Origin: Massalongia carnosa
Taxonomy: Eukaryota
Direction of reading: 5' to 3'
Length of the DNA: 64,000 nucleotides
Assembly: GCA_965645245.1 (NCBI GenBank)
Contig: OZ287068.1
Span: 992,001 to 1,056,000, forward strand
Made by a program: the position numbers and the translations under genes. The notes under the pieces were generated by a model. It worked only from the letters and a program-made list of their open reading frames with translations. It was not told where the DNA came from and did not search any database. This document shows positions 1 to 64,000 of this stretch, in pieces; position 1 is the stretch's first letter, and each line of letters opens with the position of its first letter.

Positions 1-1113
1 GAATACCTCATTCTTTCTGAAGGATTAAAGGATCAGAGATATCTTTTTTCCAGATCTTCCATTCTCAAGTCCAATTGGGCCGTTCGAGTCCTTCCCACTC
101 TTTCAGATGATCGATATCGAGGCTATTTACGAATGAGTCGTATCTCCGTTCAACGAATAGTTGATTTAATTCGATCCGATTCGGTCTTCCAAAAAAATTC
201 CAATATTCAACAGGCACCGGTCGAAAGTCAACTTCAATGTGCCTTATACAAGCTTGGTCATGATGGTAGCGGAAGCGGGTTTCTTTCAACTGCCACCTTT
301 TGGGGAGTATCCGAGGGACACGTTTTCGATTGTACCAAGCGAGTGGTGGAGGCCTTATGTCGGTTGAGGAATAGCTTCATCAAATGGCCAACTGCAAGAG
401 CTAGGACAAGAGAAAGCTTAGCCAATGATACTCGAGAATCAGGATTTATCGGAGTAGTAGGAAAGGTGGATGGGACGGATATAGTGCTCAGTACCAAACC
501 TGGAGGTCGTTATGACGGCGAATTATTCTTTAATCGAAAGAAAAGATACGCCCTGGATTTATGTGCCCTATGCGATTCCGACAAAAGATTCATTTACTTC
601 CTCAGTGGTTGGCCAAACTCTCAGCACGATCAGAGAATCTTCGCGGCGGGAGATTTGAATAGAAATCCTCATCTTTACTTCTCGGAAGGGCAGTATCTTC
701 TCGGCGACAGTGCCTACACCAATTCTTGCTATTTGGTGACTCCATACAAGGCCCCTCATACCAGAGATGCGAATGTTCGAAAGTTCAATAGAAGACTGTC
801 TCGAATTCGTATTGACATCGAGCACACCTTTGGAAGTTTGAAAGGAAGATGGAAAAGTTTAACCGGGCTGAGACTTCGAATTAGAAACAAAAAAGGTTAC
901 ATCTACGCCATTCGTTGGATTACTGCATGTGTAGTACTGCATAACGTTTTGTTGGACATGCATGATGAATGGGAAGAAGAAGAAGGATGGTGGAGATCAG
1001 AAGAGGAGGCTCATGATGAAGAATTAAAACATTTGGCTACAAGGCAAATGATGGAGGGCATTTTGAAAAGGGAACAGGTAAAAGATCTAGTTCTCAATGA
1101 TATTGGCAGATGA
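1..1113 (+). CDS. Harbinger/HARBI1-type DDE transposase (5'-truncated by window edge)
   Basis: Frame is open from base 1 (EYLILSEG...RGYLRMSR) through the 133-1113 ORF. Motifs: HTH region QLQCALYKLG...FWGVSEGHV, VDGT, WPNSQHD, LLGDSAY, FNRRLSRIRIDIEHTFGSLKGRWKSL, ACVVLHN (DDE triad present). Confidence 0.92.
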   Translation, partial: EYLILSEGLKDQRYLFSRSSILKSNWAVRVLPTLSDDRYRGYLRMSRISVQRIVDLIRSDSVFQKNSNIQQAPVESQLQCALYKLGHDGSGSGFLSTATFWGVSEGHVFDCTKRVVEALCRLRNSFIKWPTARARTRESLANDTRESGFIGVVGKVDGTDIVLSTKPGGRYDGELFFNRKKRYALDLCALCDSDKRFIYFLSGWPNSQHDQRIFAAGDLNRNPHLYFSEGQYLLGDSAYTNSCYLVTPYKAPHTRDANVRKFNRRLSRIRIDIEHTFGSLKGRWKSLTGLRLRIRNKKGYIYAIRWITACVVLHNVLLDMHDEWEEEEGWWRSEEEAHDEELKHLATRQMMEGILKREQVKDLVLNDIGR

Positions 1114-1162
1114 CTATTAAGCAAGATGCATCTCATCTTTGAGACATCAATGAAATAAAATC

Positions 1163-2131
1163 TTATCTCTGGGACGTCTTCTCCAGCTCGATTTGTAGTC
1201 GTCGCATGGTCTCCTCATGTTGCATTTTAGCCATGATAATGGATTCTTCATGCTTCAAAATAATCTCCTGATGATGCTGATCTCGTTGCTTGATTTCTAG
1301 ATCATTATTCCTTTGCAGTCTAGCCTGATCAATCTCGAAATCTTTAGATTTCATGAGTTGAACCTCAATCATTGCATCACCCACGGACTTGTTTTTAGAT
1401 CTTTGCTTACTTAGCTTGGGACGAGACGTCTCGCTGTCGCTGTCCACATTCCAGGGACGTTTAGTGGATGATCCCATCTTCTTGTTAAGGATAGAAGGTT
1501 TTAAATGTTTAACCGTCTTCTTCTTCATCGGACCTTCTTTCAACAAATCCGTTTCGGATTGATTATCTTCATCTGTAGTCTTATCCTTAAGATCAATCTC
1601 GAAGTTATCATCTTCTGAATCATCGTTCAGTTCTTTTCCGCCTGTCATCAATTCTGTAGTAACATCAGGCTGAGTGGACTCTATGAGAAATGGAGGGGTA
1701 ATAGTAGGTAGATCCCCCATGATCTCTTCAAATTCATAGTACCATGCGCATTTCTTCAAGATAACCTCCTTGATTGTCTCCCCGCGAGTGTTGTCGGCGA
1801 CAACATCATGATTGGTAGGATACACTCCCCATCCAGTTGTATCGGCCAGACTCCGCGTCTCTTTGAAAGTCTTTATCATCTGACCGATTTTGTCCCTCGT
1901 CTTTTCCTTTGAGATGTCCGGTCGTTGCAGTCCCAATCCACTTTCTTCCAACAAACGTCTGGATGCCTCCACTTTATTACTCTTTTGATAGGTGTTTAGA
2001 TGAGTAAGGACTCCATCGCCATCTCAAAAGCAAAGCCATTGAACAATCTGCTGAATGTCTTCATCTTTCCATCTGATGTTGGGAGCCTGGCGAGTTCGAA
2101 CGATACGAGTAGGAGGGGGTGTGGACGTCAT
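1163..2131 (-). pseudogene. Harbinger-associated Myb/SANT-like DNA-binding protein with one in-frame TGA
   Basis: ATG at 2131 reads MTSTPPPTRIVRTRQAPNIRWKDEDIQQIVQWLCF*DGDGVLTHLNTYQKSNKVEASRRLL..., in frame with the 1163-1972 ORF (TGWG, KKCAWYYEFEEIMG, acidic linker, C-terminal coiled coil). The only stop is codon 36 at 2024-2026. Confidence 0.75.
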
Positions 2132-2356
2132 CTTTATTTTAGAACTGTTGGGGCTGATTCTGAGAATTTCTATTAACTAGATTTTGAGCCTTGACAAGAA
2201 CACCCTGACAAGAACAGTGGTCAGCTATGAAAGAAGACGAGGTAGTAGTATTCTTACCTTAATTGTACGATTTGTTGATGCCGTTGATCATTTACCTTAT
2301 AATTCTGATGAATGAGGTTAGTGGATTGAAGGATTTATGAGATACAGGTTTATGAG

Positions 2357-2501
2357 ATAATGGTTTATCGGTCGATTTTGACCGATAAACCATTATTCCC
2401 GTGTTCCCGTATTTATAAAAAAAAGGAGTAGAATTAAACCTATATAGGTTTAGTCTGCTTACTAATATTTACGGGAAAACGGGAATAATGGTTTATACCC
2501 C
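2357..2501. repeat. Nested inverted repeats/palindromes at transposon terminus
   Basis: Perfect 17-bp IR 2357-2373/2380-2396; ~26-bp IR with 1 mismatch ~2386-2411/2470-2495; perfect 18-bp palindrome TAAACCTATATAGGTTTA 2435-2452. Confidence 0.9.
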
Positions 2502-2855
2502 TAGTAAAAACAAAGTAGCGCACATGTATTATCATACTTTTTCTTTGTTATTTAATATAATGGAGTTTTTATATGAGCTTTTTTTTAATTGATTCGTTAA
2601 GCGTATGCATTTTAAGGAGATGACGCTGTGACTGCTAGTTTCACATGATTGCATACCTAGATAAGATCTAGATTTGAAGCAGATGTTGCTTTATAAACAA
2701 TCGAAAACGCGAGAGAATGAGTAATTGCCCTCTGAGTCTCCGGAAATAAGGATCATCCAACTAAAACCCGAAGCCGAAGGGGAGTATATATACCTTGTAA
2801 AGGAAACAAGTCGTGCTCTATTACCTTCCATTGGTATAAATATTTGACCGTCACA

Positions 2856-3961
2856 ATGGGATTCTTGACGGATTTCTTCTACAGCCAATTTTTCGTAACG
2901 CCACCCTATCCTACGCAAGACCTTATCAACCAAACAATCGTCGTGACTGGCTCAAATGCGGGGCTAGGACTGGAGGCAGCCCGCCATTTCACTCGCCTCA
3001 ATGCTGAAAAGGTGATCCTGGCTGTACGAACACAGTCTAAGGGCGAGGAAGCCAAGAAGTCGATCGAGGAAAGCACTGGCAAGAAGGGCGTTGTCGAAGT
3101 CTGGCTGCTTGATCTTTCATCGTATGAGTCTGTGGAAGCCTTTGCGGCTCGATTAAACGGACTCCAAAGGCTTGATGCGTTGGTGGAGAACGCAGGGATC
3201 GCGACCTCTACGTATAAAGTGACCGAGGACAACGAGTCGACCATCACCACCAATGTTGTGTCAACCTTCCTTCTGGCGTTGCTCACATTGCCCAAGCTTC
3301 GAGAGACGGCAGCTCGGTTCAATGTGACGCCTCGACTTGCCATTATCAGCTCCGAAATTCATCACCAATCCAACTTGCCAGAAAAGGCAAAACCAAGCAT
3401 CTTTGATACGATCAACGCCAAGGAAACTGCAGACATGGGAGCTAGGTAAGAAAGATCTTCGCCTTCTGCATCAATTGTATCTCTTCCTTTGTATACTCAC
3501 CGCGATTCAGGTACCCTTTATCCAAGCTTCTCGAAATCTTGTACGGCCGCGAGCTTGCCGCCAAGATGACGGAAAACAAGAGAAATAATGTCACCCTTAA
3601 CCTTACTAACCCAGGCTTATGTCAAACATTGATCGTCAGGGAGGGAGGCCTGTCGCTTTGGGCGTTTCGAGTTTTTCAGGCCCTTGTTGCCAGGACTTCG
3701 GAGGTGGGTTCTCGAACATTGGTCGCCGCTGGCTTGGCCGGGCCCGAAACTCACGGCCAATACATATCAGACTGCAAGCCTGTCCCGTAAGCCTTTGTCC
3801 TTGCTATATGAATCCTTTCATTCCACCGGTATACTGACAAGTCTGATAGTCCTTCGCCGTTTGTATTGAGCGAAGAAGGAGCCAAAGCCCAGAAAAGGGT
3901 CTGGAATGAGCTGAACGCAAAGCTAGAAAAGATTCATCCTGGTATTCTAGACAATATATGA
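2856..3961 (+). CDS. Short-chain dehydrogenase/reductase (retinol dehydrogenase-like), 3 exons
   Basis: TGSNAGLG cofactor motif, ENAG, catalytic YPLSK (YxxxK) after splicing. Introns 3446-3510 and 3787-3849; stop TGA 3959-3961. Confidence 0.93.
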
Positions 3962-4366
3962 GCCGGGGCGGACAAAAGATGCTGATCTTGGCCTATCATT
4001 ACATATAATGCATTTTCAAAGTCTCCTATCTTAAAGCCTTAGCTATATGTATCGAGGCACGGGGATCCCGCGAATCCCGCGATATCAAAGCTAACCATGT
4101 TAATGACTGTGATCTAGTGTGAGTGGTAAATAGATGATACTCTGTAAATAATAATAGGTAGATGGGCATAACAAAACGCGTTTTTTTAGGCCATTCCGCG
4201 TGGTAGGGTTATTTTAAGCCACCCCTTACGTGCCCCTCAACAAACTTTATCTTATCTCCGAGCTATCCATTGTCGTTTCATCACCGCACATTCCTCCATT
4301 CCTGTAGGTAGTCAAAGACACTCAGTCCCAACCCCCCTTTCCAAACCCTGCGAAATCTCCTCCAAC

Positions 4367-5049
4367 ATGTTCTTCTCCTCCCCACCGAACTCGCCATCTT
4401 CCACGTCATCCCTCCTCTATACCATCCTCCCCACCGTGGTCCAAACCCACCTACCCCGCTACTCCCCTACCTTTCTCTGCCGCCAGCGCCGGACCAGCCA
4501 CCTTGATACTCCCCCCACACAGCCCTCAAGGAACTGGCTCCCGCCCTTTCGTTCCAGTCTTGAAGACAAAGGTTCTGTTTCTTCCTCCTACTCTGACTTG
4601 GAACCGTCATCGCCGCCGCCGTCACAGACAATGCTATATACCCCACCAGATGAGACCGCGGGCCTAGACTGGAGATATGCGTCTCAAGGTAAACTAGGTC
4701 CTCCCCCCAACCAACCATAGAAACTCACCTACGCACGTTTCCCTCAGCATCCTTAAGCTAAGCCCCTGCATTATAACTAGGCCTAACCCTTCTCTCCAGC
4801 GCCATTGCTGAAGCCCAAGCCGCCGAGCGATCCCCCCGCTCCGCGCCCCTCTCCCGCCAACTTTACATTCACGCCCTAACCTATCTTCTTCAAGGCCTCC
4901 CCCAAGTCCTATTCCCCTCTGAAAAATCCTCCCTCACGACCGCCATTCCCGCCTCCCTCGTCTTGGCATCCCAACCCAACGAGTCACCCCAAGCCCTCCT
5001 GGCCATATCTCATTTATCCCATGTCCCAACCCCCCCGCAAACCCAGCAG

Positions 5050-5080
<31 letters not shown>

Positions 5081-5442
5081 CTTCTTCTTCTTCCACCCCA
5101 TCGCTTCTTCACCGCCTCCTAGCCTCCACCATAACTCATCTGTTCCTGCTCCTCCGCCTCCTACTTCCATACATCACAATCTTCCTCCGCAGCGCCTATC
5201 GGTACGAGCGCACGCACCACGTCTCGGAAAGACTGCTGGTCACCGGTATCGACGTGGTAAACGCGCTCGGGAGGAGAGGCGTAGATGTGATGGGACTCGT
5301 GCTTAAGAGCGGAGATGGGAGGAGGCTGGGGGAGTTTTTGGTGGGCAGACTGAGATGGTGGGTTGATGGGATTTGCGGGGGGGTGCAGGAGGGGGTTGGA
5401 ATTGGGTTGGGACGGATCGAGTATGGAGGTTTAGAACTGTGA
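4367..5442 (+). CDS. Conserved fungal hypothetical protein (Pro/Ser-rich, 2 exons)
   Basis: Intron ~4689-4780 joins LDWRYASQG to LTLLSSA...RQLYIHALTYLLQGLP and continues into the 4963-5442 ORF in frame. Confidence 0.75.
5052..5093 (+). repeat. (TTC)14 microsatellite encoding poly-Ser
   Basis: Perfect trinucleotide run inside the coding exon. Confidence 0.95.
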
Positions 5443-5897
5443 TGTTGGGGGCTTTTGTCGGAGGCTAGACTGAGCACCCGGTAGCGGTGGGGGTCAGTAA
5501 TTTCTCTCGGATATGGGAGTTAGGAGATTTAAAAAGAGCTTATGCAAGGGACATATTCTGTACTTAGATAATATAAAAAAGCGTTCAGGAGATATTATTC
5601 ATTTTGGTAGGTCGATGGGTCAGTAGGTATCCTGATGAAATGTTTTCCTGATAACCCGATAACGAGAGATTCGGTGATGAGAACGCTCTTGCCAACCAGT
5701 TTGGTTAGAATTTGACCCCTCCACCCCTTCTTGCCCTACCCGCCTCTCACCGTTTGCCGCAAGACCTACTTACCTATAAACTATATACGGCCCTTATCAA
5801 CCACTCAACCGCTGAATCCCCAATATCTAAAAGGACGCCCTTCCTTCCCGCCTCGAAACGCATACCGCCTCCCACCCAAAACCCACGCCCCATCCAC

Positions 5898-7378
<1,481 letters not shown>

Positions 7379-7994
7379 TACTCATATGACCGTCTTTGAT
7401 CTGAAAAGGAGATGCCTAGTAGAATCGACGTTGAAGAGAAACATTGCCGGTTTCGACGCCAAGACACAGGAGACTTTATCAAGATGCCGATGGAAATACA
7501 TGGCACATGTGACATTGCTGAAACTGGAAACGGTGCCGAAAGCAAGAGGCAACCAAAGAGTGTAGCAAATGAAAAATGAAAGATGAAATCAATGATTTCA
7601 AACGATATGAATAGTTTCAATCAAATCAAGAAGGAGAACTTGAACGTGGACGGACTTTATCGAAACTTCCCAGATTAGGATCAATCAAATCATTTCGATT
7701 TTCAATTATCGATTCCGAATTCCGACCCGACTCCGCATTCGAGCATCTGGACCCGTATTTCGCTTTCGCTTTTCGCATTTCTCATTTCTCGTTTCTCGTT
7801 CCTCGTTCCTTAACTCTGTACCGGCATCATTTAAAACTCCTTCACCTTAACTTACTTATAACCCAACCCAATTTCCTGAACTTCTTCTTCTACCTCCTCT
7901 TCTACTTCGTCTTCTACTTCTCCCTCGATTGCTCCCGAATCCTGACCGCTACTGCACAGCACAACACGTAGTTCAACTCAATATATAAACCATT

Positions 7995-8772
7995 ATGTCA
8001 ACCTCAGCGCGGCGCCGCCTTATGCGTGACTTCAAGGTAAGCTGATTCGAGGAGAATTTATCACCCTCCAAGCACTCAAAGAAAGGAAAGCGGTTTCGTG
8101 GAACCTTGCCTAGTCTGGACAAAGCATGAAGACAAGGGCTGATCACCCACCATTCTCCGCAGCGAATGCAAACCGATCCTCCTGCCGGCGTTTCTGCCTC
8201 CCCCATCGCCGATAATGTCATGACATGGTACCGATCCCTTCCTTGGCTTTCTAAAACCCCCACCCCCCCCCAGATTCTTGGGAAAACACAAGAAATTAAC
8301 TAACCCTGACCTCATCAAGGAACGCCGTCATCATCGGGCCCGCCGATACTCCGTTCGAAGATGGTACCTTTAGACTGGTCATGCATTTTGAGGAGCAGTA
8401 TCCCACCAAGCCGCCCGGCGTCAAGTTCATCAGCCAGATGTTCCACCCCAACGTCTACGGCACCGGGGAGCTGTGCTTGGATATTTTGCAGAACCGATGG
8501 AGCCCGACGTACGATGTGGCGGCCATTCTGACCAGCATCCAGAGGTGAGTGAACGAAGTCCAGCGCTACCACGTTGGAGTTTCTACTCCAGGCGCGCCGC
8601 ATTTACCCCCGAGTATCAGTAGGTAGACTTATGGGAATGTAACGTTAGCCTCCTCAACGATCCTAATACCTCCTCACCCGCCAACGTGGAGGCGTCAAAC
8701 CTATACAAAGACAACCGAAGGGAATACACCAAGCGGGTCCGTGAGACCGTTGAGAAGAGCTGGGACGATTAA
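7995..8772 (+). CDS. RAD6: Ubiquitin-conjugating enzyme E2 Rad6/Ubc2 (4 exons)
   Basis: [28 protein letters not shown]...[18 protein letters not shown]...[26 protein letters not shown]...SWDD*. Confidence 0.97.
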
Positions 8773-9385
8773 GGGAACGGAGGAAGCTCGGAGAAAGGGT
8801 CTCGACTACAAACAAGGAAGCCCTTGTCCTTTTCTTGTAGCTTTTGATCTCGTTTGCCTCTCGGACATGGCCAGTCAGGAATGCCAATTACCTCATCATA
8901 TGAACACAGCGCAAATCTCATCTACTTCGTCCCCCTTATCGCATAGCAGGTCCCGGGAGGTGGGAGGGCGGAAGCAAAGCTATACCGTTTTAGATGTGCA
9001 AAGCTCTTCTCCAACAAACCTTCCATTTGTTCCATTTGCCTCATAGCGGCGGGGTTCTGGCGCCAGGATAGGGGCCGCCCCGGCGGAGGGCGGGGCTGTA
9101 ACGGCGGCTTTATGATGTAGTTACCCATAACGAGTCGAGAACTAAGTTACCAGCTGTACCGGATTCTTCTTTCATACGGATATCTCTTCGCGCCGTCATA
9201 CGTGGACGGGGGCGTATGGGGCTGCTTTGCTGCAACGAACCTCGATTCGAAACGCTTGGATCCAGCGTTGGTAGACCTTTCATCGCTTTCTACTCACATA
9301 TGCTCGCAATGATAAACTCAGTTCGCCTTCCTCCCAAACACCTTTCCTTTAAAAACATGTGCATAAAAGAACCCCATTTTCCCCA

Positions 9386-10573
9386 CTAAAATAACCGGTC
9401 CATGGCTTTATGCGCAAGCTCTACCCCTAAAAACGTTGCCGCATTCGCCGGCACCGCTCTCGCCAACGCCGGCGCCAACCCAGGGAAAAACGCCCTCAGC
9501 CCCCCGCTTCGATACAGCCCCTTGATGGTGCCTCCGATCGTCGGTCGCCCCTCGGCGCTCTGCAACCGGCTCTTGATCGTATCGATGGGAAAGATCGGAA
9601 TCCACATGGCCACCCCCGCCGCGCCGCCCGCCACCATGACGGCCGTCAAGCTGAGCTTCCCTTCCGCGTCTGTAGGGGTCATTTTGCGCTTGATGTACTC
9701 GTAGGCGGCAAAGTAGGCGGCGCTGCCAGGCCCGTCGCGCGCAAGCGTCATGACGGACCCGCGGAAGACGCTTCGGATGCCGCCCTCACGGTACAGTTGG
9801 CGGACGACGTCGGTGCCGCCGGCGTAGCGGGGTTTTTCGCCGGGCGCGAGTGTCTTTTGGCCTTGGATTTGAAGCAGTACTTTCACCCGCTCGAAGGGAG
9901 CGGTGATGAGGGTCATGGGGATGGCGCTGAAGAAGCCGGCGGTGGCGATTTGGCCGATTGTGAAGGGTCGATTGGGGTCATAATAGGGGGATAAGCGGCG
10001 GACGAGGGACTTGCCGACGTCGTAACCCTGAACGGAGGTTGGTGGGTATTCTTGGGGGTGGGGAAGAAGGGGTTGTGCTTTTAGCACGAGGGAGAGATGG
10101 GGCCATACCCAAAAGCTGACGGCAACTGGAGGAGAGGATTAGCTGAGACACTCACCAGCTTTGCTTGCCAAGAGAGTGCTTACACATTGGCGTCACACCC
10201 ACTAGCGGCGCCGAAACACCCGCATAAAGCCCCTAACTCGCTGCTCTCAGCAACATCGCTCAATCCATACGCCCCCTACACGTGGAGCAAGCAATTACGC
10301 CATATCATTTACCCTCGCCAGTCCCTCCCTCGCAATGGTCCTCTTCACCACATCAAAGGCGCCGTTGTAGACTCCCTTCTCGGCCGTCTGTAATCGAACT
10401 TTGACCAGATCGAACGGGTGGCCGACAACGACTGCGCACACGCCACCCACGCCTCCAGCGGCGAGGGAACGGAGACCTGAGAAGGTAGATTTTGTAGCGG
10501 CGACGACTTCGGTCTTGACTTCGTCTTTGGAGGGGAGGGTGGGGTTTGAAGAGGACGAAGATGAGGCAGGCAT
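9386..10573 (-). CDS. CRC1: Mitochondrial carnitine/acylcarnitine carrier (SLC25)
   Basis: Three PxD/ExxK signatures (HPFDLVKVRLQ, APFERVKVLLQ, FPIDTIKSRLQ); GVSAPLVGVTPMFAVSFWG assembled through a 17-nt exon; RAVPANAATF. Confidence 0.92.
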
Positions 10574-11370
10574 GGTGGAAGAAAACTTTGGGGGGGGTTA
10601 TGGAAGGTGGAGGAGAGGAATTTAGTAATGGGTAGAAAAGTGGGTGAGGGTTCGCTTTTCATATGATGCAACTTTGCATTTCGTTTACAAGGGCCACGAG
10701 GAACGGGCCGAGGTTCCTTTTGTCCGATTGCAGAAGCCCTAAGCCCTAAGCTGTTTACATAAGCAACTTAGGGCAAAGACTCGACATCATCAAAAAATGG
10801 TTTTCATCTTTCATCTTTCATCTTTCCACTTTCCATTTCCACTTTCCATTGTGCAGCATTTGAAGCTTTGGCACGCATCTTCTTATATCAGGCAGATAGG
10901 GATACAGCATTTCCACCGAATCTCTCCAGCTGGGCTACTTGTTTTCAGGGTTTCCGCGGGCGGATGATAAATAACACAGATATTCAAATAGATGACTCGA
11001 TCAGTAACTTGGCAAAATGAATGCTGGGCATTCTTCAAGCGTCTAAGAAATTTCCAAGTTATGTCCAACGGCCGTTTAAAAGGAAAAGAAGGACAAAGAG
11101 AACAATATGTTCGCAAGCATTTCGTTTTCTCTCATTATGTTGTTTTCAAGCCTTTGAAGCCAAAAGACATATCCTGTTGCATGTTTGAGTTTACTTGGTA
11201 GAGTAAAAGCAAGACAGCTCAATATAGGTGACTATGGCAATACTTCTTTCATTGCAGGGTATGTTTCACTGCTTTGATCCTTCACCTCAAACAACGCAGA
11301 AACGTATAATTCGTGATGGCGATATATATACATCAACTATAGGTACTGCAAGATGGAACCAGCTAATGAA

Positions 11371-12534
11371 TCACACAGCCCAACTTAAGAAGACCCAAAA
11401 TCCAACTCCAGTCCATCCAAACAGCAGTACAAGTATCCCCAACACCACCCCAGTCCCAATCCTCCCATTAGCGCTTGTGGGAGCCATCTGGCTGGTTCTC
11501 CAATGGCACAAACAATGAGGACCTCCCTCAATCCCTAGGAAGATCCATAGCAGAGTAGCCAGCAGAGCCAAAATCAACACTGCCAATACCGCAAACCCAA
11601 TTTTTCCCACCGACCAATCCTCCACCAACTCCAATGCAACTCTTTCCTCCCTCTCCCCTGACTCTTCTACAGAAGAAGTCTGAGGCAACCTCGCAATCCA
11701 CTCAACCCAATCATGCTTCCCCCTGCCCAGCTTCGGCTGCAGGTACAGATCTAATAATCTCGTTTCTGCGAAATCGTCCTCATCCCTTTGAACGGGGTAC
11801 GTCTTCCTCCGCGTCGCGTTATCCTTCTTCGTCAACTGCGATGTTTCCGCATACGACAGAAAGCCAAGGTCTCGCACGTTCCTCGCGCTGACAAAGTCCG
11901 CAAGGATACCGCGTAATTTGCGATACTCAACCCGGACCAGCCGGAAGAGCTGCTCATCATCGAAATTGCGGAACTTCGCCGGAATGATCGCGTTTTTCCC
12001 GTGGTTTGCACTCGCAGCTTCAAGCGCGCTTTTTTGCGTTCTTGGAAACACTACCCTCGCTATCCCAGGCGCGCGACGGCGGCGACTATATAGCAATATT
12101 GGCAATACGCCCCCCTCCCATTCTCTCATTTGGTGCTCAACCATAGCTGTGTCCTTCTCGATGGGTCTATTGTCCCTCATTGGAAGAGGCGTACTGATGA
12201 CGCTCCGTCTCCAGAAGCGGGGCGCTGGCTTGTACGCTGCGGGCTTACGGGCTTGTTGGTTGGTAGAGGTGTTGGCGGGAGGGTGGATGAGGAGGGAGGG
12301 CGGGTGATCAGTCCGGCTTACGGACCGCTCCGTATTTTCGGAAAGAGAAGATTGGGTGCGTTCCGTCATCGGCGAAGGCGCGAGCCGCCGAGGCGGTGTG
12401 GCTTCGGGCGATGGCTCAGTGACGGGCTCGGGCTCTGACTTAAGGGCAGGCTTAGGCTCGGAGCCAGCCGTGCGAGAAGAGGACACTTTCTTCCTCGAGC
12501 CGGGGCTAAAACCAAGGTGGTGAGCTTGTAGCAT
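11371..12534 (-). CDS. Hypothetical membrane protein with two C-terminal TM helices
   Basis: 387-aa ORF: disordered N-terminus, FDDEQLFR...YRKLRG core, ALELVEDWS followed by two hydrophobic segments. Confidence 0.7.
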   Translation of the reverse strand: MLQAHHLGFSPGSRKKVSSSRTAGSEPKPALKSEPEPVTEPSPEATPPRRLAPSPMTERTQSSLSENTERSVSRTDHPPSLLIHPPANTSTNQQARKPAAYKPAPRFWRRSVISTPLPMRDNRPIEKDTAMVEHQMREWEGGVLPILLYSRRRRAPGIARVVFPRTQKSALEAASANHGKNAIIPAKFRNFDDEQLFRLVRVEYRKLRGILADFVSARNVRDLGFLSYAETSQLTKKDNATRRKTYPVQRDEDDFAETRLLDLYLQPKLGRGKHDWVEWIARLPQTSSVEESGEREERVALELVEDWSVGKIGFAVLAVLILALLATLLWIFLGIEGGPHCLCHWRTSQMAPTSANGRIGTGVVLGILVLLFGWTGVGFWVFLSWAV

Positions 12535-13290
12535 CTTGCTCGGAAGGGTGGTGAAGAATCCCTCCGGTGGTACGTATGTAAATATTTAGATAATGACGAA
12601 TAACACCTCACTCCTCAAGTTCTGAGAAGTCTTTCAACAAGTCAGGCAGAAACCCAGGGTTGAAGGGTTCTGCTACGATTCGCAAGGGTTGATGGATTAA
12701 TGCGGAAGGAAGGAAGAAAAAATCGGAAAGGGGGCAAGGGAGAGGATAAATGCGTAGAGCTTATCATCGTTATCATCATCTATCTTCTCCACAAGCAAGA
12801 CCAGAGAGCAGCGAAAGAAAGGAGCCGAGAACAAAGAACCGCGCCCCTGGCTGTCGCGAAAATTTTAAATTCCTACCCCAGAAATCTGTGACCGTTTTCG
12901 ACGACCGGTTGCAGACAAAAAAACAAAAAGGGGGAGGAGGGAGCGGGAAAGGGGGGGCCGCAAACGTCTACTTTCCCTTTTCGTATTATTAAAGGGGAAG
13001 GAATGGAAGGAATGGAATGAATGCATACGGACGAAATAAGAACTTGAGTTGGGGTTCTGGAGGAAATGGAAATGCATAGGTAACTTGGCGAAACTCAACC
13101 GAACAGAAAAAAGGTAATTTAGGATGAGGGTCCAGATAGATAGATAGAACTAGAATACCCTGGGAAAATCGGAGTGCGAAGGAGGGAACGTTTGCTCGTT
13201 TGACTGTTATAGGTCCGTGTCAATTTACGAGTATATAATTCTTCTGAATATATGGATTTCCCAAATAGTGCGTGGAGCCAACATCCCCTC

Positions 13291-16200
13291 CTACCGAAAC
13301 CCCGGTTTCCCCTTCTTCCTACCCTTTCCCCTGCCCCCCCCACTTCCACTCCCTAGGGGTTGGTTCATTCTATCACCCACCCCGATCCCCACCCGCTGAC
13401 TACTCCCCAGCGCATCCCGCGCGGGCGAAGGCTGGCTCTCCCTCACCCTCGTCGGGGCTGACGAGGGCGGCGGAGGAGGCTGCTGCTGCGAGGATGAACC
13501 GGCGAGACTCTGGGCGCGCTGGCGCTGGAGGCGCTTCTGGAGGCGCTGTCGCTTTTTCAACTTCGCTTTCGCGGCTTCGTCGTCGTCGTCGTCGTCGTCA
13601 TCGTCTTGATGTACGTGCCCTGCGGCGATAGCATCCTGGGTGGTTTCCCAATCGTAGGTGTCCGGATTGGCGCCCTCGCTCCAGTGGTGTAGAATATCGG
13701 ACGCCGCAGAGGGGAGGGCCGGTTGTGGGGTGAGCGTTGCGAGAGTGCGGAGACGCTGGCTGGCTGGGTCTTCGTCTAGGACTGTGGCGAGGGATGGAGA
13801 AATCGAACTTTTGGAGCGCAGGGAAGGGGTTTTCTCGGGGGTGGGGAGAGTCGGAGCAGGGAGGCTTGGGGAAGGGGGGAGGAACCCAGTGTCCTCCGAG
13901 ATTTGCGAGGAGGCGAGCGGCGAAGACGATCTTTGGGGTAATACATCTTGTTGAGGTTTTGCAGGGCGAATTGTTAGGGATCTCTTCCTTCGAACTGGAA
14001 GGTTGAACGACTGGTCGGTCATGTGAAAAGGTTCGTGAGCGATTTCATCGTTCTCAGCTGGTAATGGGCTAGGGGTAAAACGTATGCCATATATGGCGAG
14101 GAACAGCTGGGTTGCTAATTCTCTGATTCGCTTCGCCATTGCCACTCGGACTCGACCTGGCACTGCTGTTGGTAAAGGGCTTATCCATAACTTGATAAGA
14201 TTATCATATATTTGGGAAAGTGATAGTTCCTGGCTGACAGATGAACACACATCTAGAGCGGCAGACATTTGAAGTGTCATGAACTCCACCACCCGATGCA
14301 CATTTTGAGTCGGGTCTTCATTATCGTGTTTGCCATCCACAATTATGTCCCCGATTGACGTGAGGAAATCACGCAGAGCGGTAGAATACACATCTACGTC
14401 TTCAATAAGAACCTCTTCACCCAAGATTTGGAGACTCGTTAAGTTAGCAAAGGATGCAGCATGAGAATCCGAAGTACACTACTCACAAACTTTCTATCCC
14501 TGGAGGACCGTAGCTAAGTTTGTTAATAATCGCAGAGCGTATGGAATGCAGGCACTCGTCGAGAGGCGCACCTATAGCACCCTGGTTCCTTGAAAATCTA
14601 GGTGAATGTTCTCCAATTTCCCTCTCCAGCCACTCAAAATCGAGTGTCCACGGATCTTCTTTAGAAGCAAGCTTATTTTGGGATTTATCTTCATTCCAGT
14701 TTGGACGTGTTGGCTGAAGGCTGGAGCCCTCTAGACTCTGGAGCGAAACCCGGTTGGGTACAATAAAGTCATCCTCTCTAACTCTCGCAGGGGAATCGTG
14801 AAATTTTCTACGTTTCTGGACTTCGGGTGGTTGGATCTGCGTGGAGTCTCCTATTGGCTGCCCAACGTAGAGGCATTCATGTAAGCTCAAGTCATTTAAC
14901 AACGTGAGAAGCTGATAGAACTTGACTCCACCCTCGTTATACTGATTTCCGAGTCCGGGGGTCATAGATCCATCCTGGATGTCATATTCAACCACCTTTA
15001 GTTGGAGATTCAAGATGGACGGCATTTGAGCAGATATATGACTGGACTGGATCAGAGTGCTGGCGGCTGAGAGTTCGTGGCTTAAAGGGAGAATAAAAGG
15101 GTCAGAAATAGATAGTGGAAGGCCAGGGGGCGAAGTCGAGGTTTGGAAGGTAAAGACTGTACAGAGCGAGGTCAAACGGGAGTATAAAACAACCATTGTT
15201 GCTGTCTCACAATCAGTTAGATCCCTGTTCCGGGATTTGAACAAAGTACATACTGTTTCCCTCTATTAGAACATTCATTTGCAGACTATTATCATCATGG
15301 TCTCGAAAGTGCCACCACGAAAGCAATATTTTTGCCCCTGAATCAGTGTCTGCCTCACTATGATCGTCATTACCAGGGATAATTTGCAACCAGAAAATGC
15401 GTGTGGATGTCGTTAAAAATATATGAGTATCATCGGAAGGGTTTCTCTTCAAATCTAGAATGCGATCTGTGCTTTCAGATAGAGCAAGATCAGGTGTAAA
15501 AAGTCGCTTTGTATTATTACTCAGAATATGGAAAACTGAGAATTTTCTTCGATTGGCAACAACGATGGTATTTTCGTCACCAGCCCATAAGATTATCCCC
15601 CACCCGTCCTTGTATGCAGTTGAGTCCGGATTCTCTTCAAGGTCTTCAGTGATATGTCCGCTAGGACCTGCCTTCGTCGTGCATGACCCACCATGCAAAC
15701 GATGATTTTCAAGCTCCCAAATAGACCAGCCACCTTGCTGATCAACAACAGCAAATTGCCTATTGTTCCATATATTGAAGGAGAGGTCGGCATAGGGGAA
15801 ACCTCCCGTTTGTTCAGCTGATAATGTTACAGTGTGGTTTGCGTCCAGGGTAGACTGTCTGTTTTGTGTGGCAGTTAGATGTGACGAGTAAGATGGACTT
15901 TTTGGCAAAGGCCTCAAAAGAAGGCGAGGATTCAATATTGAGATAACACCATGATATCGCACTGCAAGCCATGAGCTTGATCCCCTCTCACTCTCTGCGA
16001 AACACAATTGGTGGATCGGGCTGGCGTTGCCACACCACCAGCCTTGCTCTTCATCATCCGGGGTCAGATATCGGAGGAACACTTCCCCATCCCCATCCCA
16101 GCCAAGCTGATCCTTTCTCAGCCGTATCAGCCTTACTTTTTCGCCCGCGGAACCACTAGCAAAGGCAACAATGGGCACACTTTTCTCTTGAGACCGCTTA

Positions 16201-16617
16201 CCTGTCAGGACTTCAGCTCTTCCAAAGGAGAGCAAGGTCGACTTGGCGGGATCATGAATCGATGTGATCCGGTCAACAAGTTCTGATGTCTGGGCAAGCT
16301 CAGGAAGCAATGAGATGCCTGGCACAATTTCAGGGAGGAGCTGGGCGAGGGCTTTGATTTGCCGATTACGCTCAAGAGCCGATTGCGGTTTCGTGGAGAA
16401 ACTTTCTTGGAAGGAAGGCGGAACCACAATGGTTGGCTGTCCCAGAAGATTCAGTTGACGGGCTTTAAACAAGGTTAATATTATATCCGATATTGTATGA
16501 ATAAAATTACTTGCTTATGCATGGTGTCCTTGTAAAATACCATCTATGGCTTTCATCATCAAAAATCGCCTCTCCCAGATGACCGTACTGAAGGTCGGTT
16601 GAGCGGGCTTCATTCAT
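13291..16617 (-). CDS. RRN6: RNA polymerase I core factor subunit Rrn6-like
   Basis: N-terminal LQYGHLGEAIFD...W.F.R, beta-propeller-like PIHQLCFA...WLAVR, ADLSFNIWNNRQFAVVDQQGGWSIW, LLSWWHFRD; C-terminal HHWSEGANPDTYDW and ...KKGKPGFR. Four exons. Confidence 0.82.
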
Positions 16618-16956
16618 TCGGCTTTCGTCTGGTTTTGATTATGTACAAGTGACTGTGTTTGTGGACACGGCGCATATCGGATCGTCACACAAAATGAGTA
16701 TTATAAGTAATCTTAAAAGTAGGTAGTCGTATTATTTAGCCCTACATCCCCGTGTCACAGTTTTTGGAAACGTGAGATCTCCAAACGCAGATTAGCGCCG
16801 TTGCTATGAAGCTAGAAGGTAAACAGACGAACGAACTCTATGCAACATAACCTCCTCCCAAAACCCTGCTAATTGTACTTCCATCTTCGTTAGAATCCAC
16901 GTCACGACGTCGTTGCAGCTTCAGTTCCAACGTTGTGAACAATAGTGATTTTAGGT

Positions 16957-17785
16957 ATGGCAACTATGTTCGAACCATCTCTCTCCACAAGCACCATGCG
17001 ACCACCCCTCACCCTAGCCGACGCGCCCTCCATGGCCGACAGCCTTCCAAGCATCAACTTCGGATTCGATGACCTCCGAGAGCGTATGGCACGCTTCACG
17101 GATCGCTTCGATGATTTCATTGCCAAAGGCCGCAAGCGCGTTCTGGAAGAGCGCAACCAATTCCGCCTCAATGTTGCTGAACTCCAGGGTAAGCTCCCTC
17201 CAAATCCCCCAGCGAAATAACCTGCTAACCCAACCAACAGAAGATCAACGTCTCAAACGCAAAGACCTCGAAATACTCGCCCAGAAGAATGCCGCGCACA
17301 CACATGCTCTATCCAAAGAAGCCGCTGAAACAGCCGAAGTGCGCGCTGCCGTCGCCGCTATCACAGCGCAGCGCGACGCTCGAGCCGCGCAACGCGACCG
17401 CCTCCGCGCCGACGTCGCCGCAGCCCAAAAGCAAATCGCTCAGCGGCTACAGGCCCAGCAGCAGTATGCCCGAGAGCAGGACGTGCAGGCGCGGTTCAAC
17501 GGCCCGGAGCTGGGCTTCTGGACCGACTATCTCTGTTTACGAATTGAGGGAGCCGGTAGGGACGATCGGCTAAAATTCGTGTTTGATCATGTGTGCGAGC
17601 GGGATTGGGCGCGGGAGGCGTGGTTTGAGGTTGATACAGAAAGGCGGGAGTACCGGGTGGTGACGGTACGGCCAAAATTGGAGGGAGAGGAGGTGGAGAG
17701 GTGCGTGGAGCGATGGAATGAGAATCGGGATCTGGGCATGTTTTTGAAAGGGATGCGGGAGTTGTTTGTAGCGACGATGAAGTAA
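16957..17785 (+). CDS. SPC25: Ndc80 complex kinetochore subunit Spc25
   Basis: LPSINFGFDDLRERMARFTDRFDDFIAKGRKRVLEERNQF, coiled coil, RWD-like C-terminus (PELGFWTDYLCLRIEGAG..DRLKFVF...FLKGMRELF). One intron ~17189-17240. Confidence 0.9.
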
Positions 17786-18426
17786 GGGAAGGGCATTCTG
17801 TTAATCATTGCGGCTTGACTTTCTTCCATGCCGGGAGTGTAAGGTTTCTGGAACTATCAATATTTTTGGGATCTACCATCCGGTTTCCTTATCTACTCTG
17901 GCAGGACGCATGCGGGCACTGGAGTATTTATGTTCAAGCACACCGCATGCATGCTCTCCAGTAAGGAATAACAAAAAAAAATACAAAAACGATTTTTCAT
18001 GCAAGATGATTCAGATGGAGTTGCCCATAGGGAATTTGTTTACAGGAGCAGAATTAAAATCTAGACCTAGCCCTATTCGGCTACTTACATTGCGCCAATA
18101 TGGCAGCAACGTCTCGGCGCCTCGGATTCCAACGCCTTTGTTGAACACCAGGGTCGTGTCTATCGGTTCTGAGAAAGTCTCTCCTCGCTCATGATTCCTC
18201 GAGTTTACAGTCCCCGACGTGTGCAGCCTCTATAGAATTGTGTCGTTGAGAGAAGGCATACAATGATAAGTGGCGAGTAGGTAACTTAGACGCTTTAAAG
18301 GTCGTAAAGTGCCCATCCATCGAGGCCATCTCCATGTTTCGGATGCATCGCAAACTGCTCCTTTCTTGACGAGCCATGCCAGTTTTCAACAAGAGCAGTT
18401 GTCTCAGACCTAAGTTCCTTGTCAAG

Positions 18427-21400
18427 TCATAATTCATCATCTTGGTCAAGATCAGCCGGCTTTAGCAGCCCCCCGACTTTTGTAAGCCGTTCCCGTTCGG
18501 CAGCTTGCGCAGCTTTTTGCGCCTCATCTCGTTCTTCAGCGTAGAGGTCAGAAGTATCCCCAGAAAATTCCTTGAGCTGGATGAGAAAATCCCGGAGGAT
18601 CAGTTTGAATTTAGGTAGGTCGGTGTTATGGTTAAACAAGGCCTCGATGAACAGATTGATCTGTGCCCTAATATAAAATTAGTACCAATGTACATTACGG
18701 TGGAATGTAGGGCTTGCTCTTGAAGATTCGCAAAGGCTGTTTGTAGTAGGTTTAAAACAAAGGTGCGTAAAAAGCTCTTGTTGGTTGTGCCAGCCGGGGC
18801 TTGTTCAGGGGAATACACTGGATCAGTAATCTTGCCAGATTCTACGAAATAAAACATTCTTGCAAGTAACATTGACTGCGATTTGAATCCTAGTACGTGT
18901 TAGTGTGAGTTGCCCGAAAGATAGATTCTTTGTACACACCAGCTTTATGATCCGAGTCGGTGACGACAAATAAGACATCCTGCAATATGGGTACAAAAAA
19001 CTGTCGGAAGAACAGGTTTGATGTCTGTGGGTCAGATTCGGCCATGTTATCCATCAATTCAATACACATATTTAAGCCAGTGCTCTCAACTTCGCGGTTA
19101 TCATGTTTACTTGCCCACATGCAGGAATCAATGACAAACTTGAATTGGCGTCCGTCCAATTTGAGGAGAGCAGGGAAGCAGTGAAGGTTGATTGCCTTTA
19201 AAAGTTTGAAGAATTCGACTCGATGCTCTGGGTATTCAGCAAAGTTCTTGTTGATCATTTCCAGTGTGCATTCGAAGACGTTCTCCATGATAGTAGGCAC
19301 TTTATCCTCCATAAGAACCTAACTGTCATCAGCGGACTCCAAAACAGGCATGAAGAGCAGCTTCGGGCAAGTGCTCCAAGACAGAAGTTATCCCTTACAT
19401 GTAGCTTAGTAATAATCGTAGTCATTACATCCAGAACCTCCGGATCGCGTGCATCTGGGACATTCTGGTTGTAGTCCACTAGAACCGCATCCAACAAGGC
19501 CGGCACGATTTTCGTATTGACCATTTCGAGGTCGTCCGCCCTTTGGACGTAGGTATCAATAAGTTTGAGTATTTCCTTTTTGATGGTTCTCATCCCTCGA
19601 ACTTTGGGCATTTTTGTAGCAACGATTCCTTTTTAAGTTAGCCTCACGATCGAAAGATGACCGAAAAGGACATACCGTCTCGGATCACCGCGTCGGAGAT
19701 CATCTGGCTTGTAGCTCGATACATTGACAACATGTCATGGTAGATACGTCCGATTTGAGGATAAAAATAACTTCCGATTGACGAGCAAGCCGCCACGTTG
19801 GTTTTCATGATGTTGCCAACGACTTTGATAGTCTCCCCGTCCTGAAGGCTGGCAGGATCCTGATTTGCCTGATTGATGATTACATCCCACTACGAACCAT
19901 AGTCAGCCGTCAAACCATTAGAGCACTCAAGGATTCTTACTGCTTGATTGGGATACGACATCAACTCCTGGATCAGTCTTTCCTGCGTGCTCTTCTGACC
20001 TTGAGCGCTAATCATAAATCCACATGCTTCGTAGAATGTATGAACTTGCTGAGGAGTAAGATCTGCCGTAATCTTACGCATGGTTCGGACAATCTCTTCA
20101 ATGAAGGGTTCGGTCTCCCCTGCCTGCAAGGCAACAAAATGACGCCTACATTTGTTCGCAATTTTGATAAATGTGTCGCAGGCCATATCCTGAACACCTT
20201 TGTCGAAGTTAGCGATATTGAATATGAATGGTACAAACGTCCGCAGTGACACATACCTTCGTGAGTCTCATGCATAAATTCGAATAATTTATTCACGACA
20301 GTCTTCAAGAATTTCCAATGCGCTTTCAAGAACCGCGGATACTGTCCCACAATATACATGATATTGCTAGCGACAACGGCTTTGTTATCCTTTCCACGCT
20401 TCATCTCTGTCAAACCAAGGAGGTCCTTAATAACGGTGACCAGAAAACGCTTTTCTGTCTCTTCATTCATGGCACCAGATATTGACCCAATAGCCCAGCA
20501 GAGAGTATTGCAATTTACCCAAGACCACTCAGAACCATCAACTTGTCGAGAAAGCTTATCCGACATGATACTCTCTGTATCAACAACATCAAGGTGGGTA
20601 AGATAGACAAGACACTCTCGAGTAGTTTTGTACAGTTGAATGGTATCGCTTTCTTTCACAAACTCCCGGACTATTTCTCCCTCGTCGTTTTCGACTATCA
20701 AGACCTCTTCAGGGCGGACCATCTTCTCGATCATGACCTGCCGTAGGTTTGAAAGGACTTCGCTATACTTGTGTTTTCGCAAGGGATAATTAGCAAGAAC
20801 ATTTGGATGAGGTGCGCCGCCGTTCGAAAGCCCGCTAACTCCCATGTTGATAAGTGGGTTGATGTCGGTGATAGGGAGTTGTTGCATCTCGTCGTAAAGT
20901 TCCTGAACTAATTTTGTCCAGTATTCTAAGCAGATCTTGAATATTTCTCGGTCATCTATTTGTGATATGCGAATCAGGTAGAAGTGTGCATGTGTTAGGT
21001 AGTCACGGTTTGGTAGATTTTCGATGATCTGAGTTAATCAGATATATATCATTCCAAAGCACACGATATCAAACTTACATTGAGATGCATCGAGAAAAAA
21101 TTGCAAAGAAATAGCGCTAGGTTCTGTACGAACTCTTGGTCTCTTGAATTGCTCTTCGCATAGGATTCCTTCAGGTTAACAGACAAAGGAATGATCTTCG
21201 CCACAATCGTGAGCACTTCCGTAAACATCTGTACGAGTTTTTCATCGTATGGATGTTGTGGCCCTAACTGAAGACCTCCGATTTCAGTCAGGCACTTGAG
21301 AGATATGTTACGAAATTCGAGTGTTTCTAAGAATCTGCTCCGCAGAGTATCAATAATCGGTGTCTCAAATATAAAACCTAGCGGGATCCAGTTCAAGAAT

Positions 21401-22261
21401 CGAAGTAGCGTTTCCAGGGTGGCTTTGATGAGACTTGTCTGGTTAGCAGTGTTCAGAACTTCAGAACAAAGCTGGAAAATTGAAGAAAACTCTGTACACA
21501 TTGTGTTCTTGAGGTTCTTAGTCTTGACGGAAGTCATCTGATCGGCGGAGTAATCAAACACCTCCTCTGAGAGGAGCCGTAGGATGGACATGTTATTCTC
21601 GCATATAGATAGATTGGTATGGCAAGAGGAGATTATCTCGTTAATGAATGTGGGCCAGTTATGTGGCCATTCCTGTTTCAATATTGATACGAGAACGAGA
21701 TTCAGCTTGTTGAGAAACGTTCGCTCGTTTTTGAGGCTCTCCTCCGAGCTTGAACTTTGGATTATAAAATTAACGACAAAATTCCGTATGCCTGGAATCC
21801 TGATTAGCTAAAGCTATCTTGTACTTTCTACCTGCTTACCTTGACATTGTTCCTGGGGCAAAACCTTCCATTTCGTCATGATAACACTGTCCAGAACCTG
21901 CAATCCAATATCTGATAACTGTTAGCATTCTTGAGCTCCAGAGGGGTTTAGCTATTGACGGACATTTCGTTTGCGGGTATTGTGACTCTTGAAGAATCTT
22001 GTCCACTAATAGCCAGGCATCTGGATTTTCTCTAAACTGTGCAGATCATCAACATACTTCCGGCCTATGAGCGAAAGACAGATGATGGGGCTCTACCGTA
22101 CCTGGTTAAGAGTGTTCTGGGCTTGTTGTTGCTAGATATGCTGTCAGCTATAATGAGTTCAAACAAGGCGTACAAGCATAATCCTAAACTCGTACAATTT
22201 CTCCTCTGCCCTCAAAAAAGGTCCTGACCGTCGTGTCCAGCTCTTCCACAGACAACGACAT
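18427..22261 (-). CDS. CRM1: Exportin-1 (CRM1/XPO1), multi-exon
   Basis: [110 protein letters not shown]. Confidence 0.98.
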
Positions 22262-22993
22262 GCTCGCTAAATATGCTAGAAGCAAAACGCTGGTTGGGAA
22301 TAGCCGCAGCAAAGGGACTTGGTGTCGCGAGGCCCTTGAGATACCTAAAGCTTTGACATAGATGTTTTTCTGTGCTTCGGCTGATGGTAAAGTCAAGTCC
22401 GCTGGCGGGGCAAAAATAGGGTTCTTCGTACAGACAAGTACAAAACCTAAATTTTTAGGGGTAATACGATATATATGTCGAACTATTTGCTTGCTTGGTT
22501 GGTTAGCTTACTGGGAACTGGATGTTGAAACGATAGGGTGGCGGGGTAAAAGAGTGATGCTAACTCCTACACCGCGTTTCGTTCATAGGAAATGTTGAAA
22601 GCTCGCGATTGCAATTTAGATCGATGTTCCGTTCCGACATCCATTACTCAGCAGCTAACGGGCCGCCATTTCTCCGAACCATATAACAAGGCGCTGATTG
22701 GTTGTATCATCACAAGGGATGAAAGGAGCGCAATTATATATCAGACCCCAAATATAGTTCAGTACTTTTGGGTGATATCTAGATAAGACTGCAATTCTCC
22801 ATATTATGCGCCAGCCGCCGACAAAGAAAAAAGCTCCCGTTTTACACAATGTTCACTCACTTCTCCATTGCAGTTCTACCAATATATGAACACTGAAAGC
22901 TTTGGGTTATTATGGACAGGCTACAGGAAGAATTTCGATAACTAAATTCGGGCACTAATTCAGTCAGCTTCTATTCATACTTGGTACTAAGGT

Positions 22994-23619
22994 TTAGACG
23001 ATAGAGATACTCACATTCCCATAGTCCTGTTCTGTGAGTGTTTGTAACCATTTTGGTCGACATCGAATTAATTGATGTTGCTGCTTCCACATCTTTCGTA
23101 GATTGGAATCTGTCTCGCAAAAATTCCATGCATTGACCGCCGGGTAGCTGTCGATAATCTGCACAATGATGCTGTTGCCGATACCCCCGATTTGGACTCC
23201 TCCGACTCCACCCTTGTTGGTGATCTTGTAACATAATCCGCAACTGCCGCTTGGAAATTGTGGGGATTCATAGCCGTCTGAGGAAGATTGTCCGTCGCAG
23301 CGTGACATTTCGATGCTACCAGGGCATTTACCACCAGAGATATCGGGAGAAATATCGCCAGCGGCAGCACTATAGGTACCGGGTGTACCTAAAAGGGGAC
23401 TAAATCGAGCCTTCTATCATACCACATAAAGGGAGATCAAGGCGCCACACGAAGTACGAAAACCAAGCGTACCAGACTTCGGCCCACAGTTAGTGTTCTG
23501 CTGAGTACTATAATCATTAAAGGTTGCTACACCGGTGTAGCCTGCCAATATATAATCCAAACCAGGGATAGAGGCAGCTACAAAACTAGTCAAAGCGACA
23601 AAAGAATGATAGGAAGCAT
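22994..23619 (-). pseudogene. Small secreted Cys-rich double-psi-beta-barrel (barwin/expansin/GH45-like) protein, disrupted
   Basis: Reconstructed: signal-like FVALTSFVAAS, GYTGVATFNDY...NCGPKS|GTPGTYSAAAGDISP...SCGLCYKITN...NSIIVQIIDSYP..AWNFC / IPIYERCGSSNIN*FDVDQNGY. Frameshifts near the start and the C-terminus; TAA at 23068-23070. Confidence 0.65.
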
Positions 23620-24180
23620 TTTCCTTGCTGATCGGAGTATCATTGGTTTTGGACGAATATGATTATCCCCAAGGATTGATAAACTAGAAGCTTTTCACAC
23701 TGTAAAGGAATGTGTGATCTTTAGAAATTTAAACAAGCTATAACGATCGTGGTCCAGATAATCTAGCAGTAGCAACAAAGTAGAGAATTTCGCTGAAACC
23801 CCATAGCACAGGCGTATAGGAGACGGGAAAAAGGTAGGAGGTGAACAAGAACCTAAAAATCGGCGAACCCAAAGACTCTTATTTCTGCAAGTAACAGGCG
23901 TAACGTTAAATATGTAAAGAGGCCTCACCGTAATAGCGACTGCACAGATCCAGTGGAGTGTATAAGCAGTCCCTGGCAATATGGCTGAGTAGGTCAGTCG
24001 CTTATTTTGGAACGCATCACGAAACGAAGATACAGATCAGTTCTCGACTGGATAATCATCAAGGCAAGCAAGTAGGAATACAGTCAGAAACACGTGCACA
24101 GCCCCCACGACTATAGAGAGTCCAGAGCAGGCCTCGCCTCAAGTTGATGACCCCACATTAGTAGTTTAACACTATCCACG

Positions 24181-24251
24181 TTTTGCCAAGTTGACGTTTG
24201 CCAAGTCGACGTTTGCCAAGTCGACGTTTGCCAAGTCGACGTTTGCCAAGT
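24181..24251 (+). repeat. 15-bp tandem repeat (GTTTGCCAAGTCGAC) x ~4.7
   Basis: Read directly from the sequence; five GCCAAG cores at 15-bp spacing. Confidence 0.95.
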
Positions 24252-27228
24252 GAAGTTTCATAGTTTGGATGAAGGCGTACATCTGAAGCATAGATTGAGT
24301 GAACTTCTGGTCCAAGTTCTAGTTAAAATAAAGAGCCGTGCGCTAGAACCATTGAGTAAGCCGTGATAAGCATAAAAAACTCAGAGAAAGCAACGATCAG
24401 AAATAATGAGGACGTTTATTCGGAACCTTCAATGGATGCATGAGGCGCGCCTATCAGAAAGATTCGAAATAATCTAAACAGATTTCTCAATGTAAGCGTT
24501 GAGATGAACTGAATTTCGCAAATGATGATTAATCTTTCAAACCTACAGATATGGGCATATATGTCGAAGACAGGACTACCCGCGAAAATGATATGTACCG
24601 AATCTATCCAAGTAATCAGCATCACAGCCACTCTGGGAGATTGGTCTAATCCAATGTTCCAACTTGTAACTACTTCCACTCATACTCTGTCTACTCTCAC
24701 TTACTTCCTATCCCACTATCACAGAACATAGAAACAGTCCGGCTGTTGTATAGTTACCCCTTTAAAATCGTTGGTTCATGATAGGTAACCCCCATGCTGG
24801 CAGCTTTAAGGTACAACCTGCATAGACTCTGTAAAGGCAATAGTATCCTACATGCAGATGGCACAAGAATCGTGGCAAATAGGCTTTTCAGATCAGCATT
24901 GGAAGTTGGAGCGGTAATCTCATAATCTGTTGTCCAGAAGGCGTATACGCTTTCACGAAGATTAAGCTTAAATCTCGTTTCCGGAATATGAACAAAGATT
25001 TGCGCGCTCCGATACCTGCCTGCGCCAGCAAGCAGCTATATGGAAGGAATGCGGACGAGCTGATTTTATGGACAGCCCATCGACACATTGAAACTCATTC
25101 TCCGCCACAAGTTCCGTGCCGGCTGGAACTTGAGATAGCCTGTACAGTCTCAGAGTAAAAAAACGACAGAATGAACAAGGGGCAGTTTTTTCAATAGCCC
25201 ACACACAAAGGGTTTTAACGGATGAGAAACAAGGGTTTGGAGTTTATGAAGCAAAACATTGCAGATAATGTGAAATAGTTATCAAACGGCCAAGTGCTTC
25301 TGTCGTTGTGTGTTGTAATATGAGAAACATCAGCAGCTCCGAGATTATCATCAGGTACCGAGAACTCGAAACATTGACACATCCATACATTGACGGATTT
25401 GGCTTTCTTCGTTGCAACATAGCTCATAGGTATACAACCATTTGGTATTTCCAACTAGATTACGTGAATTGCTCCTCACCACCTTTTCATATTCCTTCTT
25501 TTGTATCTAGTATGCATACATTCCTCCGCCGGGGATTTCCGGGTTTTATAGAACAAACAGCTTGAGTCGATGGCCATATAAACCAGACAAGACTTTAGGA
25601 AAATCGTCATGGTCTTACAAACAACTACACAAGTGTACAAAGTTCCGGAAAGCTCTTCATGGGTGCGGAGTATTCGTCCTTGAACTTTGCATAAAGTGGT
25701 GAGCAGTAATCACCGTGCCACTACAGGCTGAAGGAAAAATTCAACACACCTCCTTCTTGGGCCTAAAGACATGATTTATATATTACGTACTCGGTATAAC
25801 AGTTGAGCGGTTGATACAACTCAGCTAGTGAATACAGATACTAGTTCGCCACGGCTTAGTGAAATCCTCGTTCTCAGGTTGTGTCCATAATGACAACAAG
25901 TCGATCCGCTATTAGACGTGTTCTGTACATTAGTGGAGCATAAATCCTTGGACGTCCCCGCCATAGTCCTCGGAGATTAGAAGGTTTCGCCCTGCAAAGC
26001 TGGTTTTCTGCAGTAGGGCTAGTAATCTTCCATGCAGCCAAGTAGAAACCGGTCAATTTAGAGAACGAGTACTCCGCCAGCATAGCATTTCATGTTCTTT
26101 CGAACAACTCAGGCTTCTCGCTCAGCACGACACTTTATTTAAGAAGCTTGATCAACATGTCCGTAGTGAAAGAAATGACACGGATGATGTCACCCAGGGG
26201 AAGCTTAGGGATGCTTGAAAGTGGAAAGTGGAAAGCGGAATCGAACCAAGCTGAACGGATAAGTTACGCTAAGATACGCTAAGGAAGATTTGAACCTCTT
26301 CGGCCGAGGATTGAGCCCCTCTTTTGATCTGTGGGTCTTGCCATTACCCTTGTATGGTCGCATTCTGTGGACCTGCATGCGGAACAGCGGAGCTATCGTG
26401 CCTTCTTCCGGATGTCTAGCGTCTACAGAAAACACCCAATCAATATACTCTCTCTGTTCAATCACGTTACTCTGGATCGACAGTACATGGCTGAACAGTC
26501 ATTACTCTGTACTCCCTACTCAGGAAAACCAGCTGTATTATCGATTGATTATTTGGTTACCTTGCATTGTAGCGAAATGAGAATGCGAATATCCCACTCC
26601 AATGACGATGATGGGATGATACAGCATACAGCGTACAGAATAGGTATGCTCCGAACCTTTTCTAGTGATCACAACCTCGTGACTGGGAAGCTAAAAATCG
26701 CTCCCTCCAATGATCGGGTTGCGTACATCCAACTTCAAACTACAACCAAAACAAAAGGCCCATTTAGGCCACACTAGCCATGAATAGTTAGCATGGTTGA
26801 GCCGCCCCTTTGATGGGAATTTCACGCTCATTGGAGGAACTGCGCTAAGTAAGCAAAACTTTGCACGCTCTCACTTTCTCCACTGATGATACCGAGAACT
26901 ACAATCTACTCCTTACCGTAGATTGTCCCCGCTCACAACGGTCGCTTCTCGTGGCCATCCATTCCCTATCGACTCCCCCAACAGCTTGGGAAAAGACGCT
27001 CGTTTGCTCTCACCTAAGCCGCTCTTTACTTTCTAATCCCCTAAAGCTTGAGTTCTTTTGGTCTTCGCTCTTTCGACCTTCAACAACCTGATCGTCGCGC
27101 CGTAATAAATAATTTAAAAGACCCTTCCGAGGAGACGCGATGAGCACAAGCATTGCCTAACGGTGACCTTTCACTGGCCTGCTTGTCCAGTCCTCACCCG
27201 AGGCGCTCGACTATCTCTTTCGATCAAT

Positions 27229-29577
27229 ATGGTACGAAGACATCATGGGCGTGCTGCATTCCACCTTGAACACACGTCACCGCAGCCTTCGCCTTTGGCG
27301 TACGTGATTGCTCAGCTACCGAATCTTTCAAAAAGGGGTTCTTCAGATAGCTCGTCAACATCGTCAAATACCTGTAGCAAAAATGACAAATCGGTCCAAT
27401 GTGCAACCCCAAACGAGTCAAATAACATTACCCTACCGATCGTGTTAGGCATTGTGTATGCTACTCTCTGCTATAAGGACACCAAGAGCATGGCTAACGT
27501 TCTGTCCTAGCATACCCTTGGTCGCAGCAATATTGGTTTTCATATACCTTCACCGCAAGCATGTGAAGAAGCTCCGCCGAGAAGACGCCAACGATCCCCA
27601 CAAGTCGTTGGATTTCGGGATTGAATCGTCAAATGCAGCCGCCAGTGGCCGGAAAAACGGCAGGGACAACGTTTCAGAAACGACGATGACTGGTCTTGGC
27701 ATGGAGAAACCCTCGCGCCGGGGACACGGCATGTCAGTGGACTTGGGAAGTCCGTATCTACTGCCGCCAGGGTTACAAAACTCGCGCGAATCGTTGCACT
27801 CCTTGTCAAGAACCATACAGGGTGGAGATGATCGATATCAACCAGCCACATCGCTTGTCTCCTCCACTTCAACGTCCCCGCATGCATACCCAAGGTCTGC
27901 AGGAGGCGCTGACGATACGTCAAGCTATGCTGAATCTGGCTTCAGCGGACGAGGAAATAGGAATGACAGCATGAATCAAAACCTGCTGGCCAATGCTCAG
28001 GGAATGTCGAGAACCATTCCTCCCCAGCGTTCTCCCTCAAATGATCAAGCTAATGCTCCTGAAACTCGGACGGTGGAAGCACAATCACCTGTTATGGACA
28101 ATTCGACTCCTGCTAATGGAACTACAACGGGTCTCTCCCCTGCTGCACCGTTAGATTCTCGAGGCTCATACTTGGGTAAAGACAACGCTGAAATTCGCAA
28201 AAGCAACAACTACTTGGGGCACTTAATTCACAGCAGAGAATCTTCAGCGGATCATACCTCCCAGCATCATAACCCTGCAGCAAGAAGTGCGCCCCTGGAT
28301 AGTTCCCCTTCAGTCATCCCATCGCCAGCTGTCAACCCCAAATTTCCTACGGCCAGCCCAACGACAGAAGCTTCCCGGCCTCCCAGGCTACAGTCCTTGA
28401 ACGCTTCCACGGAACCATTGTACGATGGCGAATTCACGGATGACGCTAGCGACTACGGTGAATCTTTCAAAGTGACACCTCCGTCGTCTATCCAGGTCAG
28501 AAAAGTTCCCCAGAACAGCGCCGCTGCAAAAACAGCCCAAGTAGCGAAGCTTGGGGGCGAAGATTACACACTTAACGAGGGTGATGAGTATACGCTTAGT
28601 GGGGTAAATACACCTCCAATGGGTCCTGACGTTCGAAGACTGTCGAGGGGGGTTCGGCCTCTTCCCCCAGATGATTCTACCGATAATCCAGAACAAAGGG
28701 CGAACAGGATCCGATCATTTTACAAGGAGTATTTTGATGAGTCAAAACCAGTTCCAGCATCCGCGCCCACAGATACATATGTTGAGGATTACGATCATGG
28801 ATATCTCGGGGATGGCGCCATTTTCAATCCCGCTTCGGGCCAGTTTGTTGTTGCTCAGCCTCAGTTCACCGAACCCTTTGCCCGACGAGCCATGACACCG
28901 CCACCTCGCGCTCCTCCCCGTTTCCAAGGCCCTGCTCGCCACCATGCTACCTTGTCCGGGAGTCATTTCGGGCCTCCAGGGTCTCGGGCATTTTCATCTG
29001 CTTCCGGTTATATGGATCCCTCTCGCCGCGGCCCTCCTAAAGCAGCATTGCCTCCTCCAGGGCCTCTTCGGGTGCTTCCTACACCTCATCTGTTGATGGA
29101 AGATTCGTTTGCTTTGCCAATTGACTTTGCCCCCCCAACTTCGTACAAAGATCGTCAAGCCGGCCGACCAGAAAGCCCTCGAGGAGGCATGCGCCCGTAT
29201 TCGCCAATGTTACCAGCTCACTTGCCGCTCGCTTCCTCCTTTGATGATTTATCTGTCATGCCTAGCCCGTAAGTCTCTCGAAGCCCAACTCCTGTGATCG
29301 AAATTTGAGGCATGCTGACAATTTGCTCAGTCACTTGTTACGAAAATCTAGCACCTTCACCGCTCTCGATTTTGCACCTCCTCCTCGCTTCAGGAGCAAC
29401 GATACAGCCTCCGACGCTGGTAGCATCCGCAGCAACCGTAGCGCCATGTCCGCGCAGCAGTTGCAAAGCATTCGCGCTGGAGCGTATCGTGTTAGCAGAA
29501 TACCGAAAGAAGTTGTTGGGACGAAGGACGAGATCAACGACAGTTTGAAGCCGCAATGGGGGATGCGCCCCCATTGA
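27229..29577 (+). CDS. Single-pass membrane protein, SKG6/TOS2-like (polarity/cell wall)
   Basis: Short Cys-containing ectodomain (CSKNDKSVQCATP), TM (ITLPIVLGIV|IPLVAAILVFIYL), HRKHVKKLRRED..D, and a long Pro/Ser-rich tail with RANRIRSFYKEYFD. Two introns. Confidence 0.7.
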
Positions 29578-30770
29578 TTTTATTTTTCATCGAGATCCAA
29601 CATCTCTCGCTTTCTTCAACGCTTCCCAAACGACTCCATATTCTCATTCCTCATTCTTAGCATTGACTGGACGGGCATTTTTGGCGAACTCTACATGGGC
29701 TATCACTTAGGTTTTCCTGTGGCTTGGTTGCTGCGCAATCTCCCTACCAGCTATTTGGCTTTGCAGGCCCCGAGAGTTGGGTTTACTGTACAGACTCCTT
29801 TCCGATGTAAAGAAATGTATTTCGTCGTGCCTTTTTCTCTTACCTTGACCTTGTAATATGTACCCTATATACCCTTCGAAACAAAAGTCTCTGAAGTGTA
29901 TTTTCCCGACATATGGAGGAAAAGGCGATGAAATGGGGGGGAGTAAATATATAGACAGTTAAGGCAGGGTTAGCTAACAAAGAGTATGATGTAATCATTT
30001 TTCGATTTGAATCTAATTTGCCTAGTGGAGCGGGTTTGGATGTTGCCTTTTGATAGCAAGGAAGTGAGATAAGCGTTCTTTCTTCCTTTCTTTGGATCAT
30101 GAATGAGGTCCAACCGGGGAACTCCAACCCCCCACCCTTTTTTTCAGGCACAACCAAGCCAGGCATTTCTCGGTTGGTATGGCATGCATGGCATAGACAA
30201 AAACACCGACCATCACCACCAAACCCGAGGACCAGACAACTATCTACCTATTCGTTCCTTTCCGCGCCCTTTTTCCCTCCCTCCCCATCCTAACCCCCCC
30301 CCCCCTTTTTTTTTCTATTCATTCGTTCGTACGTTCATTCGTTCATCCTCCATCAAATTGGACTTCGTTTTTGATTGATGACCCTTTTTTCTGTTTTTTT
30401 TTTTTCTTTTCTTTTCTCTCTTCCCCCTCCCTTCCCTGCCTGGCCTTTTCCCTTTTGGCATTTACGGTATTTCCACCCTATATGCATGCCATGCGTTTGC
30501 TCGGGTATGTGCGGTTTTGGGGGGCGTTTGGGTCTGACTTGTTTTTTTTTTGGTTCGTTGGAGGAAGAAGGGTGGGAAGAGATTAAGAGGGGGAGAGAGA
30601 GAGAATAGGGGGGGAAAGGTAGAGAGGAGCTTTCTTTATGTTACAAGACCAGACAGGGGAGAAGGAAATTAAAGTCACAGAGGAGGGTATGGGGCTGTGT
30701 ATTTGTTTTATTGGCTTTTCTTCTTTCGATTCCACGGTCGCTATGTCCTATCAATTACCTCCTTTCCCCT

Positions 30771-31914
30771 TTACATGAAATCATCCTCGTCCCATCCGAC
30801 CATTCGCTCCTCTTTCTCGTCCACTCTCATCAACTCCTCCAGCGCATGTTCCCTTTGCCATTTCTCTTCCTTCCGTTCCCTCGCCACACGCTCTTCCTCT
30901 TTGCGCTCCTCCCGTTTCTTAGCCGTGGTTTGTGCCCGGAGCGCTGCGAGGTGGGATTCTTTGAGGGCGGGGAGGTCGGAGGTGGGAAGGATGGTGCGGG
31001 TTTTTTGGAGACGGTTGATTGTTGGGTTAAGGCGGTGGGGAAGGAGGATGTAGCGAGTCTTGATGTTTGAGGAGGGGTTTTTAGTGGTTGGGTAGGATAG
31101 AGAGGAGAAGGAAGGAAGGAAGTTAGGAAGGGACGGGAGTGGAGGGGGCCCGGAACTACCTTTCTGGGGTCGTGGAAGCCGACTTGGCCAATGGCCATGG
31201 ACGCGTTTTTGTGCAGGTTCGACCATGGGGTGTAAATTATCTTGACATTGTCTTGTTTGTTGCCTAGTTCGTTTAATGGGACTAGAGCGTAAGCGCATCT
31301 TCGATTTCGGACGTATCTGCCTTCCACGTAACAGGATGAAAAGGGGGCGGGGGTTGGTTGGAATGTAAAGGTAGGTTCTAAAAAGAAAGGTGGGAGGGGA
31401 AGGAGCAACCTTCGATAGAATTGGCCTTTGTGAGTTGCGCGCAGTCCTCAATCAATGCGGCCGGGAGTGAGTCCCATGTTTGGTCCTTTGTGAGGCGGAG
31501 GTAGACGTGGGCGCTCGAAAGGTTGTCGGCATGGAACTGAGCCGTGTCGGAGTTAATCAATCATGGTTGGTTCTTCTCATCTAATACCTCCTTGATATTT
31601 TCGCGCAATGTCCCTAGGGAGGTGATAACTCGTATAAGAGGAATTGATAATTTAACGTACCCTAGACAAAGCAGGTTCAGTATTCGGGCAAAGAGGCAGG
31701 TTGAATGCTTCGTATAGCTGCGATACCATACATCCTCTTCCCATCCGTATTTGATCAACTCTTCATCTAGAGAGCGCTTTAGTTGGAAGATGGAAGGCAG
31801 TGCCGCTAGGACGAGAATGGTAAGAGCTGTGAAAGACCCACTTTCGAATTTGTCTTTGCCGACGTAGACGATGGCTGGCGGGTCCACGACGTTGGAAGTG
31901 AAGAAGTACACCAT
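30771..31914 (-). CDS. CCDC25/DUF814 (NFACT-R domain, Jlp2-like) protein
   Basis: [53 protein letters not shown]...[29 protein letters not shown]...GQVGFHD; charged coiled-coil tail ending DEDDFM. Model includes a 1-nt exon at 31661. Confidence 0.92.
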
Positions 31915-32463
31915 TGCTAGTGAGATGGTGGACAGATAGGTATGGGTGGTTGTTGATGTGGCAGCAAGGAAGAAAGATACTTTGTAAAATTCACTAATTA
32001 GGGCTATGGAGTGTGCACAGTCTCCAATTTACTTAGCGAGCTTGTTTAGAAACACCTGACCTTGTCCTCAGGATCCAAAGTAACCTCTACGGTATGATTG
32101 AAAAAATTTCGGCAAGAAAGCATGAATTCCTAAAGGCTTTCTGTTCAATTTGCATTGGGAATTCTTTACTAATGGACGAGACAGCGAATACCTACAAAGA
32201 CCTGATGACCCAAGCGCCTTCATAGAAGTGTCACAGAAGACAATCCCACAATCTGAAGTGTCCCATGCTATCCTGATGAAGTCGTCGGAACGTGAAACAT
32301 TTGACAGCCCTTAGGCAGAGAGGTAACCGATCCTTGAAACACTAACTCTGATAAGAAATCGCCGAAACGCTGAAAATTCCTCCCTTGAATTCCATGGAGA
32401 AATATGTACAAGTATGGAGAATGGAGCGCCTCGACGTAATTGAAGGAGGCGTGCGTGGTGGGC

Positions 32464-34148
32464 TCATGGTGTGTCGGGGATCTTGTTAATCTGTTTCTTA
32501 ACAAATTCGAAGGAGGAGAAGAAGATAGTATTAATAACACAAGATCGAGCCATAGAGACTCCGAGGCCTACAACATTTGACTCGTCAGCCAAACACTTCG
32601 GACCTGCTATAGGCTGATGAAGAAGAAAAGCCTGGATAAGGGGGCAGACCTCGATACATCTTACGGTCGAAAAATCGAATGTTTGGCAAAGGAACAGGTT
32701 GACCTTTTGCCTTGGTCAAACAGTTCCGCTGATAATGGGTTTTCGCGGAGTCAATTGGGTAAATCTATACATTTATGTGTTAGCATTAATGATCTAGCGA
32801 CTTATCGTTGCTCTATAGGCGTAGTGACTTACGCATGCCCAGGAGACTAGCCCGCAGAGTCCACCTGCCACGGCCACGGAAAGAGGAGAAGTGGGAGAAG
32901 AGCTGCCTTGGAATTTTACGAGTAGCTGCTTACCACTCTCGTACGTTGTGAAATAAATAGCCGTGCCAATAGTATCCCTTACTACAACCAGAGGATCAAT
33001 ATGGAGATTTGGTGGACAATGCATAAACAGTACGGAACTTACGAAGATGGTAGTTGAAACCCGAGTATAACCCCCCAATGCCGCGATGCAATACAATGTT
33101 CTTCGCAGTCCGAAATGTACCCTTTTGTTGATAGCTACGTCGAACGGGATCGTCTACGCTAGAAGTGTTACTCTTCGCCATCAAGACCGAGATCTGTGCC
33201 GAAAGTTTTGTCAACTCAAAGGGACCTGTGGCTTGATAAGAATTGGTACGTCAGGGTTTGAGGCCTGGCATCTCACATGCAATCACCGTGATGATTGCTC
33301 CCGCGGTACCCCCAGCTGCAGCAAAGCAAGTCACAGTTCCCAAGGTGGGAACACTTCCTGGTCTGTTGACAACCACAAGTGGTTCATCCCTTCCAGTCGC
33401 TTTCCCAATTGCGCCAGAGAGTTTATACTTGGCCTTTTGGTAAATAGAGAACGAGACGGTGCGTACAAGTGTTACGCTGGCTAGAGGGGCCAAGGACCCT
33501 ATGCAATACCAAAGGTATCAGCATTTTACAATGACTTCCCATCACCAAAAAGAAGATTTCTCATCATCGCGATAAGAGTGTGGCTGTGTGTGATGAAGCG
33601 CTATTCAGGCTTGAGTTTGGATATATGATTCTCCAATTCCAGTGCTAGGGACATTTATCGGTCATAGATCATTATAATTCATAAAACGCAGCTTGATTTT
33701 GTGTTCACTCAAGTTGGATTGAACTGTTCCAACGTACCACGCCAAAAGCCTTTGAACCCTTCCGTCCTGTACGTGTGCTGAACACAGCTCGTGAAATGGT
33801 GAAAACGGTATCTATATCAAGACATCAGCCATCCATAGTGAATCAACAAAAGACGAATGACGATGCATACGCTTGCATGCGGGTCTTGACAGAATCCAAA
33901 GGATACTATGAACGGATAAGTCTGTCTGGTGGTATGTAAGTAGAATGACTACCGCTACTCACTGCGATGAATGTTGACAACACGCTGCTAGAGCCAGCAG
34001 CAATTGCGGTTCGATAGTACTTGGCCCAATGTTTTGCCTGCCGTGGGGTTGGAGCCATAGGAGAGACTCTGGACATGTCTGACTTCTCATGCCTGGGCTG
34101 CTTTGGCGGCTCATTATGGTCGTTGCGTCTTGGGTGTAGATCCGTCAT
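32464..34148 (-). CDS. Mitochondrial carrier family protein (SLC25), substrate unknown
   Basis: YPLDSVKTRMQ, PFELTKLSAQ, YPIDSAKT signatures across multiple exons; ends ...FEFVKKQINKIPDTP*. Confidence 0.88.
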
Positions 34149-35272
34149 GATTACATTGGATGGCTGGCTTCCAGCGTTGCAAGAGGTAAGCCCTCAACGC
34201 AGTTGCGATGATTCGGTGTTATCCAGTGATAGTCCATGAAGGTCCACCACAAGTGTTATCTCATTCCGTCGAAGCAAAACGCTCTTGTGGCCAAAGATAG
34301 CAAGGTGAGTAGCAGCACCGTCAAACGGACTCCCGACCTCGAGAAGATAGAGGTCGAGATTGACCGTCAGGTCGGAGAGCTGTAATCTTTCCAGCGGACA
34401 AAGAAAGTCAGGCTTGCGCTTAACAAGGCGGGGTGCATCTATGGCTATGAGTGAGTCTGAAACAAGCGAAGAAATTCAACGCTCTTACAACCTGTTTATC
34501 CATTATTAACAATCTCATAAAAGAATAGCTTGGAGTATCCATTCGCTACAGGATTTCATTCATCGTTAATTGGGATTTCTGTGAGGGCTTTGTTACTGCA
34601 TTCTAAATAGGTGCAGGTATATTGGGACTACTAGAACTTGAAGATTTCACGAACTACTTAGTCTGACCTTGACATAATCGCTATTTGTCATAAACTAAGT
34701 AATAAAATATACTTCAAGGTATGAGCTGATGGATTATTCTTTTCCATCATTGTACCAATGGAATACATCTGTATATCTCCAATCAAGTCTATCAATACTA
34801 ACCAAGTACAGTTCCCCCGATATTCACACAGCCTTTGTTCTCCACAAAAGCGCACAAGCAGACATCTAGCCAACCCATCTAGAAAACCCGACGGAAAGAT
34901 AATTATTTCATAATGAATAATGCTAAAACCCTAGACTCACATATGCTTCTTATATCTTGTCATTGGATATTCAACGTTTTGGTCGAACACAAATGCAAAA
35001 AGAAACTGCCAGCAAAACCAAATTCGAAGGTTTGAGACTAGCATAGGATGCTCTAATCAATTACAATAATCTCCTGATGTGCTTTTCTATCCCGGTTGTT
35101 CGAATTATGATTTGCTAAATTATCTGTCACTTTTCTTGCATTGCCGTGTTCTGTGGACAGAAAGGGAAGTGCTCTGTTGGGATCGTGGGAATCCCGTCCC
35201 ACTCCAGGCCCAAGTTGGATCCTGTAACACAAAACTTTTAGCAAATCTCGCCAATAAATGTTTCCGCAGCGC

Positions 35273-38200
35273 TCAACTTGAAATTTTATCATCGGACGCA
35301 TACCGTTGAACGTTGTTCGCCCATGAGTGTGGTCTCAAGTGGTCTCTTCTAAACGTCTCCTCAACTGGAGTTTGAATATGTTTATTATGGACGTTTTGAT
35401 AGCCTGAGACCGGCATCTGCCGATTTGGTTGTTCCTTAGATATCATACGTGATCGTGGTTCGGATAGATGTGATCCTGCGCCATCAGGTATCAAATGCCT
35501 GCTGTTACTTATTCCTCTTAAAAGTATGCCTGTCCGCGGTCTATCATAAGCCTGAATGTCAACCCAACCTTCAGGAGGGGGCCCATAAGCATTCTGAGCG
35601 CCATTAAGACCTCCTTGATGAACTTGTGAATGTTGTTTATAATACTCGGTTCCGGTTGCTAGATCTGCGAGGTTGACCTGTTCAGTAGAGCTTAGAGCGC
35701 TCAAGTTGTAAACGTCAATTCCACTTGAATTCACATCTTGGCGAAAATTTTGTACACTATTATCATTCACTAGGCCGTAGGGCCTGGACCCGGGCAATGT
35801 AGGATATTTGTTTTCTGAAGCATGAGAATAAGGGAAAGACTGAGAAAAATCAACTGAGCCATGCGTAGGATTGAGAAAGATTTGGCGTTGCTTCTTGGAG
35901 CTTGCAGGCGCAAGTGGAACTTGAAAGTGCTCATGATGCGCTGGTTCACCTAGATCGTAATCGTTCAGACGCGGTTGGTGCTGGATAGCATCCACGCGGG
36001 TGCGAGATATGAGCCCAAGTCTTTGCCTTTCTGGATACGATTGCGTATCCATAGGATAAAGAACCATTGAGCGTTCATCACCCGCAAACGGAGAAAAACT
36101 AGGCTCGGATGTAGCTTCGATCCGGTTCTGACTTGAGCTATAACACCCATCCTTGGGCTTCTGAGAAATAATACGAGCTCTTTCTCGGTAAGAGTCAGAA
36201 TGAGTCTGTCGTGTTGCCAGCGGGGAAAGCAACACTACATCATTAGGCCGGTCGTGTTTGGCAACATAAGATTCCATGTTATCATCATCAAGTTTGATGG
36301 TTTGAGGAGCATGTTCTCCCGGGTGGGTAAAAGCAGTGGGATCATAAGTATGCTTTGGAGTTTGCTCAATAATAACAAAAGGAGGACGCTGTCGATGATT
36401 CACATCTCGAGGCTTACCTTCCACGGAGGGAAATATTCTCTCGCGCTCACGGGATAGGTAGCCGACTCGTGGGTCATGAACACCAGCTTGCAGACCTTGC
36501 GGAGAACTTAAAACTGTTACAGGATTTCGATGTTCCTCTATCGGTACGGTGTCCGGTTTGATATAGGGATAGCTGTGAAAAGAATGATAGTTATCTTTTT
36601 GTTGATTGGAGACTGTAAGGTTATTCTGATTATGGCCAAAAAAGTGTGAACGATGTTGAAAGGGTATAGAAACCTGTCTTTGGTCAGCAAAGTCCAGAAT
36701 CACAGGCACTTCGTTAGTGTAATTATGAGCGGGCCCTTTGTAAGATACATCTTTAAGGGAGAAAGTACTCACCTGCCCTGAGTTGGAGGAATCTTCATGT
36801 AGGGGTCCGCTTCTAGTATCCATTGCTTCGTCAGCAATGCTATCATCTCGAAAGATCGGCACTATTCGGGAGCGTGAAATTCTTTGTGATTGCAGATGAC
36901 CTCTATGATCGATAGAACCAAGCCAATGCGAGGCGCTTTCTCGCCCTTGCAAATGTAGTGCAGGTCTACTGTTAAACCTTGTCTCTTCGTGATGCAGCAT
37001 AGAATCCTTATTTGCTGTTAATACCGACACTTGATTCATACGGCGACGCTGAAGAGCCTCTTGCCAACGACGATGATGAACACTAATACGATCCAGTTGG
37101 GATGAAATATTTTGGAACCGCTGCACATGGGACTGGTTTGAGTCGTATGTAGGTTGAAAATTACTTCTCAATTCACCGTCTTCCGAAGCAACCCGCCCAG
37201 AAAGGTTGCAGTTGAGCGATTGCATTTGGTCTTCAAGAGAAGTATACCTTGGTATAGTCTCCACACTATCACTACGAAGACGGTGATTTTGGTTAGTTGG
37301 AGCAATTTTACAGTTATCCTGGTCTTGATCCTCCTCATCGTCATCAAGAATGATAACTTCACGGAGAATCTCTTCCATAGCATTAGGGTCGTCATCGTCA
37401 TCGTTACGCCATTGAACCAGTTGATCCAGGCAGGCCTTTTCAACTTGTTCTCTTGCGTCTTGCCAACTGCCAACTTTCAAAAGAGTATCGTAATTCGTGT
37501 AGATATGCCGAATATGCGCAACCACGGCCAACTGCACACGACGCGGTAATGTTAACTCAGCGGCTGTACCTACCCGATCTTTCCCCTGGAGAACTTTAGC
37601 ATTATTATATCATATTCAAGATTTTTCAAACCTTCTGAAAAGCACGACATATAATGTCATGAAGATCCTTCTCTGGAATTTTAGGGAAAAGGTCTCTAAT
37701 TGCTTCTCGAGCTTGAGTATCCAGCGTAGCTTGTGATATGTCGTCCTTTGGTGCAACGGTTGTACGTACACGACGAGTCCTTTTTTTCTTCGTAGGGGGC
37801 AAACGCTGTTGCATCGAAGAAAATTTTCCATCGCTTGTCAACACCTGACCAGACTGAGATAATGATACCCCAAGGCTCATACACGCCTTCTCTACGACAA
37901 GACTAGGAAAATGATATCCAATCCGGTGTACTTCATGGGATAAATTGGTGTTGTGCCTATGTTTACTATCCTTGTTCAAATCAGTATTGGCTGTTAGGAT
38001 CACTAAAAATACACACCGAAACAATATAGACCCGTAACCCATCCTCTCTTGCCAACTCTTTGCAACGACTTGTAATTTGGGGGTCTCCAGCTGGAATAAA
38101 TGTATACCCTGGAGGAGCCTTCTGACTGAGGGATAGCTAGCAGAGAAGTGTTTGTATCAACGACCAATCTATACAAACCGACATATTGCCAGCAACTTAC

Positions 38201-38344
38201 AACAGTAACAAGCTTCCTCTTTTTCTCTGTGACCTGTTCAAACACAACTTTATAGGGGGCTTTAGTTTTCTTCTCAAGAACTCTGGAGTGACGCGAGGCC
38301 CCCGCAGCTGTAGATGGGGCACGTAGCCGATGAACTCGTGCCAT
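35273..38344 (-). CDS. DUF2293-domain protein with long low-complexity C-terminus
   Basis: PPGYTFIPAGDPQITSRCKE, HRIGYHFP, REAIRDLFPKIP, RVGTA.EL.L.RRVQLAVVAHIRHIYTNYDTLLK. Confidence 0.82.
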
Positions 38345-38707
38345 TTGAATCGCTATCCGTTAAGGTCCTAAATTTAGTTTCTTAGGCAGCTTCAAATTTC
38401 TAACCGTCAGTTTACATTTATTGTTCATCCAGTCTGCTGTAGGTACAAACTACTCAGCATCAGCTGGTCAAAATCATCTAACGGACATTGTAGTAAGACT
38501 GAGAGTCAGCCATATCCATTACAAAAAACATTAGGATGGATGGTGTCAGGAAGGTACACTCAACATCCACACGCACTAAAGTGTGGTGATCCGGAGCTAG
38601 ATGCAGGTACTAGCTAAGTATAGTTAATCCGGGCCGAGATCCTCGATGAATGTTTAAGGTGCAATTTTCAATTTCCATGCTCTGTAATCCTAGGAAAGAA
38701 AGACAAA

Positions 38708-39199
38708 ATGGCTGTTAGTTCACATGATATAGTACAATCATATCGCCAGATATATCGGCATGCCTTGCATGCTGTACGATATGCAGTTCCGGCTCGATAT
38801 ACTGTGAGAGAGGAGTTGCGACAGGCCTATCGCACTGCGTTGGTCTCGAGCTTCAATGCGCAGAAAATTGATAATACCGTGGAATTTCTTGCCAGTGCTG
38901 CAGAAGAGACCGGTACAGCACACAAGGTCTTGAAGACATTAATTCATGTCTGGTGGTGGCAACGAGAAAACCCTACCCATCAGTAATTACAGCTTTGCGT
39001 ACTTCCTTGAAAGGAACTGATAGTGTTTAGCCAATATGCAATAAGCACAAGAGAGCAAGCAGTCCGCAAGAATGTATTTCAGCATTTCAACGTTACGGTC
39101 AAAATGCTGAACGAAAGCATGGGCTTGTGTTTACCAGACAGAGATATATTATATGTACGGCAGGGGAATGTTTCCCGACAAACAGTGTTTGGAGCCTAA
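38708..39199 (+). CDS. Small LYR-like (DUF1763-type) putative mitochondrial protein
   Basis: SYRQIYRHALHAVRYAVPARY...LRQAYR, KIDNTVEFL..AA; intron ~38983-39030; second exon ...MLNESMGLCL. Confidence 0.65.
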
Positions 39200-39316
39200 T
39201 CAGCTATTGTATTGGTCGTTCTCCTGCTCGTAAGTCATTTGGTTTGCCTTTATATTGCATCTATAACGAACATATGTGTTGTATGCTATATGATCCCGTA
39301 TATGCCTTTCTACCGG

Positions 39317-40057
39317 TCAAGCCCCTTTTAACTCATATCGAAGGTCTTCTAACTCTGAAATATCCGTAGCTTCCATGTTCCGTTTTGCAATTACAGTAAG
39401 TGAGAAAACAGCTGCCAAAGTCAGCTGGTGAAGACATCATGACAAGAGGCTGCACTGCTCACCAGCAGGCAAAATGCAAAGCAGCCAGAAACCTTCATGG
39501 ACACTTTTTTTGCCTTTGAGACTCAACGCATTTAAGGCAATAAGCATGGTCAATCCTCCGTTCAGGTAACCGAGATATTGGCGGACTGGTCCAACCTTGG
39601 GTTGAAAGATTAGCCTGGCCTGTTTACGAGGTACGGACTTAGGGCGGGCATTCGGTATCAACTTGAGAATATAGGCCGTATAAAGGAGGGACGATATGCT
39701 TAGTAGGCATATCAATTTTGCTTGGAGTATTCGTGAAGTGAATAATGCTGGGAGAAATGTTGCAGCTGAGCTTAATGAGATTGCTAGGAAGATTCGCTGC
39801 CTAGGCTTAGAAAAAATTTCAAATGTATCCACTCGAAAAGGATCTAGGGAACCTTGAATAGTTCGATTTGTTTGTTGTCTTCCTTGCGAAGCTCTAGGAT
39901 AAGCTTTTCCTGCTCTAAAATCATTTTAAGCAAGATTTCCACTTGCGCTGTAGTAAATAGGTATCAAATTACCTTCCTCGTCGAGTACGCCAGTGTCGTC
40001 TTCATCGCTGTCATTAGGGGGATATTTGGAAGTTCTACGTAACCTTGCCGTCGACAT
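39317..40057 (-). CDS. Conserved fungal multi-pass membrane protein of unknown function
   Basis: MSTARLRRTSKYPP...LDEE|EQEKLI..., several TM segments, ends LEDLRYELKGA*. Three introns. Confidence 0.75.
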
Positions 40058-40204
40058 TAGCAAGTACATATTGAGTCCAGACTCGCAGTCATGATGATAC
40101 TTCATCGCTTAAAATAGGTCTCTTATAAATACCTATGCGATCCGTCCACTAACCCAAAAACCGCTACAATCCCGACAACTCAGATCAAAATTAAATATAT
40201 CACC

Positions 40205-40870
40205 ATGATATCACGTTCCTTGAAATTCAATGCTTCACTCTACCCTTCATCATTCCGCTGTCAGCTCAAATTTCCTCTTCGCCGCACGTTGATCGCTGCG
40301 CCTACAAGGTCCTCCGGTCCTCTCATGACGCGCCGTTCTGATAGGGCACTTCCCGCGCTCCCTTCCTCAACACGCATGTGGTTCCGTACGCTTCCTACAT
40401 TCATCTTCCTCATCACCGCTTCGGCTCTAGCTATTTTCAATTACCAGAAAGCCTCATCATCAATCGTTAGTTCCACGCTGTATGCATTACGCACGAGTGA
40501 GGCCGGTAGGAGGGAGCTTGGCGATGAGATATACTTCCGGGACAAGTTCCCATGGATATGGGGGGAAATGAATCAGTTACACGGGAGGATAAACATCTGT
40601 TTTGGGGTCAAGGGAACAAAAGGCAAGGGACTGATGAGGTTCAGGAGTATAAGAAAGACGAGGATGGGCTACGTAGGTTTTCTTGCGCCCTCGGTCCCTC
40701 TTTCGGAAACTAGCTATTTGGTTGCATAAATACTTATTGGTATGGCTTTATAGTTCTATACCCAGGAATGGAGTTTGGAGACAGAAGATGGGCGAGTGAT
40801 ACAACTTCTGGACGAGGAGAGGGCGGATCCATTCAAGAACACGTCGCTACAGGCAGAAGCTAAATCATAG
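40205..40870 (+). CDS. COA1: Cytochrome c oxidase assembly factor Coa1
   Basis: Mitochondrial presequence, TM, FNYQKASSSIVSSTLYALRTS...LGDEIYF...PWIWGEMNQLHGRINI.F.VKG; second exon FYTQEWSL. Confidence 0.88.
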
Positions 40871-41304
40871 AAGAAAATAATTCTTTGCGTGATAGCCTCT
40901 CTGTTCGACAACTCATCCTAAGCCGTTTTTTTTTTACAAAAGAGCTGAGGCGAGTATAGTGTCAGGTATTCTAGGCATTCTAGAGATATGAGCGCACTTG
41001 TATACTGGCCATGAATACGGCTATCGTCTCTGTTAGAAGGGATGGCTGCTATTGGAATGAAAGATGATAATGCAAGTTTATAATTGCCTAACACAGGAAT
41101 CCTCACACAAGTCCTCCTAAACTTCTATTCAATATGAAGTTCGTATCGCCGGATAAAGACTTCAGTACAACCTGATAAAGTTTCATCTGCAGTGTAATGG
41201 TCTCATATGTATCAATGGCTAGGAAAAAAGTTTTTCCGTGACCAGGCTGTGAATTGGCGTCATTACTTCGAAACTTCAATCGTAAGCTTCTGACATATCG
41301 CAAT

Positions 41305-42248
41305 ATGGCAACCATAAATAATTGCTATCTACAGCTTCCTCCATCATTTCTGGTTCCTCGATTGATATTCCATTATGTCTCCAAACGTGGCATCAAATCT
41401 ATATCACGGCCTCGACAAAATCGATTCAATCAAAGTCCTGCCCTGCCACTCCTGGAGACAGCCACAGCAGCTGCTCTCAAGCGGAAAGCTTTCACAACCC
41501 CTTTACGCACTGGGGCATTAGCAATAAAAAAAGGGATGATGGCCATGTACGATACTGATACGGGGCGACGATACCCATGCACCGTTGTGCAGTTAGACCG
41601 TGTTCAGGTAGTGTCACACAAGACTAGAAAAGAGAACGGATATTTTGCTGTTCAAGTTGGATGCGGCTGGAAGCATCCAAGCAATGTTACTCGGCCCTTG
41701 TTGGGACACTTCGCGGGTAATCAGGTCAGCCCTAAGAGGCATCTAGCTGAATTCAAAGTCCGGGATGAAACAGGCTTGCTGGGGGTGGGAGAACTGATTG
41801 GAGCTTCTTGGTTCAAAGAAGGGCAGTTTGTCGACGCAAGAGCAAACTGTAGGGGAATGGGATTTGCAGGAGGTATGAAGAGGTGGGGGTTCAAAGGACA
41901 GCCGGCGTCTCACGGTGTATCGTTGACCCATCGATCAATGGGTTCCGCTGGTCAGTCTCAAGGTGGTGGCTCGAGGGTATTACCTGGAAAGAAAATGGCA
42001 GGACGCATGGGAGGTCAGCAAGTTACAACTCAAAACGTTAAGGTTATGAAGGTTGATGAGGAGAAGGGGATAGTAATATTAAATGGTATTCACTTGCTAA
42101 TTCAGCTGTGGGGATAATCGCTCTAATAAAACCTTTAGGCTGTATAGCGGGGCCAGATGGATGTTTGGTCAAGTTATCGGATGCTATCAAGAAGCCATGG
42201 CCGACAATTCCGATGTCCCCAGCCCTAGCGGAGACTCCTGGTGAATAG
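41305..42248 (+). CDS. MRPL9: Mitochondrial ribosomal protein uL3m
   Basis: RTGALAIKKGM, YFAVQVG, GMGFAGGMKRWGFKGQPASHGVSLTHRSMGS, RVLPGKKMAGRMG. One intron near the 3' end. Confidence 0.95.
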
Positions 42249-43239
42249 TTACAATCAGACTCTTTGAGTTAGGAACACAATGACTCCGACTTCTTTTTTA
42301 TGTTCAATCACCATCACTGCTGGTGCTGACATGCTAAATATTATTCTTCTAGCTACTAAACATGCGAATAAAACTTCAAACGGAAGGCATTTTGCATGGA
42401 TTTCAAAGACACAAGCGCTTCCAGTAGTTGCGGGCACAATTTGACAGGTATCCAAGTCTTAACTGGTGAAAAACGAGGACCTGTGGCTTGCCCAAGAAAA
42501 CTCCTTTGTGCGTGGGCTTAAAATGCTAGTTTACTGCTGAAGAATGTCTAAATTCAAAGTTTTACGGGGTGTACTACTGATGCAATCATACCCTAATATT
42601 TCTGCCCAGCGTTGATCTCTTCTTAGATACCATATATATACTTACTTGATGTCTCGATTAATTAGTAGCCTTCAAAAATATTAGAAACTACGCTTGAACA
42701 TAGATAGCAGACAAACTTCTAAGAAATTTCCAAGTAATCAATATGAAGTTGAAGGCTGGTTTGCCTCCTTAGCTATTTCGTAAAACTTGTTGCTTTGAAG
42801 AAAGCACTCGGCTCAACTACGTTATGTTCGGCAGCTAACGGAAAGGTTTACGATCCCGTGTCTAGAGCAGAAATGTATGGGCTATGAAATAAGGAGTTAA
42901 CCATAGATGAAGTAAAATATGATTTGAAATTCTTCACGTTGTGACCATGCATGAAGGCGGATGAATGCTGGCAGCCACAGAATGCTGTAGGGCTGTATCT
43001 GCAGTCCTCGTATTTCCGTTCCTCCCGTTGGTTGAGGGGCTCTTTTAGAGCCGGAAAGAGTTAAGGTAAAATTATATTTGTCTCCCTAGGGCCTTAGCCT
43101 GCCTCTAGTCATCTCTTTCAATCTCACCAAGTCACAACTCTCACCATCCCATATACGATTGTCGATTCCTCCACCACCACGGCGCGTTGTCCGTCTTCAC
43201 GGAACGATGTGCCAGCAGCTTTTTGTATGATTCTGATTC

Positions 43240-43295
43240 TTATCCTCGTACAATAAGCACGCTGGGTATTATCCTCGTACAATAAGCACGTTGGG
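43240..43295 (+). repeat. Tandem duplication, 27-bp unit x2 (period 29, 1 mismatch)
   Basis: TTATCCTCGTACAATAAGCACGCTGGG / TTATCCTCGTACAATAAGCACGTTGGG. Confidence 0.93.
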
Positions 43296-43553
43296 CAAGT
43301 TCTTATTCCTGGTTATTTGGCGGCGTTTACTGGGACACGAAAACTCCGTTCTGAGACGCCAATGCGACTAAGGAGGCCTCAACCAACAAGCCCTGAAGAA
43401 TCGCACACTCACACCACAAGTCACATCGTTCTCTATTATTTATTCGCTCGCTCTTTTTCACATTTACGTTTATATTATTCATAATCTACCTACTATCATT
43501 TAAAGAAATTCTCGTCGCACCAAATTCTCGTCTTTCGGCGAAACGTGATCAAG

Positions 43554-44814
43554 ATGGGCAATACAACAGGTATATTGGCTCCTTAACTAGTGGGATGAAG
43601 ACTCATACGTGATAGTTATCTCTGTTCCTGGGTTTACAAGTACCTCGACGGCATTCTCTTTTCCTTCCCTTACGCCTCCCTCGAGCTCCCCGCCTTCCTC
43701 TACGTTTATCCAGCAGCAACCAAGCTCATCACAACCACAACCCAATACACCACCTACTAGTACTTCAGCACCCTTACCTACAGCCACAATACCAGAATCA
43801 CCAGCGTCCACTGAACTTCTTGTCCTAGTCACTCCCTCGAGTAATGATCCAAACCCATCCACATATTTTATTACACGCACCCAGTCCATTGCGCCCCTCC
43901 CCACAGCATCAACTCCACGATCTTCTGCAACCCAACCTTCATCATCAATCTCATCAAATGCCGCTGCTCTTGCAACCCCGTCAGCAAATCCGTCGGCAAG
44001 CTCCGGAGGAATGTCTCCAGGTGGTAAAATCGCTGTTGCTGTCGTCGTTCCTGTAGCTGCCGTTGCATTAATAGTATTAGCTGCTCTTTTCTTTTGGCGC
44101 AAACGGAAGCAGCGAAAAGATGGAGAAGAACTTCGAAGGAAGGAGGTGGAGGAATATGGCTTCAATCCTAATGATGATCCAACACTTCCAGCAATAGGTG
44201 TAGCCAGCAGCAATGAGGATGGGCCTTCGAATATGAAAGAAAAGGATGGCGCGGGCTACCGAGGATGGGGTACAACTACAAACCCTCGCAAACCATCCGG
44301 TACCCTATCTACTGGAAATGGACCAATTGGCATAGCCAGATCTGACAGCGGGAGTAATCCGGGTGGATACCCGGCTGGCTCACCAACCGGGGGTGCTGCA
44401 CATAACTCTGACGTGCAATCCGGAGATCCGTTAGTCAGTAGCCCAACGCATGCGCGACCCGGAACCGCCGACTCAGAAACAATTGGAGCTCTCGGTTCAG
44501 CGCCTGCTGCTTTGGGAAACCGGCAGGATCGAGACATTCATAGAGGGCCTTCAAACGCTTCATCCGCTTACTCGGGGGGGCATCGATCCGATTCATCTGA
44601 AAACGGTCTTTCAGGCACCACCTCTGGTCAACACTACTACAATGACGGTCTCTATTTCGATGATGGGATGCCCCAACATGGGCCTTACGGCGATGGAAGT
44701 TACAGCGGCGGGCAGCCTGTAATCCGGGATGTCCAGGCTCGCAGAAACACCAGAATTGAGAATCCTACTGTTTTCCCTCAACAAGCAAACGCAGGAATAG
44801 CTCAAAATTTCTGA
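43554..44814 (+). CDS. Ser/Thr/Pro-rich single-pass membrane protein (cell-surface sensor-like)
   Basis: Probable ATG 43554 plus a short intron into the 43609 ORF. S/T/P-rich ectodomain, TM IAVAVVVPVAAVALIVLAALFFW, RKRK stop-transfer, tail ending VIRDVQARRNTRIENP...IAQNF. Start position uncertain. Confidence 0.78.
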
Positions 44815-45719
44815 AACTGTCAAAAAGTCTTCCATCGTTAGCGGCGTGCTTTTTATTCCTCTGGATTGAACAAAAGGTCGATCAGTCTAGAATGAGATAA
44901 ATACTTTGTGACTTTCGCAAACGCAGTTTCATTAAAGCCATTACATGGTTTCAGGCGTGGTATTTATGGACGGATGGACTCCCTGCGATATTTTAATCAG
45001 ATCGAGCTTTTCATTTTGCTTAAGCATCTAACCAAACATGTGGCTCCCTATTTTTTTTTGCAACAGCTTTGTTTCTCTTGCTCTCGTTATCAGGCAAATG
45101 TTTCCAAAAAGAACATGATAAAGGATCTTATTTGGATCTAGGGGGGGGGGGCTTTCTAGCTGCGTCTTACGTGTAGATAGAATACCTATCAAACCCCCAT
45201 TCCTGATTCTGGTGCCATGATACCTTATATAGCTATGGGAGGGGTTCCGGCGAGAAAGCGGAAATCGCAGACACGTACGGTGTAGGAATGCCTCTCGGAA
45301 CGGAGTTTGCGGCATGTACTGAGTAACTAAGCCCGAGTACAGAGAATTGCCAGGGAAGCAGCTCTAACGGAGTGCTCTGTAGAAAAGAAATCCCTAAGAC
45401 TAAGAGGAGAAGACGACTGCGGGTAACCGTTAGCGGTATCAAGTACCGAAGCCCCAAGACTTTTCTCAACGTGCTCGGATTCCACCGCATGATTGGCGAG
45501 AATCAACATTCACAAACGACCTTTCACGGACGCACATACCGAAACATTTTCCCCACACCCCGCAAGTTCGTTCGATTGAGTTTCTTTTGATTAGATAGGT
45601 AGGGACTAGGGAGGTTCTAGATAAGTTCTCTGCGGTCTAAAGTGTATCTGGCTCACCTTGTATGTCCCCAACTCCCCGTTTCCCTTCAGGTCGGCTCTTT
45701 TGGAGCGATACTTACGCCT

Positions 45720-45725
45720 CACGTG
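45720..45725. promoter_or_regulatory. CACGTG E-box (Pho4/NUC-1-type site) upstream of nuc-2/PHO81
   Basis: CACGTG ~213 bp upstream of the start; a second CACGTT-type site (AACGTG) at 45468-45473. Confidence 0.45.
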
Positions 45726-45937
45726 TCGATCAAAAGTCTGGAGTGGTAGCAACCCTTGACAACTCCTGTTAACTCTCGTCCATTTTGGCCTTCCTGGGCG
45801 AGATCATGCTTTTTTCCTGTCGTTTCGCTTTTTGATAATTTCTTCGTCTCCTCATCTTTTACTTCAGCCAACTTTTCCTCTTCTCTTTTCGCCAGCCTGG
45901 GAGGCAAGCAGTACACGATACCCTTACAACACCTACC

Positions 45938-48900
45938 ATGTATGTAGGATTTCTATGAGCTTTATTGCACCTCACGGCATCTCTTTCCAATTGGCCTGAT
46001 CCAAGTATTGGGATCCAATATGGAGCCTAATTGGAAGCTTAACCCACAGGAAGTTTGGTAAATACCATCAGAAGCGGCAGCTGGACATTCCGGAGTATGC
46101 GGCAAGTTTCGTGAACTATAAGGCTTTGAAGAGGGTCTGTACGTGTAGCAAGTGAGAAAGGAACACCATGGCTAATACAGTAGTAGCTCATCAAGCAGCT
46201 GAGCGCGACGCCCACTCTCCTTGCACAAAATGCCACGAATCCAGCGTCCGAGGTGCTCGATCCTCAAGCATCGTTACAAGCAAATAAAGCAACATTTTTC
46301 TTCAGACTAGTAAGGTTTGCAATGCCGACCATCGGTGATGCTCACCAAGCTTATCACCGGTTAGGAACGAGAGTTGGAGAGAGTGAACGCGTTCTACCTT
46401 CAGAAGGAGGCCGAGGTTGGTTCGTTGGTTCGTTAGTCCTAAACGATTGCTCATCGTTGAGCAGCTTAAACTTCGCCTAAAAACTTTGCTTGACAAGAAG
46501 AAGGTTATGCAAGCACGAAGCATTACAACTTCCAAACTATCCGCAAGTTTCATAACTCTCGAGGAAGGCTTCCAGCAGTTTGGAAATGATCTTAACAAGC
46601 TGCAAGTACGCGAACGTCAAGGTGGTTCGAACATGTATTCATCAACTCTGCTAAAGGTTAACAGCAATTCGTCGAAATCAATGCTACAGCCTTTTCAAAA
46701 ATCCTTAAGAAAGCAAGTCTTCGTACGTTCTAATAGTATGGTGCAGATTGTTAATACTGTTTAGTGGGATAAAACTTCAAAGGTCCGGTTGTCTTAGAGT
46801 TGTGTCGCTCAGCTTCGGCTGACTCCTTGACAGTCGCGGACCAAAGAATTATACCTATCTCGTGCAGTGGAGGTCCAGCCTTGCTTCAACCGTGATATCA
46901 TCAGTGACCTCTCGGATCAGGCCACAACCAGCCTGCTTGAGTTGGGAGCCTGGGCAGAAGGAGAGAAAATTCAATATGAGTCTGCCCGATCGTCCGAGCG
47001 TACCGTTAGCGGTCAATCTATCGGAACCGATGAGAATGACACAGACTCGCAGATCCTCCAGGCTGCGATTGCTGGGCAGCTAGGGGTGCTTCAGGACTGG
47101 ATTTCCCGACTTAGAGACTCACCGGATGCTCGAGGAAGATTTACAAGAACTTTCTTGGCTGCAATTCCTGAAGCTTCGGAAGAAGCATTAAACATCCTCC
47201 TGGTAAGCGAGTTGGTGGACGTACATGCGGAGGATGAGATAAACGAGAGGAACTGCCTTCACGAGGCTGCCATTTCCGGCAGAGAGCTTGTACTTGACAT
47301 TGCTTTGAAGAGCGACGTTGACGTATCCCGAGTGGATGTCTATGGGAGGATTCCGCTTCACTACGCTTGTATGCATGGCCATGTTGGAATGGTACGAACG
47401 TTGCTCAACAAGGATCCTGCAACAGTGAATGAGTTGGATCACGATAATTTCACACCACTAATTCACGGAATTGTTCATCACCAAATAGCTTGCGTTGAGC
47501 AACTCCTGACGCGTGGTGCCCGCATTGATCCAGACAATGATGCCGATCATGTCCCTCTAAATCTAGCTTGCCAGCATGGCTCAGCAGCTATTACAGAAGT
47601 ACTACTTGAAAGGAAGGCTAAGATTTTACCAGATGCAGAAGGGCTGTTTCCTCAACATCTTGTTGCACGATCAGGGCGAAATCCGGGCGTACTCCTAACA
47701 TTGCAACACTACGGGGCTGATTTGAACCAGCGCGATAAACTCTATCAATGGACACCCCTCTTCCACGCTGCTGCTGAAGGTCGAGTCGAATGCTTACAAG
47801 CATTATTGGAAGAATCTGTCGATGTGGAGATCCAGGATGAAAAGGGACTTTCTGCTATGTACTATGCGACTTGGGAGGGTCATTTGGAGTGTATGAAGCT
47901 GCTGAGCCCACCAGAGGCTAGATTACAAGTTTTTTCTCGGGCTCTACGATCGTTGGCCTCTCCTCGCTCCGAAACCGCTGGTTCGAGATCGATGGGCTTA
48001 GATACCGATGGGATCCCAGACTTGTCCCTACCACCACCAATTATTCCTCTCCGAAGATATGGCCACAATTTTCTTGATACCAAGACTTTCATCCAGATTA
48101 GTTTTGAAGAAGCAGGCTCAGACGCAATAGCTTTCTATCATGACAGTAAGTATCCAGCTGCCCGTCTGACGATATCTTCGAAGATCTCAGACGTGATCCC
48201 CCGAAACATAATGCTTCCCATCCAAGAGGATTCTAGAATCATTTCCTTTCAAATCGACAACCTTGACTCTTTCACGCTTGATTTTGACATATTTCCTACT
48301 TTTGGCTCAAAGGTCATAGCCAAAAGCGTGGCTCTGCCCAACATATTTCGCGCCATTACCAGCAGCGGGGGCCATTGCTGCCTACCTCTATTCGACCCTC
48401 GACTACGTGCAATTGGCCAAATCAGCTTCAACTTCCAAGTCATCAAACCTTTCCATGGAACTCCACTCGAGATCACGCACTTTGCAACGTACTGGAAGGC
48501 CACAAGTCAGTTAGAATCTCACCCTAGCGCTTTTATCACAGGGTCCAGCTTGACGGGTGAATATGTGCAAATATTTGTCCAGCTGACGAGCGACGGAGTG
48601 CCTGTCATTTATCCACAATGGTCGATAAATCATTATGGGATCGAATTTCCAGTTGGTAGGCTGAGCCTCTCGCAGTTTCTCTCGCTCAGGCGTAACGACG
48701 ATCGTGGCAAGCTTCTGGACAGTTTATGGGGGAAAACTGTGGACGACATTACAAGCATCCATGAGATGCTTGCGACTGCTTTTGTGACGCTTCAGGATGC
48801 ACTAACGTACCTACCTACTAGCATTCACGTTAATATTCAAATTTTGTATCCTACCCCTGGCCAAGAACGAGGATTTGGACTAAGCGGCAGTCTTGACATC

Positions 48901-49628
48901 AATAACTATGCCGATGTAATCCTAGGCGTCGTCTTCAGCCACGCAAGGCTTACCAAAGAGCAAAACCCGGACTTCATGAGATCCATTGTATTCACATCTC
49001 ATAACATCGATATATGTACGGCTTTGAACTGGAAACAACCAAACTGTAATACGCCCCAAAACCGGAAGCATTATCAACGCTAACCAAAACCAAAAAAAAC
49101 TAGATCCTGTACTCTTGTGCAACGATTTAGGGACTAGAAGGGACCCTCAGAATCCTGGTGCTGTGGTAAAAAGCAATGGTCATGGCTCCATCTCGATCAA
49201 AGAGGCAGTGCGAGTTGCCCAGAGTAACAACTTCATGGGACTAGTGTGCAATTCTGGGTTACTAGTAAGTACCACCCAGCGCGAATCCTACAAGAGATGC
49301 GATCCAGAAAATATAGCTTGCCGCTTTTCATATACCAGCAAACGGTCTCCAATCACGACACAACCCCCGTCTGGAGCTTGCCCCTTTTTTCTCTAAGCAT
49401 CCGCTAACCTGCAATTCTCCCTGATAGAACATGGTCCCTGCTCTCATCGAATCCATCAAAGTAGCCGGCCTCGTTCTAGTCACCGATACCTCGGAAGAAT
49501 CTCCACCTCCACGCACCGCTGCAACATTAATGGCTGCGCCACGCCAATCTTACCGCATGCCGGACGGCGTGGATGGGATTCTCAAGGGAAATGGAGTGCT
49601 GAGGTTCAACGATTCTGTTGATATGTAG
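45938..49628 (+). CDS. PHO81: SPX-ankyrin-GDPD-like CDK inhibitor NUC-2/Pho81
   Basis: Spliced N-terminus MKFGKYHQKRQLDIPEYAASFVNYKALK..., FFFRLERELERVNAFY, FVEINATAFSKILKKWDKTSK (SPX). Ankyrin repeats (RNCLHEAA, GRIPLHYAC, WTPLFHAA); LPPPIIPLRRYGHNFL; degenerate GDPD C-terminus. Confidence 0.93.
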
Positions 49629-51910
49629 CTACGAGGGGGATTTTAGTTCTAAAGCTGTGGCGGATTCTGTGGGGAAGTTTATACTTGGTGGATTAGAGGT
49701 AAGTACGGTGGCAGTATGCTTGATCGTTGGAGATCACAAACCAAGTGTAGCTAAAGATCATCCAAGAGAGCGTAAGTAGCCATCAGTCTTTTTCAATCCC
49801 ACCTGCACCCATCAGCAGATCCCGTGCCTACTTACATACCACCTTCCCGCCTTGCTCATTCTCGTGGTGCGAATGAAGACCAAACAAGGCAAAGCTTCTC
49901 GAACTCCAACAACCGTTTTAATTTCCAAAGACTCCATGAGAGTCAATCTCCTTAACATGAACGCTATCTGGAGGGATTGAGATAACTCTTGTATTTCGTG
50001 AGCTTCACAATGCTCTTGAAAGAGAGGACGAGGGTGGTTGTAGTTTTCAGGATTGACTCTCAACATTTTATACAGATTAAGGAGCTGAATGTCCGTTAAC
50101 CACCTATCGATGCGGCGAAGTATCAGCATGAAGGACAATGAATTTCTAAACGTAACCATACGATTCGCTACATCACATGACTACCATCGCCCATGGATAA
50201 CGTCACCTTCAAGTCACATGAAGCTTTTGCGAAGCCGCTACTTGGATATACTCGATTCTGTATCATCTTCCGACTTCTTGAAAAATATGAATTCAGCTTT
50301 GCTTTATAAGCTTCAGACCTTGCTCATCATGAGTACCTTTGACTTGTTATCGTCAGCTGTAACTCTTATGGCTAGATTCTCCCTAACTGCTAACTCCTAT
50401 TTGCAATTGTTGTAGAAGGAGAGAGGCACTATAGTATCCTAGACAAAGAGTAAAGTGAAAGAGGCCAGCTTTACGCATGAGATGGGACTCTTGTGCTTTG
50501 CATAAGGCATAAGACACATGTACCCCCAAAACTATATGATCTTTTTCTTCTCACATAAGGGGTGTGAAGGTAATGAAAAGGGGTGTCCCGGTATTAGTTC
50601 CCTTTTATATAACAGACGATTGCATCGAACTAGACCCAATTCAAATATATTTTAGGGCCGCAATATATACGGCACAGGAAATCCACGCAGAAGAAACGAG
50701 TGATAGGACGGAGTAGAAGCGGTTCATGAAGCCCAATAATGCAAGAAAGCGACAGCAGGCTATTCTTTGTGCAATCTCGAACCTAGTGTATATTCAATAT
50801 CTGACAGCCATTATAGATGTCGTTTGACGTCGTGTAACATCAACGAAAAAAAGCAAAGCAGGAACTTCCCAGCCTGGATCACAGGTTCAGTATATCGTCT
50901 AGAGATAATAGTGCCTCGAGCAACTGGATAGAGTTAGAGAACTCGACGGACCGGAGAGAATCCGCCGAGGAAATGAAAATGAGAAGGAAATTGGTCATCC
51001 ATAAAGGGAAACCGGAATCGCTGAGCGAATGGGCGATGGATAGCTTTTGTTATGTAACTACCTAGAAAGAAGTCCATCGCACCAGTACTTCTATATGCGT
51101 CCGACGGGATTGCACGCAATGTGTAATTCTAAGGTACTTTACATACTGGCCGCGTTTCGCTCGTTGTAGAATTGGCAATAAACCCCTCGGTTTTCTCCCT
51201 GATCCCTTTTCTCCTGAGATAGAAGAACTCCAACCCTTGCCCAGTTCTGTTTCCATTACAACCACCTACCTTCTGTATATGTAACCAGGCAATTGGGGGA
51301 CAAAAACTTACACAAAGACTCAATATACTGTATCAACAAATCAAATCAAATCAAAACCGCAGATAAGCACTAATTGGGTACCCATCCATCTTCTACCCAT
51401 CACCTCTTCAAAATATTCCCCCTTTGTATCCTCATTGTTTCAACGCAGGCAACGTTACGTTACATAACATAAAACGGAGTCAAAGCGAGTGAACAAACCA
51501 TACCATCAACCAACCAACACCTAGATAATTACTTCCTCTCCTTTTTGGTTGTTGGGGTTTCAAACAAAATAGCTCTCTTGCTCACTCATAGCTCCTTCAG
51601 TGTGAGGTTTGATCAAAGGGAAAACTGTGGGAGACTATTGTTCCAACCAGGCAGCTGCTGTATTCGTGCATGCATGAGCAAGACCAAAAATCCTATGATT
51701 CCAGGCGCTCCGCCCCTATACAATTTTCTATTAGACATATGAGGACGTACATGAACTTTCCACACCAAGCGTGTGTACATATCACGATTGGAATCTGTTC
51801 TAGCGCAAGTTAAAGACCGTTAACGCCATCTCCCTTTTCTGTCACGTCGAATACCTGTTCAACAGTTATTTTCCCTTCTCCCTCTGATCCCCCCCAAACC
51901 GAATATGATC

Positions 51911-53802
51911 TCAAGCTTTTCCACCTCCAATCTCCCCTCCCTGTCCCGCACCAGTAGCTGCCGCCAGCTTTCTGGCTTTCTTCCTTTCCGCCCACTCTCT
52001 CGACGCTAGGCGTCCCCTCTCTGCTGCCTCCGCCCTCGCCTTTCGTGCTGCCTCCTCCTTTTCCTTCTTAATGCGATCGCGTTCGTCTTGCTCTACGCGA
52101 TTGCGGTTGAAAACCTCCTTGCCACGAAGTTTCTGTTGCGCAAGATCCGGAGCGAGGAGGGGTACACGGATAGGTGTTGCTGAAATCGCTGAGACGCTAC
52201 TGTGGCGAGGGGGAGCAACTTTATTATTGAGCGAGGAAGGTTCGCGGACAAGGCGAGCGGAAGTGTTGGTTGATATTCGTGGGGAGCGCTTGGCCACCGA
52301 GAGGCTTGATAGGCGCTTGTTTGCATCTACCGACAAGATTGATCCCGCACTAGCAACTGGCTTGATTCTTATGGTACGATCGTTACCTTTGTTTGTATTT
52401 CCCGGGTCCGCTTTGGCTAGGCTTATGCGAGCCTTGCTGGTCGCAGTGGGTTTGACCACGGGAGCTTGACTGAGGCGAACAGGGCAGCCTTTGAAAACTG
52501 CTTTTTTTAGAGGCTCCTCTTCGCCACGCTTGAGACGTTCTTCGCGTTGCTCTTTGAGCTTTCGGGCCACGGCGTCGCCGGGAAGTTCGAAATTAGGGCG
52601 TGTGGGTGGTTTAGTGGATTTGACCGTTTGAAAGGGGGCTTTGTGTATAGAACTGACGCGCTTTGTAGTCGCTCTTGATTTTACTGTTGCAGTCGCAGAA
52701 AATGCAGTAGAAGGCTTAAGGATATTCCCAGGTCCAGATTCCAAGACATCCTCAAGTGCCGGTTTAAACACAGCACTAGATGGTGGTGAAGAAACTATTT
52801 TCCTAGATGCCAAGCTTGTTCTTGGTTTTCCTTTACTTACGCTGGAGGTAGCTGAGGCTGCAGCCAAGGTCTGTTTTCTTGTGTTGGTTGACATACCCAC
52901 ATTTTTTTTCGTAGCCCTAGGGGTATTGGCAGCTCTTTGCCTCTTCACTTTGCTGGAGTGTCGAGGTTCGTCAGGAATGGCTGGGATCAGCGCATCAACC
53001 ATCTCTATCGCCTCTTCAAACGCATCAAGAGCCTCCACTGAGTCTTCAATACATCTAAATTTTCTAACAGGTGATCTCCTCATGATCTGTTCCAGAAATA
53101 AATCCGCTTTCTCTTTGGAAATGTCTCCTGCGTGCTCTTTGCTCAGAGAGCCTCCACCCGCAGACTCAGATTTTATCATCTTAGCTGGAGTGTGGGAATC
53201 AATAGTTTCCACAAAGGAGTCTTCTTTGTTCCCGTCGGCAGTAGGAGTAGCATCTTTCTCTGATTTGTGTATTTCTGGGTCAAACTTTGGTGTTTGTGAC
53301 GTGGAATTGGATGTCGTCATTATGGCATTGACTGCAAGTGAGGGTGGTGTGCGAGGTCTTTCGTCGTGCACGACAACCTGATGAATTTCTAGTGATCGCA
53401 GAACATGTTAGCGGCTATTTTATTCGGAATAAGTCCCTTCCGATGTTTACCTCCAGAGCTATCTTGCATTAACTCATGACAAGCTTCATCAACAGCAGAG
53501 CTTGTCATGCTCTGATTATCATCTTCAAGCACCTCTACCACATCAGACTTAATTCTACGGTTTTCTGGCTTTTTGGCTTTCTTTGAAACCTTGCCTCTCT
53601 TTCTTTTCTCTTTCGGTTTATTCTCGCCCTCCAGTAAGTCTTGAATAGTAACCGGTATGATTGCCGTTCCTTCTTTGTTTCCAGTTATCTCACCAAGTGG
53701 TACACGTGTCACAGGGGTCAAAGGTAAAGGTGTCGCGGCTGCTAACTCAGCTTCTTCTAGCATAACCTGGGATCGAAGCGCGGCGCGGGTTATGCGAGGC
53801 AT
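51911..53802 (-). CDS. Uncharacterised basic, low-complexity protein with TPX2-like motifs
   Basis: Two exons (intron ~53389-53451). RVPLGEITGN D-box-like motif, IEDSVEALDAFEEAIE, KAPFQTVKSTKPPTRPNFELPGDAVARKLKEQREERL, C-terminal charged helix AEAAERGRLASREWAE. Confidence 0.8.
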
Positions 53803-53966
53803 ATTCAAGCGAACTATTGGCTATACTGAACACAAGGCAAAGGAATGAGAAATGGTTGTGATCAGAAGCTAAGGAAGAAATACTGAATGAGCGCAATGGT
53901 TAGATCGGTGTGAGAAAGGTAGGTAATGTACGCTTAAATGATGACACGACAAGGAACGCTATCGAT

Positions 53967-54091
53967 TGTTTACATAGCAACCGGGAGTTGCCGAGATCTT
54001 AGCGTGACCTCTTTTCGCGCCATATCGCGCCACAACGCGTGACACTCAACCAAACAGCCGTGTCAACCGTGTTTCACATCGTCTAACCGCG
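53967..54091. promoter_or_regulatory. Forkhead site plus MCB/CGCG cluster
   Basis: TGTTTAC 53967-53973; CGCG cores at 54016, 54026, 54036 (full ACGCGT 54035-54040) and 54088. Confidence 0.5.
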
Positions 54092-54244
54092 TAACAGCAC
54101 GTGGGCGTAAAGCTTTGCTCTTAGTTTATCCCTACTTTGGCACAATTAACGGGCATGTTGTTACTCTGTAAGGTGAGTATCTAAGCGAGGCTTTCGGTTG
54201 TCCAGTAACTATCATCAAATGTCCCCGGTATATAAATGACTGAT

Positions 54245-54827
54245 TCATTCAACATTCTCTGAGCCTGATGACGCCATGGCCGATAGTGGTGCCTCCACTG
54301 GTATCCGAACCAGAGTTTGCGGAAGAACCACCTCAGCGTTAGACTTTGAAGCTGCTTCTATGGCCTTATCATCGTCCTCATTCTTGGGCTTTGGTATCCT
54401 CACTATATATGATAAGTCTGAAAGAAATTATTAGGATTGCCGAGGAAGGGGCAATAGCTTACTAGACGCCATATTAATTGCTCGTAAGACATTGTGCCAA
54501 TTTGATAAAACAGTAGCGACAGCTACACCCAGTATTACACCGATTAGTAGCAGCAGCGTTAAAAGGACTGGCATTGGGGTGAACAAGGGGCTGGCAGTTA
54601 TGAAAACCTTCAGTTCCGTCGGACAGCATTAACAATTTCTCCTCTAGAGTCTGCATCTGCGTTGCAAGGCCTGCGCTCAGATCCCGTAGTTGCTTCAAGT
54701 TTTCAAGCTCAGCGCGCTTCTCATTGATACGAGCAGCCAGCATAGGCGAGTGTCCTGAATGAGCTTGGGAGCTGCCCATCGATGAGTGGCGCAAATTTGA
54801 GTTGAGGGGCCGACTTTGGTAAGACAT
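54245..54827 (-). CDS. DAD2: DASH/Dam1 complex subunit Dad2 (3 exons)
   Basis: ARINEKRAELENLKQLRDLSAGLATQMQTLEEKL..LSDGTE|AVATVLSNWHNVLRAINMAS|...LPQTLVRIP. Confidence 0.93.
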
Positions 54828-55199
54828 GATGAAGTGGCAAATATGGGAAGCCGCTCGATGCTATTGTCGTTGCGTTCCACGGGCTAGATTGTGTAAGGAG
54901 GAGAAACAACGCATATAGATAATTCGATTTTGTTTCTCTTGAAGCTTGAAAATTTGATAGTATCCCGTTAGGGTACCACTTCTCTGAGAGCTCTCGAACC
55001 TTGTAAGGCTGAAAATGACGCTAACACGGAAGATAGCGACTTCCGGTTTGTTTACTTTATCAACTCAAAGATGATATCCAACAAACGATCGTGAGATTAA
55101 ATTCGCTATTCGCGCTTCGTGCCAATCCCATATCAGGGCAGAAATGTGACAAGATATATCATTTAATTAAATTTATAAGGATCGGGTTTTTTTATGGAC

Positions 55200-57726
55200 A
55201 TGGCAAGGTCCACTGGACCTGCTCCCTCACTTGAGACCTTCGACGCTTGTTAGTCTACTGCATTCGCATATCTCTTGAATGAAAATTCTAATGTGTTGCA
55301 GTGAAAAGGCGGTTTGTACGGCAGAATCGGGAAATTGCTAAGTATGACTAAAGTCATCTACCCTCATGGTCTCGGATTGACGGTCGTAGGGCTAATTCGA
55401 CTCAATCAATTCGTATCCGAAATCTAGAGACCGAGGTTTCGCGTCTGCAGTCGGAGAACATCGATCTTCGAGAACGCATAATCAGTTTACAGTATGAGGT
55501 CGGCAAAAGGCCCGGCTGCTCGATGTGGGATGATATGGTCACCGTCAAGGGCAAATTGGAAGCAAAGTTGATCGAACTTGGAGGCTTGGTGCAAGAGCTT
55601 GGGAAGGTACAACCAGCAGCGGAAACCTATCAATCGCCGAAACAAAGGTCAATAGATAGGATATCGCCCAAAATATCTCCGGATCAAAAGACCTGGAAAA
55701 GCGCCTACCCACTTTCGGATGTCGCAGGTGGGGAGGAGGGGAGGTTACCACCAATTGTGGAAGGCAAATACTTTCCTAGAAAGACTCTGGAGTATGTGCA
55801 CTACTCTGGTGGGAAAAGGGAGTAGGATGTTCACTGATATTATTCTAGCGCTGAGGAGATTCTTCGGGAATCAGATGAGCAAGCAAATGTCACCGACTCT
55901 CCAGACATTGGACCTCCGCCTATTGCACATTTTGAAGAAGGCGATCCTGTAGATTATGCTGCGGCTCGGGAAATTGCTCCGGTGCATACACAAGACGAAT
56001 GCGAACAGCAGGGGCTATTTGCGAATCTAGAGACCAGAAAGAGACGGAGAGAAACCTCTAAAATTGTACAGTCAAAGAGTCACTGGCAAGCTGATAGCAA
56101 GCCTTCTCAACCTGTAGGTTTCACAGACTTGTCCAAGTCACTCGTACAACCACTTATGTTAGGGGCGAAGCGGAAGATAAGTGTTAAGGAGTTTGAGGGC
56201 ATCGAACAAGAAAACATTTCAGAAAACGAAGGTCTTGAGTTCAGTCGCAGACATGTACTGGCAGATTGGAACAAGAATGCTTTGTTGGCTTCCAAAATTC
56301 TCAAACCGGACAGCCTGGATGACCAAAAGCTTCCTCAAGAAGTTGTCAAGAGAGCAACCCAAGGAAAAGTAAAAGAATCAACACCTGTAACGACAACGAT
56401 AAGCCGGAAAGCTCTTGGGCCAAGTAAGTTAACTCTGATACACGGGTAAGTACTCATGGAGACTGACCGATGACTTTAGAAAGCGTCAATTCCGACCCTA
56501 TCTCCCCTGTCAAGCTTAGCAAATTCAGCAAGGCCGAAAAAGCGAGCACTCTGAAAGACGAAATCTCGAAAAAAGCCATCAGTCGCAGCCGGTTCAAAGA
56601 TAAGCAGTTGACCAAACCAATCCATGGCCCAAAAGATCTTGAGCCTATCAAAGTCACGAGTTTGGCTAAAAAGATAGACCCCGAGACGCCAGCACCTCTC
56701 GTAAGAGATCAAATGTCACCTGTATCCTCTAAGCCTTCGGCCCCTCGTCCTGATTCAAGGGATACCCCTCCGCCCACCGACCTTAAACCAGAAGTCTCCA
56801 ACGCAGGAGCTTTTGGAGCTGCCGCTAGAGCCACACGCCGCCCGCGAGGCGCTAGCATCAGCTACGCCGAACCAAATCTCAAGGGAAAGATGCGGCGGCC
56901 AACCAACAACCTCATCGACGCGGTCGGTAGTACGGGTGATCGGCCGCAGCATCTCCTTACCGTTACAATAGAAGATAAGACGTCTGAGCCTGAATGTGCC
57001 ACCGCAAAGCAGGACCCTATTGTCAAAAAAGAATACGATCCCGACGCTATCAATCCATGGAAGATTAGCTCCATAGAAAGAAGTCAAAATCAACTTGAAG
57101 GAAGAGCAGAGCCGGTAAGTCCGCTTGAGAACAAAGCTTCCGCAATGCCAGCGCTATTACCTACAAGTATGGTCACCGACCGGCGGAGACGCACAGTAGG
57201 CCTTCAACGCAACGAAGACGTGGCGACTGAGCAGGTGAATAATCACCCTGGCGCCGCGTCAGCAATCGCAGCCTTATCGGCTGGGAGTCAAAAATATAGA
57301 AGGCAAGATGATGAAAGCAGACGAAAAGCAGAACAGCCTGAAGCATCCAACATCTACGATTTCAGCCAAAGTTCCCCCCAGGCTGCAGCAGAAGACGATG
57401 GCTGCAGCAATAATATCTCCAAAACCCTAGATGTTCCCCCGCTTCGAGGTGTGCGAAGACCATTCGCTATGCTGGCCGCCGCAGAGGAAAGCTCTGCAGC
57501 CGAAGTGGGGAGCGGTGGAACTATAGCGAGCGCGATAACTGCCAAGAGGCGGGAGCGCAGGAGAGAATCCGTGGTGGGAGGTGCGAAAGAGGGAGGAGCG
57601 GGGGAACTGAAAATAGCGAGGAGTGCGGTGGGGTTAGGACATGGTGGGGGGGAAGATATAGTGGCGGCAGCAAGGTTAGGAAGGACGGAAAGAGCAGCAA
57701 GTCGGAGGAGGAGTATGATGCTCTAG
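55200..57726 (+). CDS. SGO1: Shugoshin
   Basis: N-terminal coiled coil LKRRFVRQNREIAKANSTQSIRIRNLETEVSRLQSEN; basic SGO motif RRPRGASISYAEPNLKGKMRRP; ends RRRSMML. An in-frame ATG also lies at 55194. Confidence 0.93.
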
Positions 57727-60700
57727 CTTTCGGTTTTCTTTCTCTTTCTCTTTCGCCCTTTAGGCAGGGGTTGAGGATTGAAGGGGGGGGGGAAGAACGG
57801 ATTACTATTGGTTAGGTAGCTTTGTTTGATTGGCTGGGTTTACAAACCCTCCCCTACCCCCCCATGGCGCATTTTTGGCAGCGATCCTACCTACCTACTA
57901 ATAGCCGTTCTCTCGTCTGTCAGTTTGTCGTTCGTTCGTTTTGATGGAACCCACCAACGAATTTCATTGAGCCAAAAAGGGGGGCTTCAGCGTCATGCTT
58001 ATTGTTGCTTTGTTTTTTTGTTTTTCTGTTTTGCTTTTTTTCAGAAATGGGGAACTGGGGTATTTCTGAAGGTAGATAGATATCGTATGTAGATAGATAG
58101 CTCCATAGGTATCCTTCTTGGGTTTTTTCTCGATGAATATGAATGAGTAGGCTCGCTTTATTAGGATTGAACGTTTGCGGATTTTGTAGGGGTGGTGGAG
58201 TTGGTAGGGGGTTATATGTAACTGATTTTTTAAATTGATATATAATTTCTTGTTCTTTTTCTTGTTGTTGCTGCGTAGGTACATATTCCCTCCACTTCTC
58301 TCTCGTCTCTTACGCACCAGATCTCAGTTCCAAAGATGGGGGGGGGGAGGGGTTAGCTACTTTGCTAGCCAAAAGGGGAAAGGGGGGAAAGAGAAAGAAG
58401 AAGAAAGAGGATTTTGGGGGGAAAGCATGAAAAATCCTCGAGGATATATCTATCTATCTATATGGCTCTTTACCACTCATAGGTGGGATAAGAAAAGCTG
58501 CTGCGAAGCGAAGAAAAGCCAAACTAGAGGAATTTGGATGGAAAGAGGAAGGGACACAATGAAGAGGTTAAGTTGGCTTTTGGGGGGGGGGGGGGGGCAT
58601 AGAAGAAGAGGAAAAAGAAGGGGTGGTGTGAGATAGATAGTAATAAAGAAAGTATGCACGAAGTTCGAGGGTGATAACGAAAAGGACGGTATGCGGCAAA
58701 GATAGATGTATATACGAGGATATGGATATTGATTATTAGTTTGTTAGTTTAGGGCTTTGAAGAGAAGCGGGCTGTATTTGATGGACGATAACCCCGAAGA
58801 GAAAGAAGTTGGAGAGGAAAGGGGAAACCCCTCTCGTTGTCTCTTTTTCGTACTTTATAAAATTTTTGTTATGTTGAGAATAAGGAGACCGACAGAATCA
58901 TCCTAGTATTTACTTCATCACATCTTTTTTACTTCGTATCCATGCTTTAGCGACCTCCGTGCCTGACCCCGTACGCACAGCCCTTTCATCTCCTATTCGC
59001 TTTTCCGTAGCATCGCATAGAAGGAACAAGGTAGATGAAGTGATAGAAGAAAGGGAGGAGGACGTACAGTTAATATAAAAAGGCAAGATTTTTAATGTAA
59101 AAACAAAAATGAGGGGGGATGGAAGTGATGAGACAGGCTATGAGGGTCACATAATTTGAGGAGGGATGGGAAAATAGAAATGAATTAGCCAAGTATAACG
59201 CCAGCGAGTCAACTATATGCTTCGGATCCTGAAGTGGGTTCTTTGAGGATTCTTGATACGGGGGGGTGTTTTGCATACGTCGATGAACTGCTTTAGACCC
59301 TTGCGAGCGAGATTCGAGCGTAATCTATACCTGGTTTCCCACTATTGCCTCCTTAGAATGTGTATCCATAGCGCTTTGGGAAAGGTGATTCGGAACCCTA
59401 TTGCCTAGAAGTCTCCACTGTTTTCCCATGACGCAGGACCCGGCACATGCGGTGAAAACGGCGCCTCTCACTGTTACCCACCCGCATTCGCATTGCCAAT
59501 TCTATTTTGCGCCGGAATTATTGATGCGCTTATTGCCTTTTGTTTGCTTGTGTTCGAATTGCTTTATTCTGACGGCAGAGTCTTGCAGACGAAGGTGGAG
59601 AGAAGGGTGTCGAAATCCGATATGTGGGTATATAGACAGTCAGATACGTAAGGACCTCCTTAGGTCAGATGCGTTGAGTGAATTGGGACTGGGTTGGGCG
59701 CAGCATTTGGGCTACGTTACCTCGTTAACATGAATCGAGCCCCGAACGCCCCACCCTGGCGCTCGCAGCAAAATCCATCAGGCTCAAGGTAAGCCCGCAG
59801 CGTAGAGGTCATCAGCTGATTCTAAACCCACTTGGCTTTTTATTTGCAGCGATGAGTCATTTTTTTAGGGCGTCTGTGGTTTGCTTGAATACCTGCAGCT
59901 TAAAAGGTTTCTTGCATCAAGAGGGCGACTTGCAGAATCTTGCTGATGTCGAAAACATTACAGAGATGCTTCTTGGGTCAACTCTCTCGGGTCAGGTGTG
60001 GAGACGAGCTAGCCAGGCAGCCGCGACATTTTAAGAGTGGGTGGTGACGCATCATGCATTGTTCCTTCTCTGGGAATGGGACACCAGGCTGGAGGCTTGT
60101 CCTCCCAAGCAGCCCTGGACCTTGTCGAGGAATGGTGTGACGGATGAGACTTCATTGTGACGTTAAGTGCTACTGCTTTAATGTTTTGCCTGGTTTGCGT
60201 GGATAAAGTGGGGTGGGTAAGACACTAAAGCATCCATCATCCCAGTCCTCGAAAGGGCTTTTTTAATTCCCTCAGACTTTTGCTTCTCCTTTTCAAATCC
60301 TGCAGGCACAAGTCGTGGCATGAGCTGCAAGGTCGTCAGGCAGTTTCCAAAGCGGTAGCGTTTGCGATAGTTACTAGGAGATTGGTGGGATACCATCATA
60401 CTCTGGAGTCGATACAGAGTACGGAATACCCAAGTCTTGACAAGTTGTCCAATAATTTTTCTAGCGTAAGTCCGGAGCAACCAACAAGACCAGTGGAGAC
60501 ACAAGTCTCTCGGCCTCTTTCTCACGCAGTCACATTCGTGCAACTCATATCCCGTAGAGTTAGGCTGCGGTCCACCGTCTCGCAGTCTCGCTTCATGACC
60601 CGACTTTCATGGGAGTGCGAGGTGCGAGCAAACACCATCACCCACACAGCCCAAACCCGTAACAAGGGACCGACCGTCTGGAAGAGATCTGGGATGCTGC

Positions 60701-63183
60701 GAATACCCGCCCATGAAAGATCCAGATCTCGCAATTCAGTGGTAAGGGGGGCCCATCTACCATCTAGTCCAATGAGAGCAGCTTGGGTCATGCATTTCCT
60801 CCAATGACGAGAGAAACCACGAGTAACCACGAGAAACGGTTGGCGCTCTATCGATGTAAGATCTTGTCATCAGGTTTCTCTAGGCGACCCATGAGATGAC
60901 AACACCATCAGGTACGAACAAGGCACGTATGTAGGTGTATGTACATATGTATTTATGTACCTGGTCGGTTGAAATATGCACCACATCCAAGCGAATCAAT
61001 CTTCACGACGACCGGTGATGTCTCCTTCAGGCTTCATAGAGACCCCGGCAGACTCACTTCCATTCCCCTCCAACTCCCTTGAGCAAGTTTTGAATTACCA
61101 TTTATTGGAAGGGCTGAAAACATCGGGTGATTTCTTCGCAATGACTAATCCTCCTCGTCGCCGATCGGAGAGATTATTACAGCATTCAGGGCATCGGTTG
61201 CTTAGAGGCGGCCGTAGTGGCAGATTAGGTTTTCGCAAAAGTTGGCGAGAGAGGCAGAAAAGGGGCAGAGAAGTATTCTGTGGAGGGCGAGGGCGTTAGG
61301 AAGCCAAGATCTTCCTCGACGCTTTTGCCCTGGACCTCGCCAGGTGACTAGGTAAACCCAAGTACTTACGGAGTACTCTCAAGAGTCGCACCATCTACGA
61401 TCTCGACTCCCTCCCTCCCTTAATCCAAATCTTCAGGCTCCCCCAAAATGTTTGCGAGGGAATGGGGGTTCTAGAGCAAAGTCCGTAGTTCGGCTTTTCG
61501 TGTCGGTATTTCGCGACCAGCAGCAGCAAGACCTTACAGATCAGAGATGACTAAATACGCTGAGTACCTACCTACCCAAAAACGTCCCATCCTCATTCGA
61601 GTCATCCGCCCATCCATCTCCATTTCCAGTTTCCCATTTTTCTTTCACATCCATGCCGCAAGTGCCCTCCCGGGAAGCGAAGAAGCAAATCTACCAGGAT
61701 CCCCGCATTCGTGTACCCCAAAGGGAAGTATGTAAGCCCTTTCGCCCCGTACCAGAATGTTTGTGAGATATCCGAGACCACCCTGGTCGCGATCCTACCC
61801 GTATTCTCCGAGCCTTTTCATTCCGTAGCCGCAGTGGGCGTTTTGGGGGGGTGAACCGAGGGCCTTTTAAACCCTTTCAGGATATCTTACGCATGGACGG
61901 AACTAGGTGTGCTAAGAGAAATTCCTCCAGTCAGCAGAATTCTGCAGTGAGCGGGCGCGGAGAACCGCTGGCAGCGCACTAGAGCTTTTCGTCAACGCCA
62001 TCGCGGGCTACAGATTGCTCGGTGAGCGTGTTAATTGGGTTTGGCGGAGGACTGTTTGGTAGCGAGAGATGGACCCTGTGGTGAGATCCGTAGACTTCGA
62101 TGTTGTGGGGGATTTGGCGTTTGGCGTTTGGCGTTTGGGGGGGGAGTGGGGTGCAGTGAGTGGTTGGCGTGAGCTGGAAAGAAGGAAGGATTTTCATTGG
62201 ACTCCTGTATGGAGGTGGAGTCTAGACGTAGACTTGGTCCCACGGCGGGTAGGAAGGGTACACAAGCTACAAAGCCCGGAATGACGAAATGCGCGTCAGC
62301 GACGTAGGATGTCCTGTATGACTAGATTTGAGGCAGGGATAATGAGATCGAATAGGCGGTGCGGAGCATTCTCTAAGACACACAGGGCGTGCGTGAGGGT
62401 GTAACTTGGGCACCGAGATCCCGCCTGGGCAAGAGACACATAATCTACGTTCCACGGTTTGGAACCCCGATCAGCGTGATACATATCATTTCGAACACCG
62501 TGAAGTTCTAAGTTGTCATGGCATGTGTAGTGGTCAACTTGGATATTTGTGCGATACTCGCTACCTATCCGAAGCGGAATAACAGGTACAGGCAGGCAAA
62601 GAGGCATCCATCAGCCATTGCTTCCGATCTCCTTAATTTAACATCCTCAATTCCAAAAATGCGTAACATTTACAATGTGCACTTGCATAAAACGCCCTTG
62701 TACACCAAAAGGTATACCCAAGCTAACCACGCTCGTCTTGATGTTTCAAACAACAGACAACACTGAAAAGAAGAAAAACGTCTATAGATGTGTGGAATCT
62801 TAACCCTCCGTGATGTCGCGCAAATGGTATAGGTAAACAAATGCACAATCGATGCCCAAACTCCTCCCATTTGTCCGATAGAACTTTTCGTTTTTTGTTC
62901 CCTGTGCGATGTGAGACTCCAGATGGTGTTGGCTATGGTGATACAGTACGACAAGAAAAGATATCCGACTTCAAATGCCCGACAAAGCGATGATAAGATA
63001 GATGCACCCATCCGCTTCCTGATAGACGTGAAAGATGAGTGGGGAGATGGAAAGAATTGGGTCGTAAATTTGCCCACTGAATGTGTAACCGCTAGAAAAG
63101 TGTGCCGTGAAGGGAACGATGGGCTTATAGACCTGAATGGAAGTTCCCCGAGAATGGAAATGTGCAGAAATAAGTCGGAATGG

Positions 63184-63708
63184 TTATGTAGAGGTCATCC
63201 GCCTCCTCCAGTTTCGCAGCAGATCGAACGAGTTGGTGTAGCTTCGAAGCTCCAATTTTGCTTGGGCCGAAAGGCCGCTATTTTGCGACACTTTACTTTG
63301 CATCGAAGCAAGGGATGAGTGAGAGGACGAGGGTGTAAGGGTTCGTTGAACGTATGGCGGAGGGGGAGGATTCGCAGGGGTTTGGGTTTGGAAAGTGGAT
63401 GAGAAGTAGGATATCTCGTATGCAGATTGGGAAGGATGAGAATCTTGCAAAGCAGAATGCTTGTTTGATCTGTAGGCCGAGAAGTTGAACGCCGGCTGTA
63501 GATAGAATCCTGATCGGCTTGACCTGTTGGTGGAAGATGCCCAGAACGACGATTGCTCGAGGATGGCAGGGGAAGCCGGCTCGGAGCCGCAAGAAGATGT
63601 CTCAAGATCGGCGAGACGGCAGATCTGAGAGCAGTAAGGTCCGCCAGCGGTAATTTGCCGGTCACAAGAGAGACAATAATCTGGTGACCAGTTCGAGTCC
63701 ATCGTCAT
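63184..63708 (-). CDS. Ecl1/2/3-family (life-span regulator) zinc-binding protein
   Basis: WSPDYCLSCDRQI...YCSQICRLADLE four-Cys motif; Ser-rich tail RTLTPSSSHSSLAS; first in-frame ATG at 63708. Confidence 0.8.
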   Translation of the reverse strand: MTMDSNWSPDYCLSCDRQITAGGPYCSQICRLADLETSSCGSEPASPAILEQSSFWASSTNRSSRSGFYLQPAFNFSAYRSNKHSALQDSHPSQSAYEISYFSSTFQTQTPANPPPPPYVQRTLTPSSSHSSLASMQSKVSQNSGLSAQAKLELRSYTNSFDLLRNWRRRMTST

Positions 63709-64000
63709 TGATTGTGTTTCTGTTGTTGGAAGAGCGTGTTTTCGTGCTGAATGGATATGGTGGGGAACGACGACTATATATGCTTTGGGCCAAGGCTGAA
63801 TAATGCGAGATAAATACCAATAATGCGGTGAATTTTGGTGGTAGTGAGGCTCGGTATGAATATCTAAGGAAGGTGGAGGTGAGCAAGACAATGTCTTGAG
63901 CCAACAATATAAGGTATGGTGGAGAGGATCACCAATTTGGCGGACGAAGACGAGTGTTGAGATGAATGATAGAATTGATGTTGTCGTTCATTCTTCTCTT

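What the first reader, a model, noticed from the sequence alone, without database searches (positions are those of the whole stretch)
31537..31726. Apparent single-nucleotide exon (G at 31661) completing the conserved Trp of the D-V-W-F-H motif
Seen on the minus strand: ...GAG GAT GTA TG|GTATCG...(65 nt, 31726-31662)...TGTCTAG|G|GTACGT...(124 nt, 31660-31537)...GATTAAC...CAG|TTC CAT GCC. Removing the whole interval as one intron from TG| gives a frameshift. Two introns flanking a lone G restore W-F-H exactly, and both internal sites (acceptor CTAG, donor GTACGT) are consensus-quality. Established: DxWFH is the hallmark of NFACT-R/CCDC25 proteins, and 1-nt exons are exceedingly rare and must be spliced sequentially. 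Inference: an ordered or recursive two-step splicing unit where exon skipping is an on/off (NMD) switch. An overlapping donor GAT|GTATGG at 31731 could yield an in-frame isoform lacking V-W.
Basis: partly seen in the sequence, partly recalled or inferred. Interest (0 to 1): 0.78.

Follow-up and report, generated by a model that had tools for sequence, protein, structure and literature searches.

The report
One-base exon in fungal CCDC25 gene
In this lichen-type fungus a single G standing between two ordinary short introns appears to be a real exon that completes a conserved tryptophan codon of the CCDC25-like gene, a rare layout that distant fungi share and that gene-finding software usually gets wrong.

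Summary
On the minus strand, exon 2 of a CCDC25/NFACT-R gene ends in TG (31728-31727). A 65-nt GT..AG intron follows (31726-31662), then a lone G (31661), then a 124-nt GT..AG intron (31660-31537), then TTC CAT. Only this path gives a full 210-aa protein with D-V-W-F-H. It is not an assembly error: contigs of 3 runs of one organism and 1 of another show no difference where they cover it.

Seven other diverged lineages in metagenome contigs have the same TG|GT..AG|G|GT..AG|TTY layout. Their intron sequences cannot be aligned to each other. They fall in Lecanoromycetes, Chaetothyriales, Penicillium and unplaced groups. Only 73 of 226 database proteins are intact at this site. The others show artefacts that this layout predicts. 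A transcript-like contig matches the Exophiala dermatitidis annotated protein at 210 of 212 positions and differs only by having VW.

No RNA run exists for this organism, so splicing here is inferred. The proposed NMD switch has no support. One-base exons are already known in Arabidopsis, Fusarium and Coprinopsis. This scan had already noted the same CCDC25 case on other DNA.

The parts
31842..31914 (-). Exon 1 of the CCDC25-like gene. It starts at ATG 31914-31912, encodes [24 protein letters not shown] and ends with the first base of the Asn codon.
   Evidence: sequence. The N-terminus matches homologues (MVYYFTS..GKDKFEN). The full model translates cleanly.
31767..31841 (-). Intron 1 (75 nt, GTGGGT..CTCTAG).
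   Evidence: Joining exons 1 and 2 restores ..FENEELIK.. as in homologues.
31727..31766 (-). Exon 2 (40 nt). It ends ..GAG GAT GTA TG, the first two bases of the Trp codon.
31726..31731 (-). Overlapping decoy donor GAT|GTATGG, formed by the Val and Trp codons. Joined to the acceptor at 31537 it gives an in-frame product lacking V-W.
   Evidence: It has G at +5, whereas the proposed real donor GTATCG has C. This is the route taken by the 41 of 226 annotated proteins of the delta-VW class.
31662..31726 (-). Intron A (65 nt, GTATCG..TGTCTAG), with branch-point-like ACTGAAC 15 nt before the acceptor.
   Evidence: The equivalent intron is 53-62 nt in 7 other lineages.
31661..31661 (-). Single-nucleotide exon: a G that supplies the third base of the Trp codon (TG+G) of D-V-W-F-H.
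   Evidence: AG|G|GT is conserved in 11 complete metagenome loci, which form 7 lineages.
31537..31660 (-). Intron B (124 nt, GTACGT..GGCTCAG), with branch-point-like ATTAACT 16 nt before the acceptor.
   Evidence: No Rfam family matches in it.
31410..31536 (-). Exon 3 (127 nt). It starts TTC CAT and encodes [22 protein letters not shown].
   Evidence: PF05670 NFACT-R_1, 37.4 bits, E 4e-09, profile positions 37-75 of 112; 90% identical to the Cladonia borealis protein.
31264..31409 (-). Intron 3 (146 nt, GTTGCT..AACTAG).
31160..31263 (-). Exon 4 (104 nt), encoding ..[22 protein letters not shown].
   Evidence: PF05670 profile positions 78-112, 25.5 bits, which is below the cut-off on its own..
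31059..31159 (-). Intron 4 (101 nt, GTAGTT..ATCAAG).
30771..31058 (-). Exon 5 with the stop codon (30773-30771). It encodes a charged C-terminal tail ending ..WDEDDFM.
   Evidence: The C-terminus matches homologues (..DDDFM).

Best explanation
The G at 31661 is a constitutive one-nucleotide exon of the CCDC25/NFACT-R gene.

It lies between two separate U2-type GT-AG introns, one of 65 nt and one of 124 nt. Each intron has its own donor, branch-point-like motif and acceptor. The spliceosome recognises each as a short intron on its own (intron definition).

One nucleotide cannot carry two spliceosomes at once, so the two introns must be removed one after the other. Neither splice site depends on removal of the other intron, so either order is chemically possible. 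Upstream-first, during transcription, is my inference.

The product joins TG + G + TTC and restores the conserved Trp-Phe of the D-V-W-F-H strand.

The layout looks like an old, inherited gene structure rather than a device peculiar to this species. It is kept because losing the G destroys the reading frame.

Shown: the DNA layout, its conservation, and that only this path gives the conserved protein.

Inferred: that this organism's mRNA actually contains the G, and the order of splicing.
For: 1. Layout and frame. Searches show that only the two-intron path gives a 210-aa protein with DVWFH.
- Skipping the G gives a stop after 65 codons.
- Keeping either intron runs into stops.

2. The DNA is sound. 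Four runs show 0 differences where they cover the stretch.

3. Conservation. Of 80 related metagenome loci:
- 66 have an uninterrupted GAY-[GA]TN-TGG-TTY-CAY.
- 2 have a single phase-0 intron (TGG|GT..AG|TTC).
- 12 have TG|GT..AG|G|GT..AG|TTY. These are 11 complete loci plus L007, which holds only the second intron.
- The 12 form 7 lineages (near-identical loci grouped).
- Intron A is 53-62 nt in those lineages and intron B is 52-109 nt.
- AGGGT turned up in 0.3-7.4% of dinucleotide shuffles per interval.
- The introns of different lineages show no meaningful similarity; the best z was 3.9 among 28 pairs.
- Interval lengths are not multiples of three, and two related loci differ by a 2-nt indel in intron B.
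- In the 7 metagenome lineages read-through reaches a stop within 16 codons after the Trp codon.

4. Spread. A quick tree places the window in Lecanoromycetes (support 99), L011 with Cladonia, Lepraria and Puttea (98), L006, L063 and L047 with Exophiala (96), and L074 with Penicillium.

5. Annotation artefacts that fit this layout. Of 226 proteins, 73 are intact, and the other classes include:
- 41 lack VW (decoy donor joined to acceptor B).
- 17 read D[VI]C|AH (donor A joined to an acceptor inside exon 3).
- 8 end ..R|FH (AG plus G read as Arg).
- 10 read D[VI]W-V.. (the GT of donor B read as Val). The V-G-F of Penicillium cinerascens P0144 matches GTC GGT TTC at the start of intron B in the 91%-identical locus L074.

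6. Transcript-like evidence.
- P0199 is a complete 212-aa ORF on a 980-nt Logan contig. It equals the genome-annotated E. dermatitidis protein P0220 at 210 of 212 positions, and the only difference is that VW is present.
- P0126 and the Aspergillus fischeri model P0139 show the same pattern.

7. The L054 lineage has Ile (ATA) before the Trp. It therefore has no decoy GT, yet it keeps AG|G|GT.
Against: - No RNA run was listed for this organism, so no junction read supports TGG-TTC here.
- In this window, and in L022, the decoy donor GTATGG has the usual G at +5 while donor A (GTATCG) has C there. By consensus the decoy looks at least as good. Other introns of this gene also have weak donors, though (GTTGCT, GTAGTT).
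- My simple branch-point pattern found no match in both introns of L011, or in intron B of L022 and L047.
- The Exophiala and Aspergillus comparisons are at protein level. I could not see those species' genomic DNA, and I infer that P0199 comes from RNA only from its short contig and uninterrupted ORF.
- Taxon assignment of the metagenome loci rests on a 210-aa protein and a quick tree. L022, L054 and L069 are not firmly placed.
Confidence: 0.82

Rival explanations
1. The main mRNA uses the upstream donor GAT|GTATGG (31732|31731) and the acceptor at 31537. That removes one 194-nt intron and makes a protein without Val-Trp. On this reading the internal AG|G|GT is not used.
For: The splice is canonical GT-AG and in frame. 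The decoy donor has G at +5, unlike GTATCG. Many gene finders choose this route: 41 of 226 proteins.
Against: Trp is present in 66 of 66 uninterrupted loci. AG|G|GT is kept in 7 other lineages although their introns cannot be aligned, which this reading leaves unexplained. L054 has no GT at that place. P0199 carries VW where the annotated Exophiala protein lacks it. In an AlphaFold model of a relative, residues 37-41 (I-W-F-H-A) form a beta strand with block pLDDT 87, so deleting two of them should disturb the fold (inference).
Confidence: 0.07
2. The one-base exon is real and is also used as a regulated switch. Skipping the G (donor A joined to acceptor B) gives a frameshifted, NMD-prone mRNA that tunes the level of the protein.
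For: Skipping gives a stop after 65 codons. Guo and Liu (PMC4674806, Discussion read) report that an artificial 1-nt exon in potato invertase was skipped in 33% of transcripts, so some skipping is plausible.
Against: No data on isoforms or conditions exist here. Conservation of the layout is explained by frame maintenance alone. L059 and L065 do without the first intron and 66 loci do without either, so any such control is dispensable.
Confidence: 0.08
3. The locus is a frameshifted pseudogene, or carries a sequencing error, and the AG|G|GT is a coincidence.
For: A single-intron reading from TG| is out of frame. AGGGT arises in 4.6% of shuffles of this interval.
Against: Four runs agree with the window. 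All five other exons are intact and in frame, with conserved N- and C-termini. The same coincidence would have to recur in 7 other lineages.
Confidence: 0.02
4. A single non-canonical intron (TGG|TA....AG|TTC) is removed in one step.
For: It gives the same mRNA. Aligners would report this junction, because the first base of intron A is also G.
Against: L011 and L054 would then start TG rather than TA, so no common non-canonical signal exists. It does not explain the conserved internal AG|G|GT or the second branch-point-like motif.
Confidence: 0.02

Closest known systems
One-nucleotide exon of Fusarium CYP621A P450 genes (Nelson and Syed 2026, PMC12940212; abstract, Results and Discussion read)
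   Same: It is a lone G in the pentamer AGGGT, between two short fungal introns. It sits inside a conserved motif and is needed to keep the frame. It was found through out-of-phase exon borders and is conserved among orthologues.
   Different: It is a different gene, and the G is the middle base of a Gly codon. It is reported within one genus (20 orthologues, 24 sequences) and is backed by SRA reads. Here the layout spans at least two classes of Pezizomycotina, but there are no RNA reads for this organism.
Single-nucleotide exon of Arabidopsis APC11 (Guo and Liu 2015, PMC4674806; abstract and Discussion read)
   Same: It is a constitutive 1-nt exon flanked by two GT-AG introns. The authors argue for intron definition with one-after-the-other removal, which is the mechanism proposed here.
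   Different: It is a plant gene. It was shown experimentally with GFP fusions, and the identity of the base did not matter for splicing. Here the base must be G for Trp, and G also fits both splice-site consensus sequences.
One-nt exons in the long-read annotation of Coprinopsis cinerea (PMC12230235; passages read)
   Same: These are fungal gene models with 1-nt internal exons (13 exons in 13 genes) whose omission breaks the frame.
   Different: The fungus is a basidiomycete. The passages I read name no genes and say nothing about conservation across species. I did not read the supplements, so I cannot say whether CCDC25 is among the 13.
Spliceosomal twin introns (stwintrons) of Pezizomycotina (search listing and abstracts; PMC5639578 searched for terms)
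   Same: Two U2-type introns are packed at one site in filamentous ascomycetes, are removed in consecutive reactions, and are often misannotated.
   Different: In a stwintron the internal intron interrupts a splice signal of the external one, and nothing is left between them. Here both introns are complete before any splicing, and one exonic base remains.
Recursive splice sites (ratchet points), as described in the Discussion of PMC4674806; further details are recalled
   Same: A 3' splice site is followed at once by a 5' splice site, and removal is stepwise.
   Different: A ratchet point leaves no base in the mRNA and serves very long introns. Here one base is kept and both introns are short.

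Membership tests
Single-nucleotide (1-nt) internal exon | The flanking exons are out of phase by exactly one base, and no single canonical intron restores the conserved protein. | tested here: met
   Exon 2 ends TG and exon 3 starts TTC. One intron from TG| gives a frameshift, and the only in-frame single intron deletes VW.
Single-nucleotide (1-nt) internal exon | The lone base is preceded by AG and followed by GT, and each flanking intron is complete and of workable length. | tested here: met
   CTAG|G|GTACGT. The introns are 65 and 124 nt, and each has a branch-point-like motif 15-16 nt before its acceptor.
Single-nucleotide (1-nt) internal exon | The lone base and its AG/GT flanks are conserved in orthologues whose introns have otherwise diverged. 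| tested here: met
   11 complete loci in 7 lineages, plus the window. There is no intron similarity between lineages.
Single-nucleotide (1-nt) internal exon | The mature mRNA of this organism contains the base (junction reads or cDNA). | not testable with these tools
   No RNA holder was listed. There is only indirect support from other species: P0199 versus P0220 and P0126 versus P0139.
Single-nucleotide (1-nt) internal exon | The two introns are removed in separate reactions (one-intron intermediates, two lariats). | not testable with these tools
   This needs RT-PCR or lariat sequencing.
NFACT-R / CCDC25 (Pfam PF05670) | A match to the NFACT-R_1 profile above the curated cut-off. | tested here: met
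   Exon 3 alone scores 37.4 bits against a cut-off of 29.8. Exon 4 continues the profile at positions 78-112 with 25.5 bits.
NFACT-R / CCDC25 (Pfam PF05670) | The D-x-W-F-H motif. I tested only its conservation among relatives. | tested here: met
   It is present in 66 of 66 uninterrupted loci. In the window it is present only if the 1-nt exon is used.
Stwintron (spliceosomal twin intron) | An internal intron interrupts the donor, branch point or acceptor of an external intron, whose signal forms only after the first excision. | tested here: not met
   Both introns have an intact GT and AG in the unspliced sequence, and a base remains between them.
Recursive splice site (zero-length exon) | AG|GT are directly juxtaposed and no base is retained in the mRNA. 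| tested here: not met
   One G lies between AG and GT, and it is required in the product.

The most novel reading that the evidence does not exclude
The lone G is an ancient, singly originated one-base exon. It would have been kept since before Eurotiomycetes and Lecanoromycetes split, and possibly since the common ancestor of most Pezizomycotina, because annotation artefacts of the same kinds also occur in Sordariomycetes, Geoglossum and Lichina. That would make it the oldest and most widely conserved single-nucleotide exon known.

It would also act as a hub for one-base intron 'sliding'. Loss of the upstream intron gives the phase-0 intron seen in L059 and L065. Loss of the downstream intron would give a phase-2 intron.
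Probability: 0.5. Interest if true: 0.75.

Novelty: new member of a known kind. Interest (0 to 1): 0.62.

Why it matters
**Limits of exon size.** One-base exons test how small an exon can be and show that intron definition alone can place two spliceosomes, in turn, on neighbouring introns. This case sits in a conserved housekeeping-type gene and recurs in very distant fungi. It therefore offers many natural sequence variants of the same splicing problem. It also offers model organisms, such as Aspergillus, Penicillium and Exophiala, in which splicing order, skipping rate and sequence requirements could be measured.

**Annotation quality.** Two thirds of the database proteins retrieved here are wrong at this exact site (153 of 226). 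Annotation pipelines and protein-family alignments for CCDC25 in fungi are therefore systematically corrupted.

**Intron evolution.** The two-intron layout coexists with single-intron and intron-free states of the same site. This gives a concrete system for studying intron gain, intron loss and one-base shifts of intron position.

Tried and rejected
**RNA and genome data**
- RNA evidence for this organism: no RNA holder was listed. The 4 runs listed are kept as contigs and their kind is not on record. Laying them only confirmed the DNA.
- The window's own genome: none is held. I could not look for a second copy or a processed copy, or gather genome-wide intron statistics.
- A transcript contig matching any of the two-intron metagenome loci: none was found. 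At 85% identity or more over at least 60 nt, blastn gave only genomic near-duplicates and one 83-nt match of L002 to L059/L065.

**Searches that found nothing**
- Earlier notes of the scan, by sequence and by place: nothing.
- An RNA gene hidden in the introns, such as a snoRNA: no Rfam match at E up to 1 in 30600-32200.
- Origin by duplication of one intron: introns A and B of the same locus are no more alike than shuffles.
- The loose end of run X4 at 31554 (30 letters): not found elsewhere in the window with up to 3 mismatches. It remains unexplained.

**Literature**
- Among the 4 papers that hold 'CCDC25', 'intron' and 'fung' together, none concerns a fungal CCDC25 intron, judging by titles and the starts of abstracts.
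- The 30 papers listed for one-nucleotide-exon terms do not mention CCDC25 in the titles or abstract starts shown.
- PMC5639578 holds neither 'DUF814' nor 'CCDC25'.
- The search was too broad to be useful.
- These searches cover only the held library.

- The first Pfam call failed on a mis-framed exon reference. I corrected it.

**Readings rejected**
- Stwintron and zero-length recursive site (see the membership tests).
- Non-canonical TA..AG intron, pseudogene and assembly error (see the rival explanations).

Full report
**1. What is in the window**

On the minus strand there is a five-exon gene, or six-exon if the lone G is counted.
- Exon 1 is 31914-31842, followed by intron 1 (31841-31767).
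- Exon 2 is 31766-31727 and ends ..GAG GAT GTA TG.
- Next come a 65-nt GT..AG interval (31726-31662, GTATCG..TGTCTAG), one G (31661), and a 124-nt GT..AG interval (31660-31537, GTACGT..GGCTCAG).
- Exon 3 is 31536-31410 and starts TTC CAT. Intron 3 is 31409-31264.
- Exon 4 is 31263-31160 and intron 4 is 31159-31059.
- Exon 5 is 31058-30774, with the stop codon at 30773-30771.

Exon 3 alone matches Pfam NFACT-R_1 (PF05670) with 37.4 bits against a cut-off of 29.8. Exon 4 continues the same profile. The best database relatives of exon 3 are proteins of lichen-forming fungi, with Cladonia borealis at 90%.

**2. Frame logic**

I joined the exons by coordinate in a script.
- The path with two introns and the lone G gives a 210-aa protein. 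It runs MVYFF...EEDVWFHADN...DEDDFM and is colinear with its relatives.
- Removing 31726-31537 as one intron shifts the frame and gives a stop after 65 codons.
- Keeping either intron runs into stops.
- The donor GAT|GTATGG joined to the acceptor at 31537 is in frame but deletes Val-Trp.

**3. Not an assembly artefact**

Contigs of three runs of one coded organism (word depths 445, 150, 896) span 31300-32000 without any difference. A run of a second coded organism from another study covers 31300-31550 and 31554-31893, also without difference. The best holders may be the source of the window, so they exclude a consensus error rather than give independent support.

No RNA run was listed, so expression and splicing in this organism could not be examined.

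**4. Relatives**

I aligned 22 full-length relatives (A1) and used the alignment to scan the metagenome contigs. This returned 80 loci. At the Trp codon:
- 66 loci are uninterrupted, and all read D-[VI]-W-F-H.
- 2 loci (L059, L065) have one 59-nt phase-0 intron, TGG|GTATGG..CAG|TTC.
- 12 loci have the window's layout, TG|GT..AG|G|GT..AG|TTY. L007 is cut and shows only the second intron.

After merging near-identical contigs these 12 make 7 lineages:

| Lineage | Intron A (nt) | Intron B (nt) |
|---|---|---|
| L006 with L063/L064 | 54 | 60-62 |
| L011 with L007 | 53 | 109 |
| L022 | 54 | 72 |
| L047 | 53 | 57 |
| L054 | 56 | 57 |
| L069 = L070 | 57 | 52 |
| L074 = L075 | 62 | 62 |
| Window | 65 | 124 |

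Further points on these loci:
- AGGGT appears in only 0.3-7.4% of dinucleotide-preserving shuffles of each interval. This control is conservative.
- L047 has a second AGGGT, but it would leave a 19-nt intron.
- Introns of different lineages are not detectably similar; the best z was 3.9 among 28 pairs. Introns A and B of one locus are not similar to each other either.
- Interval lengths are not multiples of three. L006 and L063 differ by a 2-nt indel in intron B.
- In the 7 metagenome lineages read-through reaches a stop within 16 codons after the Trp codon. In the window itself the read-through frame stays open for 60 codons before a stop.
- A simple branch-point pattern was found near the 3' end of most sub-introns. 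It was not found in either intron of L011, or in intron B of L022 and L047.

So the only things conserved between TG and TTY are the splice signals and the lone G.

**5. Who carries it**

I used nearest named proteins and a quick maximum-likelihood tree. The tree had 74 rows: 28 hand-picked loci out of 81 (80 plus the window) and 46 hand-picked named proteins. The site itself was cut out of every row.
- The window sits inside Lecanoromycetes (support 99).
- L011 groups with Cladonia, Lepraria and Puttea (98).
- L006, L063 and L047 group with Exophiala, order Chaetothyriales (96; lineage).
- L074 groups with Penicillium and is 91% identical to P. cinerascens.
- L069 groups weakly with Dothideomycetes.
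- L022 and L054 are unplaced.

The layout is therefore present in at least two classes and three orders. The intron-free loci are mostly close to Capnodiales-type Dothideomycetes, to Leotiomycetes, or are only 45-63% identical to any named fungal protein.

**6. Annotation artefacts as a footprint**

In the 226 proteins from two searches, only 73 are intact at the site. The other classes are what gene finders would do when they cannot model a 1-nt exon:
- 41 lack VW (decoy donor joined to acceptor B).
- 17 read D[VI]C|AH (true donor A joined to an AG inside exon 3).
- 8 end ..R|FH (the AG of acceptor A plus the lone G read as an Arg codon, then intron B spliced).
- 10 read D[VI]W-V.. (intron A spliced, then the GT of donor B read as Val).
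- 11 read through donor A.
- 48 lack exon 2 or start inside intron B.
- The last 18 fall in three small classes.

The D[VI]W-V class could be checked against DNA. P. cinerascens P0144 reads DVW-VGF|FH, and the 91%-identical locus L074 has G|GTC GGT TTC at that place.

A third search listed only proteins of 222 aa or more, so it is biased to wrong models. It shows the same classes in Sordariomycetes, Geoglossum, Lichina and others. I could not see the genomic DNA of any named species, so for them the layout is inferred.

**7. Transcript-like evidence from other species**

P0199 is a complete 212-aa ORF on a 980-nt Logan contig. It matches the genome-annotated Exophiala dermatitidis protein P0220 (210 aa) at 210 of 212 aligned positions. 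The two unmatched positions are the gap where P0199 has V-W. An uninterrupted ORF on so short a contig, in a gene that the annotation splits at this very place, is best explained as spliced RNA. That is my inference.

P0126 and the Aspergillus fischeri model P0139 show the same pattern.

**8. Why the W matters**

W is present in all 66 uninterrupted loci. In an AlphaFold model of a relative (P0010 with A1; mean pLDDT 82), residues 37-41 (I-W-F-H-A) form a beta strand. Deleting two of them would probably disturb the fold. The model is of a relative, not of the window's own protein.

**9. Mechanism**

Each intron is complete before any splicing. This is therefore not a stwintron, and it is not a zero-length recursive site, because one base stays in the mRNA.

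The most likely mechanism is intron definition on each short intron, with the two removed one after the other. This is what Guo and Liu argued for Arabidopsis APC11. The G fits position +1 after an acceptor and position -1 before a donor, as Nelson and Syed note for the Fusarium AGGGT. Upstream-first removal during transcription is my guess, and nothing here tests it.

One caution applies to this window and to L022. The decoy donor GTATGG has the usual G at +5 and donor A (GTATCG) does not. The other donors of this gene are also weak, though (GTTGCT, GTAGTT).

**10. What is known**

- One-base exons have been shown in Arabidopsis APC11.
- They have been shown in Fusarium CYP621A. The authors call this the second case ever and the first in a fungus.
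- A long-read annotation of Coprinopsis lists 13 of them.
- I found no paper in the held library that links CCDC25 with a fungal intron or micro-exon.
- The scan's own notes show that other agents reached the same reading for CCDC25 in three other genomes. I saw these only after my own analysis, and they are not independent evidence.

**11. Verdict**

This is a real and conserved gene structure, a new member of a known and very rare kind. It is of moderate to high interest because of its phylogenetic breadth and its effect on annotation. The NMD-switch idea is unsupported.

Noticed in passing
window 31551-31554 (run X4): In the run of coded organism B, one low-depth contig (depth 3.7) follows the window from 31756 down to 31554. 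It then continues for 50 letters unlike the window. A second contig ends at 31550, and three bases are uncovered. The 30-letter consensus is not found elsewhere in the window. The break lies in the branch-point region of intron B. It could be a strain variant or an assembly-graph fork.
   Followed up: partly
window 31713-31732 and L022: The 14 bases GATGTATGGTATCG around donor A are identical in the window (Lecanoromycetes) and in the unplaced locus L022. The rest of intron A differs between them.
   Followed up: no
window 31561-32028, minus strand: The frame that runs from upstream of the start codon through exon 1 and intron 1, and from exon 2 on through intron A, the G and most of intron B, stays open for 155 codons. 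A gene finder could therefore be tempted to retain these introns. In the 7 metagenome lineages the read-through stops within 16 codons after the Trp codon.
   Followed up: partly
window 32470-33520, minus strand: Upstream of the CCDC25 gene, on the same strand, several ORF fragments end at about 32466 (..FEFVKKQINKIPDTP). They look like the exons of another intron-rich gene. I did not identify it.
   Followed up: no
window 30100-30700: Downstream of the gene lies a pyrimidine/purine-rich, low-complexity stretch. It gives long open frames rich in P, S, K and E on both strands. It is probably UTR or intergenic DNA.
   Followed up: no
L059 and L065: Two related metagenome loci have a single 59-nt phase-0 intron (TGG|GTATGG..CAG|TTC) at the same site. 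This is the state expected if the upstream intron of the pair had been lost, or had never been gained. They group with the intron-free, transcript-like contig L002.
   Followed up: partly
proteins P0153, P0156: The Penicillium camemberti and P. roqueforti models read DVW-Y-FH, with one extra Tyr. None of the artefact routes I worked out explains this. It may reflect a non-canonical junction placed by an aligner.
   Followed up: no
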